A stretch of DNA of 64,000 bases, from assembly GCA_050289505.1 (NCBI GenBank), contig JBNKFW010000017.1, positions 13,783-77,782 on the forward strand. The letters run 5' to 3'. Origin of the DNA: Opitutaceae bacterium. Its GTDB lineage: Bacteria > Verrucomicrobiota > Verrucomicrobiia > Opitutales > Opitutaceae. Shown here piece by piece: positions 1 through 64,000 of this stretch (its first letter is position 1; every line of letters begins with the position of its first letter). Made by a program: the position numbers and the translations under genes. Below the pieces are notes generated by a model that worked only from the letters and a program-made list of their open reading frames with translations, ran no database searches and was not told the DNA's origin.

Positions 1-938
1 CGCTTTCGGAACCGCCTGAGGATTCCGAGATCTGCAAGGCGATCATGAACGGCACTTGCATGGACGTGCTGGAGATCGACGGCGCCTCCAACAATGGTGT
101 CGAGCAAGTTCGCGCCCTGCGCGAGGACGCGCAATACGCCCCGAGCCAAGGCAAGTACAAGGTATACATCATCGACGAGGTGCACATGCTCTCGACCGGC
201 GCTTTTAATGCCTTGCTCAAGATTCTCGAAGAACCGCCCGAGCACGTGAAGTTCGTCTTTGCGACGACTGAAGCGCACAAGGTTCTGCCGACAATCGTCT
301 CCCGTTGCCAACGTTTTGACCTGAAGCCGATTCCCGAGGACTTGATCCGCGAGCGTCTGGACTTGATTTGCAAGACCGAGGGAATCGAGGCGGACGAAGA
401 CGCTCTCAAAGCCGTTGCCCGTTTGGCGGATGGCGGGATGCGCGATTCGCAGTCGATCCTCGACCAGATGATCGCATTTTGCGGTTCCAAGATTACGGAG
501 CCCGACGTGCTGCAAGTTTATGGTCTGGTGAGCGGCGAGCATATCGACGAGTTGGCCAAGTCGATCGCGACCGGCGATCATCCGCGGCTTTTGGAATTGA
601 GCGATCAGTTCGATGCCTCGGGACAGGATTTCTATCGCGCCTTGGTTGATCTGCAGGCCCGTGTGCGGCAAGCGCTTCTAGAAGCGGTTCGCGGCGGCGG
701 CAAGACCAGCAGTCTCGGCGAGGAGTTGAGCACGGAGTCTTTGACGCGCTTGCTCGATGGGCTTCGCCAGAGCGAGTCCGGTTTGAAGTTCGGACTGAGC
801 GAAAAGGTTAATTTCGAGGTGGCGCTGCTAAAGGCTTCCGAGGAGTGCCGCGCTCGTGCCATCGACGGCTTGATTCGCGAGCTTTCGAGCATCGCCGAAG
901 GTTTGCCCGAGAGTTCCGACGAAAAAAAAAACGACTGA
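1..938 (+). CDS. dnaX: DNA polymerase III subunit gamma/tau, 5'-truncated by window edge; 0-frame product ends just after the A10 run
   Basis: Motifs [51 protein letters not shown] and GGMRDSQS. The frame is open from base 3, upstream of the ATG at 45. Confidence 0.97.
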
Positions 939-1276
939 CGGTACCGGAGCGTAAGCCCTACGTCAGGTCCCAAATCGCTCCCGCTCCCGAGCGAGTGACG
1001 CCTATTGGGGCGCCGGAGGCGAGTCCCTTCGAAAGCAAGGAAACGGAAAGCGAAGAAGGCTACATCGATGCTCCGAGCGATTTCGACCTAGCGGAAGAAT
1101 TGGGCAGCGCCATGCCGGTATTGGATGAAGATATCATTCCCGACGACGGCACCGAATTGCCCACGCTTGAAATGGTCGAAAAGCGCATTCCCGAAAAGAC
1201 CCGCGTTTTAATGGAAGAACTCTTTCGGGCGAAGCTGAACAAGGTCCAGCGGGTGAACCCCAAGAAGATCAAGTAG
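929..1276 (+). CDS. Probable C-terminal extension of DnaX (tau-like tail) in the -1 frame, reached via the A10 run
   Basis: ORF 845-1276 is -1 relative to dnaX and overlaps the A-run at 922-931. It has no convincing independent start and encodes an acidic linker plus a helical basic C-terminus. Confidence 0.65.
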
Positions 1277-1279
1277 CTT

Positions 1280-1336
1280 GTAGCGCGGAGCTTCCGTCTT
1301 CGCTAAAGCTCCGCCATGACAGGAAAGCTCCGCACT
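1280..1336. repeat. GTAG-type REP-like palindrome with an inserted CTTCGCTAAAGCTCCGCC element in its loop
   Basis: GTAG at 1280. Arms GCGGAGCTT (1285-1293) and AAGCTCCGC (1325-1333). Lies between convergent genes. Confidence 0.6.
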
Positions 1337-1342
1337 AAGGTT

Positions 1343-1864
1343 TTATTTGGACGAGTCCTTGGGACGAGGAATCTTGGCGAGCCAGTCTTTCAGCAGAGTG
1401 AGGTCGTCGTCGGTGGAACTCATTTCGAGATAGTTCTCGTTTAAGCTGAAGGCGGTGAGCAGGTGAGCTTTCGCGGTATCCAGATCCTTGCTGTGGCAAG
1501 CGTAGCAGCCGAGGTTGTAGTGGATGATCGCTTCTTGAGGAAAGCGTTTGGAGGCGTTTTCCAGGATGATGCGGGCTCCTTCGATGCCGCTGGCGCGACG
1601 CGTGACGTAGGCGAGGTTTACGAGGTTTCCGGGATCGGAAGAGTCGGAGGATGCGAGAATATTGGCGAAGGGAAGGGCCTCCTTCCAGCGCTCGGCTTCC
1701 ATGAGGATTACGAGTTGCATCTGCATGAACTCGGTTTGCGACGCGTAGATTTCTCCGGTTGAGGCGAGTTCTGCGAGGGCTTCGTCGAACATGCCCAACT
1801 CTCGATAGCCATTGGCGTAGGTGAGGGCTTTTTTCAAAAGGATTTGTTCGCGGTCGCTCAGCAT
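1343..1864 (-). CDS. Tetratricopeptide-repeat protein
   Basis: TPR-like helices (GYRELGMFDEALAEL, AIIHYNLGCYACH, AKAHLLTAFSLN). Start moved to the ATG at 1864. Confidence 0.8.
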   Translation of the reverse strand: MLSDREQILLKKALTYANGYRELGMFDEALAELASTGEIYASQTEFMQMQLVILMEAERWKEALPFANILASSDSSDPGNLVNLAYVTRRASGIEGARIILENASKRFPQEAIIHYNLGCYACHSKDLDTAKAHLLTAFSLNENYLEMSSTDDDLTLLKDWLAKIPRPKDSSK

Positions 1865-2048
1865 GTTTGTTGCGGCGAAGCCTAGGATTTGCCCGCTCCT
1901 TTTGGCAATTGCGAATAACGCAGAAACGGGCCCAGCTGAAAGCTGGACCCGTCCGTGTGTGTTGTGTGTGGAAAATACCTCTTCGTTTTGAATACGGTCG
2001 CCGCAACCGAGCGATTGCCAAAACGAAGAGCGGAGCGCGTTTGCGGGA

Positions 2049-2525
2049 CTATTCCGAATCGGTGGAGCTGGCGGCGTTTCTTGGGAAACGGGCGCGGCTA
2101 CCGCGTTCATGCATACTTCTCATGGCTGCGAGCATTTCTTCGGTGTTGAGCTCGCCGTCACCATTTGTATCGAAATTTTGAATAAGGTTTGGGGCGATAT
2201 CTTCGGGCGGTGGAGGTCCGCGGCGCTCGCCTCTGCCAGGCTTCATGGGGCGGTCGGCTGGTGGTTCTCCGTCGGGTCCTGGGCGTCCCATTCTTGGTCG
2301 GTTTCCTTGGCGCTCCGCGCGGTGCTTTTCGCGGATGCCTTTGAGGGCGGCAACGAGTTCCGCCTGGTCTAGGGAATTATTTTCGTTGGCGTCATAGTCG
2401 GTGAACATATCGACGACTACGGTTTCTGGATCTGGTGGCGGTGGCATACCTTCAGGACGAGCGGAGAGATTGGCGGCCATCAATGTAGCGCTTGCGAGGC
2501 TTAGTGTTATGAGTGATTTCTTCAT
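2049..2525 (-). CDS. Secreted EF-hand domain protein
   Basis: Signal peptide MKKSLITLSLASATLMAANLSA. Two EF-hand loops (DANENNSLDQAE and DTNGDGELNTEE) separated by an R/G/P-rich linker. Confidence 0.85.
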   Translation of the reverse strand: MKKSLITLSLASATLMAANLSARPEGMPPPPDPETVVVDMFTDYDANENNSLDQAELVAALKGIREKHRAERQGNRPRMGRPGPDGEPPADRPMKPGRGERRGPPPPEDIAPNLIQNFDTNGDGELNTEEMLAAMRSMHERGSRARFPRNAASSTDSE

Positions 2526-2633
2526 TTCAGTTTTTGGTTATTTCCAGTGCTTGTTAATTCGTTGGCGGCGTGCGCCGCTCGAGTTGATGGATGCATTAAA
2601 GGGCTTCTGGATTACCGCTTTATGGCGGGGCTG

Positions 2634-2649
2634 ATTACAAAAATGTAAT
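2634..2649. promoter_or_regulatory. CopR/CusR-type response regulator box
   Basis: Perfect palindrome ATTACA-AAAA-TGTAAT in the divergent region between the EF-hand gene and the response regulator. Resembles the Pseudomonas cop box (TTACA-N4-TGTAA). Confidence 0.65.
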
Positions 2650-2695
2650 GAACAGGATCCTTGATAGAGTGAGGGATTTCCTGCAGCTTGCATCG

Positions 2696-3367
2696 ATGAA
2701 GATACTGCTCGTTGAAGACGAAAAGAAGATCTCGGACTTTGTGGTCAAAGGTCTGAAGGAGCAGGGTTATGTGGTAGAGCTGGCGGAAGACGGTGACGAT
2801 GGATTCGTTCACGCGAGCACTCAGAGCTACGATGTGGTGGTGCTGGATATCATGCTGCCGGGGCGGGATGGCCTGAGCATCCTGAAGTCGCTGAGAAAGG
2901 CGGGTAATAACGTACCTGTCATTTTGGTGACGGCTCGAGGAGAACTGGACGAGCGGCTCGAAGGCTTGAATCTCGGGGCCGACGACTACCTGACCAAACC
3001 GTTTTATCTCGATGAGTTGGTGGCCCGTATCCAAGCGCTTCACCGTCGCTCCAGCGGCCAGTCGCTCAGCTTGATGCAAGTGGAGGATTTGGTCGTCAAT
3101 CTGAGCACGCGGGAGATTTCAAGAGCGGGCGAGCCTGTGGAACTGACGACCCGCGAATTCAATTTGCTGGAGTATCTGATGCGTTCGCCGGGGCGCGTCT
3201 TAACGCGTACCCAGATTTTGGAGCAAGTGTGGGGATACGATTTCGATCCGAGCACGAATGTGGTGGATGTATGTATTCAACGACTACGAAAGAAGGTCGA
3301 TGCCGGGCAGGCAGTTCCTCTAATCGAAACGGTGCGCGGAGCGGGATACCGGATGCGAAAGGCATGA
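2696..3367 (+). CDS. OmpR/PhoB-family response regulator, CusR/CopR/CzcR-like
   Basis: MKILLVEDE, VVLDIMLPG, GADDYLTKPF, TNVVDVCIQRLRKK and ETVRGAGY. Confidence 0.95.
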   Translation: MKILLVEDEKKISDFVVKGLKEQGYVVELAEDGDDGFVHASTQSYDVVVLDIMLPGRDGLSILKSLRKAGNNVPVILVTARGELDERLEGLNLGADDYLTKPFYLDELVARIQALHRRSSGQSLSLMQVEDLVVNLSTREISRAGEPVELTTREFNLLEYLMRSPGRVLTRTQILEQVWGYDFDPSTNVVDVCIQRLRKKVDAGQAVPLIETVRGAGYRMRKA

Positions 3368-4899
3368 AGTCGTTTCGCATACGCATCATTTTTTGGACAA
3401 GCGTAATTGCCGGCGCTGTAATGCTCGGTTTTGGCATCGCTGGTAACTTGGCGTTCAAGCATATAAAGGAGAGGCAGGTCGACGATACGCTTCGCGCTAT
3501 GGTCGGCCGGGCGACCCCTCCTCCGAGCCATAATCGGTATTGGAATCGGTTCGGACCGATCATGCAGGCGGAGCTGGAAAATCGCTTCGGCGCGGATGTA
3601 GTGGTCGCAGTATACGGGCGAGAAGGGGCTGCAGAGCGAGATGGCTTGAATGCGCCAGCGCCAGAATTCCGAATCGAGTCATGGGGGGAGCTGGAGTCTT
3701 TGTACGCAAACGAGTCGGATTTGCCGGCGGCGATAGGGCTTTTCGATCCTTCCGATGAACGCGGAAGGGGGCCTCCTGTAGGGCCGGGCGGTTTCGACGG
3801 GAGAGATCGGGGCGGACGAGTGGATTTGCATCTGCCGTCTATCAAAAGGTTTTCCATGGTCAGCGCGGAAAAGGGTGACCATTGGCGGATCGCCCTCGCT
3901 GAAAACCAGGGGTTCAACGTTTTGGTAGGAGTGAACTTCGAGAAGGTTCGAGAGGACACCGCTCTGATGCGCAAGGCGTTTTTGATCGCCTTCCCGGTTG
4001 CCCTCTTAGCGATGGCGGCCTGTATTTGGATTTTCGTTACGAAAGCGATTTCGCCGGTGCGGAAACTGAGTCACACGATCGCATCGGTTTCCGCGAAGAG
4101 CTTAGGGGCTCGGGTGGACAGCTCGGGCGAATACAGCGAATTCGCGGCTTTGATCGACCATTTCAATGGCATGCTAGAGCGACTGGAGCGCAGCTTTACG
4201 CAAGCGACCCGCTTCAGCGCGGACGCGGCTCACGAACTGAAGACGCCGCTCGCGATCCTGCAGGGCCAGCTCGAAGTCGCGCTGCAACGGGCGGGCGACG
4301 GCAGCAGCGAGCAGGAGTTGTTGGGTGGATTGCTGGAGGAGACGCACCGTTTGAAGTCGATAACGCGCAAGCTCTTGATATTGGCTAAGGCCGATGCGGG
4401 AACGCTTGAGATCCAAAGAGAACGCGTCGACCTGAAACGACTCGTCGCGGAGACTCTCGAGCTCGCCCGGGAGGATGACCCGGGAGTCGATTTGCAGTTT
4501 ACGACCTTAGGAGAGAATTTCGATTCGCTCTGCGACGACACGCTCTGTCGCCAGATTCTCAATAATTTGGTGGGCAACGCTCTCAAGTATCGAATGCCAA
4601 GGCAATCGCCGGTGGCGGTTCGGCTGGTCTCTTCGGCTGAGCTGATTGCTCTTGAAGTTTCTAATCGTTGCGAATCGCTAGGGCCTGAGGTGCGTTCGCG
4701 GCTTTTCGATCGGTTTATTCGTGGCGACGCGGCCCGAAACCGTTCCGTCGACGGAACCGGCTTGGGGCTGAGTCTTTCGCTCGAGTTTGCCAAAGCGCAG
4801 GGTGGGCGGCTCTTAATTGTCGAAGGGACGCAAGTGGACGAGTTGTGCGTGCGGCTGGAATTGCCCATTTTTCGCAGCGAGGAATTAGCGCCGGATTGA
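3364..4899 (+). CDS. Sensor histidine kinase (2 TM, HAMP, HisKA, HATPase)
   Basis: H-box FSADAAHELKTPL, N-box NLVGNALKY, G-box GTGLGLSL. ATGA overlap with the regulator stop codon. Confidence 0.95.
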   Translation: MKSFRIRIIFWTSVIAGAVMLGFGIAGNLAFKHIKERQVDDTLRAMVGRATPPPSHNRYWNRFGPIMQAELENRFGADVVVAVYGREGAAERDGLNAPAPEFRIESWGELESLYANESDLPAAIGLFDPSDERGRGPPVGPGGFDGRDRGGRVDLHLPSIKRFSMVSAEKGDHWRIALAENQGFNVLVGVNFEKVREDTALMRKAFLIAFPVALLAMAACIWIFVTKAISPVRKLSHTIASVSAKSLGARVDSSGEYSEFAALIDHFNGMLERLERSFTQATRFSADAAHELKTPLAILQGQLEVALQRAGDGSSEQELLGGLLEETHRLKSITRKLLILAKADAGTLEIQRERVDLKRLVAETLELAREDDPGVDLQFTTLGENFDSLCDDTLCRQILNNLVGNALKYRMPRQSPVAVRLVSSAELIALEVSNRCESLGPEVRSRLFDRFIRGDAARNRSVDGTGLGLSLSLEFAKAQGGRLLIVEGTQVDELCVRLELPIFRSEELAPD

Positions 4900-4934
4900 C
4901 CTCGGAAAAGAGTTTCGTAAGCCTTACGGCGTTT

Positions 4935-5462
4935 ATGAAATCCAATCCGTTTGTTGCTCGCTGTTCCTTTTTCCTACGTTTTCTCGTGGGCGCCCTCTGT
5001 GCTTGTTGTTTGCTGGCGGTCGCTCCGAGTGCGGACGCGAAACCAAAGAAGAAATGGAAATCCGAGTATTCCTCGAAGTTCGGCGTGATGGCGCCGGGAC
5101 CGGGCGGGAAGTACAGGGTCTACGCCGAGACGACTTACATTTATCGAAACGTCGACAAGGAGTACGTTCACGGGTTCGAGGTAAGTCGCAAGGATCAGCA
5201 GCGCTTCATGGGCTATTTCGAGATTCGTTTTCCGGAACCGATCAAAGTCACCCCTGAGTTGGAAAAAGCTTACACCGTTTTGGAGGGCGGGAAGCTGATC
5301 CGGTCAACTTCGGAGATCCACTGGGAAGTCTACTCTAGCCCATTCTGGTTTTCGGAGGACGATCCGCTAGGCGAATACGAGCTGTCCATTTACATCGACG
5401 GAGAATTCTATCGCAGCATCAAATACGACGTAGTGCCATTTGAGAGCACTCTGACGTTCTAG
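4935..5462 (+). CDS. Hypothetical exported protein (possibly DUF3859-like beta-sandwich)
   Basis: N-terminal signal peptide, beta-rich body, and a C-terminal GEYELSIYIDG strand. Confidence 0.6.
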   Translation: MKSNPFVARCSFFLRFLVGALCACCLLAVAPSADAKPKKKWKSEYSSKFGVMAPGPGGKYRVYAETTYIYRNVDKEYVHGFEVSRKDQQRFMGYFEIRFPEPIKVTPELEKAYTVLEGGKLIRSTSEIHWEVYSSPFWFSEDDPLGEYELSIYIDGEFYRSIKYDVVPFESTLTF

Positions 5463-5496
5463 CGGTGCATCCAAGTCGAGGACTGCTGTTTTTGCG

Positions 5497-5528
5497 AAAT
5501 GTAAAGTTGTTCGAGCGGTTTTACATTT
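5497..5528. promoter_or_regulatory. Palindromic upstream activator-like site
   Basis: AAATGTAAA (5497-5505) and TTTACATTT (5520-5528), about 100 bp upstream of the sigma-54 motif. Confidence 0.45.
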
Positions 5529-5624
5529 TTTCGAGTTTCAAAAAGAATACGTAAAATCAACAATCCTCGTAAGTTGCACGATAACAGTAGGTTGTATCCT
5601 CTAGGTGTGCTTGTGGGAAAGTTG

Positions 5625-5640
5625 TGGCATGTCAGTTGCT
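5625..5640 (+). promoter_or_regulatory. Sigma-54 (-24/-12) promoter
   Basis: TGGCAT-GTCAG-TTGCT matches TGGCAC-N5-TTGCW with correct GG/GC spacing, about 30 bp before the ATG at 5672. Confidence 0.7.
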
Positions 5641-5671
5641 GAAAAATTGGAAATCAAATCCGATTTCCGAC

Positions 5672-6685
5672 ATGATATCATCGAGAACTCTTAAAATCGC
5701 CACAGCCGCCACGGCTTTGCTCTCCGCCCATTTCGCTTACTCGGTAAGCCTGAAAGACCTGACTCAGGGGTATGACGTGTTTGTTGAGGAGGACACCAAT
5801 CTTGGTGGAGTTCGTATCCACGGTTCGATCGCCACTGGTAACGACTTGAATCTTTACGGCAACAAGTCCTCTTTCGATGACGATAACAAATCGACAAGTA
5901 AGTATCAGGTCGTTGCTGGCAACGTTCTGGATCTTCAAACAAATGGACAGATAAATGGAGATAAAGGTCTTCTTCGAGTTGGGGATGCGTCAGGTCAGAC
6001 CGTTTCTGGAAATCGACTGAATCAAAGCGGCGGCTCTTTCTTAGAGATGAAAAGTGGACAGTCGATTAGTAGTATCACCTCTTCCAACGAAGTAGATTTT
6101 TCTACATTTTCCACAATTAAAGGCATTTCTGCCTCGTTAAGAGCTATGGCTCCAACTTTGGCTCTACCAATCGTGGGTAGCGACTTGATCCTGGATTTTA
6201 CGGCTAGCACCGGGCTCGAGATAATCAATATCTCACCTGCGGACTTCGATTCTTTTGGTCAAATCAAGGAGGCTGCTGGATCGGCTCTATCCTCAGGGGC
6301 GCGTTTTGTGTTCAACGTAGACTTAACTGGGTTTACGGAAGTGTTTGGGAAGACTCTTTCAAAGCCTTGGGGCATAAACCACAACATGGATACAATTTTA
6401 GCTTCTGAAGGGGTACTGTGGAACTTTTACGGAGCCGATACTCTCAAGCTAGACTCGAATTGGAGAGGATCTATACTCGCAGCCGATATTGACGTAGTAG
6501 ATGATAGCTCGGGCGACATATTTGGAGCGGTTATTGCCGAAAGCTTCAAAAAAGCAGGAGGGGAAGTTCATCCAGGATCATTCGACTACGATTTCAACTT
6601 TGACGTTCCCGATTCCGGTTCTACCGCATTTCTCTTCCTTCTCTCGATCCCTGCGTTTGTCGCTTTGCGTCGCCGCATGAAGTAA
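5672..6685 (+). CDS. Choice-of-anchor A family protein with VPDSG-CTERM (PEP-CTERM variant) sorting signal
   Basis: Signal peptide. VLWNFYGA, GSILA and GAVIAESF...GGEVH motifs. C-terminal VPDSGST, hydrophobic helix and RRRMK. Confidence 0.85.
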   Translation: MISSRTLKIATAATALLSAHFAYSVSLKDLTQGYDVFVEEDTNLGGVRIHGSIATGNDLNLYGNKSSFDDDNKSTSKYQVVAGNVLDLQTNGQINGDKGLLRVGDASGQTVSGNRLNQSGGSFLEMKSGQSISSITSSNEVDFSTFSTIKGISASLRAMAPTLALPIVGSDLILDFTASTGLEIINISPADFDSFGQIKEAAGSALSSGARFVFNVDLTGFTEVFGKTLSKPWGINHNMDTILASEGVLWNFYGADTLKLDSNWRGSILAADIDVVDDSSGDIFGAVIAESFKKAGGEVHPGSFDYDFNFDVPDSGSTAFLFLLSIPAFVALRRRMK

Positions 6686-6715
6686 GCGAGTTTTAGAGAA
6701 AACGAATTTTATTAA

Positions 6716-6746
6716 GGCGAACCTGCAGCTGCGGGTTCGCTTTTTT
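6716..6746 (+). terminator. Rho-independent terminator
   Basis: GCGAACC...GGTTCGC stem followed by T6. Confidence 0.8.
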
Positions 6747-6883
6747 CGTGTCTTGAAGGCGTGGCCCTCGCGTTGGTTTATGGTGTTTCGTTTGAGGGGG
6801 ATCGGCCGCTCCGCAGGCGGTTCAAAGCGCTTCTCGTTTGTTTTGATAGATGAAATCGCGTGACTCCAGCCGTCGCTCTTCGA

Positions 6884-6917
6884 GCTTCCTCCTTCGCCAA
6901 GGCTTCGGCGGACGCGA
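6884..6917. repeat. Short palindromic element GCTTCCTCCTTCGCCAAGGCTTCGGCGGACGCGA
   Basis: 33/34 identical to the copy at 19014-19047. Related to 1294-1320 and to the array at 7190-7303. Confidence 0.85.
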
Positions 6918-7056
6918 TGGTGGACTTGCGAAGCAGGTGTCTCGTCGGCGGACTCCTCACTACGCACCTTGGTTCGGCAGATGTCTGGGGGCGGTCGCCA
7001 TTCGGCGTGCGCATGATCTATGACGAGTGACGATGCTACTTTGGAAGATGGGTATG

Positions 7057-7090
7057 AAAAAGGACGAGCGTTTGGGGCTCGTCCTTTGTT
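7057..7090 (-). terminator. Rho-independent terminator (GH115 side, possibly bidirectional)
   Basis: AAAAAGGACGAGC-loop-GCTCGTCCTTTGTT. Confidence 0.75.
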
Positions 7091-7097
7091 GGGGAAG

Positions 7098-7156
7098 TGT
7101 CGGGTCAGCGCCCCGACCTACAGGTTTTGAGGGCCGGGTTGACGCCCCGGCCTACT
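7098..7156 (-). repeat. Doublet of GTAG-family REP-like sequences
   Basis: On the minus strand: GTAGGCCGGGGCGTCAACCCGGCCC and GTAGGTCGGGGCGCTGACCCGAC, each a GTAG followed by an imperfect palindrome. Confidence 0.7.
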
Positions 7157-7189
7157 GATGTTTGGAAGGGAGAGATCGCATGAATCCAG

Positions 7190-7322
7190 CTTTCGCCAAG
7201 CCTTTCTTCCTTCGCCAAGGCTTTCTCCTTCGCCAAGGTTTTCTCCTTCGCCAAGGCTTCGGCGAACAGGACGGCGAACAGGACGGCGGATAGGACGGCG
7301 GACTGGCGAAGCAGGCTCCCAC
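7190..7322. repeat. Composite tandem repeat: 4 x ~18 bp (TTCGCCAAGG unit) then 4 x 12 bp (GGCGRACAGGAC unit), ending in a GTGG-type REP end
   Basis: TTCGCCAAG at 7192, 7211, 7229 and 7247. GGCGRA at 7261, 7273, 7285 and 7297. Confidence 0.9.
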
Positions 7323-7340
7323 ATTATGAGAGGCGGGCGC

Positions 7341-10202
7341 CTACTCGACGTAGGGGCTTTGTTCTGGGCCGAGGTAGCTGGGGCGGAGATCTCCGGTGTC
7401 GATGATGATCTTTTGTAGGGTGGTGGCAGGGTCGACCATGTAGATGCGGAGCTTATGGTGTCCAGCTGTGGCGACTTTATGCTTCGTGGTGGCGGGGCGT
7501 ACCGAGTCTTTGACGGACTCTTGCCAGAGTCTGTGGGCTCGGTCGGCGTGGAGGTCTACGATCTGTGGGGCTTCGTCGTCGAGGGCGATGGCGAAGCGAA
7601 GGCCGCGATCGGGTGCGATGGGCCAGGTGGGATTCCAGAGCGTCTGGATAGAGAACTCGCCGGTCGTGAATAGGGTGAGATCGTATTCGACGTAAGGGGC
7701 ATTGGATGGATCTTCAAAGGAACGGTCTGTGATCGGGTAGACGGAGATAGCGCTATGGGTGCGACCGAGCTGAGGGATTTCCTGCCAAGATAGGCCGTCT
7801 GATTCGCGCTGGGAGCTGAAGTTGGCGGCGTCGATGGATACGTAGCCGTCCGCTTCGATGAAGCCTTTGAGCTGATCGCTTGTCTGGTTGTCGGCCACGA
7901 GGGAGATGCGTGCTCCGCCCCAGCCAGTGCCTCTGACGCTGATGTTGGCCCTCTGTTTGCCGGCGGGGACTTGACTCCAATCTACGGATACATGGATGCG
8001 TTGCTTGTCTTGTACTGTGCCGGAGCTGGCGGTGAGCTTGACCCAAGGAGCCGAGGGGGTGGCGGTGAAGTCGAAGGGGACGGTGCCTTTATTGAATATT
8101 TCGATATAGTGTTCGCTTTGGCCGTAGCGGGTGAATGCGGGGAGGGCGTAGAATTGGCCTTCGGCGGGCCAAGCGGCGGTCATGCCTTCCACGGCGACTC
8201 CCATGTCGGCGACGGCGTTTGGCCGGTTGGTAATGACAGGTGGAAGGGTGTCGGCGGGGGGATTGTTCCAATGGGTGTAGCCGATGCGGGGCTGGTCCAT
8301 CATGTGGTCCCATTTTCCTCCGGTGGCGTCGCCATGGTAGAGGTCTTGCAGGCTCTTGTTGAGATCGAAGCGGGCCTCGGTTTCCCGGGCGAATTCGTTG
8401 GTGCTGGCTCGGCCTTGCTGGGCGTAGAGCTGGTTCTTGGCCTGGGCGATGTACATTTGGGTAATGTTGGCGGAGGCTTTGACGGGATAGTAGACGAGCT
8501 GGAAGAAGGCGGACTTAGCGGCTTCGGGCATGGAGGCGTAGAGAGTCTCGGCGCGCGCGACCATGTCGGCTAGTTCGGCTTCGATGCGTTCGGCTTCGCG
8601 GTAGTTGAGGAGGCTGTAGGTGGAGGCCTCTTGTAGCTCGGGTTTGCGGCGAGCGTTGTGGCGCGTGTAGTCGGTGAGGAGCTTGGCAATTTCTTTGGCG
8701 TGCTCGGGACCGAAGGCGCTGGCGGCGAAGAGATCGGCGTATTCGGGGATGCGTTCCTTAGGCCAGTCGTCGATGTCCCAAGCAAGGTCTAGGAAGTAGC
8801 TGATTGGGTACTCCATGGGCTTGAGGTCGCCGACGTTGGTGAGCCAGATCTTGTTGGCGTCGTACTTGGCGGCGAGGTTCATTTGCTCCCAGACTTTTGC
8901 CAGCTGGGTAACGTTGATCCAGCGGTAGGAGCGAGGCCCGCCGACGTAGTCGAAATGGTAATACACGCCAGCTCCGCCGGGGCGTTTGCGTTCTTCTGGG
9001 GTGGGCAGGCGGCGGATGTTGCCCCAATTGTCGTCGCACCAGAGGAGGATCACGTCGTCGGGGACGCGCATGCCGCTTTCGTAGTAACCTTGGACTTCCT
9101 TATAAAGCGCCCAGACTTGGGGGACTTCGGTGATGTCGCGGTCGTCGAAGACTTCGGCGAGTATTTTTCTTTGGGAATCTACGATTTTTTCGAGGAGTCC
9201 GATGTCTTCGGTTTCGGACATGGGGGTGTCGGCTTGGCCGCGCATGCCCATGGTGTAGATGGAGTCGTAGGGCTTGTTTCGCTCGGCTCCTTCTCGCCAG
9301 AAGGCGTCGAGGCGATCAGGGTTGCGGGCGTAGTCCCAAGGGCCTTCGCCGTAGCGGTTCCACTCGTGGTCGGCGCGCATCATGGGCTCGTGGTGGGAAG
9401 TGGACATGACGATGCCGTACTTGTGGGCGAGGATCATGTTTTGCTCATCGTCGTCGGCGAAGGCGTTGTTCCACATGGCGGGCCAGAGGAAATTCGATTT
9501 CAGGCGTAGTAGGAGCTCGAATACGTGGACGTAGAACTCGTGGGTGAAGTTGCCGTAGTTTTTGTGAACCCAGTTGGTGAGGGCGGGTGCTTCGTCGTTG
9601 AGGAAGATGCCGCGGTACTGGACCTTGGGGGCGTCTTGGATGAGCGTACCGGAGGCGGCGTAGAGGGAGTCTGACGTTTTTGTTGGTACGTCTGCCCACC
9701 AATACCAAGGGGAGACGCCAATTTGTTCGGAGAGGTCGTAGACGCCGAAGATGGCGCCGCGGCGGTCGCTACCGGCGATGACGAGGGCTTGCTTGATGCC
9801 TTTGGCGGGCTTGTCGACGACTTGGATGTGGTAGGCCTCCCATTTGTCTTGGATAGCGGATACGTCGATCTTGCCGTCTGCTATGAGCTGGTCGATGAGG
9901 GCAGACTGGCCAATGGTGCCAGCGATGACGGCGGTCTTGCCCAGTTTTTTCTGGGTGCGGGCGATGGCTGGCTTTTTGCCGGTGACGCGCTCGAAGTCGG
10001 CTTGGAGGTCGCCGACGGCGCGGACGAGACCCCAATCGTCGTTTTCGTCGACGTAGAGGTCGATAAGCTTGCCGTCCTGGGCGAGGGTGAGGTCGCCCGC
10101 TTTAGCGGAGTGGGATATGTAGGCGGCGTCGCCGATAGCGAAAAGCTGGATCGCTGAGAAGAGGGCGAAGGTGGTGACGAGTAAACGACGGAATGCGTGC
10201 AT
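7341..10202 (-). CDS. Glycoside hydrolase family 115 (xylan alpha-1,2-glucuronidase-like), secreted
   Basis: YRGIFLNDEAP, NFLWPAMW, STSHHEPMMR, TMGMRGQAD, WCDDNWG and YYHFDYVGGPRSY motifs. Signal peptide present. Confidence 0.95.
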   Translation of the reverse strand: MHAFRRLLVTTFALFSAIQLFAIGDAAYISHSAKAGDLTLAQDGKLIDLYVDENDDWGLVRAVGDLQADFERVTGKKPAIARTQKKLGKTAVIAGTIGQSALIDQLIADGKIDVSAIQDKWEAYHIQVVDKPAKGIKQALVIAGSDRRGAIFGVYDLSEQIGVSPWYWWADVPTKTSDSLYAASGTLIQDAPKVQYRGIFLNDEAPALTNWVHKNYGNFTHEFYVHVFELLLRLKSNFLWPAMWNNAFADDDEQNMILAHKYGIVMSTSHHEPMMRADHEWNRYGEGPWDYARNPDRLDAFWREGAERNKPYDSIYTMGMRGQADTPMSETEDIGLLEKIVDSQRKILAEVFDDRDITEVPQVWALYKEVQGYYESGMRVPDDVILLWCDDNWGNIRRLPTPEERKRPGGAGVYYHFDYVGGPRSYRWINVTQLAKVWEQMNLAAKYDANKIWLTNVGDLKPMEYPISYFLDLAWDIDDWPKERIPEYADLFAASAFGPEHAKEIAKLLTDYTRHNARRKPELQEASTYSLLNYREAERIEAELADMVARAETLYASMPEAAKSAFFQLVYYPVKASANITQMYIAQAKNQLYAQQGRASTNEFARETEARFDLNKSLQDLYHGDATGGKWDHMMDQPRIGYTHWNNPPADTLPPVITNRPNAVADMGVAVEGMTAAWPAEGQFYALPAFTRYGQSEHYIEIFNKGTVPFDFTATPSAPWVKLTASSGTVQDKQRIHVSVDWSQVPAGKQRANISVRGTGWGGARISLVADNQTSDQLKGFIEADGYVSIDAANFSSQRESDGLSWQEIPQLGRTHSAISVYPITDRSFEDPSNAPYVEYDLTLFTTGEFSIQTLWNPTWPIAPDRGLRFAIALDDEAPQIVDLHADRAHRLWQESVKDSVRPATTKHKVATAGHHKLRIYMVDPATTLQKIIIDTGDLRPSYLGPEQSPYVE

Positions 10203-10504
10203 AGGGCTGATGTTGATGGGTGACATGTATGAAATTCGGGGCTGTTGGCGGGGTGTTCCCTTTTGGAACGAGAGGGGTCGCGAGTCGATTTCGTGATACT
10301 AGGTTGACGGGTGAATCCAAGGATAGTCGGACTTGGCTGTTTGTCACTTAGTTCTATCTATATGGCAGGGGGCGATGACCGCTGGCTTCGGCCGTGAGCT
10401 CAGCCGAACGGGACAGCGGTCGCTACCTTTTGGGGTTTCTTGTTTTTTTGCTGATCGGGTGCTCGACTTGGGCTGGGCGACTTGGCAAGTGTGGCCGCGT
10501 GTAC

Positions 10505-11434
10505 ATGGACTTTGCAATAGCTTTGGGAATCGGAGTGGCGCTAGATTTCGTTTTTGGCGATCCGAGGCGGATGCCGCATTTGGTGCGGCTTGTGGGCAAG
10601 TTGGCGGTCGTGGGTGAGACCTTTCTGGTGCGACTGCTTGGGCGGAGCGTTTTTGCGGGCTTGGCGCTTTGGTTGGGGATCGTGGCTATTTGTCTTGGCG
10701 GCTACGGGGTGGTCGCATGGGGGCTGGAGTCGCTTGGGCACTGGTTTCGGATCGTTTTTGACGGGGTGCTGCTTTTTCAATGTATCGCGTATCGGGATCT
10801 GGTGAGGCACGTCTTGGCGGTTAAGTCGGGACTTGAGCGAAGTCTCGCAGAGGGTAGGCAACGGGTTTCCTGGATCGTGGGGCGGGATACGGACCGGATG
10901 GAAGAGGACGACGTATGCCGGGCGGCGATCGAGAGCGGGGCGGAGAACTTGAACGATGCGGTGATCGCTCCACTGTTTTGGTTCGCCTTGTTTGGTCCGG
11001 TTGGAGCGCTGGTTTTTCGGGTGTCGAATACGATGGACGCGATGGTGGGGCATCGAACGCCGCGTTTCGAGAAGCTCGGCAAGGTATCGGCCCGGATCGA
11101 TGACGCGTTGAATTTCGTTCCCGCGCGTCTGTGTTGCGTGCTTTTGCTCAAGTTGAGCGACGCGGTGAAGTGGCGGGGACTGAAGGCTGACGCGACGTTG
11201 CACCCCAGCTTCAATGCTGGCTGGCCGGAAGCGGCGATGGCGAAGCGGCTCGGTGTGGTCATCGGGGGGCGGATGTACGAAGGCGGAGAGCTGGTGCAGA
11301 CGGCGGAGATGAACAAGGGGGCGCGTCAGCCGAACCGCAAGGACGTGGCCCGGACGACGTATTTCATGGGTTGGGCCTATTTGAAATGCTTGGGATTGAT
11401 CGTTGCTACTTGGTGGGTGGTCTCGCTTTTTTGA
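10505..11434 (+). CDS. cbiB: Adenosylcobinamide-phosphate synthase CbiB/CobD
   Basis: FGDPRRMPHLV, SWIVGRDT, AIESGAENLNDAVIAP, NTMDAMVG, DDALNFVPARL and NAGWPEAAMA. Confidence 0.93.
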   Translation: MDFAIALGIGVALDFVFGDPRRMPHLVRLVGKLAVVGETFLVRLLGRSVFAGLALWLGIVAICLGGYGVVAWGLESLGHWFRIVFDGVLLFQCIAYRDLVRHVLAVKSGLERSLAEGRQRVSWIVGRDTDRMEEDDVCRAAIESGAENLNDAVIAPLFWFALFGPVGALVFRVSNTMDAMVGHRTPRFEKLGKVSARIDDALNFVPARLCCVLLLKLSDAVKWRGLKADATLHPSFNAGWPEAAMAKRLGVVIGGRMYEGGELVQTAEMNKGARQPNRKDVARTTYFMGWAYLKCLGLIVATWWVVSLF

Positions 11435-11469
11435 ACTAATTACTATTTTGTGTTTAATGAGACTTGCTT

Positions 11470-11700
11470 ATGGCCTCCAGATGGGGCTTAAGAAGCGCGT
11501 TCTTTTTAACATTTGAATCGATTCGTCGACAGGAAACGCCGTGAGAACCGGTGACAGTCGCGCTACGGTAACAAGTCACAAGTCCGCTCGAGATTTTGGT
11601 AATTTTTCGAGCTCTGCAATTGCAGGGTAGGATGAGGTTTTCCTTGGGAATCAGGGAATGCAAACTTGGAGTCCGACCACTGCCTACGAGTCCTACCCGT
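11470..11700 (+). ncRNA. Cobalamin riboswitch (boundaries approximate)
   Basis: Core AGGAAA-CGCCGTGAGAACCGGTG-ACAGTCGCGCTACGGTAA (11531-11571). AGTCCG motifs at 11581 and 11670, the second followed by ACCACTGCC. Sits in a ~440 nt leader of a BtuB-like gene. Confidence 0.75.
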
Positions 11701-11875
11701 CCCCGCGCGCTGAGTGGGGGCAATCTACTTGTCGCTTGAACAAGAGGGTAACGCATACGCTACGCGTGGCAGATGGTCGGAGACGTTTCTTTCGCTGGAG
11801 AATGGAAAGCTCGCTGGCCCTAGCCTTGTTCGTTGTGTGGCGCCTCTTCGATAGCGGCGTTTCTCACATCGAATA

Positions 11876-13756
11876 ATGAATCATAATACTGAATACAAAT
11901 TCAACACATCCAGTCGCCTCGTGGTCGCTGGAATGAGCCTCGCTTTTTTGGCTGCTCCTGCGCGATCTCAGGAAGTCTCCAGCGAAGCTGTCTTCGAGCT
12001 CGACTCGGTTTCCATCACGGCAAGCCGCCTCGAAATTCCAGTCCAGCAAGTGGGGAGCACGGTCGATGTGCTCGACGCTTACGAACTGCGGAACGGGCAG
12101 GATATATTCCTCGTCGACGCGCTCCGGGAAATCCCAGGCCTCGTCCTGCGCAATAACGGTGGCCCAGGCGGCAGCTTTGGCATTACGACCCGTGGTCTTA
12201 GCTCGAATCGTCCAACGGTTTTGCTCAATGGGATAGAAGTGAGCAACCCGTCGAACGGGCAGATCATGAATTTGGGTAATTTGTTTACCGGCTCCGCGTC
12301 TCGAGTGGAAGTGCTGCGAGGCCCTCAAAGTTCGCTCTATGGGGCGGATGCGTTGGCGGGTGTGATTTCCGTGGATACGCTTGGAGTCGATGCGGCTCCG
12401 GGCGGGCGAGCATTGGTTGGTTATGGTTCGTATGATACTTTTGACTACGGACTCGGGCATAGCGGCTCCCAAGGAGCTCTCAGCTGGTCGGTCGACGGGT
12501 TCCGTCACGAGTCCGCAGGTTTTTCGGCCCAGAGTCCCGAGTATGGGGCAGCGTGGGCGGATGACGACCGCTATAACAATACGACCTTAAGCGGAGCGGT
12601 GCAGTATCTATTAAATGAGGACGCGAACGTTCACGCTTCGGCGGTGTATCTCGACACCTATTCTGAATTCGATCCGGGCGATCCAGCGTGGGTATGGGGG
12701 ACTCCTTCGGGCGATGACTACGCTACGACCGAGCAGCTCTTCTTGCGGGTAGGCAGCGATTTTAGGATTCGTGACAATTGGACGAGCACGGCGAACGTAG
12801 CGTATTCAGATGTCGATACGCTGTCTTCGAGCGACGGCAGCCCTTATTACGCGAGTGGCAAGCGCTACAAGTACGATTGGGTAAACACGGTGGAAGCGAG
12901 CGAGAACTGGAAGATGGTAGCTGGTCTCGAATACGAAAAGGAGGAGAACCTCTCCGATGTGGGCAACCGCAACGACACCTCCCTGTTTATGGAGAACGTG
13001 ATCGAACTGAACGATGCTCTTGATCTGACCCTTGGGGCTCGCTACGACGATAATAGTGCCTATGGAAGCGAGACGACTTATCGCGCGACCTTTAGCTATC
13101 GTATCGACGAAATGGATGCGCGAATTCGCGGTTCCTTCGGTTCTTCGTTCCAAGCCCCGACTTTCTACCAGCTGTTCAATGAATGGTATGGCAATAAATT
13201 GCTTAAGCCCGAATCTGGAAAAGGCTGGGATCTCGGTATCGAAAAGTCCTTGTTCGACGGTAAGTTGCAGCTGAGCTCGACTGCGTTTGGCAATAAGGTA
13301 ACCGACAAGATCGATTGGGATGGAGTCTACAAGAACGTGAGCGAATACGAGAGTGTTGGGCTTGAGAGCGCGGCTCGCTACTACGTATCCGAATCACTGC
13401 GCTTCAAAGCCGCTTATACTTATAGCGATGCGGAAGAACTCGGTGGAGTCGAGGCGTTGCGCGTACCAAGAAATATCGGTTCGGTCGGTGTTAATTGGCA
13501 AGGCGTGGACGGAAAACTCGGTCTGAACGTGGATGCCCTTTTTGTTTCTAGCCAATACGGCGACAGCACCAGCCGCGCTGCGGGAACGAAGGCCGATGGC
13601 TACGAAGTGGTCAATTTCGCCGCGACCTACGAATTGAGCGATCTCCATACTCTCTGGCTCCGCGTCGGCAATGTATTGAATGCTGAATACGAAGAAATCA
13701 AGGGCTACCAAACGGCAGGCGCTAACTTCAACGCTGGCGTTCGCATCAACTTCTAG
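11876..13756 (+). CDS. btuB: TonB-dependent corrinoid (vitamin B12) receptor
   Basis: TonB box (LDSVSITASR), plug motif RVEVLRGPQSSLYGADALAGVI, C-terminal Phe. Riboswitch upstream and cob genes downstream. Confidence 0.9.
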   Translation: MNHNTEYKFNTSSRLVVAGMSLAFLAAPARSQEVSSEAVFELDSVSITASRLEIPVQQVGSTVDVLDAYELRNGQDIFLVDALREIPGLVLRNNGGPGGSFGITTRGLSSNRPTVLLNGIEVSNPSNGQIMNLGNLFTGSASRVEVLRGPQSSLYGADALAGVISVDTLGVDAAPGGRALVGYGSYDTFDYGLGHSGSQGALSWSVDGFRHESAGFSAQSPEYGAAWADDDRYNNTTLSGAVQYLLNEDANVHASAVYLDTYSEFDPGDPAWVWGTPSGDDYATTEQLFLRVGSDFRIRDNWTSTANVAYSDVDTLSSSDGSPYYASGKRYKYDWVNTVEASENWKMVAGLEYEKEENLSDVGNRNDTSLFMENVIELNDALDLTLGARYDDNSAYGSETTYRATFSYRIDEMDARIRGSFGSSFQAPTFYQLFNEWYGNKLLKPESGKGWDLGIEKSLFDGKLQLSSTAFGNKVTDKIDWDGVYKNVSEYESVGLESAARYYVSESLRFKAAYTYSDAEELGGVEALRVPRNIGSVGVNWQGVDGKLGLNVDALFVSSQYGDSTSRAAGTKADGYEVVNFAATYELSDLHTLWLRVGNVLNAEYEEIKGYQTAGANFNAGVRINF

Positions 13757-13837
13757 TCTTTCTGTGCGGGAGCGCGCTCGATTCGGAATCGACCACTGCT
13801 GGTTCCGTGAGCTCGCTCCCATTTTTGGCATTTTATA

Positions 13838-14935
13838 ATGAAATACTTTCCAATCATTCTCTTCGCTTTCGCCTGTGTCGGTATCGATGCGTCGGAGCTG
13901 CGCTATGCGAAGAATTTCTCGATCGAGACGTTTGAGACGCATAAGGAAATCACGGTGCGCAACACTTGGGTCGGAGCGGGTGATCGGGAGCAAGTTTACG
14001 CGCTGGTTCCGCGAGGTGCCGAGGTGCCAGAGCTCGAGAAGGGAACGGTAGTGATTCGAACCCCGGTTAAGCGATTGGCCATCATGGCGACGGTTTTTCT
14101 GGGACCGGTGCGGGATTTGGATCTGTATGATTCGCTGATCGGCATTTCCTATCTCGACTACGTAAACGACGAGAGGGCGCATGAGTTGGTGGAGTCGGGG
14201 GCGGCCCGTGAAATCCAGTCGGGCACCGGTATGGACGTGGAGTCGATGCTGATGCTGCAGCCCGATTTGATCCTGACGAGCACGACGGGAAATCCGACGT
14301 TCGACGTGCATCCGCAGATGGAGCGGGCGGGACTGCCGGTGGTGGTTACGGCGGGCTACATGGAACAGCATCCGTTAGCTCGAACGGAGTGGCTGAAATT
14401 CGTGGCAGCCTTCTACAATAAGGAGGCGGAGGCGGACGCCCTTTTCGACGAAATCGCAGACCGCTATGAATCATTGGTGGCCCTCGCTAAAGGTGCCGAG
14501 ACGCGTCCAAGCGTATTCACGAGCGCTCCGTTTTCGGGAGTTTGGCATGTGGCTGGGGGACGGAGTTATATGGCAACCGCTTTGCGACATGCGGGAGCGG
14601 ACTATCTCTGGTCTGAAAATGAATCGGAAGGCGGGATTTCGCTGGATGTGGAAGTGATCCTGCAACGAGCGGGAGATGCGGATTATTGGCTGAATCCGAG
14701 TCATTACGATTCGGTGCGAGCTTTGCTGGCGGCCGACGAGCGCTTTGTCGGGTTTCGAGCGCTGCGCGAGGGGCGCGTTTATAACAATACGCTGCGAGTT
14801 AATAAGAATGGTGGGAACGACATTTTCGAGCGGGGAGTATCTCATCCCGAGGAAGTGCTGGCGGACTTGATCAAGATCTTCCATCCGGAGCTGTTGCCGG
14901 AGCATGAGTTTGTATTCTACGAAAACCTGAAATGA
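13838..14935 (+). CDS. ABC transporter substrate-binding protein (BtuF/Fe-siderophore class)
   Basis: LMLQPDLIL, EQHPLARTEW and DIFERGVSHPEEVLADL. Operon context supports the call. Confidence 0.9.
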   Translation: MKYFPIILFAFACVGIDASELRYAKNFSIETFETHKEITVRNTWVGAGDREQVYALVPRGAEVPELEKGTVVIRTPVKRLAIMATVFLGPVRDLDLYDSLIGISYLDYVNDERAHELVESGAAREIQSGTGMDVESMLMLQPDLILTSTTGNPTFDVHPQMERAGLPVVVTAGYMEQHPLARTEWLKFVAAFYNKEAEADALFDEIADRYESLVALAKGAETRPSVFTSAPFSGVWHVAGGRSYMATALRHAGADYLWSENESEGGISLDVEVILQRAGDADYWLNPSHYDSVRALLAADERFVGFRALREGRVYNNTLRVNKNGGNDIFERGVSHPEEVLADLIKIFHPELLPEHEFVFYENLK

Positions 14936-14982
14936 TGAGGTATAACGTTTTTAACTACAGATTACTCGGATTTCTTGGATCT

Positions 14983-15063
14983 TCGTCTTCGGAGAACTCG
15001 AACCACTTTTCGTCTTCGGAGAAGCCGAACCACCTCTCGTCTTCGGAGAAGCCGAGCCACCTT
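14983..15063. repeat. 3 x 27 bp tandem repeat TCGTCTTCGGAGAAGCCGARCCACCTY
   Basis: Units start at 14983, 15010 and 15037. The same unit forms an inverted pair at 23972-24049. Confidence 0.9.
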
Positions 15064-15068
15064 TATAG

Positions 15069-16121
15069 ATGACTAAACCTCCTGCTAGTTCGCGTACCGG
15101 TTTGTACTTCGCGCTTTTGGGCGTGGGGGTGCTCGGCTTGCTGGTGGCCAATGTCTGCCTAGGTTCCGCCACGATTTCCCTTGGGGACGTTTGGTCGGCT
15201 TTAGTTGGCGGTAGCGATGGGTCGGCGGTTACCAGTCAGATTGTCATGGATTTTCGCTTACCGCGCGCCTTGACGGCCTTGTTGGCGGGAGCGGCTTTGG
15301 CTGTATCCGGTTTGCTGATGCAAACGATTTTTAGGAATCCGTTGGCGGATCCTTTTGTGTTAGGGGTTAATTCCGGAGCGAGTTTAGGCGTGGCCATCGT
15401 TTTGCTGGTTTTGGCCCCTGCTGGGGTGAGCCTGACGCAGGGTCTCGAGTTGAGCGGACATTTACTGATCGTGATCGCTGCAACGGGTGGCGCGGCGGTG
15501 GTGCTCGGCGTGGTGCTTTCTTTTGCTCAAAGGGTGGATGTGATGTCGCTGTTGATTCTGGGACTGATGCTGAGCTATGCGGTTGGAGCGGTGGTGAGCG
15601 TGCTGATGTTTTATAGCATGGCGGAGCGACTGCAGTCGTTTTTCGCGTGGTCTTACGGGACCTTTGGCAATGTGGCTTGGAGCCATATGCGGGTCTTTGG
15701 AACATGCATCGCGGGAGGTGCCGTCGCCTCGCTCTTTTTGTGCAAGCCGCTGGATGCGATGTTGATGGGCGAGCGCTTCGCGGAGTCGCTTGGAACGAAG
15801 GTGAAGATGATTCGCATTCTTTCGCTCGGCTTGGCCTCCTTGCTAGCGGGCACGGTGACGGGCTTTTGCGGTCCGATCGGATTTTTGGGAATCGCAGCGC
15901 CGCACCTTTGTAGGTATATTTTCAAGACAGCTCAACACCGGGTGTTGATTCCCGCGTCCTTGTTAGGTGGCGCTGGGATCGCATTAGCGGCGGATCTGGT
16001 GGCGAAGGCGCCCGGGTTTGATGGAGCTTTGCCTTTGAACGCGGTCACGGCATTGGTCGGGGCACCGGTGATTATCGTGGCTTTGATTCGTCAGCGGAAT
16101 CTTAGGAAGGCTTTTGGATGA
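15069..16121 (+). CDS. ABC transporter permease (FecCD/BtuC family)
   Basis: [33 protein letters not shown] and [12 protein letters not shown]. Confidence 0.95.
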
Positions 16122-17155
16122 GCGTGCCACTTGAAACGCTCGGACTCACGGTGGGCTACGATGCGAAGGGACAGGTTTCCCGCAGCGTGGCGACAGGGCT
16201 GGACCTGCGTATCAATGCGGGAGAGTTTATCTGTTTGCTCGGTCCGAACGGGGTGGGCAAGTCGACCTTGATCCGAACCTTGGCCGGTATGCAAAAGCCT
16301 TTGGCTGGAAGTATACGGATCTCGGATACACCGGTTTCGGAAATGAGTCCAAAGGACAAGGCCCGCTCGGTGAGCGTGGTTTTGACCGATAGTCTGCCGC
16401 AAGGAATGTTTGACGCGTATTCGGTGGTGGCCTTGGGACGTCACCCGCATACGAGCTGGACGGGGAGTTTGGGCGCGAAGGATAAAGCCCGTATCTCTTG
16501 GGCGCTCGAGGCGGTGGGGGCTCAGGCCTTGGCGTCGCGTCAAGTTAGCGAGCTGAGCGATGGCGAGCGGCAGAAGGTGATGATCGCCCGAGCGCTCGCC
16601 CAGGAAACCAGCCTTATCTTGCTGGACGAGCCGACGGCCTTTTTGGATTTGCCACGGCGTGTAGAGCTGATGCGGACCTTGCGGGATTTGGCACGACGCG
16701 AGGGCTTGAGCATCTTGTTGTCGACGCATGACCTTGACTTGGCTTTGCGCAGCGCGGACAAGCTTTGGCTGCTCGGCGAAGGAGGCGTTTTGAAGACAGG
16801 CATGCCTGAGGAGTTGGCCTTGAACGGACATATCGCGAAGACCTTCACCTCGTCGGAGGTGGACTGGGATAGCGAGCAAGGAGCGTTTCGCATGCATCGG
16901 CATTCTTGCGCCACTGTGGTCTTGGAGGGAAGCGGTGCGACGGAGGTTTGGACGCGGCGAGCCTTGAATCGGATCGGCTACGAAGTCTTGGGATCCGATG
17001 GAGAATCCAAATTGCGAATACGAATTTTCGAAGACTCGAACGAGTGCGTTTGGGAGGCGGAATTGCCGGGTCGAGTTGTCCGGTTTAAAGCTTTAAAGGA
17101 ACTTGTGAACTGCCTGTTGGGCTTGAATCACGAAGGAGATAATTCCAGTAAATGA
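16118..17155 (+). CDS. ABC transporter ATP-binding protein (BtuD/FepC family) with C-terminal extension
   Basis: [22 protein letters not shown] and STHDL. Confidence 0.95.
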
Positions 17156-18312
17156 AGATTGGCGACTATTATGATGCGGTGGAACTCTACCGCGAAGAGA
17201 AGATCGTATACGCGAAGTTTTTGCGTCCGCACCGCGTACTTTCGACCTGCCGTTTAAATGGCGGACTGCGCGACGACCTCGAGTATCTTTATAATCACCA
17301 ATCGTGCGAGCCACGCGCTCATAGCGGAACGGATCTTTGTCATGTCGCGGTCAAGGAACCGGAGCGTTATCAGAAGCGAATAGCGGGCAAGGCGGGAATC
17401 GAATTTGAAAAAAGCGCCTCGATGGGAACGGCGGCGAACGTGAACAACGCCGCGGTCGCGGTGGAGCGGCATCTTGACCTCGAAGTGATCGCGATCACCA
17501 CCGCAGGCGTGGGTGGCAATGGTGGCCGAGCGGGCGATCCGGCGTCGTACTATGCGTCCGAGGAGGGAACGGTGATTATCGATAAGGCGCCGCCGCAGGC
17601 AGGCACGATCAACACGATGCTGCTGATCAACCAGGAGCTGAGCCAAGGGGCGATGGTGGTGGCCGGTACGGTGATGACCGAAGCGAAATCCAGCGTGCTG
17701 CAGGAACTGATGGCGCCTTCGCGTTACTCGGAAGGCGTGGCGACCGGCACGGGCACGGATCAGATCGGGATCGCATGTCTCCTGGGAACGCGTATCCAGC
17801 ATACGGATGCGAACAAGCATTCGAAGCTTGGGGAATTGATTGGGAAGGCGGTGCGAGCCGCATTGTTTGAAGCCTTGAACTTACAGTCCGGTCTTACGCC
17901 CGATTCGCGGCGCTCCAGCGTGGCGCAGCTCATGCGTTTTGGGGAGACCCAGGATTCGTTTATAGAAGGCGTTCGGGAACGTTTGCCCATCGATACGGGA
18001 GATTTATTCGAGGCGAACTTCTTGTCGGCAAACCACGACCCAGTCACGGTGGCGGCGGTGCAAGCATTGGTCCATGTGAGAGATCAGTTCGTGTGGGGCG
18101 TTTCTCCGCTCGGATGTATCCACGATATCATGATCGGGCAGGCGGCCCTGCTGGCGACTGCGGTGGGAGGACGGCCGATAGACCGGAATGAGATGCAGGT
18201 GAAGCTCGGAGCTTACGAAGCGAGTTTGCAGTCCTCGTCCTTGCTGGAGCTGGTGCATCGAAGTTTTGCGATCGGTTATGCCATGAAGTGGTCGGGTCGC
18301 TTTGAAGATTGA
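17152..18312 (+). CDS. cbiZ: Adenosylcobinamide amidohydrolase CbiZ
   Basis: [48 protein letters not shown] and HSKLGELIG. Confidence 0.9.
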
Positions 18313-18347
18313 TCGATGGTTTTGCCCTCCTGTTCCCTAAATCTTTA

Positions 18348-18372
18348 ATCGCGTGACAAGCACGCTCCCACA
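18348..18372 (-). repeat. GTGG-type REP-like sequence (copy 1)
   Basis: ATCGCGTGACAAGCACGCTCCCACA, an identical 25-mer to 26951-26975. Confidence 0.8.
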
Positions 18373-18390
18373 AACTTAATACTCATAGCT

Positions 18391-18963
18391 ATGCCCAAAG
18401 GAAATATTTCAACGCGCTCCGGCGACAAAGGAACTACTGGTGTTGGCGGCGGCGGTCGCGTCGACAAGGATGATGCTCGTATCGAGGCTCTAGGAGACTT
18501 GGACGAGGCCAACAGCACGCTTGGCGTCTTGCGTAGTCTTTTGCCGCCTGAGCACGATTGGGAGGCGGGATTGCAACGTATCCAGACTGAGATGATGAAT
18601 TTGATGGGGCATGTCGCAACGCCGTCGACTTCGGAGCGTCAGCCCTCGATTCCCTTGCCGGACGAGTCGTCGTTGTGGATGGAAGCGTGGATGGCTGATA
18701 TCGAAGCGAGCTTGGCGGATACGACCGAGTATTTTCTGTTGCCTGGTGGAAATCAAATCTCCGCTCAATGCCATATCGCCCGCACCGTGGCTCGCCGAGC
18801 GGAGCGGCGTCTGGTGACGCTTAACAAGGCGGACCCTGTGGCTCCGAGTATTCTCATGTTCGTGAATCGCCTGTCGGACTTGATGTTCAAGCTCGCGCGG
18901 CAGGAAACGCATCGTAAGGGACTTACGGAAGACCGTTGGCGTTTGTTTAAGACAAAACGCTAA
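18391..18963 (+). CDS. Cob(I)alamin adenosyltransferase, PduO type
   Basis: STRSGDKGTT, RIEALGDLDEANS, CHIARTVARRAER and VNRLSDLMF. Confidence 0.93.
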   Translation: MPKGNISTRSGDKGTTGVGGGGRVDKDDARIEALGDLDEANSTLGVLRSLLPPEHDWEAGLQRIQTEMMNLMGHVATPSTSERQPSIPLPDESSLWMEAWMADIEASLADTTEYFLLPGGNQISAQCHIARTVARRAERRLVTLNKADPVAPSILMFVNRLSDLMFKLARQETHRKGLTEDRWRLFKTKR

Positions 18964-19013
18964 TCGCTGCCAGTGGTGATGGGAGTTATGAGGATTTGGC
19001 AAAGCGGTCGCGG

Positions 19014-19047
19014 GCTTCCTCCTTCGCCAAGGCTACGGCGGACGCGA
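19014..19047. repeat. Short palindromic element (second copy), inserted in the loop of a hairpin
   Basis: GCTTCCTCCTTCGCCAAGGCTACGGCGGACGCGA, flanked by CGCGGGCTT and AAGCCTCGCG. Confidence 0.85.
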
Positions 19048-19088
19048 AAGCCTCGCGCTATGGGCGGCGGGATCCGTTTACTGTTTAG

Positions 19089-20543
19089 ATGAAAGCAATA
19101 TCTGTGCTGGGAACTTCCTCGAATGCGGGGAAGAGCTGGATGGCGACGGCGCTCTGCGCGTGGCTGCGAAAGCAGGGCGTGAAGGTCGCTCCTTTTAAGG
19201 CTCAGAATATGGCGAACAATGCTTTCGCGACCCTTGGTGGCGGTGAAATCGGAGTGGCGCAGGCGGTGCAGGCGGAAGCGTGCGGCTTGGTGCCGCGGGT
19301 GGAGATGAATCCCATCTTGCTTAAGCCCAATGGTCCGGACGGAGCTCAGATCGTGCGGCTCGGCGTGGCTGGAGAAACGCGGGCGGCTCGCGGCTACTAT
19401 GACACGATCGAAGATTCGTGGCGAACGGTACGAGAGACCTTGGATGGTTGGAAGTCCGACTGCGATGTGCTGGTGATGGAAGGGGCTGGAAGTCCGGTAG
19501 AGCTGAACCTGATGGATCGGGATATCGTGAATCTACGGCCGGTCGAGTATTTGGATGGGCGATGGCTACTCGTATCCAATATCGAATACGGCGGCGTATT
19601 TGCTCAAATTTTTGGGACCTGGGGGCTTTTGCCTCCGGAAATGCAAGCTCGAGGTCTCGGCGTGGTGGTGAATCGGTTTCGGGGTGATATGAGCTTGTTC
19701 GACGAGGCTCGCTCCGAAATCGAATCGCGGATCGCGCTGCCGTATCTGGGAGTATTGCCTTTTGATGCAAGCCTCGCGATTGACGATGAAGATAGTTTGA
19801 ACGCTTCTGTGCAACGCCCGCAATCGGGCGTTCCGTATATCGCGTGGGTGAAGTATCCCCGGATTTCGAATACACAGGACCAGTTGCCGTGGCAAAATGA
19901 TGAAGGGGTTGATTCGCTCTGGACGACCTCGCCGGAGGTTTTGCGGGATGCGGCAGCGATCGTATTGCCTGGAAGCAAGAACACGCTAGCGGATTTAGCG
20001 TGGCTGAAGGCGTCGGGGCTGGTTGCTCCCATTGTCGAAGCGGCAGCCCGTGGGCGTCCGGTGGTGGGGATTTGCGGGGGGAAGCAGATGCTGGGAAAGC
20101 GGCTTGTCGATCCGCTGGCGGGCGTCACGGAAGAAGGCCTCGGGCTTTTGCCGATCGAAACGGAGTTTTTGGCGGAGAAACGGGTGGTTCGAAACGAAGC
20201 CCGTTTGGGGAACGATACTTGGGAAACCTTTGAAATCCATACCGGAGAAAGCCGCGGCAAGCCGTCGGCTTTGACCGGAAACCTCCTGGAAGTTCGCAAG
20301 GCCGGAGAAGGCGAGTTTCGAGTGGATGGACTGAGATGCGGCAAGGTTTGGGGAAGCTATCAGCACGGACTTTTTGATGGGGCGGCGACACGCAAGCTGC
20401 TTTTGGCGGAGGCTGGATTGGCGGACGCGAAGGTGTGTTCGCTCGACTGGCGGAAGAAACGTCGGGTCGTTTACGATCGCATGGCAGAGGCGCTAGAGCA
20501 GCACCTCGATCTGGATAACGTGAAGCGCTACCTGGGCTTGTAG
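19089..20543 (+). CDS. cobQ: Cobyric acid synthase CobQ/CbiP
   Basis: GTSSNAGKS, PFKAQNM, MNPILLKP, EGAGSPVE, LPGSKNT and ICGG. Confidence 0.95.
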   Translation: MKAISVLGTSSNAGKSWMATALCAWLRKQGVKVAPFKAQNMANNAFATLGGGEIGVAQAVQAEACGLVPRVEMNPILLKPNGPDGAQIVRLGVAGETRAARGYYDTIEDSWRTVRETLDGWKSDCDVLVMEGAGSPVELNLMDRDIVNLRPVEYLDGRWLLVSNIEYGGVFAQIFGTWGLLPPEMQARGLGVVVNRFRGDMSLFDEARSEIESRIALPYLGVLPFDASLAIDDEDSLNASVQRPQSGVPYIAWVKYPRISNTQDQLPWQNDEGVDSLWTTSPEVLRDAAAIVLPGSKNTLADLAWLKASGLVAPIVEAAARGRPVVGICGGKQMLGKRLVDPLAGVTEEGLGLLPIETEFLAEKRVVRNEARLGNDTWETFEIHTGESRGKPSALTGNLLEVRKAGEGEFRVDGLRCGKVWGSYQHGLFDGAATRKLLLAEAGLADAKVCSLDWRKKRRVVYDRMAEALEQHLDLDNVKRYLGL

Positions 20544-20615
20544 TGCTCGAGTGGATTCATTTGGAAGCGCTTAAGCTCCGCGTCGATTAGCGAAGTTTTA
20601 GGGAAACATTAGGAC

Positions 20616-20629
20616 TTGATCTAAATCAA
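20616..20629. promoter_or_regulatory. FNR/Crp-family binding site
   Basis: Exact TTGAT-CTAA-ATCAA upstream of the anaerobic ribonucleotide reductase. Confidence 0.8.
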
Positions 20630-20643
20630 GGCAATGAGCGGGA

Positions 20644-20690
20644 AGCCTGTATATTGTGGTTGTTTGAAAAACCACCACAACATATTGGGT
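20644..20690. promoter_or_regulatory. Tandem NrdR boxes
   Basis: AGCCTGTATATTGTGG (20644-20659) and CCACAACATATTGGGT (20675-20690) match acaCwAtATaTwGtgt, with starts 31 bp apart. Confidence 0.8.
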
Positions 20691-20703
20691 TTAATCCTGC
20701 AAA

Positions 20704-22908
20704 ATGAAAAATACAGTAACTACCTCACATTCCCCATCCTCCCTCGTTGACTACAAACTTTCCGACCGTCTTTTGGGTCACCTAAAGCTCGCGTTGAACA
20801 AGAGCTCGACTCCGTTCTCGGCGGAACTTTACGCCAATATCGCCCAGAGCATGCAAGCGGGGGCGGAAGGCGACACCTTGCTTAGCGAATACGAAGTGGC
20901 GGAGCGCGAACTGGCAAATCTCGGAATGCTCAAGGCGCTGAAGGCGTTTTGGGAATCCACGCGCGAAGAGTCAAACGGGGAGACGCTTCGCGATGGTCGC
21001 GACTCCTTGGTCAGCGTTAAGCAAACGATCGAAGAGTATATCAACAAGGTCGACTGGCGCATCAATGCGAATGCGAACGTCGGCTACAGCCACGCCGGTC
21101 TTATCAACCAATCGGCGGGCAAGCTGGTGGCGAACTATTGGCTCGATCAGATTTACACGGAAGAAGAGGGCGAGGCGCATCGCTCGGCTGACTACCATAT
21201 CCACGATTTGGATAATTTGGCAGGTTATTGCGCGGGCTGGAGCCTGCGGGTTTTGCTCGACGAAGGCTTTAACGGAGTAGACGGGCGTGTCTCGAGTCGC
21301 CCCGCCAACCACTTCAAGGAAGCGCTTGGGCAGATGGCCAATTTCCTAGGGATTCTGCAGTCCGAGTGGGCGGGAGCGCAGGCGTTTAGTTCCTTCGATA
21401 CTTATCTAGCTCCGCTCTTGTTCAAGGACCAGCTCAGTTTCGAAGATACCAAGAAGGCGATCCGTAGTTTCGTCTACAATCTTAATGTACCCGCTCGTTG
21501 GGGACAAAGTCCTTTCACGAACATCACGCTCGATTTTACGCCGCCCAAGGATCTTTCGACACAGTATCCAAGCAGAAATTACCGTCACCTCTTCGAAAAC
21601 GTTAAGGACGAGGAGCTCGAAGCAATCGCTCGCGAACGCGGTGTGGAGAACTTGACGGATCTCCGCTATAAGCATTTTCAGAAGGAAATGGAGATGATCG
21701 ACGTCGCTTATTACGAGGTCATGACCGAGGGCGATAGTCACGAGCAACCGTTTACGTTTCCGATCCCAACGGTTAATATTACGGAGGATTTCGATTGGGA
21801 ATCTCCGGCAGCGGAAGCTCTGTTTGAGAATACGGCGAAAGTTGGGAATTCGTATTTCCAGAATTTTCTCGGAAGCCAGTGGATGCTGGACGAAGAGGGT
21901 AATAAGGTTGCCAATCCGGATGCGTATCAGCCCGACGCGGTACGCAGCATGTGTTGCCGCCTACAGCTCGACTTGAGGGAGTTGCTCAAACGTGGAAACG
22001 GCCTTTTCGGTTCCGCGGAAATGACCGGATCGATCGGCGTGGTGACGATTAACATGGCACGGCTCGGCTACCGTTTCCTAGGCGATTGGGATGGCTTGAA
22101 GGAAGAAACCATTCGGCTCATGGACTTGGCTCGGGACACGCTGGAGAAAAAGCGGGTGTTCGTGCAGAGCCTGTTTGATCGCGGACTGTTTCCGTACAGC
22201 AAGCGCTACCTTTCGCATTTTAGGAACCACTTCAGCACGATTGGGGTGAACGGTTTGAACGAGATGTTGAAGAACTTCTCGGACGGCCGTTTCGATATCG
22301 CGAATGAAGAAGGCATGAAGCATGCGATCGAGCTACTGGATATGGTACGAGATCGGATGAAGAAGTATCAGGAGGAAACGGGAAATCTCTATAACCTCGA
22401 GGCAACGCCTGCTGAAGGAACCACCTATCGTTTCGCCAAGGAAGACGCGAAACGCTACCCCGGGATCATTCAGTCCGGCAGCGGCGAGAATATTTATTAT
22501 ACCAATAGCAGCCAGCTTCCAGCCGGTTATACGGACGATCCGTTCTACGCTCTCGAAAAGCAGGACGAGCTGCAGTGCAAGTACACGGGCGGTACGGTGT
22601 TGCATCTGTATATGGACGAACGCCTCGAGAACGGCCGTTCCTGCGCGAAGTTCGTGAAGACCGCGTTGAGCAATTTCCGTTTGCCGTACTTGACTGTGAC
22701 TCCGGTTTTCTCGGTGTGTGACGATCATGGATACTTGAATGGAGAGCAACCCTGCTGCCCAAGTTGTGGCAAGGACACGCAGGTTTGGACGCGGGTGATG
22801 GGCTACCATCGGCCCGTGAGTAGCTTCAATCGCGGCAAGAAAGGGGAGCACGGCGAGCGCAAGCACTTCTCGCTTTCGGCGAACCCACACCTTCCGCTCT
22901 TCGAGTAA
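20704..22908 (+). CDS. nrdD: Anaerobic (class III) ribonucleoside-triphosphate reductase
   Basis: YHIHDLD, FTFPIPTVN, SMCCRL, LEATPAEG, Zn site CDDH...CPSC and glycyl-radical loop TRVMGY. Confidence 0.96.
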   Translation: MKNTVTTSHSPSSLVDYKLSDRLLGHLKLALNKSSTPFSAELYANIAQSMQAGAEGDTLLSEYEVAERELANLGMLKALKAFWESTREESNGETLRDGRDSLVSVKQTIEEYINKVDWRINANANVGYSHAGLINQSAGKLVANYWLDQIYTEEEGEAHRSADYHIHDLDNLAGYCAGWSLRVLLDEGFNGVDGRVSSRPANHFKEALGQMANFLGILQSEWAGAQAFSSFDTYLAPLLFKDQLSFEDTKKAIRSFVYNLNVPARWGQSPFTNITLDFTPPKDLSTQYPSRNYRHLFENVKDEELEAIARERGVENLTDLRYKHFQKEMEMIDVAYYEVMTEGDSHEQPFTFPIPTVNITEDFDWESPAAEALFENTAKVGNSYFQNFLGSQWMLDEEGNKVANPDAYQPDAVRSMCCRLQLDLRELLKRGNGLFGSAEMTGSIGVVTINMARLGYRFLGDWDGLKEETIRLMDLARDTLEKKRVFVQSLFDRGLFPYSKRYLSHFRNHFSTIGVNGLNEMLKNFSDGRFDIANEEGMKHAIELLDMVRDRMKKYQEETGNLYNLEATPAEGTTYRFAKEDAKRYPGIIQSGSGENIYYTNSSQLPAGYTDDPFYALEKQDELQCKYTGGTVLHLYMDERLENGRSCAKFVKTALSNFRLPYLTVTPVFSVCDDHGYLNGEQPCCPSCGKDTQVWTRVMGYHRPVSSFNRGKKGEHGERKHFSLSANPHLPLFE

Positions 22909-22937
22909 GCAAAGGAATTAGCTAAGCAAACAAGCTC

Positions 22938-23672
22938 ATGAATACTTGGAAGGATAGAGTTCCACTTGTATCGCTCACCACTTTTTCGCTTCAGGATTTT
23001 CCGGATCGTGCTGCGAGCATACTCTGGTTTACTGGATGCCAAATGGCCTGCCCGTATTGTCACAATCCCGATATGGCGACAGGGCAGGGAAAGCGTATCG
23101 ACGTGGATGATACGCTGGCGTTTTTGAGGCGTCGGCGTCCTTTGCTCGACGGGGTCACTTTTTCCGGTGGCGAGTGTCTTTTGACCTCCGCGGTGGTGCC
23201 GATGGTCCGTGCGGTGAAGGAGATGGGGTACGCAGTGAAGATCGATACCAATGGCGGCAAGCCCGAGCGCTTGGGCGAACTGATCGAAGCCGGTCTGATC
23301 GACTATGTCGCTTTGGACTTCAAGGCCCCGCTCGAGGAGTACGAGCGAGTGACGGGATGGCGGCATGCCGAACTTTGGATGCAGAGTTTCGACAAATTGC
23401 GATCGAGCGATATCGACTACGAACTGCGTACGACAGTGTATCCAGATATATTGGACGAAGAAGCGGTAAACGGAATGCTAGACTTCCTGGAAAAAGCAGA
23501 GTTTCGATCGAACTACTTTCTGCAGCACTTTCAGAAGGCGCCTCGGACCTTGGGCGGGCTGGGCGAGCCGAGTCGGCGTTTCGACTTGTCGCGACTGAAT
23601 TTAACGCGTCCGTTCCCGGTTCGTTTTCGGAATTTCTCGGCTCACGAGACGCGGGCTTACGTTGTAGCTTGA
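22938..23672 (+). CDS. nrdG: Anaerobic RNR activating enzyme (radical SAM)
   Basis: GCQMACPYCHNP, GVTFSGGE and KIDTNG. Immediately follows nrdD. Confidence 0.95.
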   Translation: MNTWKDRVPLVSLTTFSLQDFPDRAASILWFTGCQMACPYCHNPDMATGQGKRIDVDDTLAFLRRRRPLLDGVTFSGGECLLTSAVVPMVRAVKEMGYAVKIDTNGGKPERLGELIEAGLIDYVALDFKAPLEEYERVTGWRHAELWMQSFDKLRSSDIDYELRTTVYPDILDEEAVNGMLDFLEKAEFRSNYFLQHFQKAPRTLGGLGEPSRRFDLSRLNLTRPFPVRFRNFSAHETRAYVVA

Positions 23673-23740
23673 GTGGGGTTGGGGACGGAAGGCTGGTTCC
23701 TTGGGCGGGCGGTTGGCGTTTTTGGGTGTAATTCCCGACA

Positions 23741-24049
23741 GCTGCCCGCGGAGCGGCCAGCCCACCTGGAGTGGTGTCAGCTAAGTGATACATTGAGGAA
23801 TTGTTCTCTTAATTCCTGTAGGTCGCCTCGCTGAGGCGACAGTCCTTATTAGGTGGCGGGTCGCCGCCCAGCCCTACAATCTCAAAAATCAATGATTCCT
23901 AAGTGGCCCAATTTCGAAACCAACTGGTCTGACACCACAGCTGGAGCATTTTTCTTTAAGTTAGTCGCAAAAGGGTGGGTCGACTTCTCCGAAGACGACT
24001 TTCTGGAAGGTCAATACCCAGAGCGTCTTCGGAGAAGCCGCGCCACCCT
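23741..24049. repeat. Cluster of REP-like palindromes, including two inverted doublets
   Basis: 23741-23766 (family shared with 6796-6820 and 55401-55425). GTAG...CTAC doublet at 23818-23877. Inverted pair at 23972-23998 and 24024-24049. Confidence 0.75.
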
Positions 24050-24197
24050 CCTTGACTGTTTCTAACCGACTTGATGGACGACTGGCTAAACGAAAAAATG
24101 CGCTAGGATCTCGAATATGCGTTTAGCTATGTGGGAGCGCTCTGTTATCGCGGCGCAAGGCCGCTTCCCACAAGAGAGTCTGGGGCGAGCTGCAGCG

Positions 24198-24707
24198 CTA
24201 CTTGATGCGTTTGACGGGACACGTTTGGCGATAGCCGTCAATGCGGAGGCGGTAGCCGCCGAGGGACTTTTGGACCGTTACTTTAGGATTCTCGGTGGGA
24301 GAGTATTTTTGCACATCGGTGATGCGCTGCTGCCAGACCTGGCCGTTTTCGAGGTGGAAGACGGTTTCGCCGTACCAGCCATTGAAAGTGCCCACGATGC
24401 GGGATTCGATTTTCTTCGGAGCTTTGCTCACGTCGACAGCGACTTGTTCCTTGCCGACGAGGTCGTCGTGGCTTGATGGCTTCGCTTTCGGCGCCTCTGC
24501 TGGGGACGAGCTTGCTGGGGCTGGGGGCTGCTCGGCTTCGTTTTGGCGGTTCCAGAGGGCATTGAGATTGGCCAGCTCTTCGGGGGTGAGTTTTTGCAGG
24601 CCGGCGGATTCGAATTCCTCAGTGGTAAGCGTATCGGTGAGATCGGTGGCGAATAACAGCGATAGCGGAAGGGTCGCGAGTAGGAGCAGGAAACGAAACA
24701 GGTTCAT
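24198..24707 (-). CDS. Hypothetical secreted protein
   Basis: Signal peptide, LTTEEFESAGLQKLTPEELANLN segment, and C-terminal FNGWYGETVFHLENGQVWQQ beta domain. Confidence 0.8.
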   Translation of the reverse strand: MNLFRFLLLLATLPLSLLFATDLTDTLTTEEFESAGLQKLTPEELANLNALWNRQNEAEQPPAPASSSPAEAPKAKPSSHDDLVGKEQVAVDVSKAPKKIESRIVGTFNGWYGETVFHLENGQVWQQRITDVQKYSPTENPKVTVQKSLGGYRLRIDGYRQTCPVKRIK

Positions 24708-24958
24708 AGCGATCAGCTTAAGGTTCGAAGTTTGATGTGAGCTAAAATGGCAAAGAGAAAGGCGACGGCAAGCGCGGGTTGGTATTTCGCGTTTCGCGGC
24801 GGAATCGTAGCGTGCAATTTGCTCACTAACGTTGATTAGCTTATTGCACGGGAATGTTATGGGCGAGACGAGGTGGGGGTGATTTTTTTGGGGAATTTTT
24901 AGACGAAGATTCGCAGGGGTGGCGTTTTAGGATTAGAAATTGCTCGAGACCGTAGAAT

Positions 24959-25480
24959 TTGAACGAGACGAAACGACAGGACTGGGAAGCCCTCTACGAC
25001 GAGCGCGCTGGAAAAATGCTGCTTTTTGCAAAACAGTTTGTTGGTTGCTCGGCGACCGCCGAAGACATCGTGCAGGACGGTTTCTTGCGTTTTTGGAAGA
25101 GCCGCGGCTCTCATGCGGTGGAGAAGCTGGAGTCGCATCTTTATGGCTGCGTACGCTGGGCGGCCTTGGATTTTTTGCGGCGCAGCAAACGAGCTCGTCG
25201 ACGGGAGGAAAACTATGTCGCGGACGAAGTGGCAGTGACCGACAAGGGAGATTTCGTTTGTCCGGTGGAGGGACAGGAAACGGCGGAGATCGTAGAGTCC
25301 GCTTTGAGCAAGTTGCCGGCGGACCAGAGAGAAGTGGTGGTGCTCAAGGTATGGGCGGGGCTTACGCTGCAGGAGATCGGCGACGCCTTGGATATATCGC
25401 CCAATACGGCGGCATCGAGGTATCGCTACGCGCTCGGCGCATTGAGGAAGGAAGTGAGGATTTTTGACTATGCAGACTGA
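24959..25480 (+). CDS. ECF sigma-70 factor
   Basis: AEDIVQDGFLRFW (region 2) and LPADQREVVVLKVWAGLTLQEIG...NTAASRYRYAL (region 4). TTG start. Confidence 0.93.
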   Translation: MNETKRQDWEALYDERAGKMLLFAKQFVGCSATAEDIVQDGFLRFWKSRGSHAVEKLESHLYGCVRWAALDFLRRSKRARRREENYVADEVAVTDKGDFVCPVEGQETAEIVESALSKLPADQREVVVLKVWAGLTLQEIGDALDISPNTAASRYRYALGALRKEVRIFDYAD

Positions 25481-25994
25481 TGCGGATGAATTTGAAAAAC
25501 GTTTGAGCGAGCTCAAGCCGAAGGACCCGAGTGGGTTTTTGAAGGCTCGAATCGCCTCCCAGATGGAAGCTCTCGAATCGGGAGCGGCGTCGCCTCCTGC
25601 CGAAGCGGAGAAGCGGACGAGCAAGGTGGTTTGGGGTACGACGTTTACAGCCTTGGTCTCAGCAATGGCGGCGGTTTGGGCGGTGCTCCTGGTACTGGAC
25701 TTCCGTTCCGGGCCGCCGCAAATCGTTGGGGAAGTGGAGAGTGGAATGGCCGCGACCGGCCCTGGTTTGGGCGTGGCGACCTTTGACGTCGACGCGCGGC
25801 CGATTGAGCAATACGAGACCTTGGTGGGGGCTGAGCCGAGTGCGGTATATTATTTGGAAAACGGCCAGCCAGTGCAACGTGTGGCGCTTCGCTACAGAGA
25901 TACCGAGGTCTGGAAAATGGAAGACAGCGAGGAAACCTTTCTCGTGAGCACTTACCGGAACGAAATACGGGTGATTCCAGCTCAGTCTTTTTAG
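25470..25994 (+). CDS. Putative single-pass anti-sigma factor
   Basis: Overlaps the sigma factor 3' end. Short cytoplasmic N-terminus and one TM helix. Confidence 0.7.
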   Translation: MQTDADEFEKRLSELKPKDPSGFLKARIASQMEALESGAASPPAEAEKRTSKVVWGTTFTALVSAMAAVWAVLLVLDFRSGPPQIVGEVESGMAATGPGLGVATFDVDARPIEQYETLVGAEPSAVYYLENGQPVQRVALRYRDTEVWKMEDSEETFLVSTYRNEIRVIPAQSF

Positions 25995-26019
25995 GTAATT
26001 AAAGAACCGATACAAATTT

Positions 26020-26946
26020 ATGAAAAACAAAGGAATATTTGACTGGGCCCGCTTCGTTTTAACTGCGTTGACGGCGATCTGCCTCGCCAGCTTCGCGCAA
26101 GCGGAAGACGAGGGTGAGGAGTATGCGTACCTGGGCGTTTACGTGGAGAGCATCCCCGAAATGCTAGGCGAGCATCTTGGTTTACAGCCCGGAGTGGGCG
26201 TGGTGGTAGAGGGCGTGATCGAAGGCGGTCCGGCCGAGGTGGCGGGGCTGAAGAAAAACGACTTGCTGCTGAAATTCGACGACCAAATCCTGATCGGCAC
26301 GAAGCAGGCAGTGACGCTGGTTCGCATCAGCGAACCGGGCAGCGAGCACGTATTCAGTATCATGCGAAAGGGCGAGAAGCAGGAGCTCACGGTTAAGCTC
26401 GGGGCGAAGAAGAAATCGAAAGAGAAGAAGAAACCTGCGGATCAAAGTTCGGTCGCTCCGGCGGCTCCTGTTTTTCCTGCAATACCTAAAATCGAGAGCA
26501 AACATGCGATACGTTCGCTCAAGGGAATGGGCGGCGACGGAGAACGCATCGTATTCATCGGCGAGGGCGGCGAGATCGATATCGAGCGAAGCATGGAGTT
26601 GAACGAGGATATCGAAACCATGGTAGAGAGAGTTCAGTTGGCCGTGACGGAAGCGAATGGAATTTCGGCTCCAACTATCGTTGTTCAGGGAGAGGAGCGC
26701 GTTTTCGAGTTTCTGGATGACTCGGGAGCGAGCTATACGATAGTGGATTCGGATGGCGAAAGCCAACTGAGGATCGTGAATGCCGATGGTAAGGCTGAAT
26801 TCGAGGGCCTGTTGACTGACGACTCAATGACGATGCTGCCGGATTCGTTGCGCAAGGAATTGCCGCGTATCCAGAAAATGGTGCGTATCGAGAAATTGGA
26901 TGCTCCTGTTTGGGTTTCGGAAACTGAGAGCGAAGAATCTTTTTAG
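26020..26946 (+). CDS. Exported PDZ-domain protein
   Basis: Signal peptide and YLGVYV...GGPAEVAGLKKNDLLLKFD PDZ signature. No protease domain is visible. Confidence 0.85.
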   Translation: MKNKGIFDWARFVLTALTAICLASFAQAEDEGEEYAYLGVYVESIPEMLGEHLGLQPGVGVVVEGVIEGGPAEVAGLKKNDLLLKFDDQILIGTKQAVTLVRISEPGSEHVFSIMRKGEKQELTVKLGAKKKSKEKKKPADQSSVAPAAPVFPAIPKIESKHAIRSLKGMGGDGERIVFIGEGGEIDIERSMELNEDIETMVERVQLAVTEANGISAPTIVVQGEERVFEFLDDSGASYTIVDSDGESQLRIVNADGKAEFEGLLTDDSMTMLPDSLRKELPRIQKMVRIEKLDAPVWVSETESEESF

Positions 26947-26950
26947 AACT

Positions 26951-26975
26951 ATCGCGTGACAAGCACGCTCCCACA
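26951..26975 (-). repeat. GTGG-type REP-like sequence (copy 2)
   Basis: Identical to 18348-18372. Confidence 0.8.
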
Positions 26976-26994
26976 TCTGCAGTGGGCAGACGAC

Positions 26995-27034
26995 AAAAGG
27001 CCGGACACGCTTGAAACGTATCCGGCCTTTTTTT
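26995..27034. terminator. Bidirectional Rho-independent terminator
   Basis: AAAAGGCCGGA...TCCGGCCTTTTTTT between convergent genes. Confidence 0.85.
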
Positions 27035-27077
27035 GTTTGAGGATTGTCAGGCGGAGCGAGGACTCCGCCTGATGCGC

Positions 27078-30000
27078 TTATTCAGCGGCCAACAACTTGC
27101 TGCCTTGGGCTTTCAAGTCGTCGATACTGATTTCGCCTTTGTCGACCTTGGCGAGGAGGGCCTTTTGGGCTTCGTAGTCTTTGTTCACTACGCCTGCATG
27201 GCTTTGGAGCATACGCCACGCTTTGCGGCGCTCGATGTTGAAGAGCACCATTTGGCGGCTCATCTTCATGGGGATATGCTTTCCGTTGCCCGCGTCGTAG
27301 TTGATGTAGACGCCGAAGTCGGGGATGTAAGCTCGGTTTTTCGGATCGTTGAAACGACGGTACACCACGTCTTGTTGAGTGACTCGAATGAGGACGTCTT
27401 CGAGGTGCTGCATGCGCTCGAGCTCTTCTGGCTTCGCCTTTTTGATGTGCTGACGGAAGCGAGCTTCGGTGCATGCCCAGTGCGCGATGGTGAAGGAATA
27501 GGTTTCCTTGGTTTCGCTGTACTTGGCCTGGAACCAGTCGCGGTCCGGGTTTTTGTTGCCCTTGAGGCTGAGGGCCTCGTGGTAGGACTCGCCCAGCTGC
27601 GGATTGAAGACGAACTCGGGCAAGCAACGGCTGTCGCGAGCGAGGGTCGCTTGGTTGGTTGCCATATTGTCCGCCACGCCGTGCTCCGGCTGACAAGTTG
27701 TGTAGCACTGGAAGAAGGCTACGCCGCGGTACTGGAGGCCTTCGAGCAAGCTGTTGTAGAGCTTAGCTGAGTCGGCCATGGAGACTTGAGCAAGGTAGGG
27801 AGAGCCGTGTCCATTGAGGAAACACTCGGTGATGTTCTTCATCTCGTTGAGCTTTCCTTGGGAAGCGGCGCCTGCTTGGTTCATGTCGAAACCACCGGTC
27901 ATCGGGCTGTGGTCAGAGTTTTGACCACCAGTATTTGAATACACCTGGGTATCGAGCATGAGAAGCTTCACGTTCGGACGGTTTTGTAGGATGACCTTGG
28001 ATACGTTTTGGAATCCGATGTCGCCCATGCCGCCGTCGCCGCCAACACACCAGACCTTGGGAAGTTCCTTGATTTCCTGGTCGGTCATCAAGGCATCGGT
28101 GAAGTGGGTGTAGTTGAAGTAGGTCGCTTCGTCGAGCAAGTCGCCGTCCATGAGGTGGTCGACCATGCGCTCTGGAAGTACGGAGCGACGGGCGTTTTCC
28201 GTCATGAAGCTTTCGCCCATCATCCATGAGATGGTGGCTCCGTCTTGGAAGAGGGAGTTCAACCATGGGTAGGGGTGAGGGTTGTTTGGCGGAGTGGAGC
28301 CGTAGACCGTGTTGCAGCCAGTGTGGGCGCCCATGGCCATGACGGACATGCCGTTGGCGAGGCGTCCGTCGATGGACTGCAGGTTCTTGTGGTTGAAGGC
28401 TTCCTTCTCGAGAACGAGAGCGATGGCCTCGATGAGGTCCGCATCCGAGATTTCGCCATGAGCGGCGAGTCGGGCGTCGGTGTCCTGGTCGGAGTCGCCG
28501 CCGAGTCCCATGATGACGTGGGAAACGATCCGCTTCCAAGTCGCGTAGGCTTGGGCGTCGCTCTTGGCGAGCTCGGCCAATTTGGCAGGGCCTTCGGCTT
28601 TGAGCTTGGCAACCTTTTCGAGGAAGCGGTCCGCCTTCTTGTGGTAGACGGGACGCATGTAGGCTTCGGTTACGGAAGCGAGAGCGTGGAGGATGGGCTT
28701 TTCGCCACAGCCCGCGCAGGCGCCGTCGCCGGATACGAGCGCGTCGTAGTTGCGGTTGACCATCATGTGGTTTCTCCAAGCGGCGGGACGGGAGTCTTCC
28801 GGCGTCTCGTCGTTGTAGAGACCGAGGTACTTTTGGTTGGTGCCAGGAAGGAGTTTGAGGAACTCGGTCGCGGAGAGGATCTCGGCGTTGTATTCCTCGG
28901 TGTCTTCCACCATGCGCAGCGCATCGTGGTCGCCACACTCTTCCACGCAAAGGCCGCAACCTTTACAGAGGTCGGAAACGAAGATGGAGAAGATGCCGCC
29001 CATGCCTTTTTCCTTTCGCTCGAGCGAGAAGAAGACGGCAGGAACCTTGAGGTAGGCGAGCGGAAGGATCTTGAGGATCGCGTCGAGCTCGTCGGCGGCG
29101 GCTGGGGAGATCTTCTCTTCGGCCCGTACGATTTCCATGACGAGGTCGCGCACGGATTCGCCTTCCTTCTTCTTGGCGTTTTCTTGCATGCGGTCGCGGA
29201 TCGCTTGGTCGACATCAGGAATGGCGGCGGCGATGAGGGCGCGTTGCTCGGGCTCGCGAACGTAATTGTCCACGGCAGTGCGAAGGATGGTCTGCAGATC
29301 CTGGGCAGTATTTGGCAGAGCGGTATCCGGGCAGGAAGTGATACATTCCATACACTGGGTACAGTTTTCGGCGAAGTACTTCGGGGTCTCGCGGCGAGCT
29401 CCGTACTTGGAGGCGCTGGATCCGGTGGCGGAGGCCATGACGCCGACGGCGGAAAGCGGCGATGCGGGCTGGTCGTAGCCGAGGCCGGCGCGGAATTCCT
29501 TATCGAAAGCCTGGGTGCGGTACATGGGAGTTCCCGCGGGTTGGTCTTCGTGGGGAGTGCAGCCGCAAGCTCCGCCGCAGTCGGTGTTTGGCATGAGCAT
29601 CTCGCCGCGCATGGCGGAGAGGTCAGGCGCGTCGACGGGACCGTAGGGGACTTCGCGGATTTGGGTGCCGCCTTGGGTCATGACTTCCATATTGGAATCG
29701 ACCACGGCGTCGCCGAACTTGCCGAACTTCTTGTTGTACTGAGCGCGGACGACTTCCTTGAAGTGGTCTTCTTCGATGCCGAAGGTTTGCAGGAATGGGG
29801 AAACCTTGAAGAAGGCGCCGAGGAAGGAATTGCCCTGCATGCGGAGTTGCAGTTCGGGGCGATTGGTCGCCTTCTTGGCGATGTTGAAGCCAGGTAGGGT
29901 GTAGACGCGGATCTTCTTATCGATGATCTCCTGGCGGAATTTTTGCGGGATGCGGCTCCAGGCTTGCTCGGGAGATTCGGAGGATTCCCAGATGAAGGCT

Positions 30001-31721
30001 CCGCCTTCCACGAGACCCTTGATCGGATTGATGTGGGTGAAGGCTTTCGGATCGCAGCAGAGCACGACGTTGACGTGCTTGAGGTCGCAGTTGACGCGAA
30101 CGCGTTCCGGAGCGGCGGTGAGGAAGTACTCCGTGGGAGAACCTTTTTTCTCGGATCCGTACTTCGGGTTGGCGGAGACGTGTACGACTTCCTTGGGAGC
30201 TCCGTTTTCGTCGAGCTCGTTGTCGCGTTCCGCAACGTAGGTGCCGAGTTCGCCGATGATTTCCGCGAGGTTTTTGCCTGTGGTGATCATGCCCCAGCCG
30301 CCGATGGAGTGGAGGCGGACAGCGATGGCGTCCTTTGGCAGGAGAGACGGAGTTTCATCCGCGCAAACGGAGTAAGGGTGGTCGACGCCGAGATTGAAGA
30401 AGGTGACGCCGTCTGCGGCGGTCTTGCCGTCTTGGCGAGCGCGGCCTTCGGCCACGAATTCGTAGGCGCCGATGATGTGCTCAGGACGGAAGTCGCGGGA
30501 ACCGAGTCCGTAGACGCCGGAATAGTTGCGAGGGACTTCGCTTTGCTCGATGGTTGGGAGGCCGTCGCGGTGAGGGAATCCTGGATGGATGTAGCTCTTG
30601 GTAAGGGCGGCGCGAACTTCGCGGGCGAGCGGGTTGTCGCCGGCGAATGGCTCGTCGGTACGCTCGAGGATGATGCAGGACTTCTTGCCGCGGAGAGCTT
30701 CGACGATGGCCGCTTGAGGGAAGGGACGGATCACGTTTACGTGGATCGAACCAACCTTGACGCCGCGGGTTTCGCGCAGGTGATCGACGGCGGCTTCGAT
30801 GTTTTCGGCGGCGGAGCCGAGGGAAATGAAGGTGACTTCGGCGTCGTCGTTGCGGTATTCGGAGACGAGGCTGTAGTGGCGGCCGGTGAGGTTGCCGAAT
30901 TCGTTGTAGGCTTCCTCGATGAAACCGAGGATGGGCTCTACGAAATTGTTACGTCGGGCGACGACCCCGTTCATGTAGTGCTCCTGGTTCTGTACAGGGC
31001 CGATGAGAGCGGGATCCTTGAGGTCGATGACCTTAGGGATGCGGCGGCGGGTCGGACCGAAGAGTTCCTTTTGGGCTTCGGTCGGGCACTCTACGATGTC
31101 GTCGGGCGAGCCGAGGAATTCGCGGAGGAGCTCCGACTCGTGCTTGAGGAAGGTGCGCTCGAGGTGGGAAGTGAGGAAGCCGTCCTGAATGTTCATGCCC
31201 GGAGTGAGGGCCTTTTCGGTGACCTTGCGGAGGATGACGGCTTGGTCGGCGGCTTGCTGGGCGTCCTTGGCGAACATCATGATCCAGCCGGTGTCGAGGG
31301 CGGCGTAAATGTCGTCGTGCCCGCAATGTACGTTCAAGGCGTGCTTGGTCAGGGCGCGGGCGGCGACTTCGAGTACCATGGTGGAGAGCTTGCCCGGAGC
31401 GTGGTAGTATTGCTCGACGCCGTAGACGATCCCTTGTCCGGAGGTGAAGTTGACGGTCCGCTTTCCAGTTACGGATTGGGCAATGGCTCCGCCTTGAGCG
31501 GCGTGTTCGCCTTCGGTCTCGATGGCGATCGTCGGTTGTCCGAATACGTTGAGCTGGCCCTTCGCGCGGGCGAACTCGAACATTTCGCCCATTTCCGTAG
31601 AAGGCGTGATCGGGTAAAACACTCCGGCTTCGGCGATTCGAGCCTCCGTGTAGAGGGCGACCAATTGGTTGCCGTTAGTCGTGATGCGAATGCCGGGGTA
31701 TTTCGGTTTCGAAGCGATCAT
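27078..31721 (-). CDS. Pyruvate:ferredoxin/flavodoxin oxidoreductase (homodimeric NifJ-type), long form
   Basis: YPITPSTEM, EGEHAAQG, SIGGWG, two CxxCxxCxxxC motifs, CAGCGE, TGCNTVYG and GGDGGMGDIG. Confidence 0.95.
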   Translation of the reverse strand: MIASKPKYPGIRITTNGNQLVALYTEARIAEAGVFYPITPSTEMGEMFEFARAKGQLNVFGQPTIAIETEGEHAAQGGAIAQSVTGKRTVNFTSGQGIVYGVEQYYHAPGKLSTMVLEVAARALTKHALNVHCGHDDIYAALDTGWIMMFAKDAQQAADQAVILRKVTEKALTPGMNIQDGFLTSHLERTFLKHESELLREFLGSPDDIVECPTEAQKELFGPTRRRIPKVIDLKDPALIGPVQNQEHYMNGVVARRNNFVEPILGFIEEAYNEFGNLTGRHYSLVSEYRNDDAEVTFISLGSAAENIEAAVDHLRETRGVKVGSIHVNVIRPFPQAAIVEALRGKKSCIILERTDEPFAGDNPLAREVRAALTKSYIHPGFPHRDGLPTIEQSEVPRNYSGVYGLGSRDFRPEHIIGAYEFVAEGRARQDGKTAADGVTFFNLGVDHPYSVCADETPSLLPKDAIAVRLHSIGGWGMITTGKNLAEIIGELGTYVAERDNELDENGAPKEVVHVSANPKYGSEKKGSPTEYFLTAAPERVRVNCDLKHVNVVLCCDPKAFTHINPIKGLVEGGAFIWESSESPEQAWSRIPQKFRQEIIDKKIRVYTLPGFNIAKKATNRPELQLRMQGNSFLGAFFKVSPFLQTFGIEEDHFKEVVRAQYNKKFGKFGDAVVDSNMEVMTQGGTQIREVPYGPVDAPDLSAMRGEMLMPNTDCGGACGCTPHEDQPAGTPMYRTQAFDKEFRAGLGYDQPASPLSAVGVMASATGSSASKYGARRETPKYFAENCTQCMECITSCPDTALPNTAQDLQTILRTAVDNYVREPEQRALIAAAIPDVDQAIRDRMQENAKKKEGESVRDLVMEIVRAEEKISPAAADELDAILKILPLAYLKVPAVFFSLERKEKGMGGIFSIFVSDLCKGCGLCVEECGDHDALRMVEDTEEYNAEILSATEFLKLLPGTNQKYLGLYNDETPEDSRPAAWRNHMMVNRNYDALVSGDGACAGCGEKPILHALASVTEAYMRPVYHKKADRFLEKVAKLKAEGPAKLAELAKSDAQAYATWKRIVSHVIMGLGGDSDQDTDARLAAHGEISDADLIEAIALVLEKEAFNHKNLQSIDGRLANGMSVMAMGAHTGCNTVYGSTPPNNPHPYPWLNSLFQDGATISWMMGESFMTENARRSVLPERMVDHLMDGDLLDEATYFNYTHFTDALMTDQEIKELPKVWCVGGDGGMGDIGFQNVSKVILQNRPNVKLLMLDTQVYSNTGGQNSDHSPMTGGFDMNQAGAASQGKLNEMKNITECFLNGHGSPYLAQVSMADSAKLYNSLLEGLQYRGVAFFQCYTTCQPEHGVADNMATNQATLARDSRCLPEFVFNPQLGESYHEALSLKGNKNPDRDWFQAKYSETKETYSFTIAHWACTEARFRQHIKKAKPEELERMQHLEDVLIRVTQQDVVYRRFNDPKNRAYIPDFGVYINYDAGNGKHIPMKMSRQMVLFNIERRKAWRMLQSHAGVVNKDYEAQKALLAKVDKGEISIDDLKAQGSKLLAAE

Positions 31722-32003
31722 AGTACTGTTGTTTATGCTTTTGAAAATAGATTCTAAGCCACTGCTCTGTTCCTGGAAATCGACGAAACCGACGCTTCAT
31801 CGGGCAGGGACAAATAGTAGTCCGATAGCATCTCGCAGTTGCCTGATGGTTTAAAGACAAAAATATCTTTAATTGTCGTTGTCGTAGAAAACTGCGGGCG
31901 GGCTGAACGGGGTGGGCATCTTAAGGTGATCCGCTTCGGCGTTTAAGCAAGATGAAGCTTGAATCAGCGCAGTAAGCTTGTCGTTTTAACCGCCTTTAAG
32001 CAG

Positions 32004-33038
32004 ATGACAGGCAAGGAACAGGACGGACTAGGACGAATACTCGAAGGGAGCGCGGAGGCACTCGCAAGGGCGAAGGCGGAGTTCGAGTCGACGCCCGTCG
32101 ACCAGGATTGGTCTGCGGAGGAACCTGCTCCTCGACTAGCCCGCGCCAGGACAATTGCCCGACCGGTCGAGGTGAGCGCACCGGGGACTTTTTCCAAGAA
32201 CTCGATTCGCACGCTGCGGCTCGAGCCCACGGAGCTTTCCGGTTGGTGGCTGCAGCGCTGCGATATTCCGAATTCGCTCCCGATCAAAGTCTCGATTCGC
32301 AACGTGTGGACCACGGGCGAAATCGTGAGCAATATCGTGCTGCGCTCCGGCTCCTCGCACAATTACGTGCGGCTGGTAGAGCACATCATCGCCCTGAAGG
32401 CGGGCATGGACGTCGATAACTTGCTGATCAAGCTCGAGTCGGGCGACCCGCCGCTCTTCAACGCTGGCAGCAAGGAGCTGGTCGAAGCGATCCAATCCGC
32501 CGGTCGCCGCGAGCTCGATACTCCGGTCCGCTACTTCACGGTCAAGGAACGCGTCTCCCTGCTGACGCCGCACAATGGTTTGTTGATGATCGACCCGGCT
32601 GACGAAGGGAGTCTGAGGCTCGACATCGACTGCGTGCGCAATTTCCCCAACGCGATCGGGCAACAGCGAATTCGGTTCGTGAACAACGAGCGCTCGTTTT
32701 TGCACGGTTCGACCGCTCGCACGAATACGTCGGCGCGGCAGAAATTTTTGGTAACGACTTTTGGAAAGCTTTTTCCCGAGTCGCGAAACCTTGGATACAA
32801 CAGCAAAAACGTGCTGATCGCCGGGAAGAAGAAGTACAGCAACGAACCGAGCCACATGCACGAGGGCAAGTCGCTCGAGGCCGCTTGGCACCGGGCGGTG
32901 CTGGATCTGCTGGCGGCGCTGGCCTTGATCGACGAGGGGCGTTTTGTAGGCAAGATCGTCGACTACAAGGGCGGGCATTATCCGGACGTGGAGATGGTGA
33001 AGCTGCTCTACGCGTACGATCTGCTGGTTGAGGTTTGA
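32004..33038 (+). CDS. LpxC-like UDP-3-O-acyl-GlcNAc deacetylase family protein (divergent)
   Basis: LVEHIIAL...DNLLIKL...PPLFNAGS and HRAVLDLL...GGH resemble LpxC motifs. Confidence 0.7.
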   Translation: MTGKEQDGLGRILEGSAEALARAKAEFESTPVDQDWSAEEPAPRLARARTIARPVEVSAPGTFSKNSIRTLRLEPTELSGWWLQRCDIPNSLPIKVSIRNVWTTGEIVSNIVLRSGSSHNYVRLVEHIIALKAGMDVDNLLIKLESGDPPLFNAGSKELVEAIQSAGRRELDTPVRYFTVKERVSLLTPHNGLLMIDPADEGSLRLDIDCVRNFPNAIGQQRIRFVNNERSFLHGSTARTNTSARQKFLVTTFGKLFPESRNLGYNSKNVLIAGKKKYSNEPSHMHEGKSLEAAWHRAVLDLLAALALIDEGRFVGKIVDYKGGHYPDVEMVKLLYAYDLLVEV

Positions 33039-33080
33039 GCGAGGCTTGCCTCCGGAGAATCAAGGCGCGAGTTTGGACGC

Positions 33081-33920
33081 ATGCGCTGCCCCAGATCCGT
33101 TTTTTCGACCCCTATTATCGCTGCCACTTTTGTGCTGCTAGTCTTTGGCTTTTCGGAGTCCAGGGCTGAAAGGTTTTCAATTTATCGATCCTCGGAGGGA
33201 GCGGTGAAGGGGTGGAGCCACATCGTGACGAACCCGGAGAATTTTCCGCTGGTTTCGCTGGAGAATGCCAAATACGCCGTCGACGAGCGATCGCTGGCCA
33301 GCGAGGGAAAGGACTTGGACAAACCCGTTTTTCGGACGGTTTTAGTGCGCAAGATGAGCAACTGGGGGCAGCAGCACGCCAACGGGATTGAGCCGGTTTT
33401 TTCTGAAACGCCACTGCGGGTGGGAGATCTGGAATCGGTGACGATTCGCCTAAAGCTGAACGCGAAGGATTCGAAGATCCCAGACGCTGCGGAGTTGCGG
33501 GAGCACTACAGCGGCCACCTTTCAAGCGAAGAGATTCAAGCCTTGGACAAGGGTGTTCCGTGCCTCGGGCTGACTTTCGTGGAGGCGGGCTACAATGACC
33601 AGAGCACGGAAACGCTCAATGCGGTTTACTCGCTCGAGTTCGACCCGAGTCGCGATTTCGATCGCTGGTTGGAAATTACGATTCCGTTGGCCGATTTTAC
33701 CTTTGGCTTCGAAAAGGACTATTCGCTGCGGGAGGTGGATCGGAGCACGGTGCTCGAACATGAGTTCGTTGGTTTTCGTATCAATCCCGAGACGACCGGA
33801 GGTGGCGTGGCTCGCAGCTTTATTGGCGAAAAGTGGGATGGATCGGTTCCGGAGCTCTATAAGGAACTTTCGGTTTCGCTCGAGTTCGTCGAAGCGAAGC
33901 TAGAAAAAGGCGGAGAGTAG
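33081..33920 (+). CDS. Hypothetical secreted protein
   Basis: Signal peptide and codon usage like neighbouring genes. No family recognised. Confidence 0.65.
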   Translation: MRCPRSVFSTPIIAATFVLLVFGFSESRAERFSIYRSSEGAVKGWSHIVTNPENFPLVSLENAKYAVDERSLASEGKDLDKPVFRTVLVRKMSNWGQQHANGIEPVFSETPLRVGDLESVTIRLKLNAKDSKIPDAAELREHYSGHLSSEEIQALDKGVPCLGLTFVEAGYNDQSTETLNAVYSLEFDPSRDFDRWLEITIPLADFTFGFEKDYSLREVDRSTVLEHEFVGFRINPETTGGGVARSFIGEKWDGSVPELYKELSVSLEFVEAKLEKGGE

Positions 33921-33955
33921 AAACTCCCCGCCTGGAATTGCAATTCGTTTGCCGC

Positions 33956-34960
33956 TTAGACTTCCGAGTCGTTTTTGATGAACTCGATCAGTTCGTCGAC
34001 TTGGGTAAAGGCCACGGCACAGTAGGTGTCGGCCGCTCCGTAGTAGATGGCGATCTTGCCGCTCGGTGCGTCGTACATGGTGGCGCAAGGGAACGCCACG
34101 TTCGGCACGAATCCGGTGGTTTCGTAGCTCTTTTCGGGCGTGAGAACGTATCCGCGGGTGCGGTAGAGCACCTTGGATGGATCTTCGAGGTCGAGCAGGG
34201 CGGCGCCGATGCTGTAGACGTAACCGTTACAGGTGGTGGATACGCCATGATAGAAGAGCAGCCAGCCTTCCGTGGTTTCGATGGGGATCGGGCCGGCGCC
34301 GACTTTCACGCCCTGCCACCAGCCTGAACCGCCGGCGCTCATGACGTGACGGTGCTTGCCCCAGTAGGTCATGTCAGGGGAATGGCTGAGGAAGATGTCG
34401 CCAAACGGGGTGTGAGCGCTGTCGGATGGACGGCTGAGCAGAACGTATTCGCCGCCGATCTTGCGCGGGAAGAGAACGCCGTTTCGGTTGAATGGCATCA
34501 ATGGATTTTCAGCTTTGATGAAAGTCTTGAAATCCTTGGTGTAGCCCATGCCGATGGAAGCGCCCTTCATGTCGTCGCACCAAGTAATATAATAGGTGTC
34601 TTCGATCTTCACCACGCGTGGGTCGTAGGCGTAGGAATTTGGATTGGGATCCCCTTTCTCGTCGATCCATTCGATGAGCTGGTCCTCGAGATCCCAATCG
34701 ATCGCGTTGGCGCTGGTGCCGAAGTGCAGGCCGGCGCGGCCGCTTTTGTCGTCGATGCGGAATACTCCCACGAAACCGTCTCCGTAAGGGACGACCGCGC
34801 TGTTGTAGGCGCGGGCGCCGCTTGGAATCGGATTCCAGCCGATGATTGGATTTTGGCTGAAACGCCACACCGGCTCGTTGCAGCCCGCTGGCTTATCTTC
34901 CCAAGGAATGTTGGGGAGAGCACTTCCGATGATGGTGGAGGGATTTGAGTTTTCGCTCAT
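33956..34960 (-). CDS. Glycoside hydrolase family 130 (beta-1,4-mannooligosaccharide phosphorylase-like)
   Basis: YNSAVV, YAYDPRVVKIED, NRNGVLFPRKI, LSRPSD, KVGAGP, VPNVAFP and YYGAADT. Confidence 0.95.
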   Translation of the reverse strand: MSENSNPSTIIGSALPNIPWEDKPAGCNEPVWRFSQNPIIGWNPIPSGARAYNSAVVPYGDGFVGVFRIDDKSGRAGLHFGTSANAIDWDLEDQLIEWIDEKGDPNPNSYAYDPRVVKIEDTYYITWCDDMKGASIGMGYTKDFKTFIKAENPLMPFNRNGVLFPRKIGGEYVLLSRPSDSAHTPFGDIFLSHSPDMTYWGKHRHVMSAGGSGWWQGVKVGAGPIPIETTEGWLLFYHGVSTTCNGYVYSIGAALLDLEDPSKVLYRTRGYVLTPEKSYETTGFVPNVAFPCATMYDAPSGKIAIYYGAADTYCAVAFTQVDELIEFIKNDSEV

Positions 34961-35283
34961 GATATTTGAGTTATATTGTCTTGTAACTTGTTGAGTGGAA
35001 ACAACTTGCGAGGATGTGGCTCGCACTGAAGAACGTATTGCTGCAAGTTTCAACTAAAATGCTGTGAAATCTTGGATTAATTGTACTAGGACTATTGCAA
35101 ATGAGTAGGGGTAAGTATTTATTGGCGTTTAGGTTGATTTCCCGTCTTTAATACAAGCCTTGTTTTCTGTCATTCCCTCGTTGTGAACTCCATTTTAATC
35201 CCGATTTGTTTGGCGTGGTCCCATTGCGGACCTCGCTTGGCTTTTGTTGATGAGCGGTGCTTAGGCTTTGGAAGGGAAAATCG

Positions 35284-37404
35284 ATGAAAGGGATTCGGTA
35301 CGAGTTGTTTCGCTTGCTGGTCGCGGCGGCGGCTGGATTCGTAGTGGCACTCGTCGTTTGGAGGTTTTGGCCGGAGGTTGCTTTGGCGTTGGCAGTCGTT
35401 CCGATGGTGGTGGCATTGCTTGTGGGCTTTGCTCTCCGGAGGGAGGCTTCGGAAGCAAACGAGAATACGGGAGGGGGATCGGGATCCTACATCAGCCCCA
35501 ATCAATGTCAGCCCGCTTTGTCAGCGGCTGGAGTAGGGGCTTGGATATGGGATTTCCAGTCAAACGAGCTCCATTGCACGCAAGATGTATTTAAGATTTT
35601 GGGACGGGATGACCCGCAACCAAAGTTGACCGCGGAGGTTTTCGAGAAGGGGGTGCATCTTGACGACCGGGAGGTTTTTAAGCGAGCAGTGGAGGCTGTA
35701 AAAGCGGGGACGCGAAGGAGTCCGCTCGACTGCCGTTTCGTCAAGCCCGGCGGAGGCGTCGTCTGGGTCGAATTGACGATGTGTCTTGTTGTGGGAGACG
35801 CGGGACAAATGCAGATCGCGGGAGCTATGACGGATGTGACCGAGAGGAAACACGTCGAAGCTCAGCTGGACCGCGGGGCTGCCTCGCTGGAAGCCATTCT
35901 GGAAAGCACCGACAATATCGTATTTTCCATCGACTCCGCCTATCGACTAACCGTCTTGAATTCGAGGTTTACGGCCAACGTGCGCTTTTCCTACGGCAAG
36001 ACGCTGCATCTCGGCGACGACATTCTAGACGCCGCACCTCGGGAGGTCGCCGCCCTTTGGAAGCCACGCTACCAGAGAGTTCTTGGAGGAGATTCTCTCC
36101 GTGTTGAGGAAGTATTCGAGGTGAAGGGTATTCGATACTATTTTGACGTATCGATGAATCCGATACGCGAGCATGGTCAGGTGACAGGTGTTGCCGTATA
36201 CAGCCGCAATATCACTCGACAAAAAATTCGCGAAAAGGAGTGGCTGGAGGCAAAGGAGCGGGCTGAGGAGAGCGATCGCTTGAAGTCTGCTTTTCTGGCG
36301 AACATGTCGCATGAAATTCGTACCCCTCTCAACGCGGTGATGGGCTTCGCCCAACTTTTGAAAACCGGTGATGGGACGAAAGAAGACAGGGAGAAATTTA
36401 TAGATATCATTCTCTCCAACGGAAACCATTTGCTGAAGATTTTGGGAGATATTATCGATCTCGCCCAAATCGAATCCAATCAGTTGCGAGTCGAGCCCAT
36501 TACCTTCGATCTCGGCTTGATGCTTGCTGAAACCTATTCCGTGTTCTTCGATCGAATACGCTCGCAGTCGGATGGCCATATAGAACTTGTAGTTGATAGT
36601 TCATTACAGGATTCGAACTACGTTTTGTGCGATGAGACTCGCTTGAAGCAGGTCATATACAATCTTGTTTCAAATTCGATCAAGTTTACCAGCGAGGGAA
36701 GCATCCGCGTGGGTTATGAGCGAAAAGAGGGAGGAATGATCGAATTTTTCGTGGCGGATACTGGAAGTGGAATCCCGGAGGAATCGAGGGAGCATGTGTT
36801 CAAGCGCTTCCGTCAAGGAAAGCATACGGTAGGTCGCCGCAATGATGGAGTGGGCTTGGGTTTGTCCATTTGCCAAGGGCTCGTGGCCTTGCTGGGGGGC
36901 GAAATTTGGGTGGAAGACAATTTCCCCTGTGGTTCGATATTCAAATTTACCATTCGGGATCATTCCAACGAAGTGAGCGTTTCGGCCATTCGTCCTCAAG
37001 AGAGCGAAGGAACGAAACCCTTGCTCCAGCCCACTAAATTGATGGCGGGCTGCCAGGTTTTGGTAGCGGAAGACGACGACATGAACTTCAAGGTGATCGA
37101 CGAGTTCCTAAGGAACGAGAGTCTCGTCGCGCTGCGCGCCGTGAACGGGCAAGAGGCGATTCACGAGGTGGAACGAAATCCGGAAATCCAACTTGTGGTC
37201 ATGGATTTGAGCATGCCGGTCCTCAATGGGCTCGAAGCGACGAAACGGATTAAGGAAATGAGACCGGAGTTGACGGTAATCGCTCACACGGCCCATGCCA
37301 TGCAACGGGAGTTGGATCTGGCGCTGGCGGCAGGTTGCTCGGATTGTCTGGTGAAACCGATCAGCATGGAGCGCTTCAAAGCGCTTTTGGCTCGTTACGT
37401 TTAA
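35284..37404 (+). CDS. Hybrid PAS-domain sensor histidine kinase/response regulator
   Basis: TM helices, two PAS/PAC domains, FLANMSHEIRTPLN, GVGLGLSI and C-terminal receiver VVMDLSMPVLNG. Confidence 0.95.
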   Translation: MKGIRYELFRLLVAAAAGFVVALVVWRFWPEVALALAVVPMVVALLVGFALRREASEANENTGGGSGSYISPNQCQPALSAAGVGAWIWDFQSNELHCTQDVFKILGRDDPQPKLTAEVFEKGVHLDDREVFKRAVEAVKAGTRRSPLDCRFVKPGGGVVWVELTMCLVVGDAGQMQIAGAMTDVTERKHVEAQLDRGAASLEAILESTDNIVFSIDSAYRLTVLNSRFTANVRFSYGKTLHLGDDILDAAPREVAALWKPRYQRVLGGDSLRVEEVFEVKGIRYYFDVSMNPIREHGQVTGVAVYSRNITRQKIREKEWLEAKERAEESDRLKSAFLANMSHEIRTPLNAVMGFAQLLKTGDGTKEDREKFIDIILSNGNHLLKILGDIIDLAQIESNQLRVEPITFDLGLMLAETYSVFFDRIRSQSDGHIELVVDSSLQDSNYVLCDETRLKQVIYNLVSNSIKFTSEGSIRVGYERKEGGMIEFFVADTGSGIPEESREHVFKRFRQGKHTVGRRNDGVGLGLSICQGLVALLGGEIWVEDNFPCGSIFKFTIRDHSNEVSVSAIRPQESEGTKPLLQPTKLMAGCQVLVAEDDDMNFKVIDEFLRNESLVALRAVNGQEAIHEVERNPEIQLVVMDLSMPVLNGLEATKRIKEMRPELTVIAHTAHAMQRELDLALAAGCSDCLVKPISMERFKALLARYV

Positions 37405-37471
37405 ACGGCTTTACCGAGCCCGAGGGCTTCGCGCTTGACGTTTAAGGGTTCCTTCCTACTTTGATTCTTTC

Positions 37472-37537
37472 ATGTCACTCGTATCAAACTACGCGTTTTG
37501 GTTTTATTACTTCTGGAATTTCCAGGGGCGAGATTGA
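37472..37537 (+). CDS. Aromatic-rich attenuator leader peptide MSLVSNYAFWFYYFWNFQGRD
   Basis: 21-codon ORF with 3 Tyr, 4 Phe and 2 Trp, directly upstream of a terminator and the DAHP synthase. Below the ORF-track length cutoff. Confidence 0.85.
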   Translation: MSLVSNYAFWFYYFWNFQGRD

Positions 37538-37568
37538 CGTGTCTATATAGAACCAAGCATATCCGCAG

Positions 37569-37605
37569 AAAGCCCTGGAATTCCTAGTGAATCCCAGGGC
37601 TTTTT
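37569..37605 (+). terminator. Attenuator terminator
   Basis: AAAGCCCTGG (37569-37578) and CCAGGGCTTT (37594-37603) plus a T-tract. The competing antiterminator TTCCAGGG (37520-37527) pairs with CCCTGGAA (37573-37580). Confidence 0.85.
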
Positions 37606-37651
37606 GCATGTCCCGAACTTCCATCCCACCTCCCTTAAACGATTTTTAAAC

Positions 37652-38731
37652 ATGAATGCTATCATCCGACCCAGACCAGTAATTGAATCCGACTTGCCAG
37701 CGGAAGCGGCAGGCGACTGCACGGCTACCGTTATCCCGGCGCCATCTAAAATCAGAGGAGACATTCCTCTTAGCCCAACGGCTTTGGCAACGGTTGCGAA
37801 AGCTCGTAGCGAGATAGCGGATATCTTGAGCGGGCGGGATGAGGATCGCATGCTGGTGGTATGCGGTCCGTGCTCCATCGACGATGTCAATTCCGCGCTT
37901 GTTTACGCCGAACGCTTGCGTCGTCTCGCCTCGGAAGTGGAAGACCGAGTTTTGATTGTGATGCGGACCTACTTCGAGAAACCCAGAAGCGTAGTCGGAT
38001 GGAAGGGGATGCTTTACGATCCTCTCTCCAGCAGCGAAAATAGCCCGACAGCGGGGATCGCCATTGCCCGGAGATTAGTGGCTCGGATTACCGACTGCGG
38101 ACTCGCCTGCGCGACTGAATTCCTCAACCCGCTGCTAGCTCTCTACTTGGAGGATGCGATTGCGTACGGCTCCATTGGATCGCGTACCGTCGAGAGCCAG
38201 GTACATCGCGAACTCGCTAGTCGTCTAAATATGCCGATGGGAATGAAAAACGGGATGGATGGAAGTTTGGCGTCTTCGGTAAATGCCGTTCAGTCTGCAA
38301 AGGCAGCGCATTTGTTCTTCGGTCAAAACCTGCATGGCAATGCCTGTATGGTGCAGACGGAAGGCAATACAAACGCCCATTTGATCCTACGTGGAGGTAC
38401 GAGCGGTCCGAATTTCGATGCGCAGAGTATCGATAAAGCGGTGGAAGGGGGACGCCAGTTAGGACTGCAGCGTCCGGTGGTCGTTGATTGTTCTCATGGA
38501 AACTCCCAGAAGGATCATCGTAGGCAATCTGTTGTCGTCGAGGAGGTTTTGAGGCAGGTTCAGTCGGGGCAAAAAGGTATCGCGGGAATCATGCTCGAGA
38601 GTCACTTGATGGAAGGTAGACAGGACGTAGATCCCGGAGAAATGCGGAAATTCGGGCAATCTATTACGGATGCTTGTATTGGTTGGAAGGATACCGAATA
38701 CCTCATTCGGAAGTTGGCGGCCGAGTTCTAA
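37652..38731 (+). CDS. 3-deoxy-7-phosphoheptulonate (DAHP) synthase, class I-alpha (AroF/G/H family)
   Basis: GPCSIDD, MRTYFEKPRS, ESQVHRELAS, DCSHGNS, MLESHL and SITDACIGW. Confidence 0.95.
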   Translation: MNAIIRPRPVIESDLPAEAAGDCTATVIPAPSKIRGDIPLSPTALATVAKARSEIADILSGRDEDRMLVVCGPCSIDDVNSALVYAERLRRLASEVEDRVLIVMRTYFEKPRSVVGWKGMLYDPLSSSENSPTAGIAIARRLVARITDCGLACATEFLNPLLALYLEDAIAYGSIGSRTVESQVHRELASRLNMPMGMKNGMDGSLASSVNAVQSAKAAHLFFGQNLHGNACMVQTEGNTNAHLILRGGTSGPNFDAQSIDKAVEGGRQLGLQRPVVVDCSHGNSQKDHRRQSVVVEEVLRQVQSGQKGIAGIMLESHLMEGRQDVDPGEMRKFGQSITDACIGWKDTEYLIRKLAAEF

Positions 38732-38898
38732 AATACCCTATAAGCGCCCTCCACGAGGTACTTGGGGAAGAAGAACCAAGGGGGCGCGTATGGGAGAAGA
38801 CTCAGGGGCGGCGGAAAGTTCCTCAGGTAAAAACGGGAGAATCCATCAAGTTCGATCAGGGCGGTACAGAAGGGCTCGCGGAACCCGTTTCCGTGCCC

Positions 38899-40449
38899 AT
38901 GCAACTCAGAATCCCACAACTCAAATTTTCCAATTTTAGACTAGCTCGACTGTGTTTAGTCTTCCTGATTTCCGCTATTAGCGCCTCTGTTTACGCGGAC
39001 GAAGTCGTACTGAGCTGGAGCGACAACTCCGATAATGAAGACGGCTTCTGTATAGAGCGAGCAATCGGCGACGGCGCTTTCGAGGAACTTGCCCAGGTCG
39101 GAGTAGATGTTGAGACTTACACGGACACGACGGCGCAAGCAGGCGTAGACTATCGTTACCGAGTTAATGCCTTCAATGCCTTTGGCTACTCTGGCTACAC
39201 GAACGTTGCGAGCCACTATATTAACGTAGCGCCAAACCTTACCGATATTGCGGACGTTTCCGTGGAAGAGAACGAGATGACTGCGGAGATCGTATTCAGC
39301 GTGAGCGATTTCGAAACAGCGGGAAGCGAATTGAGCGTATCGATCTCTAGTAGCAATTCGGAGTTGCTGGACGCTTCGGCTGTGACGGTCGTGAGCAATG
39401 GCGCCGACAGATCTTTTTCGCTGATTCCGTCGCTTAATGTCGCCGGAGAAAGCACAATCACGGTAACCGTATCGGATGGGGAAGATTCGAGCAGCAAGGA
39501 TTTCCTATTCGCGGTTAATGCCTTCGTCTATCCGACGCTTCAGCTGTCTTGGGAATCGATAGGATCACAACCTAGAGCGGGCGAGCCGTTCCTCGTGCAA
39601 ACAAGCGTGAGCGATACGACTTTCGTTTCCTCGGTCAGTTATTGGCTAGCGGGGGAACTCGTGGAAACGGTAGCTCAGGCTCCCTACGAGGCGTCTATCT
39701 CGATTTCGGAAACGGGAACGTTCACCCTTTCAGCGGTCGCCGACATTACGGGTCGGGATCAAGACGTGACGGCCGATGAACTGGTCGCAGTTTCGGACGC
39801 TCCGGCGGCCAGTGAGTTTGTTGACAATTTGGCGACCTTGTCCGTCGACGAATCCTCGGCAACGGGTTCCGCGAGCTACGACCTAGCGACGGATAGTTTC
39901 TTGCTCCAGGACGAAAGCGGCCTGATTTCCGGCACCTCCGATACGCATCGCTACTATTACTTGCGAGCTCAGGGCAATGTGTCGATCCAAGCGCAGATCG
40001 CTTCTCTTGACGCGGCATCAAACGGTTCCGTAGCGGGATTGATGATCCGCTCCGCCCTCTATGGCAAAGCGCCTCAAGCATCGTTGCTCGTGAGCGGAGG
40101 CTCGCAGCTGAGCGCGAGGACGCGTGAAGCGAAGGGCGATGGCACCGCCGAGCGCCAGCTTTCAGGGGCTGTAGCAGCGAATCCTTGGCTGCGTATCGAA
40201 AAGGTAGGCTCTAGCTTGCGCTACTACTATAAGGAAACCGCTGGAGCTAACTGGACGCTCGTAGGCGAGGATACGATCGATTTGGGCAATGAGGTATTCT
40301 TCGGTTTCGCCTTAGCAGGCGGCCCAGCCGAGGGACTCGCTTCGGCGAGCTTCACTCGAGCCCAATTGGAGGGAGATATCCTCACGCTAGGGGACGGAGC
40401 GGTAAAGCCCAGCATCCCGAGCGGTCTTCTCATCAGTAGCGTAGATTGA
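38899..40449 (+). CDS. Secreted multidomain protein (fibronectin III, Ig-like domains, ConA/DUF1349-like domain)
   Basis: Signal peptide. LSWSDNSDNEDGFCIER...YRYRVNAFN (FN3). AGLMIR and PWLRIEKVG in the C-terminal domain. Confidence 0.8.
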   Translation: MQLRIPQLKFSNFRLARLCLVFLISAISASVYADEVVLSWSDNSDNEDGFCIERAIGDGAFEELAQVGVDVETYTDTTAQAGVDYRYRVNAFNAFGYSGYTNVASHYINVAPNLTDIADVSVEENEMTAEIVFSVSDFETAGSELSVSISSSNSELLDASAVTVVSNGADRSFSLIPSLNVAGESTITVTVSDGEDSSSKDFLFAVNAFVYPTLQLSWESIGSQPRAGEPFLVQTSVSDTTFVSSVSYWLAGELVETVAQAPYEASISISETGTFTLSAVADITGRDQDVTADELVAVSDAPAASEFVDNLATLSVDESSATGSASYDLATDSFLLQDESGLISGTSDTHRYYYLRAQGNVSIQAQIASLDAASNGSVAGLMIRSALYGKAPQASLLVSGGSQLSARTREAKGDGTAERQLSGAVAANPWLRIEKVGSSLRYYYKETAGANWTLVGEDTIDLGNEVFFGFALAGGPAEGLASASFTRAQLEGDILTLGDGAVKPSIPSGLLISSVD

Positions 40450-40584
40450 TAATTGCGAAATCGACTCATTCAGGTGAACCGGAACCGCTTGAGTTGTGGA
40501 GGGTCCTAGTTCAGGACCTAAAGAGCCAAAATCAAAGAGGCTCGTCCTGAACTAGGTAATCCTCGAAACTTGCGAACATTCACT

Positions 40585-41124
40585 ATGAAAAAACTTATCT
40601 GCCTCACCCTTCTTTCGCTCCTCTTCAGCGGCTCTTCTGCTTTCGCTGCAAAAAAGAAAGTGCTCGACGCCAAGATCAATCAAGCGATCGAGGAGTTCTA
40701 CGAGTACAGCGCAGCCGGAAAGGAATTAGCTGAAGATGCCGCGGGTATGCTGGTCTTCCCAACGGTTGGGAAAGCTGGACTCGGCGTTGGCGGCGAATAT
40801 GGCGAGGGCGCTCTTTTCGTGAAAGGGAAGAATGTGGGTTACTACAGTACTGCAAGCGCCTCGATTGGATTCCAGATCGGAGTGCAAAGCCGTTCGCAGA
40901 TCATTCTCTTTCTGGAAAAGTCCGCTTTGAAGAAATTCCAAAGCAGCGAAGGTTGGGAAGTCGGAGTCGATGGCAGCGTTGCGATCGCCAATATCGGCGC
41001 GGGCGGAGAAATCGATTCCAAGACCTTGAACGAGCCCGTGGTGGCTTTTGTCTACGGCAACAAGGGCTTGATGTATAATCTCTCCCTCGAAGGGTCGAAG
41101 ATCACGAAGATCGACAAGGACTAA
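40585..41124 (+). CDS. SYLF/Ysc84-related lipid-binding domain protein, exported
   Basis: LVFPTVGKAGLGVGGEYGEG, SIGFQIG and KGLMYNLSLEGSK. Confidence 0.88.
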   Translation: MKKLICLTLLSLLFSGSSAFAAKKKVLDAKINQAIEEFYEYSAAGKELAEDAAGMLVFPTVGKAGLGVGGEYGEGALFVKGKNVGYYSTASASIGFQIGVQSRSQIILFLEKSALKKFQSSEGWEVGVDGSVAIANIGAGGEIDSKTLNEPVVAFVYGNKGLMYNLSLEGSKITKIDKD

Positions 41125-41128
41125 GCTT

Positions 41129-42412
41129 TTACTCGGCGAGCCTCTCGATCAGTCGCAGAGGCAGATCCGATTTTTCGTTTTCGTAGAGAATCTGCAGCCC
41201 CATGCTTTCGCCGTTTTTTAGCGGTATTGGAATTGTGAGTACGGGACAGCGGGCAAAACTTCCAGGAGCAGTGATCGCTAGGAGCTCGTTGCGAAATGCA
41301 TCCGTATGCTGCTTTGCTGAAATTGCCGGTGATTGAGTGGCCGGGAGTACGATAAAGTCGTATTCCTTGAAACAGGTGTCGAAAAAGCTTCGCGTTGCCG
41401 CTTCGCCGCGGCAAGCTGCGTTGATCTGGTCCTCGGTCCAATTTCGACCGCGATCCAAACGTTGCCAGACCACGGGGTCGTAGCGGCACTTGTGACTGTC
41501 CAGCCACGACTTGTGCACATTGAAAGCGTCGATGCTCTGCAACACGGCATAGTGAGAGGCGACGTTGCGAGTACTGTCTAGATAGCTGGCATTTGCCGAG
41601 GCTTCTTTAGTTACGTTCAGTCGTTCGAGTGTATCCGTGCAACGGTTACGGAACTCGTCGGGTAAATTGGGGACTGCATCGATGAGGCTTATTCCTCTTG
41701 CTTTTGATCTGCGCTCAGAATCGGTGGGAATCAGCGTTTTGATAACCTTCGCCATATCCGCAGCGGTGGCCGTGAACCAACCGGCCGTGTCGAAGCTAGG
41801 AGCGAGGGGAAAACATCCCTTGCTTGACCATTCGTTTGGCGAAAGCCGCAAGCCGAAAAGTCCGCACCAGGCGGCGGGTACGCGTATCGATCCACCTGTA
41901 TCCGTTCCGGTGGCGACTGGGACGATTCCAGAGCGTACCGCCCAGGCGGAGCCACTGCTCGAGCCTCCGCTTACGCGCTCGGGAAAAACGGGATGGGGAC
42001 AATCGCCAAATGTCAGGTTTTCGCCGGATAGTCCGTAGGCGAATTCGTTGAGATGAGTCTTTCCAGCGAAGACTGCGCCCGCTTCTCGAAGCGATGCGGA
42101 CAGGGCGGACTCGCTGCTCGGTTCCGGGCGCAGCTCCGCGAGGAAGCTTGAGGACGCCGTGGTGGGGTAACCCGGAAAGTCGTAGAGATCCTTGAGGAGG
42201 AAAGGGACGCCTGAAAGCGGATTGGATGGGGTTTGGCAGGACTCTGCGAAGTGGGCCGTTATGGCCGGGAGAGTGGGTACGGCCGCGAAGACGCGGTCTC
42301 GGGTTGACTGCGGTATTGAGGCGATGCTGTCGAGAAGCGCCCGAGCGGCACGCTCTGGAGAGGCATGGGCGAGTTCTTGCCAGTCGCTTATCGATTTGGG
42401 CTTCGAGGGCAT
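41129..42412 (-). CDS. Amidase signature family protein
   Basis: LKDLYD, GKTHLNEFAYG, GGSSSGS and GTDTGGSIRVPA. Confidence 0.93.
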   Translation of the reverse strand: MPSKPKSISDWQELAHASPERAARALLDSIASIPQSTRDRVFAAVPTLPAITAHFAESCQTPSNPLSGVPFLLKDLYDFPGYPTTASSSFLAELRPEPSSESALSASLREAGAVFAGKTHLNEFAYGLSGENLTFGDCPHPVFPERVSGGSSSGSAWAVRSGIVPVATGTDTGGSIRVPAAWCGLFGLRLSPNEWSSKGCFPLAPSFDTAGWFTATAADMAKVIKTLIPTDSERRSKARGISLIDAVPNLPDEFRNRCTDTLERLNVTKEASANASYLDSTRNVASHYAVLQSIDAFNVHKSWLDSHKCRYDPVVWQRLDRGRNWTEDQINAACRGEAATRSFFDTCFKEYDFIVLPATQSPAISAKQHTDAFRNELLAITAPGSFARCPVLTIPIPLKNGESMGLQILYENEKSDLPLRLIERLAE

Positions 42413-42428
42413 TCCGAGCAGAATAGGT

Positions 42429-42818
42429 CTATCGGGAAACGATAGGAAGTTTGGCCGCCTTCCACGCGTTGATGCCGCCGGCCAAATTTACGATTTTCGT
42501 GTATCCCTTCGATTCAAGAAAGGCGGCTGCTTGGCCGCTTCGGTTTCCAGAGCGACAGTAGATCAACAGGGTCTTGTCTTGGGGAAGCTCCAGTAGCTTT
42601 TCCGCGAATCCCTTGGCGTTGTAGTCGAGTTCTTGGGCGTTTTCCAGTTTTGCCTCCTTGGTTTCCGCGGGAGTTCGCACGTCGATCAGGAGTGTGTCTT
42701 CGGTTCCGATTAAAGCTGCGAATTGCTGGGGGCTTGCTTGTTGGACGTCCGCGGAAAGCGAGGACGCGAGTAGTGCCGCGAAAATAAAGAGAGGGGCGAA
42801 AAGCGATTTCATGGTCAT
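42429..42818 (-). CDS. Exported rhodanese-like domain protein
   Basis: LIDVRTPAE, IYCRSGNRS and NLAGGINAW. Confidence 0.9.
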   Translation of the reverse strand: MTMKSLFAPLFIFAALLASSLSADVQQASPQQFAALIGTEDTLLIDVRTPAETKEAKLENAQELDYNAKGFAEKLLELPQDKTLLIYCRSGNRSGQAAAFLESKGYTKIVNLAGGINAWKAAKLPIVSR

Positions 42819-42971
42819 GATTGAGATTGTTTTTATTCCCCAGAGCAACAGCTGTCGCAAGACCGGGTGAAGCATTCGTCGCAGAGAGGCAGGTTGCTGG
42901 ACTCGAGGAGAGCGGCTCCGCAGCTTTCGCAGCGATCGATGGTTTCTTTCGTAGGCTCAGGCATTCTTCCA

Positions 42972-43015
42972 AAATAAAAAAGCCGCTCTCGAGCAAGGTC
43001 GAGAACGGCTTTGAA
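42972..43015 (-). terminator. Rho-independent terminator after deaD
   Basis: On the minus strand: AAAGCCGTTCTCGA...TCGAGAGCGGCTTTTTTATTTT. Confidence 0.8.
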
Positions 43016-43034
43016 ATTTTATTGGTATGCCAAA

Positions 43035-44843
43035 TTACTTTTCGAAGTGGTTACGGCGTTTTTCGACGACGCGCGACATCTGTAGTTGCTGACCGGATAC
43101 CCATGCCTTTTTCAAGACCTTGAGCACTTCCTTCGGCATGCCCTTCGGGAGGTCGACGGTGCTGAAGTCGTCGTAGATCTCGATGCGGCCAATGAACTTG
43201 GCTTCGAGTCCGGCTTCGTTGGCGATGGCTCCGACGATGTTGCCTGGCTTAACCTGGTGGTTGTGCCCGACTTCGACGCGGTAGCGGTCGATATCCGCTT
43301 CTGGAGGAGGGACGTTGGCGCTGCGCTCGGCGCGTTCTGGACGTTCCGAGCGTTCTGGACGAGCGCGGCCGGAATCGAAGCTGCGCTCTGGACGGTCGCG
43401 CTCGAAAGAACGCTCGCGACGTGGTCCGCGGTCGCGGTCAAAATCGCGGTCGTTACGTGGTCCGCGCGATTCGCGGCGCGGTTCACGGTCGAAAGAATTG
43501 GAAGAAGAGGCGGACGGGAGCGACTTGCCCGCCTGTAGCATCTTAAGAAGGGCAGCTGCCAGTGTTTCCGCGTCGGTTTCGAGACTTGCCAAGGCGTCGG
43601 TGACAGCGGTCTGCTCGCGACTGATCTTTCCTTCAGCGATGATTTCGCCGATTTGCTTCTCCAGTTTGTTCTGGCGAATCTGGGCGATGAGTTCCCGCGA
43701 TGGAGGCGGCATCGGCTGCATCTGCTGGCGGGTGGTGTCCTCGATATTGCGAAGCTTGCGGAAGTCGCGCTTGGTCAAGAGCAGGATCGCTTCGCCGCTA
43801 CGGCCGGCTCGTCCAGCGCGGCCGATACGGTGAATGTAGGGTTCCGCGTCGTCCGGTATGTCGAAGTTGAATACGTGGGAAATGCGGTCTACGTCGAGTC
43901 CGCGGGCGGCGACGTCGGTTGCCACGAGGATGTTGATCTTTCCTTCCTTGAGAAGGGAGACGGCCCGTTCGCGCTTCGCTTGGGAGATGTCGCCGTGGAT
44001 CGCTTCAACGGCGTGGCCGGAGGATGCGAGTTGGTCGGCGATTTCGCTGGCGGCGGATTTGGTGCGAGTGAAAACGATCGCTCCGTCAAGCTCTTCGGTT
44101 TCCAGGAGATTTCCGAGAACCTCGATCTTGTGCCCCATGCCGTTGCACTTGATGAAGCGTTGGCGAACGGTGGAAACAGTCGCGGTGCTGGTTTTGATGG
44201 CAACCGTGACTGGATCCTTGAGCTGTTTCTTAGCGATGGCGGCGATACGTGGCGGCATCGTGGCGGAGAAGAGAGCGGTTTGGCGCTCGGCAGGCGTGTG
44301 CTCGAGGATCCACTCCACGTCTTCGATGAAGCCCATGCGCAGCATTTCGTCCGCTTCGTCGAGGATGACGTGGGAAATGCGCGAGAGGTCGAGGCTGCCG
44401 CGACGGATGTGGTCCATGATACGGCCCGGCGTGCCCACTACGATGGCAGGCTTGCGCTCCAAGGCGCGGAATTGGCGTGTGAAGTCGGTACCGCCGTAAA
44501 TTGCGGTGACTCCGAGCTTCTTAACGTTGCGGCCGTAATTGGATATCGCTTCGGATACCTGCAGGGCGAGCTCGCGAGTTGGTGCGAGGACGATGGCTTT
44601 CGGGCCTTCGTCAGCTGCGTCCAGCATGGAAAGGAGAGGAAGCGCGAAGGCGGCGGTCTTGCCGGTGCCTGTTTGGGCTTGCCCGATGAGGTCGCGTCCG
44701 GAAAGGACTACGGGAATCGCCTTGGCCTGGATCGGCGAGGGCGTTTCGTAACCGATTTCGACGAGTGCGTCTTGTACCGGTTGGCTTAGAGATAGATCCG
44801 CGAAGCGGACAGATTGTTTCTGTTCGATTTCTTGTTCAGACAT
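43035..44843 (-). CDS. deaD: DEAD-box RNA helicase DeaD/CsdA
   Basis: Q motif, AQTGTGKT, PTRELA, DEAD, SAT, HRIGRAGR and C-terminal DbpA RNA-binding domain. Confidence 0.96.
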   Translation of the reverse strand: MSEQEIEQKQSVRFADLSLSQPVQDALVEIGYETPSPIQAKAIPVVLSGRDLIGQAQTGTGKTAAFALPLLSMLDAADEGPKAIVLAPTRELALQVSEAISNYGRNVKKLGVTAIYGGTDFTRQFRALERKPAIVVGTPGRIMDHIRRGSLDLSRISHVILDEADEMLRMGFIEDVEWILEHTPAERQTALFSATMPPRIAAIAKKQLKDPVTVAIKTSTATVSTVRQRFIKCNGMGHKIEVLGNLLETEELDGAIVFTRTKSAASEIADQLASSGHAVEAIHGDISQAKRERAVSLLKEGKINILVATDVAARGLDVDRISHVFNFDIPDDAEPYIHRIGRAGRAGRSGEAILLLTKRDFRKLRNIEDTTRQQMQPMPPPSRELIAQIRQNKLEKQIGEIIAEGKISREQTAVTDALASLETDAETLAAALLKMLQAGKSLPSASSSNSFDREPRRESRGPRNDRDFDRDRGPRRERSFERDRPERSFDSGRARPERSERPERAERSANVPPPEADIDRYRVEVGHNHQVKPGNIVGAIANEAGLEAKFIGRIEIYDDFSTVDLPKGMPKEVLKVLKKAWVSGQQLQMSRVVEKRRNHFEK

Positions 44844-45049
44844 GGTCTGCTTTTGGCTAATTGACCGCAAAGGCACACGCGTCGTGCGTCGCTCAAAACG
44901 ATCTGATTATAAGCCGGCAGCTGTAATTTGTCCCAACAAGTAGCCCCAGCTCACGATGTGAAGGTTGCGGTCGATGACATGCAAATCAGAAACCGCAAGG
45001 TTTATTTTTGGATTGGCTTGTGGCGGCGAGTGGGCCTTTTGGTGTCGCA

Positions 45050-45772
45050 ATGAGTTTTGACTACGAAGAATTGGACTACCAGCCAACTGAATTGGGCGAC
45101 CTGATGCTGCGTCGCCGGCGCTTGCCGCAGTTGGGCGATGTGGACATTTTCGAAGTGAAGCTCGGCGAGTATTTCCTGATGTCGTCTCTCTACCATGAGG
45201 CGGAGTGGCAACTCTCGAAGCTCGGATTGGCGGCGACCGAAGGCGAAGATTTGGATGTGGTCGTGGGCGGCTTAGGCCTTGGCTACACTGCGGTTTCCGC
45301 CTTGGAGGACGAACGCGTGAAGTCGCTCGTGGTGGTGGACTACCTGAAGCCGGTGATCGAGTGGCATCAAAAGGGTCTGGTACCGATGGGCGAAACGTTA
45401 AACCTCGACGAACGTTGCCGGCTCGTGCACGAGGACTTCTTTGGCCTGTCGCGCGATGTAAGCAAGAGCTTCGATCCGCTGTATCCGGAAAAGAAGCACG
45501 ACGCAATTTTGCTGGATATAGACCACACGCCGACGAATGTGCTGCACCAGACCAATACGCGTTTCTATACGGAGGAAGGGCTGCGCGAGATGGCGACTCG
45601 GCTGAAGCCGCGCGGCGTTTTTGCCCTGTGGGCGGATGGCGAGCCTGAGGAATCCTTTACGCAACACTTGGGAACGGTTTTTGGCGAGGTCGCCTCGCAT
45701 AAGGTCGTGTTTGCGAATCCTGTGACTAAGGGCGAATCCTGCGGGGCGGTCTATGTCGCTAAACTCGTGTAG
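45050..45772 (+). CDS. Spermidine synthase-like SAM-dependent transferase
   Basis: VVVGGLGLGYT, DAILLDIDHTP and LKPRGVFALW. Confidence 0.85.
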   Translation: MSFDYEELDYQPTELGDLMLRRRRLPQLGDVDIFEVKLGEYFLMSSLYHEAEWQLSKLGLAATEGEDLDVVVGGLGLGYTAVSALEDERVKSLVVVDYLKPVIEWHQKGLVPMGETLNLDERCRLVHEDFFGLSRDVSKSFDPLYPEKKHDAILLDIDHTPTNVLHQTNTRFYTEEGLREMATRLKPRGVFALWADGEPEESFTQHLGTVFGEVASHKVVFANPVTKGESCGAVYVAKLV

Positions 45773-45773
45773 T

Positions 45774-46451
45774 ATGAATAGATTACTGAAGCGTTGTAAG
45801 GAGGGCGTTAAGGCCAACGTATTGCCCGGCTTGATTTTGCAGGCGATCGCCTGCGTGGTGGTAGGCGTTTACTACCTGCTGCCGGAGGCGAGAGGGGCTT
45901 ATGACTGGATCGCGGAGGTGAAAGTTGAATACGGTTATTGGTATTCGATGATCACGACTGGAGTGTTCGGCGGGCTGTTGCCGTTCTTTTATCTAGCGGC
46001 GGTTGGCAAGGTGGAGCGAAGCGACTTTTGGGTAGTGGGGCTGTTTTTCCTTGGGGCTTGGAGCTGGAAGGGGATCGAAATCGATTTCCTCTATCGGATG
46101 CAGGCGATCATGTTTGGCAGCGATAACGAGACGATGACGGTGGTGAAGAAAGTCATGTTTGACCAATTCGTCTTTTGTCCGATTTGGTCGGCCCCGGTGA
46201 CCGCTTTGCTGTATCGCTGGAAGGACTGCGGATTTTCGTGGAGACGGTTTAAGCGGGAATTGGATCGGGATTTTTTCGTGATGGAGGTGCTTGGCGTATT
46301 GGTCGCGATTTGGGTGGTGTGGATTCCGGGTACGGCTTTCATTTACTCGATGCCAAGTCCGTTGCAGTTGCCGCTTTTCCAATTGGTGCTTTGCTTTTTC
46401 GTCTTGCTGGTGAGCGTGCTGGGAAAGAAGCGGGTCGACAGGGCGGTTTAG
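45774..46451 (+). CDS. Membrane protein, Mpv17/PMP22-like
   Basis: Multiple TM helices, KKVMFDQFVFCPIW, and W..WIP motif. Confidence 0.65.
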   Translation: MNRLLKRCKEGVKANVLPGLILQAIACVVVGVYYLLPEARGAYDWIAEVKVEYGYWYSMITTGVFGGLLPFFYLAAVGKVERSDFWVVGLFFLGAWSWKGIEIDFLYRMQAIMFGSDNETMTVVKKVMFDQFVFCPIWSAPVTALLYRWKDCGFSWRRFKRELDRDFFVMEVLGVLVAIWVVWIPGTAFIYSMPSPLQLPLFQLVLCFFVLLVSVLGKKRVDRAV

Positions 46452-46503
46452 TTTCGGACGTTTTTGATTGTTGGTTCAAGGACGGAGGCTAGTTTCGCGA
46501 GAT

Positions 46504-46746
46504 ATGTCAGAAGAGTCTATTAACGAGCGGCGCGAAGTTGCGTTACGCGGTGAATTCGTCGAGCTGAACAAGCTGCTGAAATTCGAGAACGTGGTGATGA
46601 GCGGAGGCGAAGCGAAGCAGATCATCAGTTCCGGGCTCGTTTTGGTCGACGGCGAAGTGGAAGAGCGGGTGCGTCGCAAGCTAGTCGCTGGCAATCGCGT
46701 ACAGGTCGCCGATCTGGAACTCGTAATCGTCGCCAAGCCGCAATGA
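46504..46746 (+). CDS. S4-domain RNA-binding protein (YbcJ/YaaA-like)
   Basis: VELNKLLK, SGGEAK and VDGEVEERVRRKL. Confidence 0.9.
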   Translation: MSEESINERREVALRGEFVELNKLLKFENVVMSGGEAKQIISSGLVLVDGEVEERVRRKLVAGNRVQVADLELVIVAKPQ

Positions 46747-46979
46747 GCTTCGAGCCTCCAGGTTATTGCCCAAACTGCGGGGAGTATGTGGAGGAGGGTG
46801 ACGCTGCTTGCGAGAGCTGCGGCAGTTGCGCCGATACTGGATGGAGCGAAGACTCGGTTTACGATGGTTTGGAACTTCCCGAGGACGAGCCAAGGGAGGC
46901 GCGCGAAAGTCGCGTGCTAGGAACGGTCGTCAGTCTCGGGCTTTTAGCGCTTCTCGTTTATGTATTCGTTTTCCGGTGA
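46743..46979 (+). CDS. Small zinc-ribbon membrane protein
   Basis: CPNCG...CESCG plus a C-terminal TM helix. ATGA overlap with the previous gene. Confidence 0.75.
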   Translation: MSFEPPGYCPNCGEYVEEGDAACESCGSCADTGWSEDSVYDGLELPEDEPREARESRVLGTVVSLGLLALLVYVFVFR

Positions 46980-46982
46980 CAT

Positions 46983-49900
46983 CTATTGGTTCGCCTTGAT
47001 GCGAATGAAAATAGAGTCTGCGTTATCGAAGGTTTGAGTCGTGGTTAGCTGCAAGATGGTTGCCGTATCGATGGTTGCGGCAGCGTCTAGATCAGTCCAC
47101 GCCGCTAGGTCCGTTGACGATTCCAAGCTTAATGGAATTTCGGTTTTGGCGAAGCGAGGGATGTTTATCGAGAGGGTTCCGGACTCGTTGTATTGCAGGC
47201 TAGGAGGTGTGGGAACGGAGGCAGGATCCGATGGGTCGCTGCCGAGGGCGAATTCCATAAAGTTGGGCGCCCAGTCGAAATCTGGATTCGCGAGGGCTCC
47301 TTGATCCGCTTCGTCGCTTATGAAGCCAACGATCCAAGCGGAGAAAGCCGGATCGGCGAGCGGGTTAAATTCCGAGGATTGGAGGATCAAACCATTTCCG
47401 CCCACGGATATGAACGTATTTAAAAAGAAGATACGGTCGTTGATGAGTACGCCTGGATCTCCCGCTGGGCGCCAATTTTTGCCATCGGTGGAGAGCAAGT
47501 CTTGATAGGTGTTCTCGCCGACTTGCGCGTGAGCGGAGTACACGCCGTTTCCGTAGGCAAAGGTATGCGGCTCATAGGTGGCGGTGGGCTGGTTGTTTTG
47601 CCAAGTGAGTCCGTCGTCCTCCGAATAAAGGAGTCCGGCGGCGAAGCCCGAACCTAGCAGTTGTCCGTTAAGAAAATCCAAATTGGTGAGGCCATACCAG
47701 TCTAGCAGTCCAGTGTCCGCGGCGTTGACTCGAGTCCAATCGGTTCCGTTGGGGCTTCTGAGAATCGTGAGGCGCGCTGTGTTCGCGGCAGGGGCGAAAT
47801 TGTAGGCGCCGAGGATGAAGGAGGTTCCGGTCCATGTGACGGCGGCCCCGTTAGGCCCTCCGTTTTTCCAAGAGTCTACCGAGAATCCGAGGTCTACGAT
47901 CGACCAATTCCCGGCGGCGTCTCTAACGCGGACTTTCGCATCACTCTGGACGATGACGACTCGCTGGCTCGAAGGATCGTACGCCACGCTTTGGAATCCC
48001 CAGTTTTCGATCGATTCGGAGCTCTGGACTTCGAGGGACCAGCTTTCGCCATCTGTGGAAACGTAGGCTGTGCCCACTCGTTGCGAAGCGGAGAAGTCGG
48101 AGCCGATAGCGATGTATTCAGAGCCAGTCCAGAGCATCTCCGATATCTTGAGATTGCCGGCCCAAAACGGAAGGGATGCGTCGTTCCAAACGATGCCGTC
48201 GTCGGAGTAAAGGAAGACCCCTTGGTATCCGCCGGCAACGACTCTGTGCCCGTCGGTCGCAAGGGCCGTCAGATGGTAGGGTGTGTTGGACGTTCGGCTT
48301 GTGGTTTGGGATATGGGATCGTCGATCACCACCGTTGACTGCTGGCTGAAGGTCCCGCCCTTGCGATCCGAGACGGTAAGTTTAAGGGTGTAAGTTCCTC
48401 CAACCGGGAAAACGTGGTCAATGCTCTCGGAGCTCTCCTCTACGGTTCCGTCGCCAAAGTCCCAATGGTAAGCGAGGGAATCGCCATCCGGGTCGGAGCC
48501 GGTGAATGAAAAGGGGATGCCTGTTCGAGCGGTTCCGGTGGTGGCTGCGTTCAAGGTTCCGCTAGGTGCTTGGTTGCCAGAAAAGTTTCCGATGTTGATC
48601 GCTATGTCGAGATAGCTGCCCTGGGCGTCCTGTCCTGCAGCAAGGGGAGTGATATGGAGGCCTGAAGCGCTGTCCGAAAAGGTGCGGCCTAGGGCGAGGC
48701 CCGCGTCGCTCCTGCCTTCCGCGGAGCCCGGCGTGGTGTCGATCAACATCGATCGCGAATTGAAATTGGTTGGCCGCTCCCAAAGCAGGTAGGCCCCGTT
48801 GGCGAAGTTTGGAATCCCGGGATACATTTGCCGGTGCCCGATCCAGTAGTATTCGTCCGACCCGGATTTCGGCACGCGGATAGCCTGTATTCCCGTTGCG
48901 GATACGTTATCGAATGCGTAGACGCGATATATTCCGCTGTCAGAAGCGGTACTCAAGTCTTCGAGATTTGCGCTTCCCAACCATCCGAGGCGCATCTTTG
49001 CGGCCATGTGGAAATGCCCTTCTCTGATTTTGCCGTCCCCCATGACGTCGAAAATGTCGCCGTAGTCGATTTCGACCCCATTGGGATCGATCGGGTCGAG
49101 GGATTGCGCGTTATTGTAGTCGTGTTTCCAATAGGTGGCGTGCAGGAGGCCGTAGTTGTGCCCGAGTTCGTGCAGGATGGTTTCGGCGCTGACGTCGCTC
49201 TCTAGCCATTGCTCCCTGCCGCCGACAGAGGCGAGGCCCGCAAATTTGGTCCAGTCGGTATCGAGCTCCGGAAAGTTGACCGAGACGACGTCGTAAAGCG
49301 TACTGGGGTCTGGATTCCCGTCGGACATATAGGCTTGCACGGCCGCGTCGTGGAGGTCGTCGGTGTTGCTGAAGGTCGTACTGGCGGGAAGTTGGTAAGA
49401 GGAAGTGGATACGGTTACGTTGACTGTCGTTTTATTATAGGAATACTTTGCGAGATTCGGAGCGACGTTGTTGTCGACCAGGCTTTCGAGTTCCGCCTGA
49501 GTATAGGGCGTTCCTGGGAGGTCGGCGAAATCGACGCGAATGATCAAGTAATCTCGCACTTCGTCAGTCGGGGGGAGGGCTGCGGCTTCTTGGGCGGCGA
49601 AGAAGGCGCCCGCATTGAACGTCTCCGTATTTTGGGCGAGCTTCGCGAGGAGAGCTCCACTGCCGAGGTGGAGCCCTGGCTTTCCGTCGAGGTGGGCGAG
49701 TTTCGTTTCCAGCGCGGCCGCGGATTCGGGGCTTGAGAAGAGAAAGCGGTAGCCGCCGGAAATTGCGGTAACGGGGGAGCTTCCCAGAGATTGCCCCGTG
49801 AGGAAGTCGCTTGCGGCATCGCTGTTGGCGAGTGGTAGCTGCTGGTTTGCCCACGCGATGTCGTCGCCTTCGAGGATCTGGAAAATCGCGGGGCGAATCG

Positions 49901-50432
49901 CGGCTGCTCCGTTTAGCTCGATGCCTTGGATCGGCGTTGCCTCTTTCGAGAGCTCCAAGCGAGGGCTGGAGGAATTAGGGATGTGGATCCGGTGTCCATC
50001 GGAGCGTTTGATCGAATGCTGCAGGTGGTTGGGCTCCGCTTCGTGATCGCACACGATGAGGACGCGGTAGTCGGCCGTTTCAGTGAAGGGACGCTCCACG
50101 AGGGCTTGGATTTGCTCTGGGAGGGCCGCGTACTCGGCGTAACTAAATGCGAGCTCGAGCGCTCGCTCCGGATCGCTGGCGATGAGCTCGCTCATGGCCT
50201 GGGAGCGTTCGTGGGCGAGTTTCAGGAGTGGTGCGTCTTCGCCCTGGTGGGTTGTCGCCTTTTCCAACAGTTCCTGCGTGTTTTCTTGAAGGGAGCGGGA
50301 CACGTTTGTGAGTTTGTCCGGCTCGCTGCCGGATGGATGGCTGTTTCGCGGGTCGCCCGAGTAGAAGAGCAGGGCGATCAATACGAGGGCGAGAGCGAGG
50401 AGTGCAGAGGCTTTGGCGCGAGGTTGATTCAT
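46983..50432 (-). CDS. Secreted zinc metallopeptidase (M6/M11-like) with PKD domain and beta-propeller-like repeats
   Basis: HELGHNYGLLH. PKD motif YHWDFGDG...GTYTLKLTVSD. SxDGxxW repeats. C-terminal NFMEFALGSDP. Confidence 0.85.
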   Translation of the reverse strand: MNQPRAKASALLALALVLIALLFYSGDPRNSHPSGSEPDKLTNVSRSLQENTQELLEKATTHQGEDAPLLKLAHERSQAMSELIASDPERALELAFSYAEYAALPEQIQALVERPFTETADYRVLIVCDHEAEPNHLQHSIKRSDGHRIHIPNSSSPRLELSKEATPIQGIELNGAAAIRPAIFQILEGDDIAWANQQLPLANSDAASDFLTGQSLGSSPVTAISGGYRFLFSSPESAAALETKLAHLDGKPGLHLGSGALLAKLAQNTETFNAGAFFAAQEAAALPPTDEVRDYLIIRVDFADLPGTPYTQAELESLVDNNVAPNLAKYSYNKTTVNVTVSTSSYQLPASTTFSNTDDLHDAAVQAYMSDGNPDPSTLYDVVSVNFPELDTDWTKFAGLASVGGREQWLESDVSAETILHELGHNYGLLHATYWKHDYNNAQSLDPIDPNGVEIDYGDIFDVMGDGKIREGHFHMAAKMRLGWLGSANLEDLSTASDSGIYRVYAFDNVSATGIQAIRVPKSGSDEYYWIGHRQMYPGIPNFANGAYLLWERPTNFNSRSMLIDTTPGSAEGRSDAGLALGRTFSDSASGLHITPLAAGQDAQGSYLDIAINIGNFSGNQAPSGTLNAATTGTARTGIPFSFTGSDPDGDSLAYHWDFGDGTVEESSESIDHVFPVGGTYTLKLTVSDRKGGTFSQQSTVVIDDPISQTTSRTSNTPYHLTALATDGHRVVAGGYQGVFLYSDDGIVWNDASLPFWAGNLKISEMLWTGSEYIAIGSDFSASQRVGTAYVSTDGESWSLEVQSSESIENWGFQSVAYDPSSQRVVIVQSDAKVRVRDAAGNWSIVDLGFSVDSWKNGGPNGAAVTWTGTSFILGAYNFAPAANTARLTILRSPNGTDWTRVNAADTGLLDWYGLTNLDFLNGQLLGSGFAAGLLYSEDDGLTWQNNQPTATYEPHTFAYGNGVYSAHAQVGENTYQDLLSTDGKNWRPAGDPGVLINDRIFFLNTFISVGGNGLILQSSEFNPLADPAFSAWIVGFISDEADQGALANPDFDWAPNFMEFALGSDPSDPASVPTPPSLQYNESGTLSINIPRFAKTEIPLSLESSTDLAAWTDLDAAATIDTATILQLTTTQTFDNADSIFIRIKANQ

Positions 50433-50608
50433 CGTTTTTTGAGCTGCTGGTTCACTGGTAGCGAGGCAGACGACTAAGCGTTCAGGTGTCGTTGGGGCTA
50501 ACGGCAGATATAAGCTATCGGAATTCCCGGGATTTACAACGACTAATGGCTGTCCTTCCTATAGCAGATTGGGCGAATTTGCTTTTGCAGCGGGTGGGTT
50601 AGCCTAGG

Positions 50609-51832
50609 GTGGCCGAGATGACACCTGACGCAGAGAAGATTAAGAGAACTTTTCGCTGGGATTGCGTGCGGGGAGGATTGTCGGGGATCGTCGAAACAGG
50701 GTACGGCGGGTTTGCGCTTATCGTGGCGATTGGCTACTTTCAGGCTCCCGATTTCGTTAAGGGTATAATCGCGGCGGCGGGTCCTTTGGGGCTCTTATGC
50801 ACTCCCGTCAGCCTGAGCCTTTTTTCCCGATCCGGGTATTCCGCCAGCCGCTTGGCTTCTCTAATTGCCTATGCGTCTGGCATTTCGCTCTTGGTCGCGA
50901 GTTTCGCGACGTCGCTGCTCGGGTTCCTGATCCCTGCCTGTTTGGCTTTTGCCCTGTCAGCCCAGTCCATGCCGTTGCTGGTTCAAATTTGGACCTTCAA
51001 CTATCCTTCCAACAAGCGTGGCGCCTATCTTTCCATCAGCATGATGGCGAATGTCGCGGCGGCGTTTTGCTTCAGCGTACTGGGAGGGTGGATACTCGAT
51101 GCGGATATCGACTACTACCAGTGGGTATTCGGGACGATCGCGATTGCTTACTTGCTCACCGGATTTGCCGTATCTCGGATTCCTTCGCACCCCGTGCAAA
51201 AAGGGGCAGCTCAAAATCCGCTTCGCAACTTGAGGTACGCCATTGAGGATAAAAAATTTGGGATTCTTCTGCTTAGTTGGATGTTTTTGGGCTTCGGCAA
51301 TTTGATGGTCCTGCCGTTGCGAGTCGAATACCTGCTGCAGCCTGAATTTGGAATCGTGGCGAGCAAGCTGACGGTGATGATGGTGACGATCGCAATCCCG
51401 GCTGGCTTTCGTTTTTTGACTTCCAGAATTTGGGGTTACTTGTTTGACCACCTGGACTTCATGCTGCTGCGAATCGTCCTTAATACGATGATCATGCTCT
51501 CGATCATCCTGTTCTTATCGACGACAAATATGTGGATGATCATTGCTTCCGCCGCGGTCCTCGGGACGGCGATGGCTGGAGCGAATATTTCCTGGAGCCT
51601 TTGGGTCACCAAATTCGCAAAGCCGGAACGGGCTCCGTCTTACATGAGCGTGCACACCTTCACTACCGGATTTCGAGGTATCCTAGCGCCGTTTCTTGGA
51701 TTTTACCTTATCTCGAATTTTGGAGCTTCTAAGACGGCGGTGGTCGGTTCCACGCTGGTTTTCATCTCGATCGTAATCGTCGCGGCCATGTATGCCACTT
51801 TGCGAAAGCGCGGCCGCCCGGTTCAGGTTTAG
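50609..51832 (+). CDS. MFS transporter
   Basis: About 12 TM helices. YPSNKRG and WGYLFDH loop motifs. Confidence 0.85.
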   Translation: MAEMTPDAEKIKRTFRWDCVRGGLSGIVETGYGGFALIVAIGYFQAPDFVKGIIAAAGPLGLLCTPVSLSLFSRSGYSASRLASLIAYASGISLLVASFATSLLGFLIPACLAFALSAQSMPLLVQIWTFNYPSNKRGAYLSISMMANVAAAFCFSVLGGWILDADIDYYQWVFGTIAIAYLLTGFAVSRIPSHPVQKGAAQNPLRNLRYAIEDKKFGILLLSWMFLGFGNLMVLPLRVEYLLQPEFGIVASKLTVMMVTIAIPAGFRFLTSRIWGYLFDHLDFMLLRIVLNTMIMLSIILFLSTTNMWMIIASAAVLGTAMAGANISWSLWVTKFAKPERAPSYMSVHTFTTGFRGILAPFLGFYLISNFGASKTAVVGSTLVFISIVIVAAMYATLRKRGRPVQV

Positions 51833-51851
51833 CTGGTTGGGATTTGGGCGC

Positions 51852-51882
51852 AAAAAAACGCCTCCCATGCAGGAGGCGTTTT
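51852..51882. terminator. Bidirectional terminator
   Basis: AAAAAAACGCCTCC-CATGCA-GGAGGCGTTTT. Confidence 0.85.
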
Positions 51883-51907
51883 CAAAGTCGTACGTTAGAG
51901 AGTTGGC

Positions 51908-52243
51908 TTAGCTCTTAAACTTGAATGGCACGTTGATCTTGCAGGCGATTGCGGAGCCATCCTTTTTTGCGGGATTGAAACGCCACTGCTTTACTGCGTC
52001 GAGTACCTGGGAATCTAGGGCAGCATCTGTGGACTTGCTGATTTCCGCCCCGACCACGAATCCCTTTTCGTCGATGTTGATCGTCGCCATCACCATACCG
52101 GTAAGCTTGTTGGGATTATCAGGGGCTACGCTTTTCTTTACCGATGGTTGTTCGTCCCAGTCTGCAGCGTTGACAGAGGGGAGAAGAGTGAAGGCTAGCG
52201 CGGCAAGCAAGAACGCGTGTATCGCTGTCTTAAATTTTTTCAT
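51908..52243 (-). CDS. Stand-alone TonB C-terminal domain protein
   Basis: GMVMATINIDEKGFV, LDAVKQWRFNPAKKDG and VPFKF. Confidence 0.85.
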   Translation of the reverse strand: MKKFKTAIHAFLLAALAFTLLPSVNAADWDEQPSVKKSVAPDNPNKLTGMVMATINIDEKGFVVGAEISKSTDAALDSQVLDAVKQWRFNPAKKDGSAIACKINVPFKFKS

Positions 52244-52719
52244 GGTAGTTAATATACGGTTGATTGTGTGATGATGGGATTTTCGGCAGGAAATTGTTAA
52301 TCTAACGCCACTTCTAAAAACGGTTGCACGTTACTTTTCCGTAGCGAAAAGATGGCAAAGCATGGAAAAAAATGAGGGAAAGACCTCCTTTAACGCTAAA
52401 AAATTTCATTCCCGTGAATTGATAGGTAGCAGCCCTCAATAGCCTTATGCGCAACACTCTCTAAGCACGTACGACGATTGTTCTTCGGCAACTGGCCGTG
52501 GGTCCTCGAACACCAGTGATTTCGACCAATGCGATCGATGTGTCGTAGCAAGTCGTCCCTCCAATCGCCGATCTTTGCAGGAACCGGTTCTCCCGCAAAA
52601 TGCGGATGACCCAAAGATTATGGATACGCCCCATTTCCTACAGCTTCGTGGGCGGCGATCGCGCTTGTTGAGTCGATTTTGTGCGTGTAAAATTTTCACT
52701 GCCTGCAAGGATGCGGCTA

Positions 52720-55344
52720 ATGAAATTGCTTCGGGTTTACCTGTTGTCCGCAATGGCGGTGTTCTTCCTGGCCTGTACGGCGCAATCCGCGAAAGAAAAA
52801 GCGGCTCCACCGCTAAAGGTGGCGGAAAAGACTCGGGTGGTCATTCCCAAAGCTGGATTGGGGAAGATGTATATGCTTTCCACCTCGATCATCCCACAGT
52901 CGGGCGCCGCCACGAGCAACGGCCTAATCGGCCGCGTCGTTTTCTTCGAGCAATTCGAGGACGGCCTCGACCTGTACGAAACGACGCAAGGGCAAGTCGT
53001 CACCAACGATCTCCCCACGCGTCGCTTGTTGGCCACGTTTCCGATTCTCGATGACTCGGGCAGCGACATTGTAATCGACTTCAACGCAGGGATGCGACGA
53101 CTCGGCTACGGCGAATGGTATAGTTTGGACGAGCAATTCAACTCCCGGGTTTGGGAGCGAAGCGCGGAGCTGCCTCAAGCGCGTGTGTTTGAGGTGAAGG
53201 CGAAGGACGGCGTACTCGCTATCCGGCAAGCGGTGCATGCTCGAAGCCGGGAAAATGATCCGGATTTGGAGTCTCGCTATGAGATCCGCTATTTTCTGAC
53301 TCCCTACCAAAGCAGCGACTTTGAACCCAAAGAGATCAATCCTGAAGAAAACCGCTACCTTCGTTTCTTCGAATCCCCGGGCTTGCTCGAGCTCGAGTCG
53401 GGCCGTTTGACGAAAAAGATTAACCGCTTCGACGATTCCAAGCCGCTTGTTTTCTATCTCAGCGCGAATACGCCGGAGCGGATTCAAGAGTCGATAAAGG
53501 AAGGGATTCTCTATTGGAACAAAGTGTTCGGCAAAACCATCGTGGAAGCGCGAGTCGCGCCGGAGGGAGCGACCGCTCCAGATCCCGGAATGAACATCGT
53601 ACAATGGGTCCCCTGGGATTCCGCAGGTTTCGCCTATGCCGACGCCCTCATCGATCCGCTAACGGGAGAAACGCTAAGGGGGCAGGCCTATTTGACGAGT
53701 GTATTCGATTTTGGAGGACAAGTCCGCGCCCGCATGTTATTGCGCTCGCTCAGGGCGATGATCGACGACTCGGATAAAGACAAGGACGACAAGGACGACG
53801 GCGACAATGGCGAAGACAAACACGGGGCGCATGCGGGCTCAATTGAATGTAGCTTCGACCGGATTGAATACGCGATGAAGTTGGCGGAAGGCTTGGAAGA
53901 GCTCCTCTCCGATCCCAAGTTGACGGATGAAGCGGTTTTGAAGATCGCCAACGCCTACGTGCGCGACGTCACGGCGCATGAAGTCGGGCACGTCCTAGGA
54001 CTCAGGCACAACTTTGCGGCCAGTCTAGACGCGACCATTACTCCAATCGAATTGGATGCGTTCATGCAGGACTACATCGCAGGAGCGGATTTGACCAAGT
54101 ACGCGGATAAGAGCGTATCGACCAGCGTGATGGAGTATTCAGTTTTCAATGCATCTGTTTTCACGGGCTGGATGATCAAGAACGGAAACGAGGCCCTGCC
54201 TTACGATATCGCTGCCATTCGCTTTGGCTATTTCGACGATGCGAAAATCTTGGAAGAGAATCTCAGTTTTGGATCGGAAGAGGAAACTGAGGTCTACGCG
54301 GACGTGGTGCGCTTCGACTATGGTGCAAATCCTATAGCAAGCAATTACCGCGATCTTTCGGCGGCGATTACCAATTTACCGAACTCTGTGATCGAGCGCT
54401 TCATCAGCGGGCGAGCTCCACTGGACCCTCGTGACCGGAAGTCGCTGGAAGCCGTTAATCTGGAAGTCAGTAGCTACGCGTCGCGATTTTCGGAGCCGAT
54501 CAAGGAACTGCTCAAGTGGTTCGACAAGTCGACCCGGTCTATCGCTATCGAGAAGGAGTTTAAGTATATCGGAGACATCAACCAGGACGAACGTTGGGAA
54601 GCTCACTGGAAAGCTCTCAACGAAAACCTGAAGGCTTTAGGCGGAGTGGACCAGGTCATGTTCGCCCATCTTCCGATCGAGTTAAGTCTCGATACGAAGA
54701 GTAAGATCGAAGGCATCGAAAAGGCTCCTAAACTAGATGCGAAGAGCTTGAAAGAGTCTCTTAAGAAGCTGCTTGATTCAGAATCCTACGCGACCTTTGT
54801 CGGACTGGACGGAAAGTCCTACACATGGACCGACGAAGAAAAGAAGACGATAATCGAACGTAGCAGCGTGCTTTTCGAGAAACTGGAGGAAGAGGTCCTG
54901 CTGCAAACCTTGAAACTGTTCGAAAAAGCGCCTCGCGATTTGGGATTGGCCGCGGCGGGAAACCTGTCTGACGACGATAGCGTTGCCATCCTGGAGAAGC
55001 GTATCGTCGAACTCGCGAAGTCCGTTATCATGAAGAAGTCCAAAGAGCTGCGCATTAAGGGGAAGGTGAATAAGGCGTACGTCGAAGTTTCTGATTTTGA
55101 ATACGACTTCGAAACGAGGATGGCGGCTGCGACCGCTCTCAACGACAAGACCGGTTCCTTCGAATTCTGGTCCAAGGAAGCTAAACAATCCCTGCATGCA
55201 GATTTGAAGAGCGAAGTTGAAGACTCCTTGAACATCGGACTTTTCAAGGATTTCGATGATAAGATGCTTTCTCGCTCCTTGCGCGAGTGGTACCTGCAAC
55301 AGCAAAATCTGTTGAAACTGCTGCCGCCAGCTCCGAAGCAATAG
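52720..55344 (+). CDS. Zinc-dependent metalloprotease (EcxA/DUF4953-like Met-zincin), probable lipoprotein
   Basis: HEVGHVLGLRHNF, SVMEY Met-turn, GILYWN and lipobox-like FLAC. Confidence 0.88.
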   Translation: MKLLRVYLLSAMAVFFLACTAQSAKEKAAPPLKVAEKTRVVIPKAGLGKMYMLSTSIIPQSGAATSNGLIGRVVFFEQFEDGLDLYETTQGQVVTNDLPTRRLLATFPILDDSGSDIVIDFNAGMRRLGYGEWYSLDEQFNSRVWERSAELPQARVFEVKAKDGVLAIRQAVHARSRENDPDLESRYEIRYFLTPYQSSDFEPKEINPEENRYLRFFESPGLLELESGRLTKKINRFDDSKPLVFYLSANTPERIQESIKEGILYWNKVFGKTIVEARVAPEGATAPDPGMNIVQWVPWDSAGFAYADALIDPLTGETLRGQAYLTSVFDFGGQVRARMLLRSLRAMIDDSDKDKDDKDDGDNGEDKHGAHAGSIECSFDRIEYAMKLAEGLEELLSDPKLTDEAVLKIANAYVRDVTAHEVGHVLGLRHNFAASLDATITPIELDAFMQDYIAGADLTKYADKSVSTSVMEYSVFNASVFTGWMIKNGNEALPYDIAAIRFGYFDDAKILEENLSFGSEEETEVYADVVRFDYGANPIASNYRDLSAAITNLPNSVIERFISGRAPLDPRDRKSLEAVNLEVSSYASRFSEPIKELLKWFDKSTRSIAIEKEFKYIGDINQDERWEAHWKALNENLKALGGVDQVMFAHLPIELSLDTKSKIEGIEKAPKLDAKSLKESLKKLLDSESYATFVGLDGKSYTWTDEEKKTIIERSSVLFEKLEEEVLLQTLKLFEKAPRDLGLAAAGNLSDDDSVAILEKRIVELAKSVIMKKSKELRIKGKVNKAYVEVSDFEYDFETRMAAATALNDKTGSFEFWSKEAKQSLHADLKSEVEDSLNIGLFKDFDDKMLSRSLREWYLQQQNLLKLLPPAPKQ

Positions 55345-55368
55345 CGGTCGAGGAGCGGGAATGCCCGA

Positions 55369-55425
55369 GGGTGGGACGAGCGCTCCACGCGCGTCCTGAT
55401 CGCCCGGCGGAGCGGCCGATCCACC
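55369..55425. repeat. Inverted doublet of GGTGG-type REP-like sequences
   Basis: GGGTGGGACGAGCGCTCCACGCGCGTCC and CGCCCGGCGGAGCGGCCGATCCACC. Confidence 0.65.
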
Positions 55426-55501
55426 GGCGTTGGGGGATCGGGATTGAGGATAACGCATGCGGCGAGTTGACTTTACCTTTTAATTCCTACATTTGTAGGA
55501 A

Positions 55502-55918
55502 ATGAAAACGCGAATGATAGAAGGGGAGTCTGAAACGACTGAGATCAATATTTCCCCATTGATCGATATGGTATTCATCTTGTTGATTTTCTTCATCGTC
55601 ACGACGGTATTCGTTGAAGAAAACGGCCTTGGCATCGAAACGCCGGTTCCAACTCCCATTGTGGATTCTCCGGATGCGGAACCCTTCGTAATTCGCATTT
55701 CCGAAGGAGGAGCGGTCTTTCTCGGGAATCGTGAAATCGGGCAACAAGGAGTCGCTTCCGCTATCTTAAACGCGAGGAATGAAGGTTCTCTGGAATCCGT
55801 CACGGTCGAAGTCCACGAGAAGACGAAAGTCGCGGCGGTGGCGCAGGTGCTGGACACCTGCGCTGCGCTCAAAGTGGAAAAGGTCGTCACGAAGACGAGC
55901 CAGGAGCAAACGCAGTAA
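55502..55918 (+). CDS. exbD: Biopolymer transporter ExbD/TolR
   Basis: INISPLIDMVFILLIFFIVTT. Confidence 0.9.
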   Translation: MKTRMIEGESETTEINISPLIDMVFILLIFFIVTTVFVEENGLGIETPVPTPIVDSPDAEPFVIRISEGGAVFLGNREIGQQGVASAILNARNEGSLESVTVEVHEKTKVAAVAQVLDTCAALKVEKVVTKTSQEQTQ

Positions 55919-55941
55919 ACGTCTCCTGGCTTGCGTCTTTG

Positions 55942-56685
55942 TTACCGCGCTACTTCTCGAGCGCGTCGCTGCGCATAGGCGTCGCGAACGGATGAATACG
56001 GATCGATTGAAGAACGACGCATGGAATCGTAGAGCTCCATAAGCGCTGGCATCTTGTTGGTGATTTCGAGAGCGCGAATGGCTAAGCGCCAGGTGCTGTC
56101 GTCGATTTGGCTCCAAGGCGTTTGAATCGGCTCGACGGCTCCATCTGCGAAGTCGCCAACGAAATCTCGAACGCTGGTGGGTCCCATAAATGGCATGACG
56201 ATATAGAAACCATGACCGATTCCCCAGCTGCCGAAGGCTTGGCCGATATCTTCCGAATTGGTTTGTAGGTTTTCCCAATCGTCGCTTGGACGGAAAATGC
56301 CTCCGATGCCGATGGTTGTGTTGAGCACGAACTTTCCAGTTTCCCTCCCGGCCTGCTTAAACTTGCCTTGCAAGACATTGCCGGCAAATCGGGACGGGAA
56401 CTTCAGGTTCACGAAGACGTTTGCTAAGCCGCGTTCTACGCGGTCGGGCATGAAGCCCGCATAGACTTTGGCTACGGGACGGGCGACCTTATTGTAGACA
56501 CCGTCATTGAAGTTGAAGATCGCTCGGTTAAGAGGCTCAAGCGGATCGTGAATCGAAACGGTCGATTGCTCCTCGAAGTCGTCCTCGAAAAGATCGTTCA
56601 GATCGATGCCTTCATCCTGACTAAAGGCGAGCGAGGTAACAGCTGTCGCCAATAGGATAATGCTAGTGAGTGGTTGGAGTCTCAT
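55942..56685 (-). CDS. mlaA: VacJ/MlaA family protein
   Basis: DPLEPLNRAIFNFN, EDIGQAFGSWG, PFMGPTSVRD and DPYSSVRDAY. Confidence 0.92.
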   Translation of the reverse strand: MRLQPLTSIILLATAVTSLAFSQDEGIDLNDLFEDDFEEQSTVSIHDPLEPLNRAIFNFNDGVYNKVARPVAKVYAGFMPDRVERGLANVFVNLKFPSRFAGNVLQGKFKQAGRETGKFVLNTTIGIGGIFRPSDDWENLQTNSEDIGQAFGSWGIGHGFYIVMPFMGPTSVRDFVGDFADGAVEPIQTPWSQIDDSTWRLAIRALEITNKMPALMELYDSMRRSSIDPYSSVRDAYAQRRAREVAR

Positions 56686-56700
56686 CGCTGTGATGCTTCC

Positions 56701-57300
56701 TTATTCGGCGAGCTTACCTTCTAGAAGTTTCAGAAGGTCGCTTGCAGACTTCGTTTGGAAGTGTTCATCGAATTGCTTTCGGTAGTTTGATACCATGCTG
56801 ACGCCTTCGATCAGGACATCGTATACCATCCATCCGTGATTCTTAATATTGGCCAGGCGGTAGCTCACTGAAACGAAATTGCTCTTATAGCGAACGCTTG
56901 TGACGATCTCTATTTTGTTGGATCCAAGATTATCGGTTTTAACGATAGATATATTGGGCTTGGGACCGTTTTCGAGTTCTCTGGTGTAGGCGCGTATCAA
57001 CAAATCGGATATGAGATTTGTGATCTGATCCTGTTGCGGTTCGGAGAGGCGATTCCAGTTTCTTCCAAGCGCTCTGCGAATGATGGTATCGAAGGAGAAG
57101 CGCTCTTTGAGAAGCGTGAGTATCTTGCTGCGCTTTTCTTCTTGCGAGAATTGTTGTTGGTCGGCGTGCAATATGTCGAGTACCTCGGATATCGTCTGCT
57201 CGAGCAGTTCTTCCGGCGTATCCTGCGCGTTCACGGCCGGTTGGGCAATGAAGGCGATGGTAATTGCAGCGAGGGAGCTGAGGAGGGTTTTTAAGCTCAT
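56701..57300 (-). CDS. mlaC: MlaC/Ttg2D phospholipid-binding protein
   Basis: ALGRNW and WMVYDVLIEGVSMVSNYRKQF. Confidence 0.92.
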   Translation of the reverse strand: MSLKTLLSSLAAITIAFIAQPAVNAQDTPEELLEQTISEVLDILHADQQQFSQEEKRSKILTLLKERFSFDTIIRRALGRNWNRLSEPQQDQITNLISDLLIRAYTRELENGPKPNISIVKTDNLGSNKIEIVTSVRYKSNFVSVSYRLANIKNHGWMVYDVLIEGVSMVSNYRKQFDEHFQTKSASDLLKLLEGKLAE

Positions 57301-57351
57301 CGTAGTTTGTAGTTGGTCAGTTGAACGAGTTCGGGACCGGGTTGACTGAGT

Positions 57352-57816
57352 CTATTTCTTATCGTCTTCGGAAACGGAGCCGAATGCGAATCGGCTAATT
57401 AAGCCTTCGATGTCGATGGCTGGCTCGGTGTCGACGATCGGACCGTCCAAGGGGAAGCCCACTCCGGGCGTCCCGGGGTAGATGGCGATGTACTTGTCGC
57501 CTATCAGGCCGTTGGTCTTGATCGCCGCCGTCGCGTCGTCAAAGAGCTCGATGTCCTTGTCGATACGCAGCTCGATCTCGGCCTTCAGGGTTTCGGGATT
57601 CAGGGTGATCGGACCGACGGTGCCGATCTTCACGCCGGCGATGGTTATGTTGCTGCCGGAGCTCAGGCCGCCGATATTGGTGAAGATCGCGGTTACGTTT
57701 TGGCTGTCGCTGCCGAAGAAGCGCGCTCCGCCGATTTGAACTGCCATGTAGACGATGGCGGCGAGGCCAACGAGAACAAAGAGGCCAACTGAAAAGTCGA
57801 TTTTCTTGCTATTCAT
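57352..57816 (-). CDS. mlaD: MlaD (MCE domain) protein
   Basis: VGLFVL, GGLSSGSNITIAGVKIG and GLIGDKYIAI. Confidence 0.93.
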   Translation of the reverse strand: MNSKKIDFSVGLFVLVGLAAIVYMAVQIGGARFFGSDSQNVTAIFTNIGGLSSGSNITIAGVKIGTVGPITLNPETLKAEIELRIDKDIELFDDATAAIKTNGLIGDKYIAIYPGTPGVGFPLDGPIVDTEPAIDIEGLISRFAFGSVSEDDKK

Positions 57817-57835
57817 TGTTTTTAAAAGGTGAGGT

Positions 57836-58552
57836 CTAGGCCTGGGAAAGTTGAGGATTAAGGAATGGCTTGAGGTCTTCGGGCGGATTGGCGAGCAGGT
57901 CGTCCGGCTTGCCCCAGTACTTGATTTCGCCAGCGTCGAGCCAAGCGATCCGGTCAGAAATCTCGAACACTTCCGGCACGTCGTGGCTGACCATGATCAC
58001 GGTGAAGCCAAAGCGTTTACGGTAGCTGCGGATCATATCGAAGACGCTGTACTTGCGCTGCGGGTCGAGTCCGGTGGTCGGCTCGTCGAAGAGGATAATT
58101 TGCGGATTGGTGATCAGGGCTCGGGCCAGGGCGACGCGCTTTTTCATGCCGCCGGAAATTTCGGCCGGGTACTTCGCTCGAGCTGCGGTCAGGTCCAATT
58201 GCTCAAGCAGGTCCGCCACGCGCTTTTCAATTTCGGCCTTTTTCGCTTTCCCTTTTTCGCGAAGGGGGAGAGCGACGTTTTCTTCGACGGTCATCGAGTC
58301 GAAGAGGGCGTTTTGCTGAAACATGTAACTGCAGGGCGGAGCGCCCTTCGAACCGGCGACGGAGATCGACCCCGCGTCCGCTTTGAGCAGTCCTGAGATG
58401 CACTTGAGGAGAACGGATTTTCCGGTGCCGCTTTTGCCGATGACCGTGGTATGCAATCCGAGCGGTATGTCCAAATCGATGCCACCGAGCACGACTTGTT
58501 CGCCGAATGCCTTTTTGAGGCCGCGTAGGCTTAGAGAAGTAGCGTCACTCAT
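57836..58552 (-). CDS. mlaF: MlaF ABC ATP-binding protein
   Basis: GKSGTGKS, ISGGMKKRVALARA and LFDEPTTGLDP. Confidence 0.93.
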   Translation of the reverse strand: MSDATSLSLRGLKKAFGEQVVLGGIDLDIPLGLHTTVIGKSGTGKSVLLKCISGLLKADAGSISVAGSKGAPPCSYMFQQNALFDSMTVEENVALPLREKGKAKKAEIEKRVADLLEQLDLTAARAKYPAEISGGMKKRVALARALITNPQIILFDEPTTGLDPQRKYSVFDMIRSYRKRFGFTVIMVSHDVPEVFEISDRIAWLDAGEIKYWGKPDDLLANPPEDLKPFLNPQLSQA

Positions 58553-59331
58553 CGGGCCATCTGGAAGGAGGTTATCAGGTAATCGAACATCAGGATCGCG
58601 ATGCTCGAGTAGACCACGGCGCGAGTGGTGGTTTGGGAGACGCCGCGGGCGCCTGGAATGTCTGACTTGAGGTGCGTGTAATAGCCTTGGAAGGCGCAGA
58701 TCAAAGTCGTCACGATTCCGAAGACGAGCGCTTTGACCAACCCGTCGTAGATGTTTTGCATGCTGACCGCATCGTAAATGCGATTCCAATAGGCGCCGGG
58801 GTCGAGTCCCAGCATTTCCACGCCGGTCAAGTAGCCACCATAGATTCCGATCAGGTCGAAGAAGGTGGTGAGGACGGGGAAGGCGATGATGGCAGCCCAG
58901 AGTCGAGGCGAGACGAGGAAGCCGATCGGATTGATCTGCATGGTGTGCAGCGCGTCAATTTGCTCCGCGTTTCGCTGGATGCCGATTTCCGCGGAAAGGG
59001 CGCTGCCCGCTTGGCCGACGATCATGATGGCCGTAAAGACGGGCCCGATTTCCAGGATGATGGAGAGGGCGACGGCTTGTCCGAGCAGGCTTTCGGAACT
59101 GAACTTCGTTAGAACGTAATAGAGCTGCAAGCCCAGCACCAGTCCGGTGAACAGCCCGACGATCAAGGTGATCGGTACGCAACGCACCCCTATTTCGAAA
59201 AGGGAACGGGTGAGCTTTTCGAGGATATGACGCTGGCCTGGCAACCCGGCGCCAGCTTTCGCTGAAAACCCTGCGAGTTCTCCGAGTTCGCTCACCAAGC
59301 GTATGCTTTGCCTTCCAATTCTACTTATCAT
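58549..59331 (-). CDS. mlaE: MlaE ABC permease
   Basis: EIGPVFTA, GSALSAEIG, EQIDAL and TTTRAVV. Confidence 0.94.
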   Translation of the reverse strand: MISRIGRQSIRLVSELGELAGFSAKAGAGLPGQRHILEKLTRSLFEIGVRCVPITLIVGLFTGLVLGLQLYYVLTKFSSESLLGQAVALSIILEIGPVFTAIMIVGQAGSALSAEIGIQRNAEQIDALHTMQINPIGFLVSPRLWAAIIAFPVLTTFFDLIGIYGGYLTGVEMLGLDPGAYWNRIYDAVSMQNIYDGLVKALVFGIVTTLICAFQGYYTHLKSDIPGARGVSQTTTRAVVYSSIAILMFDYLITSFQMAR

Positions 59332-59586
59332 CTGAATTTTGCGATTTTGCCCTCCACGTTTCGAACGACCCATCGATTCGGTAAATTCGCTGAGGAGGCA
59401 ACAAAAGGATTCCTGATAGACTGTCACCTACAAATTTTGTGCTGAAAAGGTTACCTAAAAATTAAGCAGCCACACCTATGCTTCGCATAGCGTCAACTAC
59501 TCAACGCCATCCGGCCAACCCTTACGAGACATTCAGAACCCTAGGTTTTTGACTTCTGGCCTGTGATCGTGTTCACTGCTCAAACT

Positions 59587-59994
59587 ATGAAACGACTTTT
59601 CGTATCTTTATTGCTCATCGCGCTCAGCGCTCTGCCAAGCCAATTGCAGGCTGGCGGCGAGCCTGAAGACGGCGCGACCCATAAGCAATTTGGTCCTTTC
59701 GAAGCGGTCACTTTCAACGCAACCATTCTTCGGGACGTGAAGTACGTGCCCGAGGAGAACAACGTTTATCTGCAACTTTTCCCTGCCTACAAGGACAAGG
59801 AAATCATCGTCAAACTCTCCAATAGCTACTTCTCAAGCTACCGCGAATGGAATCACGGAGGGTTTGAACTCGTCTCGCCGGCCAACCAAGGCAAAGCGCC
59901 TTATGCTTGGACCGATTTCGTCAACACCTCTGCCACCTACATCGAATATTGGATGGATGGAGAGGTTTTTCTGCATTTGAAGCGCGTCAAGTAG
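59587..59994 (+). CDS. Hypothetical secreted protein
   Basis: Signal peptide. No family recognised. Confidence 0.7.
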   Translation: MKRLFVSLLLIALSALPSQLQAGGEPEDGATHKQFGPFEAVTFNATILRDVKYVPEENNVYLQLFPAYKDKEIIVKLSNSYFSSYREWNHGGFELVSPANQGKAPYAWTDFVNTSATYIEYWMDGEVFLHLKRVK

Positions 59995-60054
59995 TCCTCG
60001 GACTGCTTCGCCACAGGATAACTGTCGCCTGCTGCCAACGGGGAAACGAAAATC

Positions 60055-60891
60055 ATGAGCCCAAAACGTACGCCTAATATGTCATTTTTGAGCGGAGTAT
60101 CGCTCGGAAAGAAAGGGGACTACCAAACGTGGATGTTCGCCGCCGCAGGCTTGAGCCTGCTCCTTATCGCGGTCTATTCGGTTTTCAGCGTGGTCGAAAA
60201 CATCATCGAGGATACCGAGCGATACGAGGAAGTGCACCTGCCGAACTTTGCCGCCATTTCTTCCACGAAGGAGCGCAAGCAAGCCTTCTTCAACTTCCTC
60301 GAGCCATTTGTCGTCGAGGCAAACGGGGACATCCTCGAGGAGCGCGCCCAGGCCTTGAAGCTGCAAGCGTACTTCGAGAGAAACGGCAGCTTGAACAGCG
60401 GTCGCCTCGAAGCGCTTAACGAATTGAGGGAAGCCTACCTGCTCGATCCAGTGGAGTCCGCTTCGAATCGCTCCTTCGAGGAGTTGCTCAGCCGAGCGGA
60501 CACGATTCCGACTTCCCTCGCTCTGGCTCAAGCGGCGTTGGAGAGCGGCTGGGGTACCTCGCGCTTCGCCCGCCAAGGCAACAATCTCTTCGGAATCTGG
60601 TGCTACGAACCGGGTTGCGGGCTGGTGCCCAAGCGTCGGTCCGCCGGCAAGAAGCACGAAGTCACCGTCTACCGCAGTCCGCGCGAATCCTTTTTGGCCT
60701 ACCTTCGCAACTTGAATACCGGCTCTGCCTACGAGGCGTTAAGAGATATCCGTTCGGCTCATCGCGAAAACGGCGTCGAGCCCACTGGACGCGATCTCGC
60801 TCCAGGGCTGGTGCGTTACTCTGAAGAACGCTGGACCTATGTAGACAAGGTCCGCGGCATGATTTCGGCCAATCGGCTGGAGGATCGCTAG
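60055..60891 (+). CDS. Bax-like glucosaminidase-domain protein
   Basis: LAQAALESGWGTSRFARQGNNLFG, YLRNLNT and YSEE. Confidence 0.9.
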   Translation: MSPKRTPNMSFLSGVSLGKKGDYQTWMFAAAGLSLLLIAVYSVFSVVENIIEDTERYEEVHLPNFAAISSTKERKQAFFNFLEPFVVEANGDILEERAQALKLQAYFERNGSLNSGRLEALNELREAYLLDPVESASNRSFEELLSRADTIPTSLALAQAALESGWGTSRFARQGNNLFGIWCYEPGCGLVPKRRSAGKKHEVTVYRSPRESFLAYLRNLNTGSAYEALRDIRSAHRENGVEPTGRDLAPGLVRYSEERWTYVDKVRGMISANRLEDR

Positions 60892-60976
60892 GGCTAGCGC
60901 GCAAAGTCGTGGCAGGGCGCGCGCTCTTGCCTTGACGGTGGGGCGTGCTCGTTTGGAACTGTAGCGCTTCCTCTAC

Positions 60977-61687
60977 ATGCCTACCGACGAAACACTTAGC
61001 AACGTTCCTCGAAAGACGCGGGTCATCGCGTTTTTGACTTTGGCGGCCATCAAGGTCTTCAGTTTCACCTATCGCTTGCGCATTGTCGGGCACTCCGAGC
61101 ATTTGTTGGGTCTGGTGGACCGGGGCGACTCCGTCGTGGTGGCTTGTTGGCACAATCGCATGTTCTACTTCGCCACCTACATCTACCGCTACCTGCTGCG
61201 CAACAAGTTCAAGCTCGCCATGATGTCGAGCGATTCGAAGGACGGAGAAATCGGGGCAACGATCGGAAAGTACGCGGGAGCGAAGGTCGTTCGCGGCTCC
61301 TCTTCTCGCCGAGGAGCGTCCGGGCTGCGCGGTCTCTATCGCGCGATCGTGAAGGACAAACATTCCATTATCATCCTGCCGGATGGATCGAAAGGGCCGG
61401 TTTACGAAGCCAAGGTCGGAGTGGCGGCTTTGGCGAAAATGACGGGGAAGCCGATTCTGCCGGTTTCCTGCTGGGCCAGCGATTATTGGCGGATTCGCTC
61501 CTGGGATCGTATGGTTTTTCCCAAGCCCTTTTCCCGTATCATGATTACGGTGGGCGATTTGATCGAGGTGCCGCGCCGCGCCGACGACGAGCAATTGGAA
61601 GTTTTTCGCCAACGGGTGCAGGTGGAACTCGACGAGCTTGGCTTTCAAGCCGAGAAGCCGTTCGAGAAGGTTTGCAAGTGTATCTAG
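60977..61687 (+). CDS. Lysophospholipid acyltransferase family protein (DUF374)
   Basis: ACWHNR, SDSKDGE, VRGSSSRRG, PDGSKGP and WDRMVFPKPFS. Confidence 0.88.
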   Translation: MPTDETLSNVPRKTRVIAFLTLAAIKVFSFTYRLRIVGHSEHLLGLVDRGDSVVVACWHNRMFYFATYIYRYLLRNKFKLAMMSSDSKDGEIGATIGKYAGAKVVRGSSSRRGASGLRGLYRAIVKDKHSIIILPDGSKGPVYEAKVGVAALAKMTGKPILPVSCWASDYWRIRSWDRMVFPKPFSRIMITVGDLIEVPRRADDEQLEVFRQRVQVELDELGFQAEKPFEKVCKCI

Positions 61688-61708
61688 AGTCCGCATCTGA
61701 GTAGCCCC

Positions 61709-62476
61709 ATGCGCTTTCGTCCCTGTATAGATCTCAGAAACGGCAAGGTTGTCCAAATCGTGGGCGGCACGCTTTCGGATACTTCGGAATCCAGCGTCGA
61801 GACGAATTTCGAGTCGAGCATGGCTCCGGCCGACTTTGCTCGCATGTACCAGCGCGACGAGCTGACCGGTGGACATGTCATTGCCCTCGGACCTGGCAAT
61901 AAGGACGCGGCGTTGTCGGCCTTGTCCGCTTATCCCGGTGGTTTGCAATACGGAGGCGGGGTCAATGCGGAGAACGCGGCCGAATTCCTGGAAGCGGGCG
62001 CCTCTCAAGTAATCGTGACCTCTTACGTGTTCAGGGACGGAAAAGTGGATTTCGAACGCTTGGAGAAATTAGTTTCGGAGACGGGGCGAGACCGGCTGGT
62101 CTTGGATTTGAGCTGTCGCGCTCGGGATGGAAAGTATTGGGTGGTGACGGACCGCTGGCAAAATTTCACCGACACCTGCGTCGACGCCTCGACGATTTCC
62201 GAATTGGGAAAATACTGCTGCGAATTCCTCGTGCATGGAGTGGACGTGGAAGGTCGCATGAGCGGGATCGAGGAAGATCTCGTGCGTATGCTCGGAGCAA
62301 ATTGCGAATTGCCAATGACTTACGCAGGCGGTGCTCGTTCGCTCGAAGATTTGCAGCGCGTTGAGTTGCTAGGCGCTGGCAAGGTGGATCTTACGATCGG
62401 CAGCGCCTTGGACGTCTTTGGCGGCCAGGTGCCGTACGAAGATGTGATCGCTTGGCATCGGAGTCGAAATCCGTAG
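61709..62476 (+). CDS. hisA: ProFAR isomerase, eukaryotic (His6)-type
   Basis: MRFRPCIDLRNGKVVQIVGGTL, GGHVIALG, LDLSCR, HGVDVEG and DLTIGSALD. Confidence 0.93.
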   Translation: MRFRPCIDLRNGKVVQIVGGTLSDTSESSVETNFESSMAPADFARMYQRDELTGGHVIALGPGNKDAALSALSAYPGGLQYGGGVNAENAAEFLEAGASQVIVTSYVFRDGKVDFERLEKLVSETGRDRLVLDLSCRARDGKYWVVTDRWQNFTDTCVDASTISELGKYCCEFLVHGVDVEGRMSGIEEDLVRMLGANCELPMTYAGGARSLEDLQRVELLGAGKVDLTIGSALDVFGGQVPYEDVIAWHRSRNP

Positions 62477-62607
62477 CTGCGGGCGAATTCTAGGCGAGCT
62501 CAGCCGCCGGGCAGGGATTGGCGCTTATCCGATTTTGAGGGGTATCCGCTCTACAGATGAATTCCCTTGGGCCGATCCTATTAAAGAACTCTTGGAGGAT
62601 CGCATTT

Positions 62608-63591
62608 ATGAAACCGCTCGTTCGCACAGCTCAAACTTCACTCTTTAGACACTTTTCTCGCCTCGCGCTTTCTGCGCTCGCCCTTGGTTCCGCGATTGCT
62701 GGATACGCTTCGGATTTCAAGGACACGGAAGTCGAGTGGGAGTTTAAGTCCGGCTTGGACAAAGCCGCATTCGCGAAGGCCTTCAACGCGAAGATCAAGG
62801 AAGGCTTCCGTATCGTAGATATCGAAACCTATCGCAGCGGACGTTCGACAACGGTTTCGACGATTTGGACGAAGCTTGCAGAATCCGAGGTTTGGCAAGT
62901 CGAGATGTCGCTTCCCATCGCCGAGTTTTTGGATAAGCACGAAGAGCACGTCAAAAACGGCTACTCGCTGGTCGAATTCGAGGTGGACCGCTTTGGCGCG
63001 ACCTTGCACTTCTCTGGCGTATGGCTGCGTGGGCAGGAAGGGCTCGAAACTGAATTTTACTTTGGAATGGAGAGCTTATCGTTTTCCAACCGCTACGGAG
63101 AAATGGCCGACCGTGGATTCCGCCTGATCGATTTCGAAGCCTACGAGGCAAACGGGAAATTTCGTCATGCTGGGATTTGGAAAAAGAACCTTGGTCATGA
63201 AGTCCGTTTTTACCGAGGGATCGCCAAGAACAAGATCGGGGAAATCGCGGCGGGCCTCGACGAGGCAGGATACCGACTGCTCGATATCGAGGGATACCAA
63301 TTCGAGGGCGACTTCGTATTCGCAGCCGAATGGGTTAAGCGGGCCGAGTGGCAGAAGAGCGAATACGCCTTCGACCTACTGCCAGACGAATTCTACAATA
63401 AGAACTCGACGTACGTAAACGATGGATACCGTTTGACTGAATTCGAGACCTACGAGGACAATGGAGTCGTCTACTACTGCGGAAGTTGGCTGAAGGGAAA
63501 TCCCGCTGACTACGCTGCGGAAGCTGCCCAAGATACTTCGAAGAAAAAGAAGAAGTCCTCGCTCGAACAGTTCCGCACGGGGAACAAGTAG
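62608..63591 (+). CDS. Exported protein made of five ~50-aa tandem repeats (polyglycine-hydrolase-like structural repeat)
   Basis: GFRIVDIETY, GYSLVEFEV, GFRLIDFEAY, GYRLLDIEGY and GYRLTEFETY, each followed by a G.W strand. Confidence 0.75.
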   Translation: MKPLVRTAQTSLFRHFSRLALSALALGSAIAGYASDFKDTEVEWEFKSGLDKAAFAKAFNAKIKEGFRIVDIETYRSGRSTTVSTIWTKLAESEVWQVEMSLPIAEFLDKHEEHVKNGYSLVEFEVDRFGATLHFSGVWLRGQEGLETEFYFGMESLSFSNRYGEMADRGFRLIDFEAYEANGKFRHAGIWKKNLGHEVRFYRGIAKNKIGEIAAGLDEAGYRLLDIEGYQFEGDFVFAAEWVKRAEWQKSEYAFDLLPDEFYNKNSTYVNDGYRLTEFETYEDNGVVYYCGSWLKGNPADYAAEAAQDTSKKKKKSSLEQFRTGNK

Positions 63592-63599
63592 CCTGTTCG

Positions 63600-64000
63600 C
63601 TACGCTCCGAGTTGCTCCAACCAGTCCTGCAGGATCTGGTTGACTCTGCGAGTATCGGTAACCCGCATACAGGGAGCTTCGGGCGTTTCGCCCGCAACCA
63701 CTTGCGCGAAGTTATCGGCTTCGACTCCGTAGAGCTCGCGTGGCTCGTGCCCACCTACGGTTTGAGGCGCGTCTTCTCCTTCGAGGTGGAGCTGGATGCT
63801 CCAGTCTCCGCCATACGGCGTTACGATCCAAGGCTCGCTTAATTCGATCCAACCTTTGCTGCCGTAAACGCGAGCGTAGTTTTGCTGCGAAACTTGAGTG
63901 CTGCAGGAAATCTGGGCGGCGATCCCGTTTGAGAAGGAAAGATTCGCGATCGCGAGGGTATCGGTTTCGCATCGAGGATCGATTTTGCCCGTTCCGCCGA
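63600..64000 (-). CDS. C-terminal part of a Gfo/Idh/MocA-family oxidoreductase (truncated by window edge)
   Basis: Manual translation GGTGKIDPRCETDTLAIANLSFSNGIAAQISCS...RVYGSKGWIELSEPW...EADNFAQVV...LEQLGA*. This frame is not in the ORF track. Confidence 0.75.
   Translation of the reverse strand, partial: GGTGKIDPRCETDTLAIANLSFSNGIAAQISCSTQVSQQNYARVYGSKGWIELSEPWIVTPYGGDWSIQLHLEGEDAPQTVGGHEPRELYGVEADNFAQVVAGETPEAPCMRVTDTRRVNQILQDWLEQLGA

Follow-up and report, generated by a model that had tools for sequence, protein, structure and literature searches.

A conserved A10 run at the gamma/tau junction of dnaX in Pelagicoccus and other Opitutales: a putative recoding site, probably served by RNA polymerase slippage

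Tau is the subunit that couples the clamp loader to the replicative polymerase. In Escherichia coli the gamma subunit is made from the tau gene by −1 ribosomal frameshifting. The shift in E. coli makes the short product, occurs at a slippery A-rich site at the end of domain III whose heptamer ends in G (A_AAA_AAG), and relies on an upstream Shine–Dalgarno (SD)-like element and a downstream stem-loop that are both conserved and required. A second system is that of Thermus thermophilus, where slippage on an aligned run of nine A's (A9) in dnaX is reported as experimentally shown, according to the accounts given in two later papers (Larsen et al., 2000, PNAS 97:1683, via PMC1088944 and PMC5009743). 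In Thermus, tau is templated in the 0 frame and gamma arises from slipped transcripts.

A two-ORF, ‘reversed’ form of dnaX with a poly-A recoding site was published in 2013 by Antonov, Coakley, Atkins, Baranov and Borodovsky (Antonov et al., 2013, NAR 41:6514; PMC3711429). The cluster comprises 17 genes from 12 genera; A10 is present in nine, RefSeq annotates none of the 17, and Figure S3 of the paper features Chlorobium, Flavobacterium, Cytophaga, Capnocytophaga, Prosthecochloris, Pelodictyon and Coraliomargarita akajimensis (PMC3711429). The authors took the occurrence of both shift directions among orthologues as the criterion for transcriptional realignment, and the dnaX cluster appears not to be among the candidates that they put to experiment (PMC3711429). 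A subsequent review restates the reversed arrangement and adds that the two products can swap roles through a change of one nucleotide (Atkins et al., 2016; PMC5009743). Coraliomargarita and Pelagicoccus, the genus considered here, have a common NCBI order, Puniceicoccales.

The DNA analysed (the window) is a stretch of 64,000 nt that opens inside dnaX; positions below are those of the window and lie on the forward (+) strand unless stated otherwise. The gene starts 208 nt 5′ of the window (G000:C17:13575), and its 0-frame ORF, listed at 1–938, encodes a gamma-like product of 381 aa that spans domains I–III and ends in SSDEKKND. Its identity as a dnaX orthologue is confirmed by Pfam matches to clamp-loader ATPase domains (DNA_pol3_delta2, 3e-28; DNAX_ATPase_lid, 2e-14; DNA_pol3_gamma3, 8e-5) and by 55–67% identity to the dnaX genes of the order. 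At the gamma/tau junction lies an A10 run (922–931), the putative recoding (slippage) site, across which the 0 frame reads GAA AAA AAA AAC GAC TGA; the TGA (936–938), two codons past the run, ends the gamma-like product. The +1 frame meets a TAA at 952–954, read directly from the sequence, and the −1 frame is open over 932–1276, where 114 codons and a TAG (1274–1276) encode a tau-specific C-terminal extension ending in NPKKIK. Colinear decoding gives the 381-aa gamma-like subunit, and the only sequence coding for a tau C-terminus adjoins the run in the −1 frame; the fused tau has a predicted length of 494 aa. A first-pass annotation, made from the letters of the window, had described dnaX as split at A10, with a long form that needs a shift to −1, equivalent to one extra A, and this holds: the frames are as described, the layout is conserved and the −1 ORF is selected. 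Downstream, a convergent 255-aa ORF occupies 1343–2110 on the reverse (−) strand with its 3′ end 67 nt past the tau stop, so that the usual same-strand ybaB and recR partners do not follow dnaX here.

Compared with the described systems, the locus has in common with E. coli the gene itself, the two clamp-loader subunits it would supply and the position of an A-rich slippery site at the end of domain III, but a shift here would yield the long product and not the short one. It resembles Thermus at the site, where an A run occupies the same place and stops follow close behind in both non-tau frames, and also in the provision of both subunits from one gene via mRNAs of varying A number, which was demonstrated by experiment in Thermus and which we infer for Pelagicoccus. 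The two differ in the templated product, which is gamma here, while a slip is required for tau. With the two-ORF genes of Antonov et al. the locus has in common an A10 at the gamma/tau boundary (their runs have 7–10 A's), a 0-frame stop directly past the run, a tau part in the −1 frame, a longer subunit that needs recoding, and conservation of both site and direction among relatives. It departs from that set in that Pelagicoccus and Opitutaceae are absent from the 17 genes and 12 genera, while the layout in question is fixed throughout the family. The published cluster consists of −1 cases only, whereas the order considered here also has +1 and 0-frame tails on the same run.

The −1 ORF evolves as a protein-coding sequence. 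Among 11 Pelagicoccus sequences its median pairwise dN/dS is 0.105, and third codon positions are variable at 111 of 114 sites, against 55 first and 45 second positions. The pattern extends up to the run, with 6/8/20 variable sites at the three −1-frame positions of the first 21 codons past it. The first two residues beyond the run, Arg-Leu, are invariant in 21 sequences, and the Arg codon alternates between CGA, CGG and CGC, changes which are synonymous in the −1 frame and nonsynonymous in the 0 frame. Judged by these substitution patterns, purifying selection acts on the −1 ORF from codon 1 onwards, and the restriction of the Arg codon to synonymous changes, together with the early −1 constraint, places the beginning of −1 translation inside the run and not at a downstream start.

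This bears on whether the downstream ORF could be translated separately, by internal initiation or by stop-restart at CTGA, into a small protein that is never fused to the rest of DnaX. The geometry would permit it, as the CTG at 935–937 overlaps the TGA at 936–938 and the −1 frame has GTG, TTG and ATG codons beyond this point. Against it, the Arg codon lies 5′ of that CTG and is held as Arg, which puts the start of −1 translation upstream of the CTG; the CTG itself is replaced by CTA in several genera, codons 1–21 are already constrained in the −1 frame, and single-ORF relatives are colinear across the junction. An upstream start is excluded by a stop that closes the −1 frame directly 5′ of the run in 5 of 11 congeners. 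Where the first-pass annotation saw no good start in the −1 frame, a GTG at 845 is in fact listed by ORF calling; in those five congeners the stop shuts this frame. We regard separate translation as very unlikely.

The tau identity of the extension was examined in a protein search with residues 300–494 of the conceptual fusion as query. The Pelagicoccus database entries matched were only 381–382 aa long and named ‘DNA polymerase III subunit gamma/tau’, in keeping with the prediction that standard annotation would miss the long protein. A few single-ORF relatives of 479–513 aa covered 97–100% of the query region; these relatives, among them P0011, P0040, P0041, P0059 and P0072, are colinear across the junction, where they read EKKK, and carry the same C-terminal motif. 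The reversed polarity proposed at the outset, in which unshifted decoding gives gamma and recoding gives tau, is upheld by the 381-aa 0-frame product and by the colinearity of the fusion with single-ORF DnaX. As the −1 ORF is both selected and colinear with the C-terminus of single-ORF DnaX, tau requires recoding here, and since the genome holds one copy of dnaX and one of the tail, there is no other source of tau. Programmed recoding of one kind or the other, by slippage or by the ribosome, is very probably at work.

Within the extension, a C-terminal tail motif (1166–1273) is conserved throughout the order, irrespective of the frame that encodes it. From its position and colinearity in DnaX only, we infer that the motif may be the polymerase-binding end of tau. 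The C-terminal piece matched no Pfam family at E ≤ 1, and a profile search of the PDB returned nothing below E = 0.4. An AlphaFold2 model of the piece predicts helices at residues 83–89 and 92–106, with pLDDT of about 82 there, and a disordered linker elsewhere (mean pLDDT 68 and pTM 0.24 overall). In one genome of the order (G053:C23:38842-41858), three successive same-strand matches to the tail-motif profile were found: one closes a 502-aa single-ORF dnaX, and two fall in small open frames downstream of it (139 and 102 aa), a pattern reminiscent of a duplication of the tau tail.

Conservation of the site was first surveyed by a six-frame search of 40 relatives with the −1 piece as query. A match was found in 20, namely 10 further Pelagicoccus species, 9 other Opitutaceae genera and one genome of another family, and in all 20 of these relatives with a detectable tail the junction carries A10 (A9 in one) with the tail in the −1 frame. 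The 0-frame stop falls 1–3 codons past the run in all 20, while the flanking nucleotides have diverged. Run length and layout are the same in 11 of 11 Pelagicoccus genomes. A scan of named genomes, which also assigns the analysed DNA to Pelagicoccus, gave A10 or A9 in 20 of 20 and the split −1 layout in 19 of 20; independently sequenced isolates that carry the site include P. mobilis KCTC 13126, SDUM812002, SDUM812005 and strain DG1235, and MAGs of Oleiharenicola and Lacunisphaera have A9 with the tail in −1. A search with the tail-motif profile found the tail in a short open frame apart from the N-terminal part in every Opitutaceae genome sampled (16/16); at phylum level the profile matched within the order only, and is uninformative on the other classes of Verrucomicrobiota. 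Taking all split-layout relatives together, the 0-frame stop lies 1–5 codons past the run (1–2 in nearly all), and the +1 frame is shut within 1–13 codons in all −1-layout genomes surveyed.

The run in itself is not unusual for the genome. Composition predicts 2.4 A/T runs of 10 in the 5.27-Mb assembly, where two are present and none is longer, so that an A10 by itself is not statistically unusual and the evidence for function lies in conservation and not in the run as such. The second of the two (G000:C21:69424-69433) is outside the window, intergenic and near a contig end, just 5′ of an ORF that begins like an ECF sigma factor.

Homopolymers are error-prone, and the split could in principle reflect an assembly error in the run or a recent inactivating frameshift mutation in what would then be a pseudogene. 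A possible instance of such an error exists among the relatives, in a MAG labelled Verrucomicrobiota bacterium erpe_2018 (L071, JAUPWC010000434.1) where A10 produces a single ORF of 549 codons, against A9 in its closest relatives (L072–L075 and L078–L079, of the Oleiharenicola/Lacunisphaera group); its layout is either a genuine change of one A or a homopolymer assembly error. For Pelagicoccus an artefact or pseudogene is highly improbable, as the same run length and layout were obtained in all 11 genomes by different projects and technologies, the 0-frame stop is conserved directly past the run, a dN/dS of the value found is incompatible with decay, and the gene is the sole dnaX in the genome. 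The recurrence of the layout in independent genomes makes a recurrent identical error not credible.

A second survey compared the junction in another 40 genomes of the order. A run of A8–A11 at the junction, with one of three frame layouts, was present in 36 of them, and the remaining four had no run of seven or more A's. Sixteen genomes have the tail in the −1 frame (A10, with A9 in one) and six have it in the +1 frame (A10, again with A9 in one); in the other 14 the run is read in frame within a single ORF, which is the Thermus arrangement (A9 in seven, A10 in four, A8 in two and A11 in one). In the split layouts both non-tail frames close within a few codons. The +1-layout genomes are L043, L047 and L049 (G168, G186, G150), L058 and L060 (G138, G175) and L061 (G026); three of the six come from the same genus (one as a single-contig assembly), and the LFRAxF motif is kept in the +1-frame tails of all six. 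Some of the +1 and 0-frame layouts come from draft or MAG assemblies and could be homopolymer length errors. The comparison across Opitutales had been proposed to look for a conserved A run, hairpin and downstream −1 ORF; the run was borne out, whereas the frame of the downstream ORF varies as described and the hairpin is not conserved.

As the same run serves a tail in −1, in +1 or in the 0 frame, the conserved element is the run and not a particular shift. The layouts of related genomes differ by single A's or by bases beside the run. On balance we favour a reading of the order as a whole in which the run is conserved while the frame of the tau tail is free, RNA polymerase slippage into three frames is ancestral and efficient, and evolution has repeatedly changed the templated product and, with it, the gamma:tau ratio.

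Run lengths that are one apart between related species, and that flip the layout, would also be expected from phase variation at the DNA level, with slipped-strand mispairing switching cells between gamma-only and tau-encoding genotypes. The differences seen, however, lie between species and genera and not within populations, the same A10 is present in every Pelagicoccus assembly, and dnaX is a single-copy replication gene; we consider phase variation extremely improbable.

How the run is recoded is a choice between RNA polymerase and the ribosome. On the ribosomal alternative, A10 would be transcribed faithfully, and tau would come mainly from −1 frameshifting at A_AAA_AAA (or A_AAA_AAC) within the run, as in E. 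coli with the products exchanged. In its favour, perfect X_XXY_YYZ heptamers lie in the right phase within the run, the split layout in Opitutaceae is always −1 (in the 20 relatives and the named genomes), and Atkins et al., 2016 name some reversed dnaX genes as candidate sites (PMC5009743). The heptamer here is, however, A_AAA_AAA or A_AAA_AAC and not the A_AAA_AAG of the E. coli-type element, and the stimulators that accompany the latter were not found in conserved form. An Rfam scan of 800–1100 at E ≤ 10 returned no dnaX frameshift element, only a chance-level match to mir-5350 (E = 3). An upstream SD-like stimulator was considered and rejected, as the GGAG-like sequence needs a Pro codon that ends in G, and that base varies between G, C, A and T.

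A downstream stem-loop had also been put forward, at 935–966, with arms CTGACG (935–940) and CGTCAG (961–966) and an inner GC-GTAA-GC. The arms are present and pair in the minimum free energy (MFE) fold, and to this extent the observation was correct. Its energy of −13.7 kcal/mol is, however, indistinguishable from the mean of dinucleotide shuffles (−13.56; z = −0.05). In 7 of 11 congeners the outer pair cannot form, two congeners lose three to four pairs, no compensatory changes or covariation were found among the 11, and no common fold was found in other genera, which have unrelated sequence there. The pairs that stay intact fall in codons constrained by their amino acids. The hairpin was thus rejected as a functional stimulator on its z score, the lack of compensation and the lack of a shared fold.

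We regard RNA polymerase slippage as the most likely source of tau, and a probable one, given the comparative sequence data. Slippage is favoured because both shift directions occur among the orthologues, which is the criterion of Antonov et al., 2013, and a +1 tail on the same run in the same order could not be served by a −1 slip of the ribosome; because the run is kept at 9–10 A's where the seven of a ribosomal heptamer would do; and because no conserved hairpin, conserved SD-like element or Rfam dnaX element is present. A caveat is that ribosomes, too, can slip by −1 perfectly on an A run, whatever its phase, and the comparative data leave some probability for ribosomal frameshifting. Ribosomal frameshifting as the main route is, in our judgement, unlikely, at something like a one-in-five prospect.

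In the slippage mechanism that we propose, RNA polymerase would slip on the A10/T10 hybrid and release mRNAs with varying numbers of A's. Transcripts with A11 (and also with A8 or A14) would join both parts in frame and give the 494-aa tau by ordinary translation, while those with A10, A9, A12 and similar numbers would give products of gamma length, as both other frames stop within 2–7 codons. One A fewer or two A's more in the mRNA would thus lead to a gamma-length product as well, through the +1-frame TAA. A single gene could in this way supply both clamp-loader subunits, in a ratio set by the slippage spectrum, with −1 ribosomal frameshifting on A_AAA_AAA possibly contributing.

The site is real, conserved and unannotated, and its kind has been published before, with an example in the same order. 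Known recoding mechanisms are unchanged by it. The modestly new point is that −1, +1 and 0-frame layouts coexist across the order on the same run. For annotation the consequence is direct: automated catalogues, which list the 381-aa form only, make Pelagicoccus and Opitutaceae look tau-less, and recognition of the site corrects this. The site is also carried by cultured isolates, such as the P. mobilis strain named above, in which ‘reversed’ dnaX recoding could be measured. Elsewhere in the order, a genome whose family (f18) has a dnaX without an A run at the junction shows two equal-scoring dnaX matches on a single contig, separated by 1.8 kb (G141:C3:1506189-1509086); the pair stems either from tandem duplication or from an artefact of assembly.

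Follow-up and report, generated by a model that had tools for sequence, protein, structure and literature searches.

The region upstream of a DAHP synthase gene in the window (here, the whole 64,000-nt stretch of DNA that was analysed) raises the question of whether a short reading frame full of aromatic codons, followed by a GC-rich hairpin, governs the expression of the first enzyme of the shikimate pathway. Our analysis indicates that a ribosome-mediated (leader-peptide) transcription attenuator very probably controls this gene, one of two class I-alpha DAHP synthase genes in the genome. This reading is based on the elements found in the sequence, on how they are conserved and how they fold, and on the fact that they accompany one paralog exclusively; from these we infer that actual termination and a response to starvation would take place.

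The aromatic leader and its putative promoter

To verify the elements of the proposed attenuator, we re-read positions 37100-38000, and all the coordinates that the original prediction had given for the leader and the hairpin were borne out (Table 1). The leader ORF is closed by a TGA codon at 37535-37537. A recount of codons 7-17 gave the 3 Tyr, 4 Phe and 2 Trp codons that had been claimed, which makes nine aromatic codons in the ORF, and seven of them form an unbroken run at codons 9-15. Within this short, translatable ORF, the codons for the end products of the pathway that it would regulate are clustered.

Table 1. Features of the leader locus, with positions in the window.
Feature	Position	Strand	Description
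Putative sigma-70-type promoter	37435-37462	+	-35 TTGACG 37435-37440, 16-nt spacer, -10 TACTTT 37457-37462; from sequence
Leader ORF	37472-37537	+	21 codons + stop, product MSLVSNYAFWFYYFWNFQGRD*; read from sequence
Regulatory codon run	37496-37516	+	F9 W10 F11 Y12 Y13 F14 W15 (TTT TGG TTT TAT TAC TTC TGG)
Outer helix, genus-specific	37497-37557	+	UUUGGUUUUAU (37497-37507, codons 9-12) with AUAGAACCAAG (37547-37557); encloses the 1:2 hairpin; in the MFE fold
Region 1, CUUCUGGA	37510-37517	+	Forms the 5' side of the 1:2 (anti-antiterminator) hairpin and spans the codons for Phe14 and Trp15; in the MFE fold
Region 2, UUCCAGGGGCG	37520-37530	+	Alternative partners: region 1, or the terminator 5' arm (antiterminator)
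Intrinsic terminator	37569-37605	+	Region 3 37569-37583, loop 37584-37588, region 4 37589-37603, T-run 37601-37605
DAHP synthase gene (proposed regulated gene), class I-alpha (AroG/F/H-type)	37652-38731	+	359 aa; Pfam PF00793 DAHP_synth_1, 4e-72

Among the 40,235 short ORFs of the 5.27-Mb genome (ATG-started, 8-40 codons, six frames), the leader alone shows seven aromatic residues out of seven. Two other aromatic-rich short ORFs, with six of seven, were discarded as lying inside or antisense to coding sequence, and a covariance-model search of the genome detected no second copy of the aromatic leader. Since the run of seven is unique genome-wide and the element is conserved in 26 genomes, a chance origin is excluded.

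The leader is preceded by a putative promoter, with 9 nt between the end of its -10 box and the ATG. A similar arrangement, with a TTGACC/TTTACA box, a spacer of 16-18 nt and a TAnnnT box that stops 7-11 nt short of the ATG, recurs in about 19 of the 26 loci; a stricter consensus promoter scan returned no promoter upstream of the leader. The position of the -10 box so near to the ATG implies a leaderless or near-leaderless leader mRNA without a Shine-Dalgarno sequence, and the transcription start site would thus be expected near the leader ATG, with a very short 5' UTR or none.

Alternative pairings and ribosome position

The GC-rich terminator claimed at this locus is present both in the sequence and in the ViennaRNA fold. 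Region 3 (AAAGCCCUGGAAUUC) pairs with region 4 (GAAUCCCAGGGCUUU) at 14 of 15 positions around a 5-nt loop, and the stem runs into UUUUU; a simple consensus terminator scan did not pick up this hairpin, presumably owing to its length or to the A.C mismatch inside it. An intrinsic terminator stands between the leader ORF and the structural gene in all 26 sequences, with energies of -19 to -27 kcal/mol. The minimum free energy (MFE) of segment 37440-37660 is -64 kcal/mol (z = -4.9), and none of 200 shuffled sequences folded as well. The MFE structure holds the terminator, a hairpin formed by CUUCUGGA and UCCAGGGG (37510-37528) and an outer helix that joins codons 9-12 to AUAGAACCAAG. This outer helix is restricted to the genus of the window; across 12 sequences 84% of its cells are paired, the changes being mostly one-sided (G-U/A-U), and in the other genera codons 2-6 pair with the stop-codon region in its place.

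The 1:2 / 2:3 / 3:4 geometry that had been proposed for this locus is also supported, since its pairings are preserved in 26/26 sequences and the constrained folds are consistent with it. The segment TTCCAGGG (37520-37527) and CCCTGGAA (37573-37580), the latter within the hairpin's 5' arm, are perfectly complementary over 8 bp, as originally described. The second proposed pairing, between CTGGAA (37513-37518) and region 2, is likewise possible in the sequence, the realistic 1:2 helix being formed by region 1 and UCCAGGGG (37521-37528) around the loop AUU; seven of its pairs are kept in 24-26 of the 26 sequences according to RNAalifold. The 2:3 duplex reaches -12 to -23 kcal/mol in every one of the 26 sequences, and shuffled versions of region 2 give only -7 to -12 kcal/mol.

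According to the attenuator reading, transcription would start at the promoter whose -10 box lies about 9 nt before the ATG, and the leader ORF would be translated from a leaderless or nearly leaderless transcript. With charged Phe-, Trp- and Tyr-tRNAs the ribosome would reach the stop codon at 37535 and cover region 2 (UUCCAGGGG), and with no ribosome on the RNA region 2 would be held by CUUCUGGA in the 1:2 hairpin. In both situations the 15-bp terminator (37569-37603 plus the U-run) would form and the transcript would end near 37605. A ribosome stalled at codons 9-13 (F-W-F-Y-Y) would cover region 1 and leave region 2 free to pair with the terminator 5' arm (CCCUGGAA and its flanks) once this arm is made, and the resulting antiterminator would block the terminator, allowing RNA polymerase to read into the DAHP synthase gene.

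The effect of ribosome position was modelled by masking the RNA up to 15 nt past the first base of the A-site codon and folding the transcript as it stands before region 4. With the A site on codons 9-12, all of the 12 sequences formed an antiterminator of -15 to -29 kcal/mol, in which region 2 and the terminator 5' arm shared 6-12 pairs. These pairs numbered 5-7 with the A site on codon 13 and fell to 0-5 on codons 14-15, where they are largely or wholly lost, and a ribosome at the stop codon covers region 2 itself. In these computations the antiterminator excludes the terminator and is freed by a stall at codons 9-13 only. The masked folds thus place the productive stall window at W10-F11-Y12-Y13 (plus F9); these four codons fall exactly where a stall is predicted to free the antiterminator, and the stall window predicted for the genome of the window includes all three aromatic amino acids. 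The 1:2 hairpin, which would sequester region 2, is conserved and was recovered by RNAalifold, but at equilibrium the partial transcript folded without a ribosome already shows the 2:3 pairing in 7-8 of the 12 sequences. The off state would therefore have to depend on the order or kinetics of co-transcriptional folding. A dependence of the off state on folding order during transcription is likewise found in other attenuators.

The original prediction also held that one leader senses the charging of all three aromatic tRNAs. One part of this proposal is sustained by the invariance of F-W-F..F-W in the 26 sequences, but the Tyr positions become F, H, T or C in other genera, and in the tested precedent, the aroR leader of Corynebacterium glutamicum (Phe-Tyr-Phe), the response was to Phe and not to Tyr according to the summary given in PMC11802643. 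The amino acids that count are most likely Phe and Trp, and Tyr is a probable addition; judging from the codons, sensing of Phe, Trp and Tyr together is plausible in the genome of the window.

The choice among synonymous codons was also analysed. TTT is found at codons 9 and 11 in 25 of the 26 sequences, and the genome uses TTT for only 30% of its Phe codons. Codon 12 is UAU in 17 of the 18 cases in which it encodes Tyr, the genome preferring UUC and UAC 70:30, and codons 13 and 14 are the genome-preferred UAC and UUC. This pattern fits the stall window, and both decoding speed and pairing (in the outer helix of the window's genus) are possible causes.

Conservation of the element and its linkage to one paralog

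A covariance model built from 12 copies was searched in 401 sampled genomes of the family, and after inspection we retained 27 real copies, 26 intact and one decayed, distributed in four genera of one Opitutaceae-like family. Two weak family-level matches (L179 and L180) were rejected as false positives. The same search gave no real match in 400 other genomes sampled from the order, where a lone extra hit (L181) turned out to be an unrelated terminator, and the plasmid collection contained no match to the element. Scanning genome contigs for the pattern TTYTGGTTYTWYTWYTTYTGG returned, among the matches listed, almost exclusively chance occurrences in AT-rich genomes; two of the matches listed were true extra loci, in the congeneric Verrucomicrobiae bacterium DG1235 and Opitutaceae bacterium EAC85.

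A MAFFT alignment of the 26 intact copies underlies the conservation counts. The peptides follow the pattern x(6-9)-[YF]-F-W-F-[YFH]-[YFTC]-F-W-[NDK]..., in which F-W-F-x-x-F-W is invariant and the two middle positions are mostly Y-Y, with F, H, T or C as the other residues. This invariance is tighter than a run of cognate codons requires, and it speaks for a nascent-peptide arrest sensor like TnaC, SecM or ErmCL, in which translation would be stalled by FWFYYFW itself, perhaps together with a free aromatic ligand inside the exit tunnel, so that the stall and not tRNA charging would set the fold. We consider such a sensor very improbable, since the C-terminal part of the peptide is unconserved, the same RNA motif being read as FQGRD, NPGA or FPEAV, and fixed synonymous sites indicate a constraint on the RNA or on the codons. 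Moreover, H, T and C occur at positions 4-5 of the run, and the codons match the end products of the pathway, as they do in leaders that sense charging. Attenuation through tRNA charging remains our preferred reading.

The RNA motif in question is CCAGRGGC of region 2, which is conserved although it is read in two frames: as F-Q-G-R-D in six species of the window's genus and as P-G/E-A elsewhere, after a 1-nt indel. The stop codon shifts together with this frame (GAUUGA vs GUGA; 37520-37537 in the window, alignment columns 52-72). That the same RNA is read in two frames indicates directly that CCAGRGGC is conserved as RNA and not as peptide.

The outer 10 bp of the terminator, AAAGCCCUGG/CCAGGGCUUU, are identical in 26/26 sequences. 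The inner terminator stem and the pair below the A-tract covary, with A-U in 13 and G-C in 9 sequences in one case and U-A in 11 and C-G in 10 in the other. Without any guide, RNAalifold recovered from the 26 sequences exactly two helices, CUUCUGG/CCAGRGG (1:2) and the terminator. For the 2:3 pairing, the base beside CCAG in region 2 and the base beside CUGG in region 3 form U-A in 5 sequences and C-G in about 15 and are mismatched in 6, and the covariation control is weak, 81 of 500 shuffles reaching the observed score. The weak covariation statistics of the 1:2 and 2:3 helices are explained by their near-invariance, and the support for them comes from conservation and energetics. The invariance itself is explained by a chain of complementarity, as UGG (Trp15), CCA (region 2), UGG (region 3) and CCA (region 4) pair serially and the Trp codon, which cannot be changed, freezes the whole chain. 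The conserved aromatic mini-ORFs with covarying stems that one would seek in relatives were found in part: the mini-ORFs occur in 26 genomes and the inner terminator stem covaries, but the core helices are invariant.

Terminator and antiterminator alternatives are also typical of protein- or tRNA-binding RNA switches (T-box-, TRAP- or PyrR-like), in which case the ORF would be incidental and a protein or tRNA might in principle bind the invariant AAAGCCCUGG. We searched segment 36900-38200 against Rfam with cmscan at E up to 10 and obtained four chance-level matches, far below the gathering scores, and no leader or riboswitch family. Specifically, neither Phe_leader (RF01859) nor Trp_leader (RF00513) gave a covariance-model match in this segment, nor did the T-box model (RF00230), which describes a specifier loop and a T-box sequence, within the same E limit. 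Besides this lack of any Rfam family, the T-box included, all 26 sequences keep the start codon, the frame and the stop in spite of indels, and the invariance is already explained by the UGG/CCA/UGG/CCA chain, which makes a switch of this type extremely improbable.

The genome encodes two I-alpha DAHP synthases, and the second one, at G000:C1:73901-74887, is 46% identical to that of the window. Among 41 relatives, 11/11 orthologues of the window's gene (53-88% identity) carry a FWF[YF][YF]FW short ORF 180-270 nt upstream, and none of the 19 loci of the other paralog has a FWF..FW leader. A DAHP synthase gene follows directly behind each of the 26 intact copies of the element. In a maximum-likelihood tree built from 47 DAHP synthases, the 20 leaderless ones grouped in a 100/100 clade, and 26/26 leader-bearing genes, together with the one that has the decayed leader, fell on the other side of that branch. 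The tree and the linkage indicate that the leader has travelled with one paralog through more than 1 substitution per site of protein divergence.

The gene 5' of the leader in the window (35257-37404) encodes a hybrid histidine kinase/response regulator. The linkage to DAHP synthase holds in the 18 loci without this kinase gene upstream, and the possibility that the hairpin is a mere terminator of the kinase gene was rejected, as leader and hairpin stay with DAHP synthase in these loci. The conserved ORF, which has its own terminator and promoter-like site, could also be read as a free-standing gene for a small hydrophobic peptide, the DAHP synthase gene having its own promoter downstream of 37605. 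This reading is highly unlikely: the ORF is found only immediately upstream of one DAHP synthase paralog, in 26/26 intact copies and with any upstream neighbour, and its 3' end is complementary to the terminator arm in every copy. In addition, we found no promoter-like site in the roughly 46 nt between the T-run and the DAHP synthase ATG, and in genome G184 a leader with an internal stop adjoins the most divergent DAHP synthase (39% identity).

Some loci show further particularities. The decayed leader of G184 (L178; G184:C12:213952-214090, reverse strand) reads ..AYFW-S-E-F-L-stop, has a weakened terminator arm, AAAGCCUUGG, and precedes the DAHP synthase that diverges most within its clade, the one mentioned above; element and gene may be in course of loss. 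Another locus (L174, in G086:C1, reverse strand) has an intact leader and a DAHP synthase on a very long branch of 2.0 substitutions per site, for which tblastn showed 35% identity over residues 90-359, and this gene may be frameshifted or degenerating. In the window, a 591-codon ORF (38674-40449, forward strand) with bacterial Ig-like domains (Big_7, Big_9) starts immediately behind the DAHP synthase gene or overlaps its end; synteny of this ORF is kept within the genus.

Relation to known attenuators and to other leaders of the genome

The closest precedent is the aroR-aroF locus of C. glutamicum (Neshat et al. 2014, as summarised in PMC11802643), where leader attenuation of a DAHP synthase gene was shown experimentally. 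As far as that summary describes it, aroR-aroF shares with our locus a short aromatic-codon leader ORF and a terminator before the DAHP synthase gene, with stalling raising read-through; target enzyme and mechanism class are thus the same. The summary also allows the differences to be listed: C. glutamicum belongs to another phylum, and the resemblance between the two leaders is functional; aroR has three aromatic codons and no Trp, whereas the window's leader has seven in a row, including two Trp; and in the genome of the window only one of two paralogs would be controlled. Attenuators have also been predicted upstream of aroF in Acholeplasma (the uORFC-13-1 motif, PMC8632094) and before aroF-tyrA in Vibrio (PMC1173090). 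They resemble our element in having a predicted uORF and a terminator upstream of a DAHP synthase gene, but they are Phe-type (U-rich) or uncharacterised, belong to other phyla, are predictions only and were not recovered by similarity.

The pheL-pheA, pheM-pheST and trpL-trpEDCBA leaders of E. coli display the same 1:2 / 2:3 / 3:4 arrangement, with the regulatory codons in or just before region 1, the stop codon before region 2/3 and an intrinsic terminator. Each of them, however, responds to one amino acid and acts on a tRNA synthetase or on a terminal branch of the pathway, not on the common first step, and the window's leader differs also in that it probably lacks a Shine-Dalgarno sequence or a 5' UTR. 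Multivalent leaders are known from the ilvGMEDA (Ile/Leu/Val) and thr (Thr/Ile) operons of enterobacteria. There, as proposed here, several end products of a branched pathway are read in one leader and any shortage can derepress, but the amino acids and the pathway are other ones and there is no homology.

In the same class of bacteria, four loci of another family (L186, L187, L190 and L193; genus g181, family f43) carry Phe-rich short ORFs about 190-225 nt upstream of DAHP synthase (..GFFFSF.., ..SFFLFIF.., ..YFFLFNF.. and ..VFFSF..) that are dissimilar to the window's leader and may represent a separate Phe-type leader family. The design of a DAHP synthase attenuator seems to have arisen repeatedly. 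The window's leader constitutes a distinct, uncatalogued family (no Rfam match) confined to four genera. With somewhat more doubt than belief, we propose that it is a compact multivalent sensor, with slow wobble codons (UUU, UUU, UAU) at the productive positions and fast codons (UAC, UUC) where stalls would be counter-productive. The leader mRNA would be leaderless, and through it any shortage of an aromatic aminoacyl-tRNA would turn on a DAHP synthase paralog dedicated to 'starvation'; the element would be an uncatalogued family, one of several DAHP synthase attenuators that evolved independently in Verrucomicrobiota and other phyla.

In E. coli, DAHP synthase is controlled by the TyrR/TrpR repressors and by isoenzyme feedback. 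The locus described here suggests that tRNA charging can tune the entry step of the shikimate pathway, either replacing such controls or acting beside them. We found no paper that reports leader-peptide attenuation for Verrucomicrobiota, in which phylum, to our knowledge, almost no gene regulation has been studied by experiment, and our data add a well-supported case for it. No concept is changed by this case, since the mechanism and its use on DAHP synthase were already known (established in C. glutamicum, predicted in Acholeplasma and Vibrio); what is new is the lineage and the sequence family, and what was known already is the kind of switch. The element also annotates 26 small ORFs that were previously unannotated. 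Seven sensor codons and four short complementary segments, linked in a chain via a Trp codon, make up a compact design that could serve tests of multivalent sensing or be reused as an aromatic amino-acid biosensor.

The use of leaders elsewhere in the genome was surveyed by scanning for short ORFs that contain amino-acid runs and have a terminator behind them. In front of the three genes for chorismate-binding enzymes (trpE candidates) of the genome we found no Trp leader, so leader control is not general for its aromatic genes. Most of the other candidates of the scan were out-of-frame noise. Another candidate, MNHIKTTTTTIMMTKANTLRAGGMRRY, with a Thr/Ile/Met run (G000:C9:111565-111712, reverse-complement strand), has a TTGACA-like box before it and a strong terminator after it; it was rejected as a biosynthetic leader, the ORFs behind it having no Pfam match or obvious role in the threonine pathway. 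The scan uncovered a second convincing leader, the Val/Leu-rich MNPSTIKPFSLLNLVLVNVVVVVVVGWTASARG (G000:C4:82577-82738, forward strand), which has a terminator of -30 kcal/mol, lies 28-60 nt upstream of a gene for a TPP enzyme (acetolactate-synthase-like) and is probably a branched-chain amino-acid attenuator. Its position before this gene indicates that leader-peptide attenuation appears to be used elsewhere in the genome.
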